Source: Chlorokybus atmophyticus (taxonomy: Eukaryota > Plantae > Mesostigma and Chlorokybus algae). From it: a stretch of 64,000 nt of DNA. Below the pieces are notes generated by a model, which saw nothing but the letters and a program-made list of their open reading frames with translations, was not told the origin of the DNA and ran no database searches. The DNA lies in the NCBI GenBank assembly GCA_009103225.1, contig RHPI01002823.1:783797-847796 (forward strand). The letters are read 5' to 3'. Below are positions 1 through 64,000 of the stretch, piece after piece; position 1 is the stretch's first letter; each line of letters starts with the position of its first letter. A program made the translations under genes and the position numbers.

Positions 1-311
1 GGGGGGGGGGAGACGTGGATGTGTGCATGCATGCGCGCAGGGTGGGTGGGTGGATAGGCGTTCGCGTGCGTGCGACACAGCGTTATACACCCGCGTACAC
101 GGCTGTGCGTGCATGCTCATTAGCAGGCTCACAAATGTCCTGCATGCGCACAAGCGCACTCACTTGCGCGCACATCCATGCACATGCACACACGCACGAA
201 CACAAGTCTGCCATCAGCACGCACACATGCACACGCACGCGCACACTCACACTTGCAACCCACTCACCCGCCCACCCACATCCGCACCCACACTCTCTCC
301 CCCCTCCCCAG

Positions 312-630
312 GTACGGTTTCCTCTCCCGTTCCATCTCCGGTTCCTCCCTCTCCTCCACCCTCTTCCGCCTCTCTCTGGACCAGCTCCTCTTCGCCCCCT
401 GCTTCATCGCGGTCTTCTTCTCGGCCCTGCTCACTCTCGAGGGCCGCCCTGATCAGATCAGAGCCAAGCTGAGGAGTGACTGGAAGGAAGCGGTGGTGAC
501 GAACTGGAAGATTTGGGTGCCGTTCCAGTTTGTGAACTTTGGGTTCGTGAAGCCGCAGCTGCAGGTGGCGGCGGCGAATGTCGTTGCGGTCGTGTGGAAT
601 GCGTACTTGTCGTTTGCGACGCATAAGTAG
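312..630 (+). CDS. Mpv17/PMP22 family membrane protein, last exon; the 5' part lies upstream of the window
   Basis: AG acceptor at 310-311 after a pyrimidine tract. The exon reads YGFLSRSISG...DQLLFAPCFIAVFF...NWKIWVPFQFVNFGFVKPQLQV...NVVAVVWNAYLSFATHK*, containing the family motifs DQ..FAP, W..W.P.Q..NF and N.....WN.YLS. TAG ends at 630. Confidence 0.88.
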
Positions 631-1167
631 GGGGGGAGGGGGAGTGATGATGGAGATGCATACCCACATGGTACCAGTGTTAGCCAACAAGCGCTCTCTG
701 CTAGTGCCATTTTGTGACGGGGGTTTGTGGAATGGCGGCAATGCTTGTTGACTCGCATTGTTTGAGACACCATGTCCGAAGTGTCATCTTGCAGTGTTGA
801 TGATGTGGATTGTGCGATTGGCAGTGTGAATGAGCGTGTCATAGCATGCTGGGAGAAGTTTGCAGGCGCAATTCACACGTGCAACTGTTGTGCCAAACAC
901 ATCCACAATGCACCAGTGATTATTGAACACCTATAGAATACCACATTGCGCATGCTGACACTGCGAGGCACTGCAGGTAGAACAGCCCACACCCACACAT
1001 GCATCAATGATGTATAGTCAAGTAATACAATAGGATGGCAGCCGAGCATCAGGTTCCACAAGCAATAAGAGCTGCAACACTCCCAACGTTGTTTTTTAAG
1101 TTCCGGAACATCACTGTATCTCGCTGCCTGCTGTGCCTTGTCTGCAGCGGCATACAACTCTGGACTG

Positions 1168-1176
1168 AAACCCTAG
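1168..1176 (+). promoter_or_regulatory. Telo-box (AAACCCTAG) upstream of RRP9
   Basis: The motif lies about 140 bp before the RRP9 ATG, with a second partial copy (AACCCTAA) about 20 bp downstream. Telo-boxes are established in plant ribosome-biogenesis gene promoters. Confidence 0.55.
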
Positions 1177-1313
1177 AACTGGCCAACCCTAACCCAAGTT
1201 GTGAGCTGCGGCGGCACTGGCGGCGGCGGCGGCGGGGGCGGAGGCGGCGCCTGGCACTTGCGTGTCGACAAATAAGTGTGCCAGCTTGTCCTGCTACCCA
1301 ACAAGTGAACCGA

Positions 1314-4300
1314 ATGAGGATGGTGAAGGCGCGTGGGGCCTCTCGTAAGGTACAGACCCAATACATTGTCGCTGCTGGAGGTCGCCTGTCAGTCGGCGTG
1401 CATTGCTTGGGTGTTGATGATAATTTGCTTGCGTGATGCTGTATATCTTAGTTGGATATGTCTTGATGCGAGTGTTGTGTTGCAATCAACATGCAGTGGA
1501 GTCACCGTTATGTTTTGGTGAGTGATGAACAGCATGACCATTCAGTGCAGTCAGCATGCATGAATATGTCACGCTTGATCTGTGCTGCGTGTTTGGGTTT
1601 GTACGTTGGTACAAGGCAAGAAGTAATCAAAGGCGCTTGCAGTAACTTGTGAGCATGTGTATGCATGAGCAGAGAGCCAGAAGCACAGAAGACACAGGTG
1701 GCAGAGGTGCGAGCAAAAGGAAGGCAGCCCTTGCAAGCCTTGAGCAGGAGGAGATTGAGTCCGAGCCGGTAGGATCCGTATTGCTACAACTGTAAATCAA
1801 CTACAGTTCAACAGTGTTGTTATAACTGAATTTCAACAGTGTCGTTGTGTGTTGTAGTTGAGGTTCTTGTTGCACAAATCTTTTTGCAGGTTGCCAGCCA
1901 TGAGTTGTGGTATTTGTACTCAACTTTTTGTGTCTTCGTTGGGTTGTGTTAGAGCGATGATGAGCGAGGTGAGGAGGGCCCTGCCACAGAGGATGAGGAG
2001 AATGGGCACGAAGAGACGGCAGAGGAAAAGCGGTTGCGCCTTGGTACGCTCATGTTGGTTGCATTGGAATGCTACTACTACCTGACACAACAGTTACACA
2101 CACATGCATTGGTAAGTTGTCAGTTCAGTGCATGCTCACAATTGTATATGCGTAGCGCGTCGTATGCATACGCGTTATAAACACTGAGCTTATAGGATAT
2201 AAATCGCAAGCAACCTTGAATTGTGTAATCATGCAAATGTCCCTTACTGGATGGCACAAAGAAGACATGCGAGTTCTTGTTTGGGTTTCCCAACCAGACC
2301 TGAATTTGGTTTGGCCAGACTCTCTTTGGATCAGCTCACTAATTGTGTCCACATTGCAGCCAAGGCGTATTTGGACCGCATGCGCACGGATGCCAGGGGC
2401 TCCGCCGATGAAGCAGATGAGGACGAGGATGCAGCCGTCACTGAACGCCTTCGGCAGGATCAGGTATTGTGTCCAACATTACGCCATGAGTTTGTCCATG
2501 TTTGATACCTACTTCGCAGCATATACCTAGCATTTGAGAGTGTTGTTTGTCTTGAACAGATCACATGTTTTTGGCTAGTTGTATGCATGATTGAATTATG
2601 GGTTCTTAGCACTCCCGAAGCATGTGCATGTGCTCAAGACCTAGGTGCACACCCACACAAGCACACATGCCTGAGTGTGTGTGTTTGTGCGTGCGCGTGC
2701 ACAGGCACGCACGCACTCTCGCACGCAAACATGCACGCACGCACGCACTAACACCAACATCAACACGCGTTGTACATATTTTGCAGATGGAGGCTGCTGG
2801 CATGCTTCAGCGGAAGATCGCGGCGCGCGTGGTTGCTCCTGCGAGTGGAGCAGAGCAGCCGCTGCCCGTGGACTCCTTGTGGCGCGGGCATCGCTTGAGC
2901 ATAACATCTGTGGTGTTGTCTCACGATGATGCGACGGCTTACTCCGCATCAAAGGACGGCGCAATCTTTCAATGTATGGACAACATCAATACTTTGCTAC
3001 ATTGTACAGGTGTTATGCCTGTCAGTCGAGCTCATCATAATGTGTGTGTTGGGCAGGGGATGTTGAGACGAGCGCACGCACGCGGTTCCAACATGTAGGT
3101 GATGAGGAGCCGTCAACATCAGCACCGACAGCCAATGGGCATGCGAACGGGCACGCTGTGAGCGACGGGCACAGTGGCAGGAGGAAAGGGAAAGGGAAGG
3201 GCGGCAAAGGTGGCAAAGGTGGAGGTGGCCATGAGGGCAGCCGTCACACACTGTGTTTGTCGGTGAGTAGTTGTTTTGTAACTTGGACATCAAGGCTTCT
3301 AGCTTGTGTAAACATCAATGTCAAGTCATGACTAGCTAGGCACAGATTTCTCAACTCACTCATCTTTGCTTGGCAGTTGAGTTCAGATGGACGGTTTTTA
3401 GCCTCTGGTGGTTATGACCGCAAAGTGCGTGTGTGGGATGCGCGCACGCACAAAGTCATACGAGCCTTCCCGGGACATAAGGACGCAGTTTCGGTACAGT
3501 CACAACCACTAATGTTATTTTCTACCTACATCTACCAACCATATCTGCTCTCAACAACAATGCTTATGCACTGTGCAGTGTTTGTCATTTAGAGAGGGCA
3601 CACACGAGTTGTTTTCGGGCTCGTACGACCGCAGCATCAAGCAGTGGAGCATAGACGACCTCGCTTACATGGACTCCCTTTTCGGCCACCAGAGCGAAGT
3701 GCTGTCATTAGCAGTGTTGAAACGAGAGCGCGCCGTGTCGACGGGACGAGACCACACGTGTCGACTGTGGAAGATACCCGAGGAGACGCAACTAGTCTAT
3801 CGCGGACATGGTGAATCCATTGACTGCTGCGCTATGATATCGCATAGCGATTGGATTACTGGGTCGGATGACGGGTGAGTAAGATGTCAGCATGTTGGTG
3901 TTGCCTCATATCAACAGTGACAGTTGCATGTGGCACACTGCACAGCTCAGAAGAGTGGAGTCAGTGGCAGTGGTGATTAGTGAGCAACAGTGACATGAAA
4001 CATTACTATGATGTTGAGCTCATCAAGTATATCGTTTTGATAGGGAGTGACTTGTCTGATGAGCTGCTCATCGCATTAATCCTCAACTATAAGCATGTTA
4101 AGGATTACAGTGTTGACGAGTCATCAAAGCACATTGTTCATTGTCAGTTGCTATAACCTTGATGAGTAAAGGATCGTGCACAGGTCTTTGTCGCTGTGGA
4201 ACTTCATGAAGAAGAAGCCAGCCTTGGTGATACGGGATGCGCACGGCGGCGGTGTCGGGTCGGCAGCAGTGGGTTTGGCTAGCGGTTGGATGCAGTCGGT

Positions 4301-4875
4301 TGCCGTCTGTCGAGGCGCCGATTTGGCGGCGTCGGGTGCCGGGGATGGCGCCGTGCGGCTGTGGGCGCTCGAGGACAACAACAGGCGCCTTCGGCCGCTC
4401 TACTCCTTCGCTGCGGTGTGTGTTTGGTGGCATGCTTGCAGCACAGAAGTAAAAGAGTGAGTGAGTGTTTGGTACTCACTCTGTGGGCGTGTGGCTCGTG
4501 CAGAGAGGGTTTACCAATGCGCTCTGTCTTGCGCACAGCGGGCGGTTCGTTCTCGCAGGGGTTGGCCAGGTAACTACTCAGCAATAGGCGATTGTTGCTG
4601 TCACACTGCACGTGTGTGCATGGGTGCATGTGCGTTTGCGGGTGGGTTGTAGAGTCCGTTAATTGCAGCCATGTTCACGAAGCGTGTCTATCACTGTTTG
4701 ATTGGTTCATAGCTTTTGGGATGTTGCTTTCATTTGTAGATCTGCGAAGTTGACAGTTCGCTCGTGTCACGCATAGGAACCCAGGTTGGGTCGTTGGGGC
4801 CGCACTTCAGCGGCTAAGAATGGCATCATTATGCACAGAATCAACTTGAGCGATGCTGTTGATGAAGATGAGTAG
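1314..4875 (+). CDS. RRP9: U3 snoRNP-associated WD40 protein (U3-55K/Rrp9), multi-exon
   Basis: Spliced exons give ETAEEKRLRL|AKAYLDRM, RGHRLSITSV, SSDGRFLASGGYDRKVRVWD, ELFSGSYDRSIKQWS...SLFGHQSEV...STGRDHTCRLWKIPEETQLVYRG, SLSLWNFMKKKP and GVGQ|EPRLGRWG, with GT/AG junctions in frame. TAG at 4873-4875. The ATG choice (1314 or 1320) is uncertain. Confidence 0.93.
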
Positions 4876-5348
4876 CATGAGTTAGCAGCCGGCTTATGGC
4901 GAGTGGGTGTGGGCTCGCACATGTCAGTCGAGTAGGGCATGTCTTCAAGCAACTGGTGTGTTGCAAGGAGCGCCTTGCCCTGCAACTGTGTGGAATCCAT
5001 GTGGGCGACTGCTCCAAAATCTGTCTGGAAAGTTGCACAAGCTGTCAGCAGTGTGGTCAGGTTGCATTGCTAAAAGTTGGCAGTATGACACCACGATTGT
5101 GCACATCATTGTGCTGGCGTTCTTTGCAGCCATATTGATACAATATGTCGTGAACATATACTGTACGTAATGCTATGGTCTACTAGTCAGTCACGTAACA
5201 TTTTTCAAGACCTACACCAGTTGTCCGTGTGTAAACTGTATTTTGTCATGATTGTGGATTGCTCTATGGATCATTTACGACACGTCTTGGTAGCAATTAT
5301 TGATGGGCACCTGTAGCCCAGCACCAAGATTGTACCGCCACCGCTGGN

Positions 5349-5682
5349 CCCCTGCCGCTCCTCGGATCGTCCGCGACCGCCGTCGCAGTGAAGCTGCTAC
5401 CAGCTGGTGCGTTTGGTGTACAGTGATATCATAGCTCAAAGCAGCTAGGGTTTCAAGCTCTGTGCGTCATGCAAGCTTAGTAGACGGCAGCTGTACTTCC
5501 ATGCTTATGAATGGAACGGTTCGGAAGCTCTTTTCTTGGCGGAAACCCATGTGGCGTCTTAAGATACTGGCAGCATTTTGTATTCATTTTATGCAGACGC
5601 TCGTACGTGTGCATGCAGGGTGTACACGTGCGATCTGCCGTCTGATCTATGCTGCTGAGCCTTTGCCATGCTGATTGTGCTC
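5349..5682 (+). repeat. 334-bp copy of 14899-15232 (5' region of the CASTOR-like gene)
   Basis: No mismatch seen against 14899-15232 (offset 9550). It starts immediately after the N at 5348 and diverges after CTGATTGTGCTC. Confidence 0.9.
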
Positions 5683-6179
5683 CCCCCGCATTCATAAAGG
5701 CCCATGTAATAGTAGGGGATAGGTCACACTATCATATTGCTTTATTGCTCATTCCCATATATATTGTGCAGTCGTAACACGCGGATGCAATGGTAACATC
5801 ATTTTAGACTTTGATTTTGTGCAAGTTGCATCTACTTTAATACACATAGAATGTATATGATTACGACGACAATTATTCTTGTGTAAATATTGCAGTTAGC
5901 CATATCAACAGTGTAACCTGAACTCGATGTCTATGCATAACAACTCTCGGAGTGTGCTTTGCGCAGCTTTTCAATTTGTCATGCAATGCCCTTTTTAATG
6001 GTTTAATGGTTAGTGTATTCAAGAAGAATTTCGCAAATCAAGATATTATAGGCGGGCAGATATGGTATGTACCTATTATACCTGCCCGCCTATGATACAA
6101 GCCAGATTATGTTAAAATGGCTTGTATTGTAACGGGAAGGTACATAAATTACCACAAATCGACCATAAAAGCACCAAGT

Positions 6180-6250
6180 CTTTTGTGGTCGAGTGGGCTG
6201 TGACATTGGTCATCGGAGCTTGAGACCCGGGTTCGATTCCTGCCTCGCAC
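6180..6250 (+). other. Degenerate tRNA-like segment with Pol III A and B boxes inside the 5' end of the retroelement
   Basis: A-box-like TGGTCGAGTGG at 6186-6196 and B-box GGTTCGATTCC at 6230-6240 at tRNA-like spacing, with a GACCCGGGTTCGATTCC T-arm context. Acceptor and anticodon stems do not pair well. Confidence 0.55.
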
Positions 6251-7402
6251 ACGAATTCCGCGGTCGTTGTTTCTCGATCCAATAATCGTAAATGGTCACT
6301 TTATGAGTGCCATCATCGATGGGTCGCGACTTGCCTAATGGCAGTCGCGCCGAAGTGACCTGACCAGTTCAGTCGGCGCGGCAGGGCGCGACCTGCCTAT
6401 CGCGGCGACGCGACCTGTGGGGCCGGCAGCGGAGCGCTATGCGCGCGCTGACCGGTATGGGCCTAAATTGGCCGGTCCTTGGATGGTGGGGCCGGTGACC
6501 GACCCTAAATCAGACCCCTGGGATAGATTCCCCAGCTGATGGGCGCCAGCTGCCGAGGATGTCAGCGTTCTTAAGTGGGGGGGAATGTAACGGGAAGGTA
6601 CATAAATTACCACAAATCGACCATAAAAGCGGCCTCTCCACGTGTGAGGTACCATCACACGTCGGTGACTTGCCTGCTTGCCTGCTTGTCAGCTGCTTGC
6701 CAGGTGCTTGCCAAGTGCACGTGTGTACTTTCATGCACATCACACAGTGGCTTGCCAGTGCACTATCATTGCTTGCAGTAATTGCCCATCATTGCATGCG
6801 GTGATTGCGGCTTGCTAGTGTGCCATCACTGTTTGTCACACTTAGTGCACTATCATTGCTTGCAGTGATTGCCTGTCATTGCATGCGGTGATTGCTTGTC
6901 ATTGTGCTTGCCAGTGCATGTTACAGTTAGTCACCGTGCGGCTTGCCTGTTGCATGCCTGTGGCTTGCTTGTTGCATGCCTGTGACGTACCTGTGACCTG
7001 CCAGTGGCTTTGCCGGGTCGTTTGACCCGGGTCCGTAAGTTCCAAACCAAACTGTTCCCAAACCCTCCCCCTCTGGCTTCGGCCTGGAGATCGGGACTTG
7101 GTTAGGATAGTTGTGGGGAGGTTCTAGGACAATCTGTTCCCAAACCCTGTTAGTCTGAAACCCTCCCCCTCTGGCTTCGGCCTGGAGATTGGGACTTGGT
7201 TGAGGACAACACAGGGTTAGGACATTCTGGTCCCACTCAGACTTGTTCTGTTTGGTGACACTCCAGATCCAACCTTTCCTATTTTAGGACTGGTTTGGAC
7301 TCTGTTTGGGACTTTTACAACTTGGGGTCATTTTGATCCTGTCGTTGAACCTGGTCCATTGGTGAGGTTCTCACCATCCCATTCTGCCTGTTTTGCAGAC
7401 AA

Positions 7403-8578
7403 ATGGAAGAAAACTCGGTGCCCACCTCAAAAGGGGAGAGCTCAGAAAAAGAGCAACTTTCCCGTGAGGAGGAATTTCCATCCATGGAAGATATTCCGAA
7501 TCCGGATGATGCACCTGATGAGTCTCAAGCTGCTAAAGCTGCGGAAGCTTCAGTGGATGATAGATCACCTTCTATATTCCCTGAGTTTTCTATTCGCATG
7601 ACACAGCAGGACTTGATGGAGCATTTCCTTAGCACCTATGATCAGGACCCTCGTGAGGCAATTGTCTCATTCGTGAACTTTCTCTTCCTATTGGCAGAAA
7701 AAGTTTCAAAGCTCACCACCTTTATGGGGCGAGATTGGGAGGGGCAGATGGGTGAAGGCAAACGTGTTCTGAATATGATCGAGCGTCTGCAGCGTGCTGA
7801 CGGTGGTCCACCTGTTCAAGCACTTGCTCGTCCTGCCGAGTTTGTTCCCAACAAGCAAGCGGCCATCTTCGACTGGCTTGTGAAGTTGCGACACTATGTC
7901 AACTCCCTTCACATTTCTGAGGAGGGGAAATTGCGTGTAGCTGAGTTGCTGATCCCAAACGATGCTCTGGCAGAGTGGTACCGCCGTAAGCAACGGGATA
8001 CAAACCTCGGGCGGGAAGTAAATCAGTTGTGCTTTTTCATGGAGCAGCGCTATGGTGGCGCAGATTCTGCCCAGGTTGCTCGCAACCAGCTACACAACCT
8101 GCGTCAGAACGGGCGTCCGGTTCAGCAGTATATCCAGGATTTTCAGTCGTATGTCAGCAAGATCAATGCTGGCAAACTACCTATCAGTGATGCTGATCAG
8201 CTGGATATGTTCAGGCGTGGCTTGGACACAGATCTCGTGCAGCATGTGGCCGTCAACCCCGCGAGTTTGCAAGAGTGGGCCTCGACGGATTTACCAATGC
8301 TGATGCAGATGGTTGCTGCTGTGGACAGTGTAAAGCGCTCTCACGCCAACATGCAAACCACGGCAAAAGAGGCAGCCCCGGTTTCAGCTGCAAAGCGCCC
8401 GGCCACTGACAACAAACCTTTTGTGAAAAAGGCGAAACCATCTCATCCTGCTGGCCCCTACAATGCGGCCAAATCCATCATCACTTGCAGTTTCTGCAAG
8501 AAGACAGGTCATGGGGAGGCTACGTGCTATGCAAAACAGAATGCACAGAAGGCCAAGCAGCAGAGAGAAAAGAAATAG
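7403..8578 (+). CDS. gag: Retrotransposon Gag with CCHC zinc knuckle
   Basis: 391-aa intronless ORF with CSFCKKTGHGEATC (CX2CX4HX4C) near the C-terminus and a capsid-like LHNLRQNGRPVQQYIQDF segment. Confidence 0.88.
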   Translation: MEENSVPTSKGESSEKEQLSREEEFPSMEDIPNPDDAPDESQAAKAAEASVDDRSPSIFPEFSIRMTQQDLMEHFLSTYDQDPREAIVSFVNFLFLLAEKVSKLTTFMGRDWEGQMGEGKRVLNMIERLQRADGGPPVQALARPAEFVPNKQAAIFDWLVKLRHYVNSLHISEEGKLRVAELLIPNDALAEWYRRKQRDTNLGREVNQLCFFMEQRYGGADSAQVARNQLHNLRQNGRPVQQYIQDFQSYVSKINAGKLPISDADQLDMFRRGLDTDLVQHVAVNPASLQEWASTDLPMLMQMVAAVDSVKRSHANMQTTAKEAAPVSAAKRPATDNKPFVKKAKPSHPAGPYNAAKSIITCSFCKKTGHGEATCYAKQNAQKAKQQREKK

Positions 8579-11500
8579 GAATTGTCCGTGGTTGGTAGCT
8601 TAGTCGAGCAGAACGACTTTAAAAACTCTGTACTTCTTGATAAAGTTTCCTCTCTTTGCGATGTATCAGATGTATGGACTGATATGAGCACACCACCTGT
8701 GTTGAGAAATGCAAACGGTTGTGTTTTAATCAATGTTCCATTCTCTGAATTAGTAACTGCTGTTAAGCACTTACACGAGTTGCAATTACAACATGCTGTC
8801 ACTGCATGTGTAGTTATCCCTCGATATCATGGCCCGTGGTCGCGATTGTTGAAAGGGGGAGAAGTAATCATGCAACTCTCACGCAAAGATACAGGAGCTT
8901 CACCATTGCAAGTGATCTTTATCAAGTCTGCTACCAATCACGGCACTCCGACATTAGCTACATTTGATGGTCACTCAGTGCCACTCAAATGGAGATTTGA
9001 GAGTCAACTTATGGGTACACCATGTACAGCATTGATTGATACTGGTGCAAACCATAACTTTGTTGAACATGCTTGGGTGAAACGTAATAACATTCCTTTC
9101 ACACCAGTGAAGTCACGTCATATGTACGTGCTGCTGGTTCCACTCTCAATGCAATGGGAGAGGTAAAAGGGCGTTTTGTTACTAATGGCCATATAACCCG
9201 ACCAGCCTTCATCGTGGTGGATATTGGTATCCCCGGGGTGGATGTTGTTTTAGGGGAACAATGGCACACTGAAGCAGGTTTACAATTAGACTCTCGAGCC
9301 AATACGTGCACCCTTCGTAAAGGGAAACGTAGGATGACTTTAACAGCATCTGTACCCGCACGTATACCACGCGATAATGTTCCGCTCCTCTCTGCTATGC
9401 AATTGAAACGTTGCATGCGTAAACGTGAGGACGTATACTTACTGCACTTACGACAGGTGGAAACACCTGCTGAACAGGCTATCAGTGACCCTGTGGTGCA
9501 GTCACTTACGGAACAATACGCAGATGTATTTCAGGATGAACTCCCAGAGTTGCCTCCCGATCGAAAAAAACATACATCATACCATTCCGTTAGAGGAGGG
9601 GGCAAAGCCACCTTGGCGGCCTTTATACAGGCTAAGTCCCTTAGAACACGCGGAGATGGAAAAACAGCTCAAAGAGTTATTGGACAAAGGTTTAATAACA
9701 AAGAGCATATCTCCTTTTTGTGCACCAATTTTGTTTGTGCCCAAAAAGAATGGCAAGCTACGCATGTGTATTGATTACCGTGCGTTGAACAAGGTCACTG
9801 TGAAAAACAGATACCCTTTGCCTCGGATTGATGATTTGTTTGATAAGCTGTCAGGTGCAACAGTGTTCAGCACGCTGGATTTGACCAGTGGTTATCATCA
9901 AATCAAAATCCACCCGTCGGATATACAAAAAACTGCATTTCGCACCCCACTAGGACACTTTGAGTATAAAGTGTTACCATTTGGGTTAACAAATGCACCG
10001 GCTACATTTCAGACAGCAATGAACGCGGTATTTGCTGATGAATTGTACAAGTTTGTACTGGTATATCTAGACGACATTATTGTGTTCAGCAAAACCCGGG
10101 AGGACCAGCACAAACATGTGGAATTGGTTCTAGCTAGATTACGCGAACACAAATTCTATGCCAACCTGTCCAAATGCAACTTTGCAAAGGATGAACTAGC
10201 CTTTTTAGGGCATGTGATTGGCAAAGAAGGATTGAAACCAGATCCTCAAAAGGTGTGTGCGGTAAAGGATTGGCCACCACCCAAGGATGTACATCAGTTA
10301 CGTGCTTTCTTGGGGCTAGCCAATTATTTCCGCAAGTTCATGCGAGCATATTCTGGCATGGCAAACCCTTTAACATCTTTACTAAGAAAAGATGTTAAAT
10401 TTGTGTGGACGGAGGCACACGAGGTTGCTTTTACACGCATTAAAGATGCATTAACACAAGCCCCTGTGTTAGCCTTCCCCGACCACACCAAGCCTTTTGT
10501 GGTGATCAGTGATGCTTCCACCATTGGGTGTGGGGCAGTCCTTCTACAGGATGACAGACCATGTGCATATGAAAGCAGAAAGTTCATTCCTGCTGAACGT
10601 AATTACACAACCACTGAGCAGGAATTGCTCGGGGTGGTGCACGCGCTGCGCACATGGCGTTGCTACTTGGAAGGGGTGGAGTTTTCAGTGATTACTGATC
10701 ACAACCCGCTCACATTCTTTCATACGCAACAAAATCTGTCGAGGCGGCAAGCTAGGTGGAATGAATTCATTTCTCGTTTCACTTTCACTTGGCAATACCG
10801 TCCGGGTCGCACCAATGTGGCGGATCCACTAAGTCGCAGCCCTGCTCTTTTGGCACTTACGCGCTCTCGAAGTACGCGTAATGTACAACAGCCTGAAGAT
10901 CTTTTCTTAAAAGAAGTGTCCACAGGTTATAACTCAGATGATTGGTTTAGCAGTCAAACCAATCTGCAACAGCTTACCGCTGTTAGCAATCTGTGGTATA
11001 AAGGGGAGCAGTTGGCAATTCCCAACTCGGGCGACTTGCGTAAGCAATGCTTACTTTCAGTGCATGACCCGCCGTATGGTGGGCATTTGGGGAAACACAA
11101 AACACTCAAATCTGCGCAACAGTTATACTGGTGGCCGTCAATGTCAGCTGACGTGGATCAATATGTTCGCACATGTGACGTGTGTCAACGTAATAAGCCA
11201 CTACGACAAAAACAAGCGGGATTGCTTAAACCATTGGCAATTCCAGAACAAAAGTGGGATAGTGTCAGTATGGATTTGATTACTGACCTACCTGAAACAG
11301 CAGCTAAATACACTGCTATTGTGGTTTTTGTCGACCGTTTGACTAAAATGGTGCATTTTGCCCCGTGTTGCACAACTGTAAGTGCACGGGACTTGGCACA
11401 CTTATTTGTGTCCACGGTCTTTCGCGTTCATGGTATACCGCGTGAACTTGTCACAGATCGTGATCCTCGTTTTGTCTCCAAGTTTTGGCGAGAAGTCTGT

Positions 11501-12316
11501 GAATTGTTGGGGGTAAAACAAAGCATGTCGACTGCTTTCCACCCGCAAACGGACGGTCAAACTGAGCGAGCAAATCAAATACTGGAAGAAATGCTTCGCC
11601 ACTATGTGGCTCCTAATCATGCTGATTGGGACAGGTACTTGCCAATGGCAGAGTTCGCTGTGAACAACGCGTGGCAGGAAAGTGTAAAGGAAACCCCATT
11701 TTTAAATTATGGGATTCGCCCAAACACACCAGCGTCATTGCGTGTACCTCGCAATGCCCTGACTGTACCAGTGGCAAAGGAATTTGCCACTGATATGCAA
11801 GAAAATTTGGCTCGAGCCAAGCTGTGTCTGTCAGAAGCACAGGACAGGCAAAAAGCTTATGCTGATACACATCGAAAAATGGCCACTTTCGATGTCGGCG
11901 ATAAAGTTTTGCTTAATGCAAAAAACATAACCATCAAAGGTACGGGTGCTCGCAAGTTGCTGCCCCGATGGTTAGGTCCTTTCTCTATCACTGATAGAGT
12001 TGGTACGCACGCTTATCGACTGCAATTGCCCCCAAGTGTGCGTATACACAACGTGTTTCATGTAAACTTGTTGAAACCTTACCGCTCAGACGGTAGAACA
12101 CAGCCTCCACCACCGCCAGTTGAGGTGGACAGCGAGCTCGAATACGAGGTGGAAGCTATATTGAACCATAAGCTAAATGGTCGAGGACGCGCAACTCGCT
12201 ATTTGGTGAAATGGAAAGGGTATGGCCCGGAACATAACAGTTGGGAGCCCGACAGGCATCTTACGCACTGCCGCGAGTTGCTTCGAGCTTATTGGGATTC
12301 ATGTCCTGTCCCATAA
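8579..12316 (+). pseudogene. pol: Pol polyprotein (methyltransferase-like segment, protease, RT, RNase H, integrase, chromodomain) with two compensating frameshifts
   Basis: Protease ALIDTGAN; RT YLDD; RNase H SDAS...ELL...TDH; integrase H-X6-H/CX2C, SMDLITDLP, VTDRDPRF, QTDGQTERANQ and WLGPF; chromodomain YEVEAIL...YLVKWKGYGPEHNSWEP. The frame shifts -1 near 9120 and +1 at the A7 run 9564-9570. Confidence 0.92.
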
Positions 12317-12463
12317 ACTGTGGGCTTGGTTTTATGACAGACTGGCAGTGCAGTTTCATTACCACCCTGTCATTTCCTGCTATCTCACTGGTTACAATTA
12401 CTCGAAATCAAGCCTGATCAACTTGAGTTCAACGAGGACGTTGAAAACCTAAGTGGGGGGGAA

Positions 12464-12989
12464 TGTAACGGGAGCAATAATAATAGGGGTATTATTGCTA
12501 CCTGAATAACACATTTTGTATGAATAAGTATTTAAATATGCTTATTTATACCTCTTTTCTACGGTTCCTCGCTTATTAAAGGCTATGATGCTTTATCATA
12601 GCTTAAATAAGTCCCAATGGGTGTAGAACCGCTTATTCAAGCCTATTTAGTGTCACATTTGATATAATGTGATCACTATCTTGTTTGGTACCTTACGATA
12701 GGTATCTTTGGATAGGTACCTTATCGATAGGTACCTTATCTGAGCTGTGATTGGCTCACGCTAGATTTCCTAACTACCCTATCTGTAGGGTCGATGTCTA
12801 GTTGTGAGTTAATTATCGAGAGTTATATAGTTGATATACTCTTGATATAAAAGGTCACATCAATCTGATGTGGGGACTTTGAGTTCTCTGCTCAGTGGCG
12901 GCCACGCCGCTGAAAGGCTTGTCATAGGCGGTGTGGGTGTTGGGGTAGAGGATTGAAGGGGCATCACCGGCGACGGTGGTGCTGTTACA
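12464..12989 (+). repeat. 3' LTR (526 bp)
   Basis: Follows the PPT AAGTGGGGGGGAA directly. Has TGTAAC...GTTACA inverted termini and a TATA-like TATAAAA near 12846, and is followed by the TSD. Confidence 0.8.
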
Positions 12990-14882
12990 TGTATAACATA
13001 CCATGTAATGAAACTTATAGAATCTGTTACATATATACACACATGTAATAAAAAAGATAGAATATTTCTATCTATTTATATATATACATATATATTACAA
13101 ATTCAATGTCATTATGAATGTTTCATACATACTTAATCGATAACGACGTGTATATGCAAAAACCCATTCAAAAAACTTGTTAGTAAAACCACGGAGTGCA
13201 TACGGTATTATTGGACATGCATGTCATGCAAGGAAGACTCAACTGCGGGGTGTATCTGGCAGTGGGATGCGTATACTTAAGCGCACAAGTGTGGAGAGTG
13301 GGTAGCACTGTAGGGCAGCATGCGGGGTTTGGCGAGGTTCATTCGAGTGAAGAGAAGTTGTGAGGGTCTTAATGCAAGCGTGATGGTAAATGATGGGTGT
13401 CAGAGAGACAGTGGAAAGGGAAAAGCAAACTGTGTGCTCCCATCATTTGGGTATGAGGTGATAGTCACACAACAAGCTCCTAACATAAGGATGCATGCAG
13501 ACAAGCATATAGCGGTCATAATTTATAGATTTGTGCGTAAGTTTTATTTAGCTAAGTAGACTATGCTTGCGCACTTCAGGAACTGAACAAGCAAGAACAA
13601 TTGATTGCAAGACAGCGAAGTAAATGCAAGGCATGCAAAGTACCGTGTTGGGAACATAGTTGTGCAGTTCGTAGGCAACGGGGCAAGGCATGGCCACGCC
13701 ACAACATCAATACCAGAGTGCACCGGCAAGAACAAGCACACCAGAGCAGGGCAAAGACAAAGAACAAAGGGGTTTACAATATAAGGGTTCGGGCAATAGC
13801 TTACGATAGCCTAATATTCTCTCTCTAGGCAGCGAGCATGCACGCGGTCCGCCTAACTAATGGCGACTTTAAAAGTCTTACCAGTATATTCAATCAACAA
13901 TCTTTTACCTTTATGTTAGATGTAAACAACACAGCAATATGCCGAGGACTTATGCCTTATGCCAAGGTAACACACGGGGGCTAAGGAAGGGCAAATGCTG
14001 TCAGCCATGACACTGTCATGCTGAGGAGTCATTCATCATGACTCATGATGAGGAATCGTTTATAGCAATTTTTGTCCATAGCCGGAGCCACGTGTACTGC
14101 CACGTGATACGTGACAGGCCGCTCGCGACCCGGTTGGCCAGCAAAGTACCGCTTTGGCCCAATGCTTGCCAACTCTCACAGGGTTCCTCTGACTCAGCCA
14201 GGGTGGTCAAATGCCACCAAAGCCTACACGAGCGTCATCTGTCCCTTCGTACCAGGGACCGCATGTCAATGTGTCACATCCCATAGGTGAACCGGTCAAG
14301 CTATTGCTGGCTTGCAACCACAGCTCTAACATGCTGCGCTTCCTGCTCAATGGCGGTCAACTTTCTGTCTAGCCGGTTTCGACAATGCGCACTCAAGCTG
14401 GTCGCTTGATCTTAGCTCTGTGACAGTACGGTCACCAGGTGAAAGAGGACTCCGACCTTCTGCCGTACCGGTCCATCGCCATTCACGTTTGGGACCGAAA
14501 CGCCGGTCGCAGTCAGACCCGTTTTCCGCAAGAGTCCACGGCGGTTTCCCAAGAACGAGGATTCCACTGACAAGGAAAACGCCTCATTGTGGAAACAGGA
14601 TTTCTGTCGCCCTACCACAGCACAAAACTCCGTGGATTCAGCGCAACTTGCTCCGGTCGTTTCCCGCTACAATAAATGCGGTTTTTGCCGCATTGCCACA
14701 CAGCAAGCGCCTGCAAAAGTTCCAGGCGCAGAGCTGTGGTGTGGCCAGGCTGAGTGTAGCCTGCTAGCGGCGGCGGTGGTGAATGCATTGGCTGTGCGTG
14801 TGTGCTGTGTGATGTGACAGGGTTGAGCAAGTAGGTAGCTGCTCTGTAAGCTGGGCTACGACGTGGTGAATTGCGCTGTTTC

Positions 14883-17800
14883 ATGCGCAGCAAGCCCTCC
14901 CCTGCCGCTCCTCGGATCGTCCGCGACCGCCGTCGCAGTGAAGCTGCTACCAGCTGGTGCGTTTGGTGTACAGTGATATCATAGCTCAAAGCAGCTAGGG
15001 TTTCAAGCTCTGTGCGTCATGCAAGCTTAGTAGACGGCAGCTGTACTTCCATGCTTATGAATGGAACGGTTCGGAAGCTCTTTTCTTGGCGGAAACCCAT
15101 GTGGCGTCTTAAGATACTGGCAGCATTTTGTATTCATTTTATGCAGACGCTCGTACGTGTGCATGCAGGGTGTACACGTGCGATCTGCCGTCTGATCTAT
15201 GCTGCTGAGCCTTTGCCATGCTGATTGTGCTCTGACTGCATTACTCATGTCAGTCAGCTGTGCTTCGTGACAATTGCGCCTCACACATTCGGGCAAGCAC
15301 GGTTTGTGCGCTTAACCTCCCCTCACAATCAACGTGGTGCGCAGAAACTATCGTGCCACGGCCTGGTCGGACCAAACGTTACGCTAAAGCGAGTGCCAGC
15401 TACCATCCAGCTCTGCCTTTGGCAAAGGTAACAAGCTGCTTTGGATTCAGAGACATGGACGGTGCGGCGAGAAGCAAGCTGATGTCTGATCACGCATGCA
15501 TGCACGTGCTCAATCTATGTTGAATCATTGCAGGCAACCGTGGTGAGAGGACAATGTGCCAATCCTCCAACGGGCCCAAAGCCTGGCACCATGGCTGGCC
15601 AGTAAGTCTGCCACATCGTGCCATGTATAATTGTGCATGCAACAGTGTCTGCAATGCTCTCTTACCCGTTGCCCTGCAGGTTGTGTCAGCTGCAATCACC
15701 CTAACCGCAGGAGCCACAGTTGCCTCAAAAGTCAGTGCGAAGTCGCCAGCATCTTTATTCGATCTGCCCAACCTCTTGCAAAGCATGTTTGCAAGTAGCG
15801 CAACCACAGTCGCCGGATTTGGTCTCTTGGTGAGCTGCAACAGCGTCATACATGTTGCAGTACTCATGGATAGCACTAGCACTCACTGTATGCTCACCAA
15901 TCAATGCTCATGTGCTAATCAATTGGTTCAGATCGCTGTTGCTGTTGTGCTGCTACGAGCGTGGCATGCGCATAAGAGACACGCGCCATGTCTTGTGCCG
16001 AATTCCCCGGTAAGCTTTCATCAGCAAAGCGGGCACTTACAATCTCTGAGAGTAATGTGGTTCTACCAACTGGTTGTTACGTCAAGCGCAACGTCTTGTT
16101 TTGCCTTCAACCCAGCTAACATCACTTGTTTGGGTTACGCAGCGCAAGTTGCACAGAATGTTTTCGATGCCCAGCAAACACAAAGTCACTCTGGGAGAAA
16201 AAGTCACCTATGCACTGGAGCTTTTCTTTACCACTCACCCCTTGGCTAAGGTTGGTGTGCATGCGTGTGCATGTGCTCCTGCTAAGGGGCGTGGGCACGT
16301 GTGCGTGCGTGTGCATGCGGACACTTTGTATCCAACATTTGCTTGCCATATGGGTTTTAGTGTCACCGGTTAACCATTCAATTATTCAACTATCATTGTA
16401 CATAGGCTGGCATCTTCATGGCCTGCACCATTGTCATGATATTTGTTGGAGCGGTGGCGTTTGTGATAGTGTCCCCCGACGACTCTCAGCATGGTCTAGC
16501 TGAAGAAGTGTGGATCGCATGGTCTATGCTTGCAGACAGCGGCGCGCATGCAAGCGAGGTATGTGCATGTCCGTAGTCAACTTACGTATGCGCGCATGCC
16601 TGAGTTATATTGTGCTCACACATGCATTGGTTGAGCAGGAGTCCATACGTCGTCGCTGGGTGGGCGTACCGCTCACGATGGTAGGAATGCTGCTGATTGC
16701 CATCCTGGTGGGTCTCGTGACGGACAGCATTTCCAACCATGTGGAGAAGATTAAGCGTGGCGGCCAAGTGATCGAGAGCGGGCACACGCTGGTATGTTAA
16801 CATTCCAATACCACGTTATACATGTGCCTGCTGCCTGCAATGCCTCAGTGCCTCAACACCACCAGAACTCCATCCATATCCATGCAGATTCTCGGCTGGA
16901 CGCCGTACACAACGCAGCTCATTCTGCAGTTAACCTTTGCCAACGCCTCTGAAGGCGGCAAAGCTATTGTAATCCTAGCCAACGAGGACAAAGCCAACAT
17001 GGATGCCCAGATACATGCTACCATCAAAGGTAAAACTTCTTTTACAATGTCTGTGAGCACTTGTCTTTCCAGCGTGTCCATGCCAGCATGTCTTTAACTC
17101 TGTGTTTCTCAGACAATCGCAAGTCTAAGATAGTCACGCGGCAGGGCCACGTGATGTGCCAACAGGACATGCGGAAGTGCTCCGTTTCATCCGCACGCTC
17201 GATTATCGTGCTGTCACCGAACTCTTCGGATGAGGCAGATGCGATCGTAGTACAAACCTGTGCCGTGTTGCAAAGCATGCCGGACGTGCGCGCCTCGATC
17301 GTTGCCGAGTTCGTCGACATTGACAACATTGACCTGCTTCAGGCAAGAGTGGTGTTTGACAGAAGCTGCTGAGGACTGAGACTTGTATAACCGGGGACAT
17401 TTGGGCATCACAGACGGTATCATTCCGCCAGCTGGACTCTCATTGGCCACGCACACACACTCCCAGTCCAATCGTGCCTGTGGCAGCGCATCACTGGGCT
17501 GGCCAGCTCATCGTGTACAGAGCGTGCTGCCCGGGCTATGCCGTGGTGTTACGCGAGCTGCTGGGCTTCAAAGGCCAGGAGTTCTATTTTCAGGTCAGTC
17601 CAAGCACGACAGTGTGATGTGTTCATCTCGTTATTCATCTCGTGATGCACTTGGCAAACACATAAATGCTGTCCGTTGTGCAGGAGTGGCCTGAACTGTA
17701 TGGTAGAGCGTACGAGGACATTGTGTTCTGCTTTGACGACGCTGTTGTGTGTGGCATCCGCATGGGTGAGACATAACAAACGCAAGCAACAGTTGATCTG

Positions 17801-19555
17801 ATGTCTACCTTTTGCGACGCACTGTACAAACGTTGTGCGCATCTTCGTAGATAATCAAACGACCATCAATCCACCCCTTTCAACCGTCTACCAACCGGGA
17901 GACCAGCTGCTGGTGATTGCCGAAGACAACAACAGCTATATGCCCGGACCCTTGCGCAAACCAAAGGCGACTACAAAAGCAGCCGCTGGTATGTATATAC
18001 TTGCGACTCACAGATTTCTGAGTGATGTTTGATGTTGAAACGGTTCGTGTCTATCTAGCATTCTTGGCAAGGCTGGACACCAGGAAGCAGGACATGCCAT
18101 CCTCGCGCGTGCTCATCTGCAATTGGCGCAATGAGGTGATTGAAACATTGAGAATCCTCAAGGCTGCATCAGTAATTACACTTCATCCGCCCTTTCGGCA
18201 AACTACGGAGCCTGAATGTGTTTACTGATATGGCTTCTGTTGTCTCAATGGCAGGTAGAGGATATCATTGCCTTCCTTGGTCACACAGTGGGTCCGGGCT
18301 CTAGCGTGACCATTGCAAGCACGCATCCTGTCGAGGAACGAGAGGAGTGCCTGTCAGCATTGCGAGCCGACTTGTCGGCGCTTCCCTTCACCAACGTGCT
18401 CGCATCACCGCTCTCCAGAAAAAGCCTTGCAGAGCTGCCACTTGAAGTCTTTGACAAGGTGACACCAACATTTCCTCTTTATGTTAATCTAAGTCAACAC
18501 TTCGCGCGTAAAGAAGAGTGTGCTGGGCAAAAAAGTCAAGCACTAATCTGTTGTGGGCGGTTACTTGGCTCAGGTTTTAATATTGAGCCCGGATGATGCA
18601 CCACAAGTACCGGACAACAACGCCGTCCGACATCTTTGCGACAAAGACTTCAAAGTGATGTCGACAGCTCTCCTCATAAGGCACCTTCAGGTGTGACTCG
18701 TGCACTGCTGGTCAATTGCCAGCCTGACCGGGCTTACTGCACCAAGCAGAACTGGAACAAGCACGCACGCTGTACTTACAGTGACCTCTGTAGGTGCAAC
18801 GTGGTCGCTCCAACTCATTCATCCTCACGGAACTCACGGGCTCAGGCAATGTGGAGGAAGCGTTGACAGCCACATGGCTTGATGACTTTGCATTCCCGAA
18901 CGCTGTGCAGGTGACAAGGAGGAAGGGCTTGGCTGTCATAGTGCCTTCGCTGTCACTGTGTCATTCACCTTCTTGTCATAACCTACTCAAACGTGGTCTT
19001 GCCTGGCAGGCAATGGTCATTGCCAACATGGCGGAGGATGCCAACGTGGGCAACGTGTTGTTCGAACTCGCAAGGGATTCGGTGCGCAACAACCCTTACC
19101 TAGTTGATGATGTTTGTGATGTGCACCCACTCAATCAGCACTTCAGCAATTGAACTCACTCGCATCTGTCACAGGTTGGTAGCACATCCATTAAGATTGT
19201 AAAGGCAGGCACGTATGTGGACGGCAGGGAGGCCGTCTCCTTCTGGGACTTACAGATGCGGACTTTGAGTCAAGGGCAGGCGCTCATTGGCTGGCAGAGG
19301 TTGCACTCTGCTGGAGAGGAAGATTGGGTGTTGAATCCGCCATCCAAGCACGTACCTGTGCAGGTGAGATGACTTGGGTTGGTTTGGGGGCTTCCAGGTT
19401 GCTTAGGGAGGTTGTGAAGGTCAACAAACATGCGTGTTGTGCAGTGGTCTCCGCAAGACAACCTCGTTGTCATATGCCAACGGCAGATACAGCACAGGGC
19501 CCACGCTTCCACGCCGACCTCAAGCGGGCGCTTCAAGCGAGCAGAGCTCTTTTGA
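14883..19555 (+). CDS. CASTOR/POLLUX (DMI1)-family cation channel, multi-exon; 5' exons tentative
   Basis: Exons give LGEKVTYALELFFTTHPLAK, EEVWIAWSMLADSGAHASE, VGVPLTMVGMLLIAILVGLVTDSISNHVEKIKRGGQVIESGHTL|ILGW, RQG...ARSIIVLS...DEADA, LRELLGFKGQEFYFQ|EWPELYG, INPP...PGDQLLVIAEDNNSY and VLNPP. TGA at 19553-19555. The ATG at 14883 is a guess. Confidence 0.9.
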
Positions 19556-20556
19556 TACTTTCATTATCAAGAGTTTGCGTTGTAGATGTTGCTTGCAACA
19601 ACAGTTTTGACACAGGTGCTTTCACTGTCACACGCACACAGCGTCCACAGTGTGCACCACAGCACGCCAGATAGGGTTAGATAAGCTCCAGAGATTTTGC
19701 AGTTTGTGCAAGGTTTGGTGTTGCAGCTTGTAGCTATACAGTCTTAGACTTATGGCGTTTGCTACGAGCGCTGCCTGCATGTAGGTCATTTGAGCCTTAC
19801 AAGCAATTAGTAATCCCTGCCGGGTGATGGGAGCCGATTCCGAGTATGGTTGGCGACAGCTGTTGCGTGTCAGGCAGCATTGAAGTTGTTGGTCATCATG
19901 TACAGCTTGCACGGTTCAGCGATGCACAGTCCAACCAGTCAGGTCATTGCTTAACTGAAGACAGCGTGTACGACTCTTGGTTGTTGGTGCTACAATATGA
20001 CCGACAACCTGAGTCGTACATGCTGTTGAATAAAGCAATGACCTGACTGGTTGAACTGTTTGATTCAAATTCTGCAAGCTGTGATGCACAATTTAATCTG
20101 CAAGGATGTTTTTTGTGCAGTCAGCTATAAGTCGTGCGCATGGGCAAGTGTCTGTCATATAACTTCTGTGCGAACGCCAACGTAAAGTACATCGGCTACA
20201 CTGCCCAGCCTTTGGCTTCAACTGCTGCAGAGAAGCTCTTGCTGGCTTACATATCATTATGAAGCCTCCCCCGTGAAGCTACCATTATACAGTGAACATA
20301 TTCAGGCATGCATGTTGGAAGGCTTCTCAATCTCTTGAACTCCATGGCACGCTAAATGGCCTCACAGAGATAACACGTGCACAGTGTTCACAGCATTACA
20401 CGTGAATGGAAACAGAGTTGATCGGTGCGCTCCTCGCATGGGAGTTGAAGCAGACACACGGCCCAATGAGTTATTTGTTACACAACTGACTGATACAGGA
20501 AATAATCCCCAAGCATTAACTTGGCTTCCCTCGGCTTGCACATGGCGAGTCCACAT

Positions 20557-22805
20557 TTACGCCAGTCTGGTCGGGTTGGTGCACGTGAAGCGGATGCTTC
20601 CACTAGGCGAGTTGGTGGCGCGAATGACATCCCCGTATCCGATGCCGTTGACTACAGCGGGTCCCTGTTCACAACAATATGAAGAGCATGAGTCGGAGGC
20701 ACCCCACATTACTCAATACGCCACACAACTGACACACATGCATGTGGTTGTGTGTGCTCACCGTCACGTAGCCGTAGTGATCGTAGTCCGACTGCGCATA
20801 CATCGGGACAGATCCGTCCGTTGGCGTTTCGAGCACGCAGTGCGCACATGTGGAGCTGTCCAACAGGGTCGTCTCCGGCTGTGCATCAGCACAACACATT
20901 TGACACGCACGCCAACATGCATGTTGGGCCTCACTCGATGAGTATCAATCATCGGCACAACTCACCTCGAACAGGGCAGTTGGGCCCTTCTTGATTACAG
21001 TGAAAGAGACCATATAGTATGTGTCTCTGTCGAGGGCGTCAACGGCCTTCACCTGGAACGCGTGCGGCTTGGCTGTGGCCGTCAGCTTCACGGGACTCTT
21101 GCACCGAGTCCTGTGTGATGTTACATCTCAAGTCAATTCACTCATGCATGTTGTGCGTGTACGTGTGCGTGTTAACATACCACTCGTTGGTGGTGCCGTC
21201 CAGAGACATGCCGTCGTATTTGCAGTACTGCTTGCACTCGCTGGCGTCCTCGCAGGTCCACGCCAACGTCACCTGCATGGTGATGACATGCTGAGTGACT
21301 CGCACACACACACACACACACGCACATCCACAGACATGCGCACGCTTGCACCCACCATGGGCACACATGTACAACATGCCAGTTACCTCCTCATTGTTGC
21401 TCAAGGCGGGAGGCACGGCGTCGAACGTGATGACGGGGGCTTCCGTATCTGTCATCACACACGCACACGTTACCAACCATCACCACATGGATTGGTACTT
21501 CAGCAGTTTCAACACACGCATCCTTTTGGCATTTGTTCTCACCGTAGATGAACACGTGCATGGGTGGTTCTTCCTCGGGCGGGATGCCCACGTCATTGCT
21601 TGCAGCCAACCACGTGCGCGTGCGCACAGCGTAGGAACCCTCCGGCTTGGCGGTCAGGTCGTGATACTGGAACAACGCGGTGAACGAGGTGGCGTTCTGC
21701 GCGGGGGAGACAACATGTGGGTGAGAAGTTGTATCTGTCGTGGGCACGTGTGGGTGGGTGGGTGTGGGTGTGGGTGAGGGCGTGCGTGCGCGTGTGTATA
21801 TGCGTGTGCGCATGCGCATGCGTGTGCTCATGCGTGCGTGCGTGTGCGTGTGCGTGTGCCTATGCATCTGCTGTTGCCAACCAAGTATGCTTGCGTGTAA
21901 CAGCACTGCACCCCATTCTCACCGTGTCGTCGCGGCAGCACTGCTCGTCGCAGTTGTTCCAGTTGCTCCATGTGCCCGTGAAGTTGTTCTGGCACTGGAA
22001 ATCGATCTCCCACTGAGCATTATTTATTGAGTCGTCGGGCTTGTTGACTGCATCACAAGAGAGAAATCAGCTCACACATCCACACACACACACACACACA
22101 CAGAGAGAGTCAAAGTGCTTGCCTGAGAGACGGAACTCAGGTTGGTTGTCGCTTGTAACGTGTTGTGGCTCGACAAATGCCGTCTTGATTGTTGTGTCCT
22201 TGTCGACGATGAAGTCAAACTCTCTCCTCCCACCCGGCGTGTCATCCGCCGCCTTGTACACCACGAACTCCACCACGTACGCGCCCTAAAAGTGAGTGAG
22301 CAAGTGAGTGAGTTGGGTGAGAGTGAGAGTGAGACAGAAGAGAGAGCGTGAGCGAGAAGATCCATGAGGGAAGGAGATGCTTACGTTGGCGAGGTCAGAA
22401 AGGGTGAAGAGCGAGGTGACACTGTTGGCCATGTAAGTGTCCGTGCCGTAGCGGCTGCGGAGCAGCAAAGATAGATAGATATAAGTTACGCGCATGGAAG
22501 CTAAACTGGACGTTCAAATGTGCATAGAACACGTGGACGTGGACGTGGACGCAGCGAGCGACGCAGCGAGCGAGCGAGCAAGAGCGAGAGAGAGCGAGAG
22601 CGAGAGCGAGAGCGCGAGCGCGAGCGCGAGCGCGCGAGCGCGAGAGAGAGAGCGAGAGAGAGCGAGAGAGAGCGAGAGAGCGAGAGAGCGAGAGAGAGCG
22701 AGAGAGAGCGAGAGAGAGAGCGAGAGAGAGAGCGAGAGCGAGAGCGAGAGCGAGAGCGAGAGCGAGAGAGAGCGAGAGAGAGCGAGAGCGAGAGCGAGAG
22801 AGAGC

Positions 22806-22838
<33 letters not shown>

Positions 22839-22904
22839 CGAGAGAGCGAGAGAGAGAGAGCGAGAGAGAGAGCGAGAGCGAGAGCGAGAGCGAGAGCGAG
22901 AGAG

Positions 22905-22992
<88 letters not shown>

Positions 22993-23475
22993 GACTCACA
23001 CTTGAGGCGAGTTGTTGATGCTGTACTTGATGTACCATTCCATGCCACCAGTGCCATACAGAGCGAAAGTCACACTCTGCAGTCAATCAATGAAACAATC
23101 AATCAGACAGCAGTTGTTGTCTTGCCCTGGGATCATCACAACCCAATACTTTCCTCGGCAGCAGTACACCAACTTTGTGCATTACCCAACATGATCACAA
23201 AGATTGAGTGTCTTACGTTCTGCAAGATGTAGTATGGGTCGCCGTCATCCAAGTAACTGGGCACCATCGCAGCATTACCGACATAAACGCACAGTCCTGA
23301 GAGAGGGTCAAACAAGTGTCTCAAGATGGATGGTACCAGCACACATATGCAGCAAACACAATGCAAGCTCTAAGCTCTAATACTCTGCTTGAAACACACC
23401 GTTCTGGCAGTGACTCGCCAAGGCACGTCCGATGCCGAGCAGCAGCACGACTGCTACAAGGAGGGCCTTCATCAT
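20557..23475 (-). CDS. Secreted protein with Ig-like/beta-sandwich segments, multi-exon
   Basis: GCCATG context and signal peptide MMKALLVAVVLLLGIGRALASH. Exons splice in frame: GLCVYVGNAAM..., SVTFALYGTGG..., GAYVVEFVVYK...FIVDKDTT, DTEAPVITFDAVPPALSNNEE|VTLAWTCEDASECKQYCKYDG, HAFQVKAVDALD. The 3' end (TAA 20557-20559) is uncertain. Confidence 0.7.
22551..22990. repeat. Compound (GA)n/(GCGA)n microsatellite, about 440 bp, in an intron of the Ig-like gene
   Basis: Directly visible and pure (GA)n at its right end. It accounts for the SL/ER low-complexity ORFs in the track. Confidence 0.97.
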
Positions 23476-24576
23476 GGCGACGTCGGAGCTTCTCCTCCTC
23501 GTCCTCCTTGTCCTTGTCGGTGGCGGCGCCAGCGGCGATCCAAGCCCTGCCCAGCCCAACTATTTCTCCCAGCTCAGACGGTTAAGGGGAGACATGCAGG
23601 CAGAGCAACTGCGAGGGGCAACCGACGGAGGAAGACGGTCCGGGTCGGACGATCTGGATCGCAGTCACGTGGTCGCCGCGGCGTGCTCTGTTTCTATGCC
23701 GCGGTGTACCAGAGGCAGTTGATGTGCGTCACGATTGATGCATACGGTACAGTCTACCCTGGCTATAACAGTACCGTTTGTCACCAAGGATTCTAGTGTT
23801 ATGGCGAGGGTATTCCATTGGTCGTTATAAGACTGCTTAGTCTTACAACGCATAGAGGCACTTTTCGTTATGTTGAAGGAAATGAGTAATAAAAGTTTAC
23901 TCGTACAATTAAACACCATGTATAGGATTCCTGCCCTTCATTAAGGCAGGGAGGGGGGGGGGGGNGTGATATATTTCCGTTTGCTTTATGAAAGCTCACA
24001 TAGTATTCACTATGATGATCGCAAAAAGTGCCATACGGCGTTGCTGAGATCAGCGCGATCATTACTGCTGCAGTATAAAGTGTTCAGCGTCGTTTTTGCA
24101 AGATTGCATGCGTCTGCAACTGCTGCTACCAAGCGATTCTGACTGAAAAAAAAAGCGCTAGCCCTTTTGCGTGTAGTGGGTTGCTCAACTTACCAACGTC
24201 GCAGGCATTGCGAGTGTTAACAGTTCATATTTGTCATTTAATACTGACGAGCCACAAGCATCATGAGTTAATGTGCACAGACTTTGCATGCAAATCTATC
24301 CACGGCATACATTTCAACACTTGCAAGCATGACGGTTTTGCACTTGAGGATAATCATTAGAGATGCTATAACCAAGTTTGGAGCCATTTGGTAAGCGCGA
24401 ACGTGACGCCAGGTTTGCCCTACCTAATGATGTGATATGAACTTATTAACAGTTGTGACCCTCGTGATAGCCCCCATCGATGAAAAGCCCTCTGCATCTG
24501 GTCAATAAGATGCCCTTTATTAATTCTTTAAAAGGGGCCCAAAGGCGTGTGCGTTAAGGGAGAGGGGGGGGAAGGG

Positions 24577-24679
24577 CTCCCCTGCCGCTCCTCGGATCGT
24601 CCGCGACCGCCGTCGCAGTGAAGCTGCTACCAGCTGGTGCGTTTGGTGTACAGTGATATCATAGCTCAAAGCAGCTAGG
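24577..24679 (+). repeat. 103-bp third copy of the CASTOR-like 5' fragment
   Basis: Matches 14897-14999 and ends at the N at 24680. Confidence 0.9.
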
Positions 24680-25249
24680 NTGCATTTGTCGGCTTATTTT
24701 ACGGTTATCAAAAGTCATTCCCCTTCCACCTTTTGTACATAAATGTTAACAGAAGCGCGAAAAGTAGGGTTGATGCAGTGGCGCTACATACCAATGTTTA
24801 AGTATATATCACACACAAAATGCAAATAAATATGAAACTTTTTTATACGAGACAGAGCTGTCACAACGATGCTACCCGGCCAATTGAGGATTGCACGCAA
24901 AATTGCGAAAAAAGTAATGATTTATGCAAAGTGTAGGATTGTTGAAAAGCAAGGCACGCCAAGCACCAGCAGCCAACACACGGCGGCCAATAGGACGATA
25001 TGACAAACAGCGATAAGATGTGAGTTCATGCATGGCGTAAAGCTGCGACTATCGCGGAAGCCTCGTCCGATGGCGCACGCAACCGAGTTGCATGCACCAA
25101 TTATCATAAATATGACTAGCATATGGGGTAGCAAGTGCTCAACTATGCTATGCGCGTCAGCGTCTTGCACCTATCTTCCCGGCGTTTCCCACAATGTCGT
25201 GCTGTTCTTCATGCATTTTCTTTGCACCTATTATGCACACGTCGTTCAC

Positions 25250-25707
25250 GAGAAAGGTCTTTTGATAATGTTGCAGCACGACTCTGTCACGGATTTGATA
25301 AAGCAGGACTTGGACGGTCGCGTGTGTGTGAATGAAATTGCTACGTGGGTGGCTGATGCCATTGGTCATTTACGTGTCGTTGCTGGGTAAAATGGCAGAC
25401 CCTCAGTCAATCCTCAATCTGACCCGTTACCTGTGCGTTTGATGGATGGAGAGGTGATGCAACAGCCTCACCACTCGTCTCTTTACTTGTGGCTGTCCTC
25501 GAACATTCTTATTGCTCACGGCGAGTTGCGCAAGCAGGTATATTATCGATGCAACAAATTAAACATGGGTGGCAAACCTGGCTCCTGCTTGGCTTTGACT
25601 CAGTGGGCCTTGCAAGCAGCCCACATATACATCATGTTCCCTCTCCGTCCCATGCTGGCTCTGCCTGGCCCGGACGTTGCAATGCCGTAAGGCGAAGCTG
25701 CTCGTAG
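25250..25707 (+). mobile_element. Degenerate hAT-like transposase remnant (tentative)
   Basis: One frame reads VTCAFDGWRGDATASPLVSLLV and PHIHHVPSPSHA, resembling the hAT motifs (C/V)T...DGW...PL.N.LV and PHI.W.PC.AH. It has in-frame stops and no intron-like structure. Confidence 0.4.
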
Positions 25708-26493
25708 GTAAGTGCAATAGGCACGTGTGCACAGCTGGAATATTAAAAGTGGTATACGTAATGGCGAGATCAACATGGTAGATACCAGCAGCGGGCTTGA
25801 GAGAACCACAGCATAATAACGGTGAAAGATGGTTAAAACGCTAACAGAAGGTAGTGGGGGCAAATAGGAAGACACAGTTGGCGACCACAACGACAACAAT
25901 TGCGATGACAGCAGACAGCAAGAAGACGTACGATAATTCAACGGGACATTCAACGCAATGATTATCCTCGGCAGGGTGCATGTAGCATCTGATATAGTAC
26001 GATAGTCAAGTTGTACAATGTGGCACAAGATATGCTTATTGACGCGATTTGTTGCGGATTGCCAAAGCTATAATTGTAATGTTGGTGCCGTTGCAATAGC
26101 CATAATGGCATATGTCCGCAATGTTTCTCATTCTCATTTTTGCAACACTGTTCATGGCATGCCTGTTGACCTCAATATATATGATAATGACTAATAACTC
26201 ATAGTATTCATTATGGTTATAATATTATACCACAATAAATTCAAATGACTCTCGGCACTGCGATAGTGAAACTACTTATGAAACTTTTTAAATCAATGGC
26301 TCGAGGTTTTTGTTGCGTAAAGAATACTGTGTTAACGTGGATGGCACGCTATTGGAACAATGCCGGCAAATGATTTTAGACATTACGAACTATTGGAACC
26401 ATGAACATACACCTCGTAAGCAACCTAGTAAAGGTCGTGCGTGCAGACCATATGCGTGCAAACCTTAAATTTTGACGATACAACGTCGCAAAA

Positions 26494-26867
26494 TGTTTCC
26501 CTTACCGGCCGATTGGACATTGGCAACGGCCGTGCACCTGAGGATACTCATTTAGACTGTCGACCTTCAGTCTACCGGCAATCTCGATACAGGGACCTGA
26601 GCATAACGGCCGGCACCATTAGCTGGCGGCCATTTGCATAAAGGGACTGACCCTAATTAATAGGTACCTGTCAGGTACTCTACAGTTAAGCAAAGGGTGC
26701 TTGACCTTACTAACAGGTAACTAACCGATACCTATCAGCTAGGTACCGGCGACTCAGGCTGTACGCTAACTGAGCGAAATTGTCAGGTACCTTAAGGTAC
26801 CTACCGTTAATGATATGTACCTTGAAAGGTACCTGCTGGTACCGCTCAATCATGAATGGGTGTTACA
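26494..26867 (-). mobile_element. LTR-like remnant (374 bp)
   Basis: The minus strand reads TGTAACACCC...GGGAAACA followed by TTTTGCGAC (a degenerate PBS-like sequence). It is rich in GGTACC, as is the 3' LTR at 12464-12989. No TSD. Confidence 0.4.
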
Positions 26868-27296
26868 CGTGATTGTCATCATTAGCTGTGCAAGAGTGCG
26901 TGACAAATAATTAAAAACAAAAAAATAAATAAATTACAATGTAATATACTAAGCTACTACTACAACTGCTAGTACAACGAGACTACCACGACTGCTACCA
27001 CTACTGCTACTACTACCTTAGGTACTACTGCTAGTACTACCCTTGTACTGAGCTGCGGTTCCTGCACCGCCCGCTCCAGCTCCGCCGCCGTCGTTCCTTC
27101 TCCGCCGCCGCTGCCGCCGCCTGGCCTGGTCTGGCCTAGCCTGGCCTGGCCTGGCCGCCCAAAGGCAAGGAGGGTGGTTAGATGGCATGCGGTGTTGCGC
27201 GTAGTACAATTTTAGACAGCAACCAAGCTAACCTACAGCTAGCCAATGCCGCCGCCGCCGCCCACAACGCTGTTCTGTTTAACTTGAAGCCGTTGT

Positions 27297-27434
27297 GCGT
27301 TTGAATAACTTGGGCAGCCCAAGTTATTCAAACGCGTTGTCGCAACGGCATTATAGTATTATTATAATGGTACGAAAGTACCATTGTCGCAATGGCACTA
27401 TGGTACCATTGATATGGTACGATAGTGCCATTGC
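27297..27434. other. Cluster of near-perfect hairpins
   Basis: A 19-bp perfect stem at 27297-27335, an 8-bp stem with GAAA loop at 27366-27385, and a 20-of-21-bp stem at 27389-27434. Confidence 0.85.
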
Positions 27435-29562
27435 AACAATGGCACTGTTCGTACCATTGACATAGTACGGCGGCTGCATTGTACCAGCGTCTCGACTAGC
27501 CGGCCAGTACCACCGTCCCGACTTGCCGACCCTTAGGGACCGGCGGTCACTTGCTTATTATACTTGACACACAATAAGTAGGTCGCCGCCGCGTTAAGTG
27601 CACGACCGGCGATCGGCCGTCACTTAATAAACGCGGTAAGGTCACCTGATAGGGACTAACGGTGGCTGGCTTGCCAAAGTAGGCAGGCCGTCGCGCATAC
27701 TTTTCGACGGTCAGGGTACGACCGGCGATCGGCCGTCACTATATGTGACAAAAACGTGACTTATCCGCTAAACAGATAGGTCGCCATCGCGCAAATGGGA
27801 CGAGCGACAATCGGCCGTCACCTTAAAGTGCGATGTTGCCGTCACAGGCAAGCCGCCGTCGATTGTACTTATCAATCGACTGCTTGCCGTCGGTATATAT
27901 TGCTTGGTAGAAACGGCCGTCCTAAAAAGTCCCTTTATGGAACAATCCGTCACGTCGTAGGGTCAGGCAGGGTCAGGCACTCGTCAGGCCCTCAGTCCCT
28001 TGTCAATCACCGTGTAACATTTGCGACAAAGCTTACCGTACGATGACAATGTAACGCCACGCTCAATTTGATATAATATGTTCATTACGCCTTTTATTTT
28101 GCGCCTTTTGCTGCCACGGCCAGGTGATGTGTTATATTTAGGTTAGACCACTATGATTGGTGACATGTGCATTTAAGAGTGTAAGTATACAAGTATGGGT
28201 GCACTTGGATTTGATACCGGAACATGATGTTGTGACATATACATGCCATAACGACGATCAGTTCTACCTAAAGAATGGTAGTATTTGCGACGACAGCCAC
28301 AAGTATTGTCCCATGGGACAATATTATGTTTGCATTCTCATGGAGTTGTTTTTAAAGACATGAATGATGTTCCAAGTGTTTATAACACTCAACTTGAAGT
28401 AGAAGGAACTCTTTTTGTCACTACTTGAGTGTTACAATCTATCTTACATATATTGTTGTGACACAATAGCCGTTGAACAGCCATTTCAGTAAGTGCGCAC
28501 TTTTAGCCGATTGATCAAGCAGCAAGACAAACCCCAGCGCCACCACGGTTCACATTGCCCACACTTGGCAGATGCTAACATGTGGCGCTTGTGTATTTAG
28601 TAGGCCAGCATGCGAGTTACCAGTAGCGCTAGCCTTGCCTGCCTACCTCCACCCTTGCCTGCCTCGTTACTTGCCTCTGCGTTTGCATGCTTAGCTGGAG
28701 GTGTTCAATGGTGAGGGGGCTCATTGCCTTGGCTTTGCCTTTCACTTGCAGGTGTGATCTTAATCGCGATGGTCTTGTGTGTGTCTGCCGTTGTATGCTT
28801 GCGCCTCTTTGCTACTTGTTTATATAAACATGGTACACAATGCATGCGCGAGGTGACTACCATTAGTGTTGATGAGTGAAGTGTTTAGCAACTACCTTGT
28901 TGGATCTTGACTAGCACGAAGCGTGGGCAAGAGGCTTCTGCATGGTGGTAAACCTGGTGGTAAACCATGAATGCATGAAATGTGATCACCATTGTTCCCT
29001 CTCGATTGCGACATGATGCATACTTGCTGGACAAGCAGATGTGCTTTGCTTGAAAGCGGCATGGTGGCGTACACAGCACTTCACATACCCTATACACAAC
29101 CACGACAAGCACCGCTGCAGAGGGAGTTTCCGTGCGTGCCGTACATGCATGCGTGTGCTGACAAAACCCTAAGCCGGCAAGTGACAAGACGGCAGTAGGA
29201 GGCTGGCGGAGATGGCGGCGGGGGTGTGCGCGAAGCGGGAGGGCGAGTCCGTTGAGTCCTGCTGCTGGTGTGGCCGCTGCTGCTGCGAGGAGGCCGCTGA
29301 CCAAGGCGCATGTGCAGGTGATGACGCACGCATGCATGCATGCATGTCTAATGGGTATGGGCAGCAGAGAAGGTAGGTAGCAGCTAGGTTAGTAGCCCGG
29401 TGGTTAATGAGAGTGCTTCACAATGTGGTGAGTAGACTGCTCATGCATGTGTGTGTCACACTCTCATGCATGCCACAATCCTTGCATTCTAGTTATTATA
29501 CACTTGGCAGCAGCACTCACAGCAACTGAGCATATGCAAGTGTAGCATAGACCTGCGGACTC

Positions 29563-31958
29563 TCAACTAGCCATTGAGGTCCGCATCGAGCCCTGGGAAG
29601 TTGACGGGCCGGCAGCAGCTGAGCCTGCAGCCGCAGCGGGTATTAGGCCCTTCTTTGCCATGGCGTCTAGAATGCTGTTTAGCGCAAAGCAGACACTCTG
29701 AATCTGCTGATCCCATTGCATGAGCTCTTCAACATCCTTTTCAAAGTGAACCAAACTTTCCACCTGCCAAAACGGTGATACTCACATTTACTTGCCTTTG
29801 CTACATGCTAGCGCCATTGCCATGCTTCTGCTAGAGCACAAAACTCCTCACCTGGTCGATAGACCCTCGGATGCGGTCTTGTGAAATCATCTGCGCGGCA
29901 ACGTGCTCGGCCTTCTCTGCGGAGATGCCTAGAAGTGCCCCAAGCTCGTCAAAGCCGATGTTGGTGTATAACTTGCTGGCGGCTTGCAGATTGTGCTCGA
30001 TTACCGCACGCTCCAGCACGGTGGAGCCATCGGCCAGCGTTGCCAACTGCAACGATGCTGTTGGTCAGCCCGCCATTCAACAACGCGCTTGGTAGGAGAC
30101 TGCCATTTTAGGCAACTCAAGTCGGACACTCACCTGATGCGGTTTCAGTGTTTGCGCAAAGGCCTGGACTTCTGGCGGCCGGAGTATCCGCTCCAAGTAC
30201 ACCTTTTCCAGGATTGGGAACACGGGCAGCTTTGTACACCTCTCGTCTTTGTACAGTGTCGCAAGCACGCGTGACCTTTGCGGGCCGGCACCGGCAAGTA
30301 TGATACATGTTACTGCTGCTGTGAGCGCCTGCAAGTGTGCACAACCAGCCAGTAAGCCATCAACTTAAACCAGTAGTTGACAAAACGCAGGTACAGTGCT
30401 CCTGAGGTGGTAAGCACCTGTTCAAGATCAGCCTCGTCAACTTTCTGCCCACTAAGCTCCCGTTTCTCCAACTGCGACAACTCGTAGTATCTCAACGCCG
30501 CTTCTAAGAATTTTCTCTTCGCGTCCAGGATGCGTGCGTAGCAAACCTGCACACAGAGGTAGCTCAGTACACATAAGCTAACATGTGCCACCCTGCCACA
30601 GCGGAAGTACTTGTTTGCAAGACACATGCAATGACTGTTGCTACAATCTGGCGTTTACATTCCTGCTGCTGTTCCAAAGCTGCCACAAGACATGTAAGGA
30701 TGCACAACACTGCATGACCAACCGATTACCTTGTATTGCAGGTCCAGCGCCTCTTCCTTGCAAGTGGACAGCAAGAATGACGCCTTCTTGATGTAGGTCT
30801 CGGCTGATATAGCATCATCATCTTCCAAGTAGAGCTGAGCAATCTTTATGCAGTTCTTGAGCTTGTACTCGGCATCAACAGTGCGCACGCCTGAGTCCAA
30901 ATCAATGCCAGCCAAAACCTGACAAGCACCATCCGCATCACACACAGGTGGTGTTTGAGTGCAAATATGACGGTTAGCACCAACCTGAGCTGCTTTGGAC
31001 CACTCTTCGCCGAGCTCACACGCCCACGCAAGGCCTTCCCTAAGAGTTGTGACCTATCACAAGAAGCCTTCATCACATAAGTTATTACAAGTGCAGAGCA
31101 GCTATAGTAGGAGACAAGCTGTATACTGATCACCCCTTTGCCATCCAGATACCTGCTCATCGAACGACACCGCACGAGGCGTGATCACGTCAAGCGCATG
31201 CTGCGCAACCTGCTTGTAAGCGTCCGGCGAGAGTTTGCGCGTCTCAACAGCAAACGTCTGCAGCAGCGGCCGGGAGATCACCAGTGGCACATCGTCTGAA
31301 AGCACTACAAACAGGCGGCAGTTAGAGAATTAGACACTTGCATTGATGACAAAAACGACACTCAATGCCATTGCGAACTCTGCAGCACTGCATGTCGTGT
31401 GAGACACTCGACAGTACGGCAAGAGTTTGACTGTCTGTTGCAACAACTGGTGCTGACTGACGACAGAACAACCCCGAACGTAGTCGCTGCTTAGCAGCTG
31501 ACTCTGCAAATGACTCTCCCCATGCTGACAACGATTGACTACGTTCACGACAGCGGGCAATGTTTAACTTGTACAGCCGGCAATCTGTCCTTTCTACATG
31601 TGGGAGTGACATGCAGCGTGCAATCAAGCAAGGAAGCTTTCGGAACAGCCTCCAAGCATGCAACAAGCGAGAACTATGCCCAGCAGGGCTTATGCATCAA
31701 TGGCACGACGCGCGGGCACCAAAGAGGACTTGCAGTAACAACCGTTTATATACAGGTAGCATGCACGCAGAGAACTGTCATCAGAACAGCTGCTGGTCGT
31801 GCATGAGCATGCGGACAAGACTTACTGTGGTCAGCAAACGCGCAGCACTCCTCCACGTTGTCGGACTCTATGGCCTGCATGAGCTTGTTTCTGTAGGCAT
31901 CGGCCCTGCTCCTCTGGTCCCCATCCGAGCTGGCGATCGCCCTCCACACCGCCGCCAT
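29563..31958 (-). CDS. CSN4: COP9 signalosome subunit 4, multi-exon
   Basis: [126 protein letters not shown] and [12 protein letters not shown] at 29563-29565. Confidence 0.96.
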
Positions 31959-32007
31959 CGCCCGCCCCGCTGCCGTCCCCGCCGCCACGTGGCAGTCATC
32001 CAAGCCC

Positions 32008-32016
32008 AAACCCTAA
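32008..32016 (+). promoter_or_regulatory. Telo-box in the CSN4/CTF18 bidirectional promoter
   Basis: AAACCCTAA lies between divergent ATGs at 31958 and 32180. Confidence 0.55.
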
Positions 32017-32179
32017 TTCAGGTCCAACGTTTAGATGCTGCAAAGCTGCACATTGTCTAAATACCAATGGCTGATACGTTTTCCCGCCAAAAACGTTAAG
32101 CTGCTGAACGTTAGCTGAGGGAGAGGGCGTGGGCGTTGGCGTGGGCGTTGTTGGCGTGGGCGCTATCCGGTTTGTCAGA

Positions 32180-35100
32180 ATGGAGGAGCCTCCGGACATG
32201 GACGAGATGGAGTGGCTAGCGATGGAGTCCTCCATGGCCGAAGAAGAGCAGATGTTCCAGGAGCAGATGGAGCTGCTTGATGAGATGGACAAGCAAGCGG
32301 AGAAGCATGACAAGCAGGCGGCCAAGCATACTCAAGCAAATGTGTATGAGAAGGTTCAAGATGGTAAGCTCTTTTGCGCTAATGTACAACTGTTCGGCGT
32401 GGGCCTGCTTGGATCGTGTCAAGCAAGCAATTCAGATCAACCAACTAGTATTTTTACGTAAGCAAGTTTGCAAACAAGCAGCTATGAAGGGAGTAGCGTA
32501 AGCTTGCTACATTTACTTTAAATGCGATTTAGCTACTTTGTTGTCAATCGTACGGAGTGGTTGCCAACGTTGCAGGCATTCATTGCCATCACGAGTTAAC
32601 AGTAGAATCGCTGCTTGATACTATATGTTGACAGCTGGTCATCGTAACAGCATTGTTCAACAACTTGAAACTGTCGTCCAATGCCGACTCCTTAAGGCTG
32701 CAGTAGAAGTGGCAAAGTTGAAATGCAGCATGCCAACATTGCCGCGTGCTGATTGATGGACCTCGTGCAGGCGACATTGCGCATGCTGTTGAGAGAGAGA
32801 AGAAGCGCTTGAGAGATGCCCCCAGCGGCAGTCAGCAAGGTCACACAGCAGTGCAGCAGAGACTGTCATGTACGTGCTCTGGTCTCTGTATCTGGAGACG
32901 ATTGCATTATGTGCAGGTGGTGCTGAAGCCGCAGGTCCTGCCCCAACAAAGAAGCGCTGGGTTCCCATGTCAGCACCGACGCGCTTTGCATGGATGGGAG
33001 CTGCCGAGCAACAGGAAGGTGATGAAACAGAACAACAACAACAACAACAAGACCACACAGGCACCGATCCTAGCCCGTCCACTGCGCCGGAGGTGCCGCC
33101 ACCCGCTGCACGCAAGCCCGCAAAACCATGCAAGCGGGCAGTTGACATAGAAGGGCTGTGCTTCTCTGTCACTGCACCCGGCGGCGAGCGCGTGTATGTC
33201 GAGCTGGAGGATGATACGTGTGAGGAACCGGCCGCATATGCACGCGCCTCAGCGTACCGCAACGTTATTGCATCCACATCTGGTGAGACTCTTCAGCCTG
33301 TGCTATGCTTATGTGGACAGGGCAGAAGGTAATCAGATTTTTTTGTGGATGTAGTGGTCAAATTTTGCAATGTTCACAATGTTCGCTGGCTTAGGAAGGA
33401 AAGGGTTGCTTTCTGAGCCATTGGACGATCTATTGGAGCAAATCGAACAAGATCGCTATGACAGGGCTTTACAGGTAGTGGTAATACTAAGCAGACCTGA
33501 TTTGCAAGGCCCTGTTACTCAGGCTGTCAGCGCTATACACACATCCATGTTGTTTGTCGCGTCCCGCAGGAGTCAGACGCAGCCACGGCGCGCACGGCAG
33601 AGGCTCCATCCACAAGCAACCGATCCCAGAAAGAGCAGTTGTGGGTCGACAAGTATGCACCTCGCATGTTTACTGATCTTCTGAGTGACGAGAGGACCAA
33701 TCGTGAGGTAAGGAGCTACAATACTTTTGCTTAGGCAACAGGCGTAGTGAAGCAACTGCTACTGTGCGTTCCAAAGTAAACAGCCTGTTACTACTGTTTA
33801 TGTTCGTTTCTCTTGCAGGTGTTGCGGTGGGTGAAGGCCTGGGACGCGTGCGTCTTCAACAAGCCTTTGCCAGCATCCAAAAAGCTCCCCGCATTGCACC
33901 AAGTGAGTGGTAACCACAAACCGCTCAAGCCTTGGGAGGTCAGTGAAGAAATTGAGTTTGGCCCTGATGGACGACCTCAAGACAAGGTTGGTATCCCAAA
34001 CTTCTTAAACACAAGCTTGCAGACACGCATAACGACTTGCTTGGCTACAGGTGCTGCTGCTGTGCGGGTCTCCAGGCCTTGGCAAAACAACCCTTGCTCA
34101 CATTGTTGCACGACACTGTGGTTACCGCGTGGTGGAGGTCAGTGTCACTTGAACACTTGACTCTGCAACGGATAGGTGCTGTGGTGCAATCTGGTGCTTG
34201 CATGTTGAGTTGCATAAGACACGGCAGCCTTCCCAACCATACATACATCACACAGCACTGAAGGCAGTCAAAGAGCGCAAAAAGGATGCGGCTGACACCT
34301 GACCTCTACCCTGCAGGTGAATGCTAGCGATGACAGGTCAGGTGCCGTATTGACACAGCGCATCACAGATGCCGTGCAGATGCAGGCTGTGATGGGCGAC
34401 AGACGTCCCAACTGTTTGGTGAGCTGCTGAAGGTTGAGTCATTTGCTGCGCGCACTTTGCGCCTGGGTTTTGCCACGCGTTACAACTCAGTAAGCGTCTC
34501 TTGCTAGTGGCCATGTCATGATGGCGTCATCCATGGCAGGTGATTGATGAGATTGATGGTGTTAGTGGGGGATCTGACGCCAAGGGTGCCATTGAAGCCT
34601 TGATACGTATTGTAAGACAATCATGATGTTGTTGCAAAACAAAGGTGCTGGTTTTTACGTTAACACCAGCAGGTGATGTGCAGGTGCAAGCTGAAGCTGC
34701 CCCGGTTGCAAATGCATCCGCACCTGAGGCAAAGAGCAAGAAGCGCAGTGCTGCTGCGACTGCTCGACGCTTGTGCCGGCCGGTAAGAGCTATGCAGCAC
34801 GTGTCAATGTGCAATACAACACTGTTTGTTTCTATGGTTCAATATCATACTGTCTGTTGCCTTTGGCCTATGCAGATCATTTGCATCTGCAACGACCTAT
34901 TCGCACCTGCCCTGCGGCCTCTACGTCAGGTAGCCAGGTACAACTGGTTTTTATAAGCTAGAACGGTGCTGGTGTCCAGGCTGTAACCTGACTTGCGATC
35001 CATCGACAGGGTGTATAGGTTCAATCAGCCCTCCGTCCAGCACGTTGTGTCCAGGTGAGCCCTCCCTCCACAGACGTCAACTTGGCTGCCTTGATACATT

Positions 35101-37697
35101 TACTACGTCATAATACAAGTATCTGCCTGACTTGCACCACGTCTACAGACTTAAGTACATCTGCAAAAAGGAAGGCTTTCATGTGGATACAAGGGCCCTC
35201 AGCGCGCTGTGTGAGTTCACAGGTTGGTCACCAATGCAAACCAATGCTGAACTTGATGGCCACTGTTGCGTGTCATGCATCTGGGAAGTTTACAAGTTCT
35301 TGTCCGTAGAGTGTGACATCCGCTCTTGTCTCAACACGCTTCAGTTTCTGCACCAACAGGGCAAGAGACTCCAACCGGTGAGCTAAAATCTCCGCTTGTT
35401 TGCATTTCACCACATTGTAGCAATGCATGGTCAGTGTTGAAGCATTAAAAACGAATAGTGTGCCCGAATACTCAGGCGGATCTTGCGAAACAAGTCGTGG
35501 GGCGGAAAGACATGGCGCAGAGTGCACTTGACGTCTGGAATCAGGTCAGTGCGCAGCATATTGTCATGAACCAAACACAACATACGGTAGCCATGCGCAC
35601 ACTGCTGTTGATGTCTCTGCTTTACGGCCGTGCAATGTCAGAAGCTCAGTGAACATGCTGCTAACTTGTCTCCTGCTTGCTGTCCTGTATTGTAGATATT
35701 CTTCCAAAGGTTCCGGAGGAGGCGCATGGAGACAAACTCGTCGAGTAGCGGCTCAATCCCAACATCAGCGCAGCAGCGAGAATGGAACCAGCTGTTTTCA
35801 ATGCTCATGTCCATGTACGCTTCAGCACCATGTCTTTGAAGTCCTCGCAGCATTTGTTATGTACATCTGTCATGATGTGTGTGAGGATTTGCCAATTGGT
35901 CTCTTGTGCTTGATGTGCATGTCTTGTACAGGGGAGACAACCAACTCATCATGGACGGCTGCTTTGAGAACCTGCATGGCGTGCGTTTCCATAATGGCAC
36001 GCTCACAAAGACGGTTCGCCATCCATAAAGTTCAAGGCCTAATTTGCTTGAAGTAACATGCAATGCCTGAGCAACATGTTGTACACAGGTGGATTGCTTG
36101 GATTGGTTGGGTGATGCTGACTTGCTGATGCGTCGATCGTACACAGGCGCAAGGATGCATCTGCAAGGTATGTGTAGATAATTGTTGTCAAGCACTTGGA
36201 AGTTGCATGCAGCTTGGCAGCATCGCTTGTGCAACAACGCCTGTTTTTGTTCGCAGCATATGTTCCTGCTGCTGCAATGGCTATGCGCCACATTGCCAGT
36301 GCCACAGAGAGACCAAAGCTGGAGTGGCCAAAGTCACTGTTCAAGTAAGTCTACAGTGTGCAGCAAGCTTTGTGTAAAACCTGAAGTACTCTGAGATTAC
36401 CAGTTTTTGCTGTCAAGTTAGTGTGTGGCTGCTATCAAGTTGATGTGTGCATGGCAGGTTGCGACAAGATCAGAACAGTAGGAGGAGCATTGTTGACAGC
36501 TGGATCAAGGGCGTGAAGCCCGCGACCTACGTGCACATGAGCGTGTTGTCGGCAGTGCAGGACGTCATTTCACCACTGGTGACCATCATCTCGCCAAAGC
36601 AACTGCGGCCGGTATTAATTGGTAGCAATTCACTGCGTGCCATAGGCATCACCCAACACTATGCATCTGACATGTAATGTGTGCAGGTAGCCCCGCAGCT
36701 GCTTAGTGATGAAGAGAAAGCACTGCTTGAGCATGTCATTGACGCAATGATCACGCTCAACTTGACATACACGGCGCCATCCCGCGGCCATGCACCCATT
36801 GGACTCCATGCCAACGGCCTGCAGCCAAACCTTTTTGCTGGACCCCAGCTGGAGCCTCCAATCGCTCTACTACTGCAATACCAGGTAGCAGGTTGAACAA
36901 TATCACATCGTTGTATTCTTACCTATGACATGCGGTCTTTTAATAATAACAATAATGACAAAGCTGCTGCACGCAGGGTCGTTGCGCTCAGCATCAAGAG
37001 TTGTCAGCTCCTGTACGACTTATGCTGGCACACGAGGTAGAGTTCTTGCCGGTAGTCACCAGCAACTGGCCAATGACAACGTGGCCCAACATGTCATGCC
37101 TCGTTGGTGAACATCTATACTCGTGTCTTGATGGCGCATGTGTGGTGTAGGTTGAGCTGGAAACAATCAGAAGGGCTCCCTCAGCTCAGCCCAACTCCGC
37201 AGAACAGCCAAGCACTTCTAACAGCAAGCAAAAATCGGCACATATCTCTACTCCTGCTGCAGAGTCTGCCAAACCAGCACCGGATACACGACAGGCTCAC
37301 AAGGAACAGCAGCCTCAACCAACGAGAAAACCAACCTTCCTCGATGCGTAAGCTGACCGTGTCTTAGCTTATGGTGTGCAACAACACAAGCACCGCTGTT
37401 TGTTGCCAATGAGTGATTGCTGCCTCGCTCAACTGTGTTACTCGCAGGTTTCGAAACATCAATCGCAAGCGTGCTGTGGCATCGGCTGCAGGAGGCGCAC
37501 AGCCGGCACATGCCACTCTGCCCGTAATATACAAGTTCCACGAGGTTCGTACCTGGTTTGGCTTGTATACTGTCAACAGTCTACCCAAGGCAGACATGCA
37601 GAGTTACCACCTTGAGCACAACGCTGAGGAACTTGTATCCTCGCAGGGTTTCACAAATGCGGTTCGTCGACCTGTATACATGAAAGACCTGTTGTGA
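32180..37697 (+). CDS. CTF18: Chromosome transmission fidelity protein 18 (alternative RFC clamp-loader subunit), multi-exon
   Basis: [23 protein letters not shown]|VLRWVKAWD, Walker [25 protein letters not shown]|[44 protein letters not shown] and C-terminal YKFHE|[16 protein letters not shown]. Confidence 0.95.
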
Positions 37698-39105
37698 TAA
37701 CAATCAGACAGCAACAGTTAGCAGAGCGCATGCTGATTTGTGTAGCAGTAGCTATCAACTGGATTGTTACATACCCTTAGTCTGTTGGAGCACGGTGCGG
37801 CTATTCACAGATGGTGCTCAGCACCTAGTATCTTTCGTCTGCCATAATATTAACTACTAGCACTGTCATACATGCATTGCATTTGTCCGACTTCAATTGA
37901 ACAGTACTGACTTGGGTTCATGCCATAGTGGCTTGTGTACCTGGGCACCCGCAGTGTCGCACACACTCATGCGCACAAGGCAAGCCAGCAGACTGGCGGA
38001 GGGTAGCGCTAGGGAGGGCATCATGCTCAACACAACTACCACCACATGTATGAGGTGCTTTAGTGCACGCAACGGGGCTCAGCCTGGACTCACACACACT
38101 GGCCCACTAACCAAGACGCATCTGCAGGTGCCTGAGCTGGCCGTGCATGCCTGCCTGCCTGCATGACTAACAGGGGGGCAGTAGTGATAGGGGTAGAGTA
38201 GGCATGGTAGATAGCAGGTGCGTTGACCCCGGTGGTCGAGTTGGTGAGTTGTTGTGTTGTTAGCTTGCATGTGAATATGGCATGTTTGATATTGCACAAA
38301 TTCCCGGCTCCTTTTTTTATACACCCGACACCATCACACCCAACAGAGGCATAACATACAAATCGATGTGCTTTGCAGGGCTGTGTGTTTGTGGTCGTCA
38401 CAGACAAGGTGTTGACAGCAAAGACAGAGTTCAAGAAAGAATCCATGGGCAGCAGTCGTGCCATCCATTGTTGCTAATTCGACAAGGGTGGCAACGTCCA
38501 CACAGGCCAAGGGCTATTTTGCGCTGCACCGTACACGGGTTTGACTTTATGAGTGAAGCAGTACTCTGTATTCAGGGACGAAAGTACGAGCATAGCTCGA
38601 GTCGATACCTACAATACTAATTACCATAACCATCACGGTAATCAAAGCAACAGCAAGCTGCAGTTCTTGCAAGCAGCATGCGTGCACACAATGCCCACTG
38701 CATCATTCGCGCACAGTCTCAGTGCAAAAGGTAAAAGTCGTAGGGCAAAGAAGCATGGTTGTGCAGCCGTATAGGCGGTCAGTGCACTTGCAATTCCAGG
38801 CTATGTTACAACCAGCACACCGTTTTGCAATTGCCAACTCCACCTGAAAACTCATATGCTATGCATTCAAACTGCCGACATTCCATCACCTCACAAGCGA
38901 AGAACTTGCGTCTAAGGATTGCCACTAACCTTGTTGCGGTAGAAAGACCGCCATGAACACGCGCTTACTTGACCATTTACGTGCCAATCTGCTATGTGGT
39001 ATTGGCACCACGCAGATGACAAGTCGGCATACAAGCACTGGGACGGCAATGCTCAATGAGAACTGTAGTAGCATTGCTTCATCCAAAGTATGCCACCAAT
39101 AAACA

Positions 39106-42100
39106 CTAGTATCTGACTCGTTTCCGCCGCCTGGTGGCTGCGTCGTCCTCCAACTGGGCCCACTGCAGAGGACGCAACGTGATTAGTACTGGCTAGGTCA
39201 CATTATATGCACAAGCGGCACAGACTTGCAAATCGCTAACAGGCCAACTGCAATGCTTGTAGTACCTGATTGAGTCCGTCATCCTGTATCGAAGCGGTCT
39301 CAACAGGAGCTGGCTCTGCCTGCTCAACCTTCACCTTCACATCCTGTGTCTGCAAGGATACCAAATTGTGCAAGCTGTCGTGCTTTGCATGTCACATTGA
39401 AACAACATGGTTAAGCCACAACAACACGCAATTGCGGTGTAGCTGCAACGAGTGTGCAGCTTTGCGCGCAGCACACGAACGGACAATGCATGGATTCAGC
39501 GTGTTTGGCACAAAGCAAAACAGTACCTCTGCAGGTTCAACTGCGGGCTCAACTGGGCGGACAAGACTGATCAGTGTGGCAAGATCTCCGGTGAGTTGGG
39601 CCGCAGCAAGGGCCTGTAGCAAGTCTGCATATACAAACAAGGTATATGGGAACGACAGTAGTTAAGCAGCCGTAGTGCAGCATACTAAGCGATATGTTCT
39701 TTGCGTATGGGGTAAGCGAGGCAGTGTCACGATGCAGCAAACATGTGAACAATCAACTGCACCTTCAGGCTTGGGTTCTGCAGCAGGTTCAGGCTGCCCT
39801 GCAGGCTCTGCCTTCACAGTGACATTGCTGTCCATACGGCACTTCACATGGACAATGGGACCGCGTTCCTCCGGGCTGAGCTCAGCCGCACCATCCCTGC
39901 TGCTGTTTGCGTATGTGGCCCCTTTGAACATCCATTCCTCTTCATCAGGGTTCCAAAACACCTCAAACGATTCCCCGCACAGTGCACAACGGTCCTGTCA
40001 AGTACAGACATTGTCAGACTGCAGACCCAGCAGTGGTTTTTGGAATACACCCGAAAAAGGAATGATTAGGTTACCTGTGTATCATCTGCGGGAACAGACG
40101 ACAGAGTCGCATCCTCTTTGGGGGCTTCAGCTTCCTGAGTGTCAAAGAAGGACACAGCTGCAGAGCAAAAAAGCTGAGTTTAGCAGAAAGTATTGAAGGC
40201 CATGCAGAAGACGGACAAATAGCAATGCACTCAACAGCATGCGACCCGGAGGCACGTACCAGCATCTGTACCCTCTGTGGCTGTGCCAGTCAGCCATTCC
40301 TACAACAGTAGCAGAGTCAGTTGGCGCCCACAAACCAAAGCAGACTCATCCATGATCCGTCCTTGCACGAGCCTGGCCAAAAGCTGGCCAGGCGTGCAAA
40401 AGAGCTTGGATAACTCACACATGCATGCCTTACACCATGAGTCCAACCTTTGTTGAGACAAACCATGCGCGTGAGGACACCTTCTGTGTCTTCTGGCGCT
40501 TGGTTCTCAAGAAATGCCAATCAAGGTGCTTGCTATAAGGTTCCTGCAAATAGTACATGAGCGCTCAATTGGAAGCAGATTGCGCACATAAAGCAGCAGG
40601 GCCACGCACGCACGACATACCTGTGCAGAAAACCGCAGACCACATGTTCTACACTGATGCGTCATACTGCTGTACAGGTCATCAATGACGGACTGATGAC
40701 GCCTGCAGACAAGGAGGTGTGAGTACCGCTTACAGATTGTCAACTAATCTTTGACTGAGTGACAAGAGGCACATCTCTGCAAGGCGTACTGCTTCAGCTC
40801 CTCTGCACGGAACTCTGTGCCAAGGGACGGTGCCTTGGGCGGTGAGCTGATGGGGGCCGGTTGTTGCACTGGTGGCGTGACAGCCCTTTGGGCAGCCAGT
40901 GCTTCTGCAATAGTAGATAGAGGTGGTGGCATGGGAGGCAACGGCGGATTCGCCAAACCAGGAGGAGCTGTTGGTGGAGGTGCAGGTTGAACAACTGTTG
41001 GTTGTGCAGGAATTGGCATTCCTGACAAAAGACCCTTGGCGGCGAGTGAACTCAACAAGTCGGGTGGAAGCAACGGCGTGGGAGGAGGTTGCATTGGTGC
41101 TGGCGGTGCCGATGGGACTTGCACAGGGGCTGAGAAAGTTGGCAGCGTTGGTATTTGCATGGGAGGGGTGGCAGGCAGCGGCGGCGTGATAGGAAGCCGA
41201 GGTACAGCTGACGCGAGCATGGGTGCAACAAAGTTCCCATCGGACACTGGCATGGAGCCAGCCCGCGACCCAAAATTCAATGCAGCTGAGGAAAGCAACG
41301 AGGCCAGGAGCTCTTCGGCACTCTGCAAACGTCTTCAGTTCAAGCCTTCATGTTGGTTACTCAAGGAAGCACTTGAGACCAACAACAATGCTGCACAGAT
41401 CTGACCTTCATGCCAGCAGGCCCGATTGCTGATACTGGGGGCTGAGCTGTAGTCTGCAGCATGGGTTGTGTATCCACTGAGGGTGCAAGGCCATCCACAA
41501 AGTGATATGCCCCTGCCGGCTGCCGGGGTGGAGGCACTGTACTTGCTGGGGTTGAAGAAAACTGTTGGTACTCTGATGGATCAAACTCTGGCAGGTCAAA
41601 GTCAGGTTCAGGCTGAGCAGGTGCCCTTGACTCTGCACCTGGACGAACCCATATTGTTGGCATAGAATTGTTTGCAACTAAACCTCCTTGATCACAAATT
41701 TGCAGTTGTGATCAAGACAATGCAAGCATCCCATGCAGCCCATCTGATGTCAGTTGACTGCCCAAGTCAAGTCTAACGTGCACTTGCAAACATCAGTCTG
41801 GGATTCAGCAATACCTAGTCGTGCTTGCCGGCCACCTTTGGCTGGAGGTTGTTTAACAGGAGCATTGGGATCGCGCACCCACTTGTAGCTGTTCACGCTC
41901 CCGTTCTGTAACGCACTGGTCAGTGAGAAACGGATTGCTCGTGCACGCAACTGCATGGCATGCTACCAAACATGTCAACTGGAAGAACACAGGACTCGGC
42001 ACCATGTACAAGCCTACTGCCACAAGTTTGCTGTGCTTAACTCACCTTAGGCTTGCCAGCGCCTGGTCGACCAGCTGCACCAGTCTGGTAGGGAGCCCCG

Positions 42101-44427
42101 CGACCAATGGGTTTTAGTGGTGGCAACTCTGCAATGGCGAAACGCATAAGGGAACTCAGCTCTCCCAACTTACTCCATGATGCTTGAACTGTGCTAACGC
42201 ACCTGCAGGGTTGAGCACTTTGAGCTCCACATCCAATTCCTGCAGGATGTCAGCTGGAAAAACTCCCGACCAAGTGCGAAACAAGTGTGACAAAGATGAC
42301 CGCACATCAGGCTCTTGGTACCACATGTGACGAAACACCTGCGAGGCAACAGCAGCATCATCACTGCAAGCACTGTGAACAACACTGGCAAGGGCAAGTG
42401 ATAGGGTGATACAACTCACCTGGACCAGACGACTAGACAGGCGATCTATGTACGGCTGTTTGATGTTTTTTGCAATGCTATCTAGCAGGTACATCAGTGG
42501 TAATTTTGAAACCTTGTCCACCTGCGGCATGTATACACATGGTAGTAAGCACTATCTGCATCTGCCCATGAAAGTTATAAACATACCTGAATGATGCGAT
42601 TGCAAATGGCTGCAGCAATCTCAGCCGCAAACTTTGCACTTTCGCCAGCTACAATTGTCAGCTTGCTTATAAGGGGCTTGCTGTTGAAAGTCAACTCTTC
42701 CAGTGCAATGGCAAACTGCAAGATAGGAGTCGGCAGGTTACAGAACAAGGAGATAGCAACCACAACACATAATGGTGTAGCAAGTACATCTGACAAGTCA
42801 TGATGCATACATCTTTGCCCCGGATGGGTCGGCCCTCCACAGACTTTGCGTCCACAGCACCATTGGCAGAGCTCTGCGGCAGGTATGTAGGGCGTGCGGC
42901 GGGTTGAATAGTGGTGCTGGCAGGCTGGCGAGGCGCTGCAATCAAGTGCATGCTACACAAGTTAACAGCATGACAGGCACGATGACAGGTGTTGGGCTTG
43001 CATCAACGTTGGCAGATTAACTACAACTACCCTAAAGACCCCAAGTCCATGCAACCAAGATCACCTGCGGGCTGCTGGAGAACCTTCAGGTTGGAGTCGA
43101 TGGCTTTCAGGACTTCAGCAGGGAAGACCCCAGACCACGTTCGGAACAAGTGCACAAGTGCTGTCTGATTGCCAACCTCACTGTACCATGCCGCACGGAA
43201 AACCTGCGTGTATATGCACTCAGAATAGAGCACAGCAGACATGTGGTGGATAATGGATTGTACCTCAGGCAGCCGCTGGCTGATTAAAGGTATGTACGGG
43301 CCTTGAATGTTCTTCACTATGCTGTCCAGCAAGTACATGGTGGGAAGCTTGATGCCTTTGTCAACCTAACAGAGCAAAACTGTTTTGCTTACCTCTTACC
43401 TTGCGGCAGACAGGCCGACTAGAAGTGGGCTGTCAGAGCATGCACTGCCTGCCCCAACTTGGTGAAGGCGCGAGAGCTAAACAAACTTACCTCCATGATG
43501 CGGTTGCAAATGACATGGACAATTTCTGAAGCATGCGCAATATTCTCGCCAGCAACCATTGTCAGTTTATTGATCAGCGGTTTGCTGTTGAATGTGAGGT
43601 CACCCATTGCCTCCGTGTACTGCAGGTTACCAACCGGTGAGACGAGGGCGCAAAAGAAGACCGCAAGTAGCAGAGTCTCCTCAACCATGCTTTGCAACCA
43701 AGTCCGTGCATCCGCGCAGCTACCATTCAACTATGGTGCACAAAGGGCAGCTGGCGTATGGGGCTGGCGTATATGGCACAAGCGAAGTGCTCTTGGGTAG
43801 GGCATGCTGGCAGACCAGTTGCGGAGCAAAACGAAAAGAGAGGTGTAACACAAGTGCAGTTGTTGCGACGCATGCCACAGCCATGTTGCAAGCACTCACC
43901 AATGTACCATCACCAAGTAAACAAACAAAGTGAAAGCACAAGACAGCTGGATAGAGTGAAGCATGCCAATGACAACCATCGAACAAGCATTGTGCGCAAT
44001 ACACCGCACACAGAGGTCATACCGGTAATCATACCAGAAAACCTCGTTTCAATGATGATAAGCATGCCTACAAACCAGGGCAACAACAACAGAAAAAAAG
44101 GACTTCCAGAAATCCAGGCGCACTTCGTCAGCGTGCGCTGCTGAAAGCTTATTATACCTGTAATGCAAAAGCACTGGTTGGAACTGCCGGTGCTGCCATC
44201 GCACCAATGGTCTGCGCAGCAGTAGCCATGCTGCTTCTGTTAATCGATCAGAAGGCAGTAAGAGAGATGACAGAAAGGCCGACACAACTTTACAGAGCAG
44301 CAAGCAGTGTCTGTGACATCCTTCTGTACCACCCCAAGCACAGCTCCAGATCCCTGTGTGCAATCAATTTCGCACATGGAAGCGCACTCAACAAAGACAC
44401 AGCTTCCTCCAACGCCGTCCCTGCCAT
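39106..44427 (-). CDS. PCF11: PCF11/PCFS4-like 3'-end processing factor with two CID domains and C-terminal zinc fingers; start tentative
   Basis: Two copies of LTFNSKPLI.KLT..AGE / KLP.MYLLDSI.KNI..PY / L.HLFRTWSGVFP, a Pro-rich middle, QCRTCGLRF...KHLDWHF...SRAWFVS and CALCGESFEVFWNPDEEEWMFKGA...IVHVKC. Ends RRRKRVRY* (TAG 39106-39108). Exons upstream of 43626 are uncertain. Confidence 0.88.
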
Positions 44428-44477
44428 CCCGCCCGCCGCCACCGCCACCACTGCGGCCGACTAGAAACACTACGCCT

Positions 44478-44486
44478 AAACCCTAA
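44478..44486 (+). promoter_or_regulatory. Telo-box between the divergent PCF11 and C2 genes
   Basis: CTAAACCCTAAAC lies between the tentative ATG at 44427 (-) and the ATG at 44868 (+). Confidence 0.5.
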
Positions 44487-44867
44487 ACGGTGCGAACGAA
44501 CAAACAAACGTAATGCTAATAAGCAAATGTAAACGTTAGCACTCGGCGACCCCTCTTGCTGGCTTCCGTTCGTTAGATTGCTCTTCCGCAGCATGCTCTA
44601 GACTGCCACGTGTAGCGCTCTGCTTGCCTCCCGGCCGCAGGTGGTGGTGAAGAGGGTTGTCTGGGTTGTCGTCGTCGCCCATAGCAGGAGTACGACAGCC
44701 CGTTTCAGCGTCAGTTGTTGAGAGCGCAGTAGTCTAGTCTGGTACGTCGTGGAGGGGACAGGTGGAACCAGGCTTGGCTTCTGAGTGTGAGTGTAAGATT
44801 GAGCTTCAGTTCAGGCTTGCAGGCTTGCAGGCTTAAAGCTGTGAGCTTCAAGCGAGCGCGTGTGGAC

Positions 44868-46872
44868 ATGGCGGGAGTGGTCACCATAACTTGTGAGTTG
44901 GTATCTGTGTTCGTGTGTTGTGAGCGTTTGTTTCTTGTATGATGCTGCTGGTAGCTTATGGCTCACGTGTTCTGGTATGCTGGTACTTGTGCCAGCTTAT
45001 GTATGACCTTTGTTGGGCACGTGGTTGGTCAGCTTTCTTCCTTATCTTTGTATGTTTCTTCTGCAGTGCACTCAGCAGAAGGGCTGAAAGAAACTGAAGT
45101 TATCAGCCCAGGTGCGTACAGGCATGCAGCTCTGTGCCTCTGCTTTGCTCTGACTGGCTTCAAGTCGCATGCATGTTCAAGAGAGTACTAACGCTCACCA
45201 TGCAAACACTACAGCCGAGAGGAAAGCGCCCTATGCAGTCATTCAGGTATGCGTTTGCATGCTTGCTTATTCAGCTAGCTGTATGTGTGCGTGTGTGCGC
45301 GCGCATGCTTGTATGCATGTATAAGCTCCTGCGCATGTGTCTGTTAACATATGGTTATGTGTGTGGATGCATGCGCCTGTTTGTAATCCCGTTGCTCAAG
45401 TGTTCTACAACACAGGTTGGGCGGCAGCAGCAGAAAACAGAAGATAAGCCATGGGCAGAGGTGCATGCGGGCCCAGGGCGTGTTGTATGGGAGACCGAGT
45501 TCACTTTCACAGACGTGCCGGACATGGTTGTGGAAGCAACCGTAAATATCTTCCAGCACAGCGTGTTTACCGAAGACCACCTCGGATACGTGACGTAAGC
45601 CTGAACTTGATGCTGTGAGGGTTTCGCGGCCTCAGCAGCATGGTGCAGATTTCATGCTTATGTATTCTCTGTCTTGCAGGATACCGCTTGTTAGCGTGCG
45701 CGAGCGAGGTGAGGTTGAAGACAAGTACCAGCTTGTGTTTCAAGGGCACACGCAAGCTTCAGTGGCCGTCAAGCTGCGCTATGAGGTATAAAGTGGCTTG
45801 TTCAAGTTCGAGTGCCTGAGCATGTGCATGCGCATGAGCAAGTGTGCATGCATGTCTGTGTGTATGCGAGCGCGTGTGTGTGTTTCTGTACTCAACAACG
45901 CTCAACTCTTCCAGCCAACAAAGACTCTGCAGCGCCGCTCATCCTTTGCAGCATCAGCGTATGCTGCTGCCGAGCAAGGCATGCGCCCGGAACTGACTGA
46001 CTCCGACGATGATGAACTGGCAACCACGCGTGCGGGGCCCCTCACAGTCACGGCACCTCCGCAACAGCAGCTTCAGGAGCAGTGGCAGCGCCAGCAACAG
46101 GAGTGGGCGAACGCGGGCGGCTCTGTCTGCGGTGCCTGCATGCAGGTGAGAGGTGCCTTGCATGTTGGGTTGTTGTTAGTGTTGTTGCTGCTGCTGTTGC
46201 TGTTTTTGTTGATGATGCCAACGCTGCAAACATTGTCTACCTTCTGCAGCGCCTTTGCATACGTAATCACTGCTATCTATGTCAAGTCATGCCACCTGTT
46301 ACAGTGGGCGTATGTGTTGTCCTTTTCACACATGCGTGTGCATGCAGATTTTTGTATGTAGAAAAATCATTACAGCAAACTGGTACTTGGTTGTGTTCAG
46401 GTGACGCCTCCCAACGCAAAGTTTTGCGTGCGATGTGGGACGCGGCTTGGTTCAGACGCCTCCATGCGCCAACCGTCCGGACCATACTTCCAACCCGGGC
46501 CGGCAGGTCCTCCGCCTCCCGGTTACCCCGGAACAGCGCAGAACGGGTACTATCCTCCTCCCCCGCCGCCGCCAGCAGCTGGCTACCCTGGCTATCCGCC
46601 CTACCAACAGCCTCAATATGTGGTTGTGGATGATGACCCCTACCGATACGGGTAAGTCTGTACGTGCAATGCGTGACTCATTACGCGTGCATGCGCGTAT
46701 ACATATATGTACGCACACGTGTGCGTTGGGAGAGCATACTGGTTGCAGATTACTGATTGCTGTTCTGTGGCATTGCAGAAACCGTTACAACACGTCAAAC
46801 TCACGCAACAACGGACTGTATCTTGGTGGCGCCCTACTGGGCGGTCTACTCCTGGGTGACATTTTGTTCTAG
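44868..46872 (+). CDS. C2-domain protein with zinc ribbon and Pro/Tyr-rich tail (SRC2-like)
   Basis: MAGVVTIT|LHSAEGLKE...APYAVIQ|VG...VWETEFTF...DHLGYVT|IPL, then CGACMQ|VTPPNAKFCVRCG, PPPPGYP repeats and LYLGGALLGGLLLGDILF*. Confidence 0.8.
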
Positions 46873-47993
46873 TCTTTAGTGAGGAGGCCTTTGTGTACAT
46901 AGTGTGCTTCTTTTTGTGTCAGTAGTCGTGTTGTTGTCTGGGAAGCGTATGCAATAAGCTGTGGATTATGCAGCAGTAGGCTTGTTTGACAAACCAGTCT
47001 TGGTACGAAGGTGAACAGAGGTCTGAGAGTAGAAAGCAGTTATTGAGATCGTCAGTGCTCACTTTTTTGCTATGGAAAAGCTGGTTACTGTGAGTGTGTC
47101 CAGTAGGGTGCTTTCCCATTTACTTCTAACAATGTAGAGTGAAAGGAGAAGGAAGGACTTGTGACTGAAATGTATCGTAGATAGAATGCAAGGATTGTGG
47201 CATGCATGAGAGTGTGATGCTGCACTATGTCCGCAGCTCCGGACAAGTGCATGTGCAGTACAGACTTTGTGGCAGGTAGTTTGGCAGATCTGTCCTAACT
47301 GCCACTGCCTGCTCCACTGCCTACTCATTGCACGCACATGGGTAGCAGCCCCCTTAGTGTAGCTAGCAAGCTCTGTGTTGCTTGCTGCTTGTTGTGGTGT
47401 TTGTTGCTTTTATTGTGGTTGTGTTGCTACTGGCTGCTGTGGTTGCTTGTTGGCCCCTGTGCTATACCCTTTACTTTGCACATGAGATGGAGACTCCAGA
47501 CTGTTGTGCCTACGTGGAGGAATGCTAGCAGCAGAAAAACAAATCGACTGATGATAGATATGTTGACAGCTTTTTATCAGCGTCATCAGTATGCATGTTG
47601 ACCACAGTGCACAAAGTGCTGCACACATCAATAATAGTTGGGTATGCACATCTGCACTGAATGGTATTATTAAGTATTGCTATGCTACAAAGCAGTGCGT
47701 GAAAACAAGAGATTACCTAGCCCCAAGAAATATGTACGTAGTGCATATCGGATGTATATGTATTGTGGCGTCGGATGCATGCGCGAGCATCAAGATATGA
47801 GCTTGCTGAGAATCTCGCCACCGGCAACAGCCGCAGCCGCTATGCCAAACCCTCCTTTGCGATGATCCCTGCCAAGTATAGCACGACATTGATGCGGCTT
47901 CAATGATGATTCGTTATATGTAATGCTAATGTCAGGATGATATTGTATGTGTACATGGTTTACGTCGTGGTCATTGTGTTATCTGCATGTCTC

Positions 47994-49838
47994 TCACCTT
48001 GTAGCCGTGTCATCCTTTGCAGATTGCAGTTGCTCGCTGTTGACGCGGTCCAAACGCTCTTTCTTCCCGCTCGGCTCCAGCACCCCGCAGTGCGCGCAGT
48101 ACGAGCACTCCTTGTGCACGGGGCCCTTGCACGCCCAACACTGCCGCCAGTCGGTGTGGACCTGCGTGCATGCAAAACAAAAGAGAGAGCTGGCTTGGAC
48201 ATACATTGGGGCGCGCTCATGTGTACATGTGTGGGGGCCTGTTCGAGCGTGCGAGTGTGCGAGCGAGTGCATGTGTGCGCACATGGTCCACCTGCGCGTT
48301 TTCATAAAAGCGAGCTCGCGTGCGTGCGTGCGTTCGTGCGTGCGTGTGTGCGTGCGCACATGTGCGGCTGCCAGTCTTTGCATGCAAGATACACGCATGC
48401 ATGTGCACGTGCACCACAACCACTCATGACCACACGCCCGTCTCAACAATCAACCACACTCACCGGGCTGGGTGGCCGTAGGGCGTACTCTCCCTCGTGA
48501 TCCGTCAGCGAGCTGAATCGCATTCCGATGGTGATCGTCCCGCACGGCTTGTCCTCGTAGATCACCGGGTACGTTGCGTCGTTGGCGCCCACCTTCTTCA
48601 CCTCCGCCAGCGGCAACCTGGAGACGAGACGAAAACACGTTCTCAGCCTTGTCACTCACGGCCATCCCAACATGTGAATTATGAGTGCGCGCACGCATAC
48701 ATGAGTGTGTATGTATGTGTATACGTGTGCATGCATGCGTGAGTACGGAAGTCTGTGCATGTGTATGCATGTATGCGTTAGTGTCTACGTGCGTGTGCGT
48801 GCATCCGTCAGGGCATGTACATACGTGACGCGGCCGAGGCATTCGTCATGGAACGTATGGTCATGAAACACGTGCAGCACGGCGTAGTTCATGGACTCCG
48901 GGATGTTTCGGAAGACGAGCGTCTCGTCCCACACGCAGTTCTGGTGATGCTCCTCCTCCTCTCCTCCCGCAGGCACGTCCGCGTGGTTGGACGCGTCTTT
49001 CGTCAACAAACGAGTGCGCTGGAGCTTCTGACCAACTTCGACCTGAACGTATGGACACTTCTTTCCTGTAAACACAAAAGTGGCGATGATTAACACAATG
49101 TACAACAAAATGACATTAGATCCACACAAGCTGACACAACAGGACAAGCACAAGCACACAACAAAAATTGAGCGATAAGCTTTTTGCTGATGTCACTGCG
49201 GTTGGTTGATTTGGTCCAGGGAGTGAGCAACAGCAAGAACAGGTTTCGCAAAAAGGAAGCAGAGATAAAGTTAACTAGCATTACACATACAACAGGTTAC
49301 GGCTAAAACCAAATGGTAGTTACTTGGAATAATGTGAGAGGAATGCAGAAGAAAACGTTGGGGACAAACGAGAAAGCACACGATCAATGCGCAGTACATG
49401 AATAATTGTGTGAAAGCGGAGGACAGGTTGCAATGTTCCTTGCTTCGGTGAGTGCATGTTTGGGATTTGGTTATGTTCATTGCCACTTGTTTTACTACTT
49501 ACTTGAGAGGACGGCGCGTTTGGAGCCCCGGAGGCCTTCAGCTTTGATCACTGCAATGCATCAAAAAGGTAGACACAGCCAGCGTTGAATCACACACAGG
49601 CTTCTGGAACATTGTATTGTTGCTGTGCGCTGATTCTCTGTTGCTATGTTGCTTAGAAGAAATGATCTTTATTATCAAGAAAGAGCAACAATGTCTTGGC
49701 TGTTTGCAACACGGTCTTTGCGCATTGTGCACACACACATGCAACTGTGCAGAACACAGCAAGAGTGTGCGTGTGTGTGCTTGTGCGTGTCTTCTACAAA
49801 TATCACTCACCTTTCACCTCCAGTACGCCATTCGGCAT
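47994..49838 (-). CDS. C2-domain protein with zinc ribbon (paralogue of 44868-46872)
   Basis: MPNGVLEVK|VIKAEGLRG...|RKKCPYVQVEVG...VWDETLVF...DECLGRVT|LPL...GTITIGMRF, then CWACKGPVHKECSYCAHCG. TGA at 47994-47996. Confidence 0.8.
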
Positions 49839-51154
49839 TGCTGCAGCACCTGCACCAAGCCAGGTGCAATGACACACACAGCAGCTTCCCCCTTGTCACA
49901 TATTCAAGCAATGCACAAACAGGAAAGCTAGCTAAGCCGACGCTGCATTGCTCATGACATGCCTTACGCCGCCGCCGCCGCCGCCGCTTACTACAAGGCC
50001 GAGCCACGCATCAACTATGAATAATCATCATCCTCAAGGGACTAGGCGTCACGTTATCAAGCTTGCGTGCGTTGATGGCGGTTCTCAAGGTGCTGCCATG
50101 GGTAACGTGATAATGCGGAAAGGTTTGGCAACAGTTGCATGGAAGAAGTGACGAACGAACTTGGAGGAGGGTGCATTGCCATTGGCAATCTGCCAGGCAT
50201 TGGTCAGCAAGGGTGTCAGCGCGCGCTTGCGTGGCGTCACGGAACTTCTTCCCGTTACTGTACCTACAACAGGACACTTCACCCTCGAAGAGCATACCGT
50301 CTACCGTCCATGTATTGACCTTGTTTCGAGCATATTGGCACTCATAAAGAATGTCACTAGAGCGCCTCGATATAGTGACAGTGGTCACTAGAGCTCACCT
50401 CGTTGTAGTGATATACATGTAATGTCATTTAGTGGCGTATTTATACAATTGATACCTACTATGCGGTGACAGCTGGTTAATACATCGAGACGATGGTCAG
50501 TAGTAATGCTTGCAATGTTGCAAGCTTTGCACCAACCATTGCACTTACATAATGCAAACCGCAATACATGGACGCCATTATGTATACCCTCTTTACAACG
50601 ACGCTCTCTACTAGCGTCGTCGGTTCTTACAACAAGTGTGATGGTCACCTTAAAGGGCGACCTTTGCCACATGTAAATTTGTTCGCTTGAAATGTACTGC
50701 AATTGAGAGGGTGTCATCGATAGATTGTAATCACAGCAAGGGTAGATTGTACAATATAATTTTCATTCAGGTATGTCTTGGCGGGGTTATGCGCTTGGCA
50801 CTTAAGAGTATAACATGAATTGCGAGCATAAAGTATATATTTATATATGGATGTTGATCATCAAGAGTGTAAGTATGCTATAAAAGTGATCTTGCTCATT
50901 ACATACAACCTATCGCCGTACCCATCCCGCTCATTCCGCTCGTTCCGCTTTACGCAATACTCATCACACCACACCCGAATGATACCCCTCTTGCATCTTT
51001 TATACCCATCAGCTCATTCAACATATATAACACGATATAGCTTATGCTATACTCAAGATTGCTGTGCGCAATTATGCATATTATTTCCTTGAATGTTATA
51101 TGTTCACAAACTTGTCAAATCTGCATGAAATTATGTGTTACAAATGTTTATGGC

Positions 51155-52868
51155 GTGTCGCGTGATCCGGGGGACAACTTGTGGACCGAGTTGTTTTCAA
51201 AAGTCATAACAACGAATTTGCAAACAACTGAATCGGGAAGTTTTTAAAGTACAGCATCATTTGGATTGGATGATGAATGATCTACACAAGATTGCAGACA
51301 ACTTTGAATCTGTTATGTCAACTTCTAGTATAATGTGTCCATTATTCAATCACCACGTAGTGTGTGTCGGTAAACTTTATCGTCTTAACAATGTTGCGTT
51401 ATATCATCTTTTTAGATTTTGTTGTTGATATTTTCCATATGTATTGGCAAACCTTTGCCATCTACAGCATACAATGTTGCTGTACATTTTGCGTGATGCT
51501 CGTGTTTGCATTTTGCAAGGGATGCGTGCATTGAAGCATTCGATCACTAAATGCTTGGTGCACTTTACATTTATTACAAAGTTATATGCCAGCTCATCTT
51601 ATCAACGTGACGTTAAGGAGCCATTCAAACTTGCATGTAACATCATTATGATTTATTCAACATGTGATGCGTATCATGTAAGCTAGCATATTTGTGGCAA
51701 GCACTTGCGATTTATCCATGCAACCAACTCAATGTTATCGCGCATTCCGCAGAGGTTGCACATCCTTTTTTTATCCCTACTACGTTACGTGCGGCACTCG
51801 ACGTCTTCGGCAAATTTCACCAACTGCATGCTCGGTGCGCAGTAGACCGCTTCAGCCCACTGCGCATTGAATCAAAGAATTGGCGTTGGCCACCCGTGAG
51901 CAATGCCGGCTTGAACGCACGACGTACCGGATATACAAGCGGCGCATTAGACCGCTATGCCACAAAATGCAACACATACACCACTGTGATTACTGTAATT
52001 ATCAATTCACAACACCATTGCCGCAGACAACTATATAATGGTCTGATAACTTTGTTTACCCCGTCCGAGTCCTCGCTAGACTCCCCGACGCATAGCTTGG
52101 CCCAACTTCTTCGTTTCTGTTGGGGGGTTTAGGGCGATCAAAAAATCGGCCGAACGAGAGCTACATCCAAAAAGGGGTTGCACATGATAATAATTATAGC
52201 ACTCTCAGTCTAAGGCGCTGATTGCCATGACGGTCGAGTCTTTTTGTCCACAACTCCCCAAGCCATAGGCCGTGCGTTCGAATCTCGTCCCATCTGTGGC
52301 TTTGATGGTTGTAGAATACTAGCACTTTACATGCATGCACGCGCAATGAGCAGGAGCGTCTCACTGCGCGCCGAGTGGTTGGCAAATTTTGCCCAACACG
52401 TCGAGTGGCATATCCGCACAGCACACTTGTGTGAGTCCCTCGTCAGTTGTACAATGGTTCAAGCAAAATATGTGCATGTATGATTATCACACATACACAG
52501 TTACATTATAGGTTTTAAACATCAAGAAATACTATGTGTATGCATAACAACAGGTTGTGCGTGTTGGCAAACATTTTGCAACACTATGGCTTATAGTAGT
52601 AATAGATGTTCGTTAAAACACGCATATCACAACCTATAAAGGCTTGATGTTGGCAAAGTTCTGACAACATAGTAAATGCACCATGTGCGCTGTAACGTGA
52701 CACTTTATATCAGTAACATAAAGTAGTTGGCAAAGTATTGACAACAGCTTGCTCGCGGAGATGGCAAAGGTTTGACAACATGGGGGCAGCAGTTGTTGCG
52801 AGATTGCAAAAATTACCGCGTTTCATGAACAACATTTCCGTCCACAAGATGTCCCCCCGGAGCGACAC
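51155..52868. mobile_element. Degenerate element of about 1.7 kb bounded by imperfect terminal inverted repeats
   Basis: Left end GTGTCGCGTGATCCGGGGGACAACTTGTGGAC compared with the right-end reverse complement GTGTCGCTCCGGGGGGACATCTTGTGGAC. Weaker similarity extends about 70 bp. The interior is AT-rich with no clear gene. Confidence 0.55.
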
Positions 52869-53975
52869 TCTTTATGCACCTCTTGGAAACAGACAGCTGT
52901 GCGTGACCATTATTTGCTTGTAAATTGTTCGGTAATTTCATGTTGTATATATGTAATATATTGCTGCATTCATGCGTCTCACACTATGCCAATCATGCGC
53001 AGTCTCAAACATACAACCACACACCCATGGCAAACTTTATTCACAAGAGGGCCTGGCAAACGGCCTCACGCAACTAGCTAAATGCCAACCATGACGACAA
53101 CAGCAATTGCCATGACAAAACACAGTCAGGAAGACCGATTGGCAAGACCGGCTGGCTGTAACTGCGGGCAGGGCATGTATGCTATTGGCGGGGTTATTTC
53201 TTAGGTACAAAGTCTTATACATCACGAGCACACGCAAGGTGGAAGGGGGCTGTATCTTAAGCTTAAACTCTGTAACGACATTACCAACATTTTACATGGC
53301 TGAGTACTTATTATCACATTTGTATCTGCAACACTCTGTTAACAATAAAAAACCAGAAATGAAAGTTCAATAGCAATGTACTACTATGGTAAATGAAACA
53401 ACGTGCGAGTATTGCAGTATTGTACTATTAGCATTATGACCCATGCACTACAACAAGCCCTATCCAGAGTGCATAGTCTTGACCTATGCAGATTGCATCT
53501 TGCACTTTTAAGCTTTATGCAAAATATGTAAGAACTGGCCCATGCATGGTTCCCGGAAGGCCACAGTCAGACCTTGCCCACTTCTGCAAGGTTCTAATGT
53601 GGAGCGCTTGTCTTGCTGCTGCCAATGCTTGCCTAGGCGTGGTGCTGTTGGGCCCTCGCAACATGCCACTGTGACTTGCTGCTGCTATGCTTGCTTGCTG
53701 CCTTGATGCCACTAACAACTAACGGACACTGTGAGTTCAACTGTGCAGCAAACTCTACCACTGCTAGCTTGCGTTGTTGTATGTGATGATGTGATGTGTT
53801 GTTGTTGTACTGGTAGCTAGTGTCCCATTAGTGTTGTTGCATATGACAAGACCTATACCACCTTTAGCCGCACATCACTGCGAAAGCCACCAGCAAGTGC
53901 TGCACAGATCCATGCTATGTTGGCATCCCCTATCCACAACCGCTAACTGACGCGCTGGACACAAAGCATTCCCTC

Positions 53976-56811
53976 TCACTCATCACTTGGAAAGAAGTTG
54001 CCCAGAAACTCTCCCCAACCGCCTCCCCCTTCATCATCCCCGCCATCGCCCATGTCATCGCCGTCATCGCTATCGCGATCATCAGGCCTCTCGTAGTCAT
54101 CGCCTCGCCATTCATCGCCCCATGCACCGCCAGAGGGATTCCCAAAGCCATACCCGCCGGCATCAGGGTTATCACCACCACTAGGGCCAGGAGCACCCTC
54201 AGGACTTGACCCAGGTTGCCCTGCGCCAACATCTGCTGCTGCACCTGCTCCTGCTGCTGCACCTGCTGCTCCTGCGCCTGCTTCTGCGCCGGTTTCACCC
54301 TCAGGCCTGGCTTCGCCTCCGCCGAGGGGGATGGGTATAGGCATGAAGCCGCCGTGCATGCCGGAATGCCGTGAAAAGAAGTCATAGTCCACCTGTCAAG
54401 ATAACCATAGCCTCTTACTACATGGGCTTGGAACTCCACATGTGCACAACTTGAGTGTCCACATGTGTCAGGTGCGTATGTGCACATGTGCCCTGACCCT
54501 TGTCAGCATACTCAACCGGAGGGTCCCGTACAGACACAATATGCACATAACAACATACCGTGATGGCTGCTGCCAGAATCAAGGAGCGCTCAGCCAGGGT
54601 GGTAGCGCGAGCCTGCATGAGTTGGGTTGCACCTGTTGCCGATGTTACCACTGCGCCCTCGGATGTTGTGGATGCGTCATTCACAGTGGAAGCAGCTGCA
54701 GATGCGCTGGTTACAGCTGGCCTTGCCTCGCTCTTGCGTAACTCGGCTTCCTGATGAATGCCCATTGTGACGACATATGTCAGCGCGGCTAACTAACTAG
54801 TGAGAACCTTTAAGCAGAGTTAGCTCAGTCCATTGCCTTACCGGTTCATGCACAAGCCTGCCTTCCTCGCCTGTGCTAGCAACTCTGTCGCCGAGATGAA
54901 CAACATAGCAGCCTGCATCTGTGAACAGCTCCCGACCAAAGTTGGACCAGTTTCTGCGTTAAACAATGAGTTACTACGAGCGCAGTGCTCATTAGCAGCA
55001 ACAGGAACACCAGTCTTCATACCTATTGATGACAGCAAGCGGCTGGCCATGCTGATCTTGCACTTCAAACTCCCATGTTAAAAACCCGCCATCTATCGAG
55101 CCGAACTGCTGCTTGTTGAAGTACATATCGTATTTTCTTCGGATAGGATGCCAGCGCTGCATAATCTCTCCCACAACGGTACCTTGCGGATCTTCAACAT
55201 ACATGCGACTGTTGATGAGCTTGACTGGCCTTCGCACTCGGAAAATGACGTTGCCTGTGGCATCCATCACCGTTGATGTGAAGGGCCTGTAAGCGACCAA
55301 CAACATGAGCAAGAGATACAGGATCAACGGGTCTTCAGCATGGCATGCATCCTGTGCATGCAATGCTGAAGAACCTTGCAGCCTTGCAACATGGTGTGAG
55401 CCTCACCTGCGACGTGCGAGCAGCTGACGTCCTACGGCTGTGGCTATGGACCCTTGCTCCTCGGCAATGAGCCCTACAACCTGTCCGGTCTCATCGCAGA
55501 TAGTGTATCTGGTCGCGTGCTCAAACCCAAGAACAACATTGCCCCACTCCACACCACGCGTCACAACAAGCGCAGGTCTGGCCACAATTGTTGCTAATGC
55601 CGCCTGCAAACCATGAGATGCTTAGGCTTTCAGCGAGCATGCACAGTAAACACTAAAGCTCATTGGTTCAATAGAATCACTTGCAATTGAACTACATGTT
55701 GCACTTGCCTCCTGCTCAGTTGCAGTTTCAACAGGTAGGGGTGGAGGGGGTGCAGTGGCAGGCAGATGCGAGAGGGCTGTGTTTAGTGTTGGACTTGATG
55801 GGTCGGAAGTCGCGGGCGTTGGTGTTGAGGCAGCACTGCTCGGCGCAGCATCCCTTGCCCTTGCAGCCCCAGCCTGCCTGCGCGCTGCAGCAATCCTCTT
55901 TCGCCTCTCTGCTGACGACAACAATCGCCTGCGGATAGCTGCTTGTTCCTGCACGCTTACCAAAACATGTAAACAACACTGCCGTCACGGCACGCACGAG
56001 CATGCATGCGCATACACATGCAACCACGCGTGTATGTGTGCACGTTTACACAGCGAGAGCGCGCACAGAGTGTATAACCTTGCTGAGCACTTTTTTCGAA
56101 AACACAATAACTTGCAGGACTGTATGCATCAACTATCCATGATCTGTTTCTACACACAGAGACACAAACGCTCACCTCTTCGCTCAACGCTGCTGAAGCG
56201 AATGTGCGACACGAAGTGGAAGCCGTGTTGCTGTCGTGCAGTGCATGCCAGGAGAAGTTGCCGTCTGCATAGTGACTGCTGCAGGCGGCAGCCGCGCGTG
56301 CAAGCTGATCTGTGCTGTGTTTGCTCTGACGAGCTGAACCTTCATATCGCTGCCGTCAAGTAGTGGAGGTCAGTCATGCAGAACAATGGCATATAGCATC
56401 CAATGACAATCAAAACAAATTGTTCACTGTTGAGGCTGTACAGGCAGAAAGAACAACATATGGCTGTCCGATTTTTGTTCATGAGCCTCAAACAAGAAGC
56501 GTGTAGGGCTTTCTGGCGTAAAATAGCTCTTTGATGGGTTTTCTTTCTGTGCTAGTAAAGTACAAGTAACGCGTGTCTTGTTACACTGCAATCAATGAAG
56601 GTGGGTTGTTTGAGAAGTTGAATGATGTTTAAAATGGAATACGTGATGAAATGACTAATCACAAGACAACGCCACAAGCATATCTGTCTTACTAGTAGTA
56701 ATAAGTCACCATGCACCAAGAATCCTCTCTGTTAGCCTTTGGACAACCACACCAGCAACAGCTGCGAACCTGAAGCAACCTTAAATGCCTGCGCAGCGCC
56801 CTCCACGCCAT
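53976..56811 (-). CDS. Phospholipid scramblase family protein, probably mitochondrial (Aim25-like)
   Basis: Presequence-like MAWRALRRHLRLLQ...RTFASAA; RPALVVTRGVEWGNVVLGFEHATRY, VRRPVKLINS, QRWHPIRRKYDMY, GGFLTWEFEV, INR|NWSNFGRELFTDAG, ERSLILAAAIT|VDYDFFSRHS and an acidic Gly-rich tail. Confidence 0.88.
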
Positions 56812-56823
56812 CCCCCCCCCGCC

Positions 56824-56909
56824 NNNNNNNNNNNNNNNNNNNNNNNNNNNNNNNNNNNNNNNNNNNNNNNNNNNNNNNNNNNNNNNNNNNNNNNNNNNNN
56901 NNNNNNNNN
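56824..56909. other. Assembly gap (86 N) flanked by C runs
   Basis: Directly visible. Confidence 0.99.
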
Positions 56910-57687
56910 GCCCGCCCCCCCCCTCCTCCGGCGCCGGAGACACCGCTGACGCCCTCGCCGCCAACCACACGCACGACGCCAGCAACAAAGTCCCAATTTC
57001 AGCGTCACGCATTGACATCACTGCGTGGTGCATGACGCACATCAAGTGACGAGTGACGGTCACGTAAGAGCGATGCGGATAAGCTTTTATTATTAAAGCT
57101 AACTGGAAGATGTCGTTGATATCCAGACCTATTGTCAATATCCGCTGAATTGTTGCAGACATCAATAATATTCGTATCTCAGCAGGTAAAAAACACGCTA
57201 ATGACGTAACGGAAGCGTGTTTCGGTACGTATCGCAAGCGTGTTCCGAATTTGCAGCTGAGCGCGCAGCCAGCTGGCACTTACTCTCTGCGGCATTCTGG
57301 GCGGATTGTCGCCCGCCGTCGCCGCCGCCGCCGACGACGACGACTGCGGCAGGGAAGAAGGTGAGGAGGTCGTCTGTCATTCATCAAGCCATGGTGATCA
57401 AATCATTCACGGCGCATTGCTGGCTTACGTCGCTTGCTGCCGCATTACTTCGCTTGCTTGCTGTCCCGCTGCTTGAGGCGGCTTCATGCTTGAGGTTCAA
57501 TCGCAGGCAGCAGATTTAGCTAGCAAGCATTGCTGTGCTGTGCGTGTTGCTCTCACCTTTTTGCTTGCTGGCTCGTCTAGCTGTCCTGTCGACAGGCGTG
57601 CATTGCCTGCTGTGCTTTAAGCTTCAAACATGTCGCCTAGGAGCTGTTGTTGGCATGGTGCTGCAGGTGTTTCTGTCGTGAAGCAAC

Positions 57688-60600
57688 ATGGCGGCGACGG
57701 CGTGGGCGACGGGTGTTTATGTGAGGCACCAATGGGAGAGACCTTCCAAGCAGCTGGGAGGGGGTGCAGGAGTGAGGAACAGCTCCGCTGCGTCTTGCGG
57801 CGTTGCGCAAGCGTTGTCGCAGCGGGAAGACCGCCGCGTGGCCGAGTACAAGCGCAGCTACTACGAGAGCCTCACGCGATCCGCGCTGACAGCAAGCAAG
57901 CAGCCCTCCCTTCAATGGTGTGACTACCAGAGTCCCCGCATTTACAGGTGAGCTCACCTATAATCTCCTTGGTAAATACACCCACTCACCCCCGCGTGCC
58001 TCCCCGCCAAACTGTAATACACATGCGCTATGTGTGCGCAGCAATGTGCATGCAGCTGCCCCCGCCGCCAGCATCCGTTCGAGTTGCAAATGAAACTTAC
58101 CCACACATAAGCCGCACGCACCAGTTTTTGGTCATTCAAGCTTATAGCAACGCATGCGTTAGAATATATGAAGCTTGGGTAGTTGATATGCTTGGCCGAT
58201 TCAGCTGTGTCTCAAGCTACCTCGCTTGGTGTGACTGGCAGCTGACAGGCAGCTGGTACTGGCATCGGGCAAGCGTGCGTGTAAGGCAGCATGTGGAACA
58301 GTTGTGGCAACAAGTCAGCCCACACTGAGGATCGTACTACACCACACACCACTAGATTGGGTATATACGTCGCTAACCACAAAGGAAGCACGCAAGACAG
58401 CCTTTTGCATTTGTTACTGCATTTGTTAATTGCATGCAACTATATTGCAGTTCACCACGTGACTACCAACTGAGTTCAATTTTGAGCACGGTGCGTCCCT
58501 ATGGACTGGGCAGCAACCAGCCCATTGCGTAAGTGACATTTGTTGCTCAGTCATATAAAGAAGTGGTGGAGCGGTGGTCAACGCTTCATCACATTACCTA
58601 ACACAGTTAACTTCGGTAGTTGCTTAACACCTTGACATTTTACAGGCGAGATCAAGCAAACCGCACCGGCCTCATCTTGGTTGCACGCGCAGCAACTGGT
58701 GAGGCAGACACGGATGTGGACAACAAGATGGACTTGGCGCGCGCTGAGATGCGCGAATGGTGAGTGCCTTGCACAATTGTTGTCTTTAATTGCACACTCA
58801 CAATGTACATCTGTTTGTTTCACAACTATGTTGGGACCTGGTTGGTCAATCGCTCATGTTGGGGGTGGAGGTTCTGCTGCTGGGTTACAAGTTCTGCTCG
58901 TGTTTGCATGCCCAAATGAAACGTATATCATCGAGCACAGCAACTTGAACGCATTCCAGTACCAGTTATTGTCGTCAACCTTCTAGGCCTGAAGGGCAGT
59001 CAACACCGCGTTGACTGCAGCTTGTCATGTTGACCACACTGTCAAGACCTCAATACAGCCATGTCCATGTGAATGGCGGGCCTGCTTGTTTGTTGAGGTT
59101 TTCTTTGAGAGAGCATGGTGCATGTAGGCAGCCTGCACAAACGATATGCACATATGGTCTGCAGTGTTCAAGGAGCGGGGGATGTACCTGTTTCCTTGTA
59201 CTGAACACAATGACGCAAGTAACCCAATGGCCCATGCAGTCGAATTGCCGATGGCGCCGATCAGAGCATGTTGTATGGCAGAGTCAGCTGCATGTTGTTC
59301 TTTTTGTTGTCTGCTGTGTTTATTTGATGTGATGTTTTGTTGCCACAAAAAGCATCTAGTGGTACATGCACAGCACTGCTTTGCTTGCTGCATGTGTCAA
59401 GCATGACTCATCTTTGTGTATTGACACTGGACAGGTGGGCGCAGCAGCAAGCCAAGAAGGCTGCTTCTTCATCCAGCGCCAGCAGGCAAGCACTGGTCAA
59501 CTCTGGTTCTGTGTGTGCATGCAATTGCGATGCAGAGGAACAACATCAGTGACACTTTCTCAGCGTGGATACCGCAAGCACCAACGGGACGGCGCAGGCT
59601 GTGACCGGTGAGGCAGATGCGGACGTTATCAAGAAGATGGATCAAGCACGGGCTGAGATGCGCGAATGGTGAGTGCGTTGATGTGTGTGTCGTGGATGCA
59701 GATACAGTTGCTGCACACATAAAGTAGGACTTCCACTTGCTTAACCTCTTGAGCGGGCCTGGTTGCAAGCTCGGCTGATAGCTGCATGAGCAGACAATAA
59801 ACTTGTAGCGCATCCGTTCATCAGGTTGGTGTTACAGCCTTATACTACCTGATGAATGAGTAAACTCCAGATGAGTAGCGGCCGCATAGGCCCGATGCCG
59901 TGGCAATGCAAAGACAGCTGCGATATAATGTGTACCAGCTGCGTGTGGATGTTGCACAACGCATGTTTCATGTTCACAAGCAGCCCCGGGCTAAATAAGC
60001 ACCACAGTACACGACTATTACGGTCATCACTGCTGGTGACATCTATGAAGTACGGGTTGTTGAGCTGTCTATGCCGTTGCTGGACAGGTGGTCGCAGCAG
60101 CAGGCGAGTAAGGCTGCTTCCGCATCCACCGCACAGCCCATTGCGTAAGTGACTTGCCATGCCATGCCATGCCTGCTCATTGCGAGCCAGCAGGCTAACA
60201 CTAGTCACAATCCTGCTTGGCTGTGCACTCGCATGCGCTTGTGTGACTTACTTGTTTCAATATTAAAGCATAACATTTTCCATGCTGTCTCAGGGTGGAC
60301 AATGCAGAAATAACGGGTGAAAACGAGGAGGCAGATGCGGAGGTTATCAAGAAGATGGACCAAGCGCGTGCTGAGATGCGCGAATGGTGAGTGCCTTGAA
60401 GTATTTGTCGTGCATGCAGTTACCCCTTGCAAGATGATTTGGACTGCGTACTCGCTCAGTCTCTGTTATGGCCTGGGTACCACATGGCCGACAGCTGCAT
60501 GAGCAAACATAAAACATTGTACAGACATGTTTGCAAACTCATAAACAAGCAGACTCAGTAGTAGTTGCCGCATAGGCCGAAGCTGATGTTAGACTTTTAT

Positions 60601-63600
60601 ATTTCGGTATCAGTCAGGTAGCATGCATTCTCATCGCTACACAGGTGACAGTGATGATCGCATCCTGCAGTCCCGTTGTGATACAACTTGTGGACAAGTA
60701 CCAAGTGCTGGAAGCTCATTCTTGTTTGTTGCTGGACAGGTGGTCGCAGCAGCAGGCGAAGAAGGCTGCTTCTGCATCCAGCGCACAGCCCAGCACGTAA
60801 GTGACTTGTGCCGCTTGTGTCCATTATGTGGGCGGGCACTCCACCACTGGTCAAGTCTGCATGGCTGCGTGGCTGCATGCGCATACCACAACATGGGCCC
60901 ATCCTGTTGTTGGAATTATTACATGCAATGCATAAAATCTGCAATGCTCCAGGGTGGTCAATGCAGACACAAATGGCGCAAGCGAGGTACTGGCGGCAGA
61001 CGCTGCAACCAGCGAGGCAGATGCGGACGTTATCAAGAAGATGGACCAAGCGCGTGCTGAGATGCGCGAATGGTAAGTGCCCTGCATGCGGATGCATTCA
61101 ATGTTATACAGCACATGACGTGCAAACTGTCATGGCTCGGTTATGAGCATTGCTGGTTATATATGAAATCACTGAGCACAGTACCACACCCAAATCAACA
61201 GTTAGTGCATTTGAATGATGAACAGCTGCATACGCTCACTGGGTTGCTCACGACCAGCCGTTAATGTGATGTACTTGGTCACGACATCACTCAACACGAT
61301 GTGTATGGGTCTGCTGCGTGTGTGACATGTCCGTGCATTGGCATAATGAAACCAGGTAGTTTTTTGGTGTAGCCTGCTATGTGCAATGCATTGACGGCCC
61401 TGGTTGGGTTGGATTACACCAAACTGTGCCCATGTAATGTGAGTCAGTCACTTAGGCCCTTGCAGAGGTGCAGGGATATGTCTGATGCCTTGCACAGCAA
61501 TGCTCAGCGACAGCTTGCACTCAAGAACTTGTAGTGGGGCGTTCGTGCACATGATCAGGTTTGTAGTTGTGTGCACAAACATATCAATTGACAGGTGGAT
61601 GCAGCAGCAGGCGAACAAGACCGCCAGCAAACCTCAAGCAGTATCAAGCACACAGCTTGATGGGTAAGCGACATGCTAAGCTCATGCCTTGTCATCAGGC
61701 ATTCAACTGGGGGTTGACTGGGCATGACTCTCTCTACTCTCTCTTCCTCCTACCTGTATGCACGTCACACATGCATAGTTGCACAACGTCCCCGGCATCT
61801 TTATAGGGTGGACAATACAAAGATTAACGGCGCCTCGGACATTCTGAAAAGCGCTGCGACCGACGAGACCGATCCTGCAGTCATTAAGAAGATGGACAAG
61901 GCTCGTGCTGAGATGCGCGAATGGTGAGTGGCTTGCAATACATCTGTGTTGGGAATGCATCCACTGAAGGACAGCAGCCACTTGGAAGCAGGCGCCTGGT
62001 TGCTTTGCGGGAGTCATGCACCAATCTTGTCACAGTTGAACGAGCTGTATGCATCAATGTGTGCATCAATTCCGCTTGGCATGACAAACACGCTAGGCCT
62101 CTGTCATCGATAAGGCTTGTGGAGCCACACGCTACGTCGTTGTCAGTTCAACTTCAATCACTGGTTGAGAGGCGCTGTACGTGTATGACACCTCTCAGCC
62201 AGTGATGTCCAGATGCATGCAGATTCTTCCTGCTTCCCAAATTGCATGTTCCGGAGTGTAGCGCAAGTCCGTGAAGCCTCCATAGGTTGTTGTAGTCAGT
62301 GTGAGTCAGTGCATCTGGTTGCAAGTGCAAAGCGTAAAGCGCTGGACATGGTCTAACATTTGCTGGCCTTGCTCGGGGAAGGTGATGGTTGTTCTGTGAG
62401 TTGAGCCTGCCATGAAGCTTGTCATGCATAACGCTGTTTATGACTATCAAGTTGCATCAGACCTCTGTCCCCTATTGGACCCACCTCCGCCATTTCTGTG
62501 CGGGATGGTAACGTTAAGTCTGGTCTCTGGACAGGTGGATGATGCAGCAGGCGAAGAAAGCAGCCTCTGCTCCCAGCGCAAGCAAACCCAAGGCGCCTTC
62601 TCTGGACACTGTGGTTGCATCCGTCAAGTCTGCCGTGCAGGCTGCGAGCGAGAAGATATCGGAAGTCGTGAAGCCACCTTCAGCTGTGGAACAGCTGATT
62701 GAAGAGGAGGTAGTATCCTCGGGACCATCATATTATTCCACATGGCGTGCGGGTCAGGAGTGCATCGTTGCCTCGGGCCTTGTGCTAATGACTTGTGATC
62801 CTCCCAATAGGTTAGGGCGGCTATGCGGAGATATGCGGAGCAGAAGGTAGAAAGGGAGAGGATTGAAATGATGGAGATGGACAAGGCACGCGCAGAGATG
62901 CGACAGTGGTATGCACAAGGGTTGCAACTTGCCACTTTGTCTTGACGTGTTGGCATTATTAGGACATACCTTTGCTGTTCTTATTAGTATATGACTTGAA
63001 CGTGTGAAAACTGCAGGTGGGCTGAGAATCTTGCGGCCAGGCGGGCTCTGCGAGGATCCGTGTTCGGGTGGTGTCTCATCCCACGTGCTTATGAGGTGTC
63101 CCAGACAATGCATGGTCGTTCTGCATGTGCCCATGCATCCTTAGGGAATGTATAGCTCTGCAACAAACAGACTGTCCCATTTGTGGTGTGGTGTAATGTT
63201 GTGAGGCATCTATCGCAGTCGTAGCGTACACCACTGACCTTTGGGTTGGATTGACCATGTGATAGGTACGTGCGGAAGATCGTCCCGCTAATGCGCCGAT
63301 CATCCAAATCAAAGGGGCTGACTTCATCATCGGCGCTGCACCAACACTGGAGAAGGGCGAAGACGGATCCGCTGTCATTGATACTCCGAAGGTGTCCTCA
63401 AGGCACGCACGCATCATAGCAACAGATGTTGTTAAGCGCGGGGGTGAAATCGAGCGTGAGTTCTCCTTGGTGGACCTCAACAGCACAAACGGCACATGGA
63501 TCAACAGGTATGTCACCCTGTTCAACAATGGTTGTGCAGCAGTCTCAATATCACTTGTGCGTCCCCGGTTAACTGAACTTGCTTCATTCAACCTGCTCTA

Positions 63601-63942
63601 TAAACCCATCACAACTCCACTCTGGCACCTGGAATTGCATCCTCAACATGTAGCAATTCCGTACAACTAGCAGTGCGCTTCTCGCAACCGAAATCAATAT
63701 GACATGAAAATTGTCAAGGCAACATATATGTGAAATACGTGTAACTTCGGTGATGAGGTGTCTAGGGTGCATTGTGACAGTTGTCAAGCCGAGATTGCAT
63801 GCACTCATGCCGTAGCAACTCACAGTGATATTTGTTGAAGCGGTGCAGCGCTGAATGTTGTGAACATACACGCAGGTCGCGACTCCGACCAGGCGCAGCA
63901 GTAAAGTTGAGACCTGGGGATGTCATCATATTCGGGGACCAG
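57688..63942 (+). CDS. Protein with six repeated helices and a C-terminal FHA domain resembling the zeaxanthin epoxidase C-terminal module; continues past the window; N-terminus tentative
   Basis: Repeat exons at 58646-58759, 59564-59668, 60294-60386, 60953-61072, 61807-61923 and 62811-62908 each end in MD(L/Q/K)ARAEMR(E/Q)W. FHA exons at 63266-63507 and 63876-63942 read FIIG...VSSRHARI...LVDLNSTNGTWINR|SRLRPG...LRPGDVIIFGDQ. Confidence 0.85.
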
Positions 63943-64000
63943 GTACATTGTTTGTTCCTGCTGGCCGCTTTTGGTGAGCACGTGGTATTATGTGATGGTG

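Follow-up and report, generated by a model that had tools for sequence, protein, structure and literature searches.

A predicted helix-repeat FHA protein of Chlorokybus atmophyticus and its likely relation to the tail of zeaxanthin epoxidase

Results

An expressed gene of at least 15 exons

The window, that is, the whole 64,000-nucleotide stretch of Chlorokybus atmophyticus DNA that we analysed, contains 15 exons of one gene on its + strand (57688-63942). We defined these exons with RNA contigs and GT/GC..AG splice sites; spliced contigs from three runs in two studies link them directly or via matching loose ends. The frame is open over all 15 exons and predicts a protein of ~582 residues with a leader, a series of helices, and an FHA domain. 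This helix-FHA gene is real and expressed. Translation starts with the ATG at 57688, with an in-frame stop at 57679 just upstream; the final exon lies past the window end, and a loose RNA end reaches at least 255 nt beyond 63942. The preliminary description of this DNA, made from the letters alone, had placed the gene at 58646-63942: 58646 is an exact exon start, but the gene starts at 57688 and extends past 63942. The exons within the window are the following.

57688..57947, + strand: exon 1, ATG and a basic, Ser/Thr/Ala-rich leader (aa 1-86), a probable transit peptide
58646..58759, + strand: exon A1, leader end LILVARAA, an acidic stretch, and the first half of helix 1 (MDLARAEMREW)
59435..59485, + strand: exon B1, second half of helix 1 (WAQQQAKKAA) and a Ser-rich spacer; joints in three runs
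59564..59668, + strand: exon A2, spacer and first half of helix 2; loose end GTCGCAGCAG after 59671
60088..60144, + strand: exon B2, second half of helix 2 and spacer; loose end TGCGCGAAT before 60087
60294..60386, + strand: exon A3, spacer and first half of helix 3
60740..60796, + strand: exon B3, second half of helix 3 and spacer; loose end before 60739, joint 60796/60953
60953..61072, + strand: exon A4, spacer and first half of helix 4
61595..61663, + strand: exon B4, second half of helix 4 and spacer; A-exon-end joint to 61594, joint 61663/61807
61807..61923, + strand: exon A5, spacer and first half of helix 5; joint 61923/62535 in one run
62535..62709, + strand: exon B5, second half of helix 5 and a long spacer (aa 349-406)
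62811..62908, + strand: exon A6, an Arg/Glu-rich helix and the first half of helix 6 (MDKARAEMRQW)
63017..63095, + strand: exon B6, second half of helix 6 and the first FHA strand, WAENLAARRALRGSVFGWCLIPRAYE
63266..63507, + strand: exon F1, FHA core, with IIGAAP at the place of the canonical GR and with SSRHA and DLNSTNGT present
63876..63942, + strand: exon F2, last FHA strands, SRLRPGAAVKLRPGDVIIFGDQ; joint 63507/63876, gene running on past the window

Exon 1 is based on an RNA contig that carries 257 nt upstream of the A1 joint, the last 30 letters of which are 57911-57940. Exon A1 follows the acceptor ttttacag/G, and its joint to exon B1 (58759/59435, GT..AG) is present in all three runs; the intron after exon B1 (59486-59563) is GC..AG, exon B2 is joined to exon A3 across a GT..AG intron (60144/60294), and exon A6 is bounded by the joints 62709/62811 and 62908/63017. 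An apparent joint from 60385 to 61594 was rejected as exon skipping: its short side, 19-25 nt, is identical in exons A3 and A4, and it is the A4-B4 joint.

The database protein P0001 is the gene's own product; it has the same start as the RNA-based model and supplies the 14 residues missing at the C-terminus, SDERCKYVVRRQAS. Its gene model lacks exon B1 (the GC donor was missed) and carries a spurious exon, so the RNA-based model mends the public one at both places.

In contrast to zeaxanthin epoxidase (ZEP/ABA1), to which the preliminary description had related this protein, the predicted product has no FAD monooxygenase domain: the only Pfam match in any piece is FHA, and the first coding exon (57688) lies behind a stop codon. 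The description had seen no FAD exons upstream, as is the case; the transcript opens at 57688-57947, and the nearest gene before it, a scramblase gene, lies on the minus strand. It had also named a cDNA joining these exons to a catalytic ZEP domain as a result that would refute it; the RNA contigs show a stand-alone, catalysis-free protein.

A helix multiplied as exon units

Six ARAEMR(E/Q)W peptides are encoded on the + strand at 58737, 59646, 60364, 61050, 61901, and 62886. Each stops at a TG/GT donor and the next exon opens with G TGG, so that the protein reads EMREWW.QQQAKKAA. The helices start at residues 115, 167, 217, 276, 338, and 429, with periods of 52, 50, 59, 62, and 91 residues; five are thus in tandem on Ala/Ser-rich spacers (period 50-62 residues), and the sixth ends a charged helix directly before the FHA domain. 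The spliced, open frame bears out the arrangement read in the preliminary description, from the six helices followed by an FHA domain and the spacing of the first five to the text of the last copy, MDKARAEMRQWWAENLAARRALRGSVFGWCLIP, and the LVARAA before the first repeat.

The repeat exons are 64-88% identical to one another; the introns are ~40-55% identical, which is near background. Thus, the helix copies are old and under selection, and a recent or chance repeat was rejected on the same grounds. Tandem Repeats Finder reports no repeat in the DNA because the introns have diverged; Pfam has no match to the pieces that cover the leader, the helices, or the spacers. Every repeat exon is phase 2/2 with a length divisible by 3 nt, and a phase-2 intron (TG/G) lies between both Trp codons (W^W) in Chlorokybus, Closterium, and Adiantum. 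The retention of this intron from Chlorokybus to ferns indicates that the copies arose by exon duplication. Comparison of these exons shows the helix copies to be duplicated units bounded by the conserved phase-2 W^W intron; the earlier suggestion that one helix had been amplified holds to this extent.

The core of the helix, a 12-residue motif ([ML][DE]xxRx[EA]MRxWW), is near-invariant. In 43 units from eight proteins M8, R9, W11, and W12 are invariant (for W11 and W12 this was set by the search pattern itself, for M8 and R9 loosely so), position 2 is D or E in all 43, R5 is kept in 42, and K19 in 39. The hydrophobic moment is low (0.05-0.30), so a membrane-binding amphipathic helix was rejected; its conserved charged residues fit specific binding to proteins better than insertion into a membrane. 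The array is acidic (pI 4.8) in a protein with an overall pI of 8.4. AlphaFold2 (AF2) predicts a helix at each repeat with low confidence and one long helix at the exon A6 region; its model of the full protein, made without an alignment (pLDDT 46), is too poor for helix packing.

The helices might bind one another, that is, pair in the manner of coiled coils, or bind the FHA domains of other molecules, and so build a homotypic network. The unit consensus is apolar at positions 1, 4, 8, 11, 15, and 18 (a 3-4 heptad spacing), the helix-plus-FHA tandem resembles KIF1A CC1-FHA, a fold match, and the hornwort protein RbcS-STAR condenses via coiled coils (PMC13655443). The hydrophobic stripe is narrow, however, and includes Gln and Ala; we consider such a self-assembling scaffold unlikely.

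A non-canonical FHA domain

Pfam identifies the 80-residue exon at 63266-63505 as FHA (PF00498) with an E-value of 1.2e-8 and 35.7 bits against a cut-off of 20.7; the same domain is annotated (precomputed) on P0001 and all of its kin. The AF2 model of the tail (pLDDT 66, core 70-87) has the beta-sandwich FHA fold, and Foldseek matches it to 3vpy, 7dvq_X, 2jkd, and 2pie at E-values of 1e-5 to 4e-7. A sequence search of the PDB returned generic FHA domains only; feature and fold searches of the ESM Atlas returned generic FHA clusters only, with no cluster that combines FAD and FHA domains.

In canonical FHA domains the phosphothreonine-binding set consists of the Arg of GR, the Ser and His of SxxH, and the Asn of NG. 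Aligned with six canonical bacterial FHA domains, every family member has A, S, or L in the Arg column; the Ser and His of SxxH remain, Closterium alone departs from NG (with TG), and the beta3-beta4 loop is ~6 residues longer than the canonical one. This alignment shows that the family FHA domain is without the phosphate-binding Arg of canonical domains, and its phosphate binding may be altered.

The nearest solved structures are those of DDL (3vpy), SNIP1, and Pml1; kanadaptin and KIF1A CC1-FHA are also among the fold matches. DDL, SNIP1, Pml1, and kanadaptin share the FHA fold with the Chlorokybus protein (profile matches of 40-43 bits, in alignments that leave out the strand-3 region where the family lost its Arg), and in both groups an insert lies between the SxxHA strand and DLGSTNGT. 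Unlike the Chlorokybus protein, they are nuclear and lack a repeated helix. One alternative is an FHA adaptor like DDL/SNIP1, nuclear or cytosolic, with an incidental repeat; these closest solved FHA domains and the common insert would fit it, but the ranking by solved structures is biased, as the PDB holds no ZEP. Leaders resembling transit peptides in all five lineages, together with intron and loop features common to plastid ZEP (both described below), speak against a location outside the plastid, which we regard as quite doubtful.

Kin from streptophyte algae to ferns

The FHA exon, used as query in an exhaustive HMMER search, gave 33 hits: P0001, Coleochaete P0006, and the fern proteins P0009 and P0018, the others being essentially generic, mostly bacterial FHA domains. 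A word-based search for the array retrieved Closterium and Netrium proteins with 8-10 helices, and a profile search with a fern protein gave, among the matches listed, only ferns and bacterial FHA domains. The members are Coleochaete scutata EP00245_P006471, Netrium digitus EP00270_P008799/8800, Closterium CLOM_g7354 and relatives, Adiantum GOP47_0006053, and Ceratopteris KP509_14G055000; the databases name them hypothetical or 'FHA domain-containing'. These matches identify the Chlorokybus protein as a member of an old, unnamed streptophyte family shared with algae and ferns, rather than a lineage-specific construction; as far as we found, the family is apparently undescribed in the literature.

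The kin resemble the Chlorokybus protein in the leader, the helix motif, the charged helix, the pre-FHA helix, the FHA domain with G-A/S/L for GR, and the W^W intron; Chlorokybus differs from them in having an extra second intron in each spacer and in having lost the intron before VSxxHA. The helix is present in six copies in Chlorokybus, five in Coleochaete, 8-9 in Netrium, 8-10 in Closterium, and one or none in ferns. The period is 50-62 residues in Chlorokybus, ~35 in Coleochaete (27-42 in Netrium and Coleochaete together), and ~20 in Closterium; over the Zygnematophyceae it spans 20-40. At ~20 residues the Closterium helices could pack into a folded helical repeat instead of serving as stickers on spacers.

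Profile and word searches did not find the family in seed plants, mosses, Klebsormidium, chlorophytes, or Mesostigma. At2g21530, the Arabidopsis plastid FHA protein, was dropped as an orthologue; no seed-plant protein is among the matches of the profile and HMMER searches.

The FHA tail of zeaxanthin epoxidase

ZEP genes of Arabidopsis and grasses were available for comparison, found on metagenome contigs with a degenerate DNA pattern for WFEDDDALE; the Arabidopsis ZEP string given in the preliminary description matches real DNA. The ZEP tail and the Chlorokybus protein have the same colinear layout (helix, W.L strand, FHA). BLASTP against a real grass ZEP tail gives a colinear match over 155 residues with 54 bits and 28% identity, and hhalign gives a probability of 97%. 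The canonical GR Arg is missing in both (G-S in ZEP, G-A in the Chlorokybus protein), and the beta3-beta4 loop is equally lengthened in ZEP and the family.

The introns agree at two places, in a comparison confined to genes of ZEP and of the helix-FHA family. A phase-0 intron that immediately precedes (V/I)SxxHA is found in Arabidopsis and grass ZEP and, of the family, just in Adiantum and Closterium. The codon that follows GT[WYF].[TN] carries a phase-2 intron in Arabidopsis and grass ZEP, Adiantum, Closterium, and Chlorokybus. A first tree was unresolved; after four very long rows were removed, the family and ZEP form one clade with an SH-aLRT value of 91.5. In HMMER, ZEP and the family score 25-30 bits against each other, no higher than either does against bacterial FHA domains, and the 33 hits obtained exhaustively with the FHA exon include no ZEP. 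The differences are a 10-residue insert after SxxHA in the family that is absent in ZEP, a 5-residue insert after GTW in ZEP that is absent in the family, and HG in ZEP where the family keeps NG. On balance, the FHA module is likely a paralogue of the ZEP FHA tail.

The same does not apply to the helix. The ZEP pre-FHA helix (DKAxxxLRxWFEDDDALE) occupies the same position as the family helix, but has neither the family core (R5, M8, R9, WW) nor the W^W intron; its exon borders (DK^A...GE^W) also differ. Against the profile of the family helix, ten peptides from real ZEP helices reach -3.7 to 0.1 bits, and 130-810 of 1000 shuffles do at least as well. The preliminary description had derived the whole protein from the ZEP tail, with the ZEP helix as the one amplified: its FHA domain is probably a ZEP-tail paralogue (introns, loss of the Arg, loop, BLASTP match, clade), whereas descent of the repeat from the ZEP helix is not demonstrable.

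Discussion

Our best explanation, to which we give a probability of roughly 60%, is that the Chlorokybus protein belongs to an old streptophyte family with a leader, a helix array, and a ZEP-tail-like FHA domain and acts as a multivalent plastid adaptor. From the composition of its leader it is probably located in the plastid. Leaders in all five lineages are basic and rich in Ser, Thr, and Ala with few acidic residues, and, as we read the sequences, they close with a (V/I)x(A/C) site, directly after which the mature N-terminus is acidic; at ~105 residues, the leader of Chlorokybus is long and includes several acidic residues. The FHA domain would dock to a first partner, which may be the one that the ZEP tail binds, in a manner that is perhaps weakly dependent on phosphorylation or independent of it. 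Each repeated helix would bind one copy of a second partner, or the helices would bind each other; helix copy number would then set the valency.

The paralogy with the ZEP tail and the same non-canonical phosphate site might mean that the protein regulates ZEP or serves as its decoy, that is, binds the same thylakoid or stromal partner, competes with or clusters ZEP, and thereby tunes the xanthophyll cycle. A 2025 review still describes the function of the ZEP FHA tail as unclear, with a regulatory role suspected (PMC12570779). Yet paralogues >500 My apart need not keep a common ligand, the family has its 10-residue insert between strands and ZEP has changed NG to HG, the family is absent from most ZEP-bearing land plants, and the repeated helix is not conserved in ZEP. 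We consider a role in ZEP regulation unlikely.

The preliminary description had likened the layout to pyrenoid Rubisco linkers, here coupled to a phospho-Thr reader; in such a role the helices would bind and cross-link Rubisco, and the FHA domain would couple this to phosphorylation. The known pyrenoid linkers are, as far as we are aware, strongly basic; the array of the Chlorokybus protein is acidic. The likeness to EPYC1 and CsLinker consists of several short helices, low-complexity spacers, a period of ~50-60 residues, and a probable plastid protein of a pyrenoid-bearing alga. Five helices at 50-62 residues match the sticker number and ~50-residue spacing of these linkers, EPYC1 is regulated by phosphorylation, and a review of linkers names none from a streptophyte alga (PMC13655443). 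The FLIPPer pipeline seeks structured repeats 20-120 residues apart and includes a pI filter (PMC11570498); the Chlorokybus periods of 52, 50, 59, and 62 residues fall inside this range, but the protein is not disordered and basic, having a folded FHA domain, a long charged helix, and its acidic array. The multi-helix forms are all from pyrenoid-bearing classes (Chlorokybophyceae, Coleochaetophyceae, and Zygnematophyceae; PMC9614468) and ferns carry one helix or none, but this correlation draws on four lineages of algae and a single one of land plants, and phylogeny confounds it.

Several further features separate the protein from EPYC1 and CsLinker. Its helix motif is unrelated, the EPYC1-type motif being absent from the array as the preliminary description had stated; its C-terminus is a folded domain; and it is conserved far beyond one genus. 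Periods are only ~20 residues in Closterium and 27-42 in Netrium and Coleochaete, the helix-plus-FHA unit persists in ferns, which are without a pyrenoid, and neither Klebsormidium nor Mesostigma yielded a member in the searches. A pyrenoid Rubisco linker or pyrenoid scaffold is, to us, highly improbable. In a broader version, which we regard as very unlikely, the array would give its valency to a condensate or scaffold in plastids of streptophyte algae with pyrenoids (e.g., as a Rubisco linker or a linker-to-membrane tether), a ZEP-type, Arg-less FHA domain would read it out or anchor it, and the helices would have been cut to one or none once land plants lost the pyrenoid. The family is nevertheless a cheap, if weakly supported, candidate for a Rubisco linker of streptophyte algae.

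The comparisons define a conserved family that extends from the earliest-branching streptophyte algae to ferns and carries a sharply conserved 12-residue helix motif in 0-10 copies. They also provide the first tool-based link between a stand-alone protein and the FHA tail of ZEP; a small soluble paralogue would ease finding what the ZEP tail binds.

Gene structure, expression and neighborhood

Six ARAEMR(E/Q)W peptides are encoded on the plus strand between 58737 and 62909; a TG|GT donor closes each of them, and some hundreds of bases further on comes an acceptor, cag|G TGG. We mapped the contigs of four public runs to positions 58400-64000; in three of the four (X1-X3, from two studies) the contigs are spliced, that is, they derive from RNA, and the gene is expressed. 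With A1-A6 and B1-B6 denoting the exons for the first and second halves of the helices and F1 and F2 those for the FHA domain, the RNA joints are A1-B1, B1-A2, B2-A3, B3-A4, B4-A5, A5-B5, B5-A6, A6-B6, B6-F1 and F1-F2 (GT..AG throughout, with one GC..AG exception); the remaining A-to-B joints are matched by loose contig ends. A joint from 60385 to 61594 was rejected as evidence of exon skipping because its short side, only 19-25 letters, is identical in A3 and A4.

The start at 58646 in the preliminary description is the exact start of exon A1 in the RNA; the coding start lies further upstream, as the exon spliced directly to A1 ends at 57947 and its reading frame begins at ATG 57688, three codons past a stop. 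The transcript extends at least 255 nt past 63942, outside the window, so the last 14 residues were taken from the database protein (P0001). The gene product is recorded in EukProt (Chlorokybus atmophyticus P003590/JGI Chlat1 4231). The RNA-based product (~582 aa) and P0001 (591 aa) differ twice: P0001 includes an extra 27-aa exon near 58440-58520, which the main spliced contigs skip and which is covered only by a low-depth, unspliced-looking contig (region 58400-58530), and the second half of its helix 1 is missing because exon B1 (59435-59563 region), whose downstream intron has the GC donor, is omitted. The RNA of X1 and X3 shows single-base differences from the window (58686, 59608, 61013, 61024-61025, 63047, 63436 and 63451) that are probably strain differences; the RNA of X2 is identical to the window.

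Other features in the window are:

53930-55963, minus strand: scramblase-family gene (one exon matches Pfam PF03803, E 2e-15)
7403-12316, plus strand: Ty3/gypsy-type LTR retrotransposon; its gag ORF (391 aa) looks intact, and its pol ORF of 963 aa covers RT, RNase H, integrase and a chromodomain
22395-23086: long purine/pyrimidine simple repeat, low-complexity DNA and not a gene, although several of its reading frames give (SL)n or (RE)n

The scramblase-family gene and the FHA gene lie head to head, and the intergenic region between them contains a run of 86 N (56824-56909); with this upstream neighbor on the other strand, the reported absence of FAD monooxygenase exons holds.

A constrained helix multiplied by exon duplication

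The protein is organized as follows:

aa 1-105: basic leader (pI 10.1), ending LILVARAA
aa 106-405: acidic array (pI 4.8) of five helices with periods of 52, 50, 59 and 62 aa and Ala/Ser/Thr-rich spacers
aa 406-465: Arg/Glu-rich helix that runs into the sixth helix copy
from aa 466: FHA domain

Pfam recognizes the FHA domain from its 80-aa exon alone; thus, exons, RNA joints and Pfam bear out every point of the layout first read from the DNA (six helices, spacers, then FHA). In its AF2 model (pLDDT 66, core 70-87), the tail forms a single long helix, then a weak linker and the FHA sandwich; the closest solved relatives are DDL, SNIP1, Pml1 and kanadaptin.

Across 43 units from the family of streptophyte helix-array FHA proteins, the helix is strongly constrained, with the core [ML][DE]xxRx[EA]MRxWW..Q...K. 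M8, R9, W11 and W12 are invariant, although the counting pattern itself fixes W11 and W12 and loosely constrains M8 and R9; position 2 is acidic in 43/43 units, R5 is kept in 42 and K19 in 39. The last copy forms its own subtype, (M/L/N)D(K/R)xRxxMRxWW...W..K.R..GW, in every lineage except Chlorokybus. The hydrophobic moment is low (0.05-0.30); together with the invariant charged positions, this points to protein recognition over membrane binding.

The repeat exons are all phase 2 at both ends, with lengths that are multiples of three, and are 64-88% identical (introns, 40-55%). When we mapped Closterium and Adiantum proteins onto their genes, every helix was split by the Chlorokybus-type intron within the first Trp codon (TG|GT...AG|G TGG); the copies were therefore multiplied by duplication of exon units, and the intron, common to all three genera, is older than the split between Chlorokybus and other streptophytes. 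Introns in these orthologues are very long: the Adiantum gene (L003) occupies ~35 kb for a 219-aa protein and the Closterium gene (L001) spans ~23.6 kb; tblastn recovered some but not all of the annotated first exons.

The family across streptophytes

With the FHA exon as query, exhaustive HMMER searching of 1.84 billion representatives yielded no more than 33 matches: the protein itself, one from Coleochaete scutata (P0006) and two from ferns (P0009 and P0018); the others are essentially all generic FHA domains, most of them bacterial. Querying with the array region identified proteins of 486-595 aa in Closterium (five strains) and Netrium digitus. As judged from these sequences, the Chlorokybus gene is a member of a family and no one-off. 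FHA proteins as such are not new, and the annotation of this gene reads hypothetical FHA protein; in the literature we found neither the helix-array family described nor its motif, its conserved intron or a link to the tail of zeaxanthin epoxidase (ZEP).

Helices per protein (pattern count) and their period

Chlorokybus: 6 helices; 50-62 aa
Coleochaete: 5 helices; about 35 aa
Netrium: 8-9 helices; 27-42 aa
Closterium: 8-10 helices; mostly 20 aa
Fern paralogue A: 1 helix; no period
Fern paralogue B: no helix; no period

Two Netrium transcript isoforms (P0082 and P0088) have 8 and 9 helices, and closely related Closterium strains (P0081, P0083-P0086) have 8-10; thus, the array is still changing by whole units.

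The Chlorokybus spacing matches that of the linkers EPYC1 and CsLinker, and every multi-copy form belongs to a class that has pyrenoids; both points favor a role as a pyrenoid linker. However, the array is acidic and attached to a folded domain, the Closterium period is 20 aa, the module persists in ferns, and the family is seemingly absent from other pyrenoid-bearing streptophytes; we consider this role improbable.

In all lineages the leader is basic, Ser/Thr/Ala-rich and almost without acidic residues and, by sequence reading, ends in a (V/I)x(A/C) site followed by an acidic start. Plastid transit peptides share these properties; the leaders resemble them, from which we infer a plastid location.

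The FHA domain and the ZEP tail

The Arg of the GR motif, SxxH and NG are the canonical pThr-contacting FHA residues. In an alignment of the family and six canonical bacterial FHAs that the searches had yielded, the position of the phosphate-binding Arg was A, S or L in every member; SxxH is retained, as is NG except in Closterium. All members have about six extra residues in the loop after the GR position and ten after the SxxHA strand.

The preliminary description derived both helix and FHA domain from the ZEP tail. None of the protein searches matched a ZEP; ZEP genes were sought by scanning metagenome contigs with a degenerate WFEDDDALE pattern, which identified 36 loci. Two, L006 (Ga0041059_1002716) and L014 (AR_comb_assmDRAFT_11806339), are genomic DNA of Arabidopsis thaliana ZEP (ABA1), with tail exons exactly as in the known protein; the Arabidopsis string given in the preliminary description reads exactly there. 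A grass ZEP cDNA tail was also found (L025:384-884:-), and some 30 more loci carry grass or dicot ZEP genes; metagenome collections commonly contain DNA and RNA of plant hosts and can supply plant genes.

The grass and Chlorokybus tails align colinearly from the helix (DKA...) to the last strand (BLASTP, 54 bits, 28% identity), and hhalign gives a probability of 97% for ZEP tail and family. The ZEP FHA has G-S in place of GR and the long loop of the family; its G-to-H distance is 23 residues (family, 23-24; canonical FHAs, 17). In a comparison covering ZEP and helix-array family genes alone, a phase-0 intron directly before (V/I)SxxHA is shared by Arabidopsis and grass ZEP, Adiantum and Closterium (Chlorokybus lacks it), and a phase-2 intron in the codon after GT[WYF].[TN] by all five; a third, near FG, is offset by two residues. 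We estimate the probability of two exact matches by chance (about five introns, ~390 possible sites) as well under 1%. In per-domain HMMER comparisons, ZEP and the family score the same against each other (25-30 bits) as against bacterial FHAs. An ML tree with four very long rows had an unresolved backbone and placed ZEP among bacterial FHAs; once these rows were removed, a branch separated family plus ZEP from 61 other FHAs (SH-aLRT 91.5, which is not decisive). On balance, we regard the FHA module as a probable paralogue of the ZEP tail (probability about 0.7).

The helix half of the proposal fared differently, as the helix alone shows no significant similarity: against the pre-FHA helix profile, the Arabidopsis string reaches 2.7 bits, a score matched by 109 of 2000 shuffles, and with the 43-unit profile the scores of ten real ZEP helix peptides do not stand out from those of shuffles. 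In ZEP, the helix has an exon of its own (DK^A...GE^W), and the W^W intron is missing. At most, the amplified helix may correspond to the ZEP helix in position. A regulatory role related to ZEP, to which the kinship of the FHA modules would lend itself and the helix scores do not, is unlikely.

Proposed function

We propose that the protein is a multivalent adaptor, presumably in the plastid: the FHA domain would dock to one partner, and the helices would bind several copies of another partner or each other. Homotypic assembly of the protein, the last of these, is unlikely and is given slightly less weight than the ZEP-related role; as a multivalent adaptor, the protein would join its FHA-bound partner to several copies of the partner bound by the helices.
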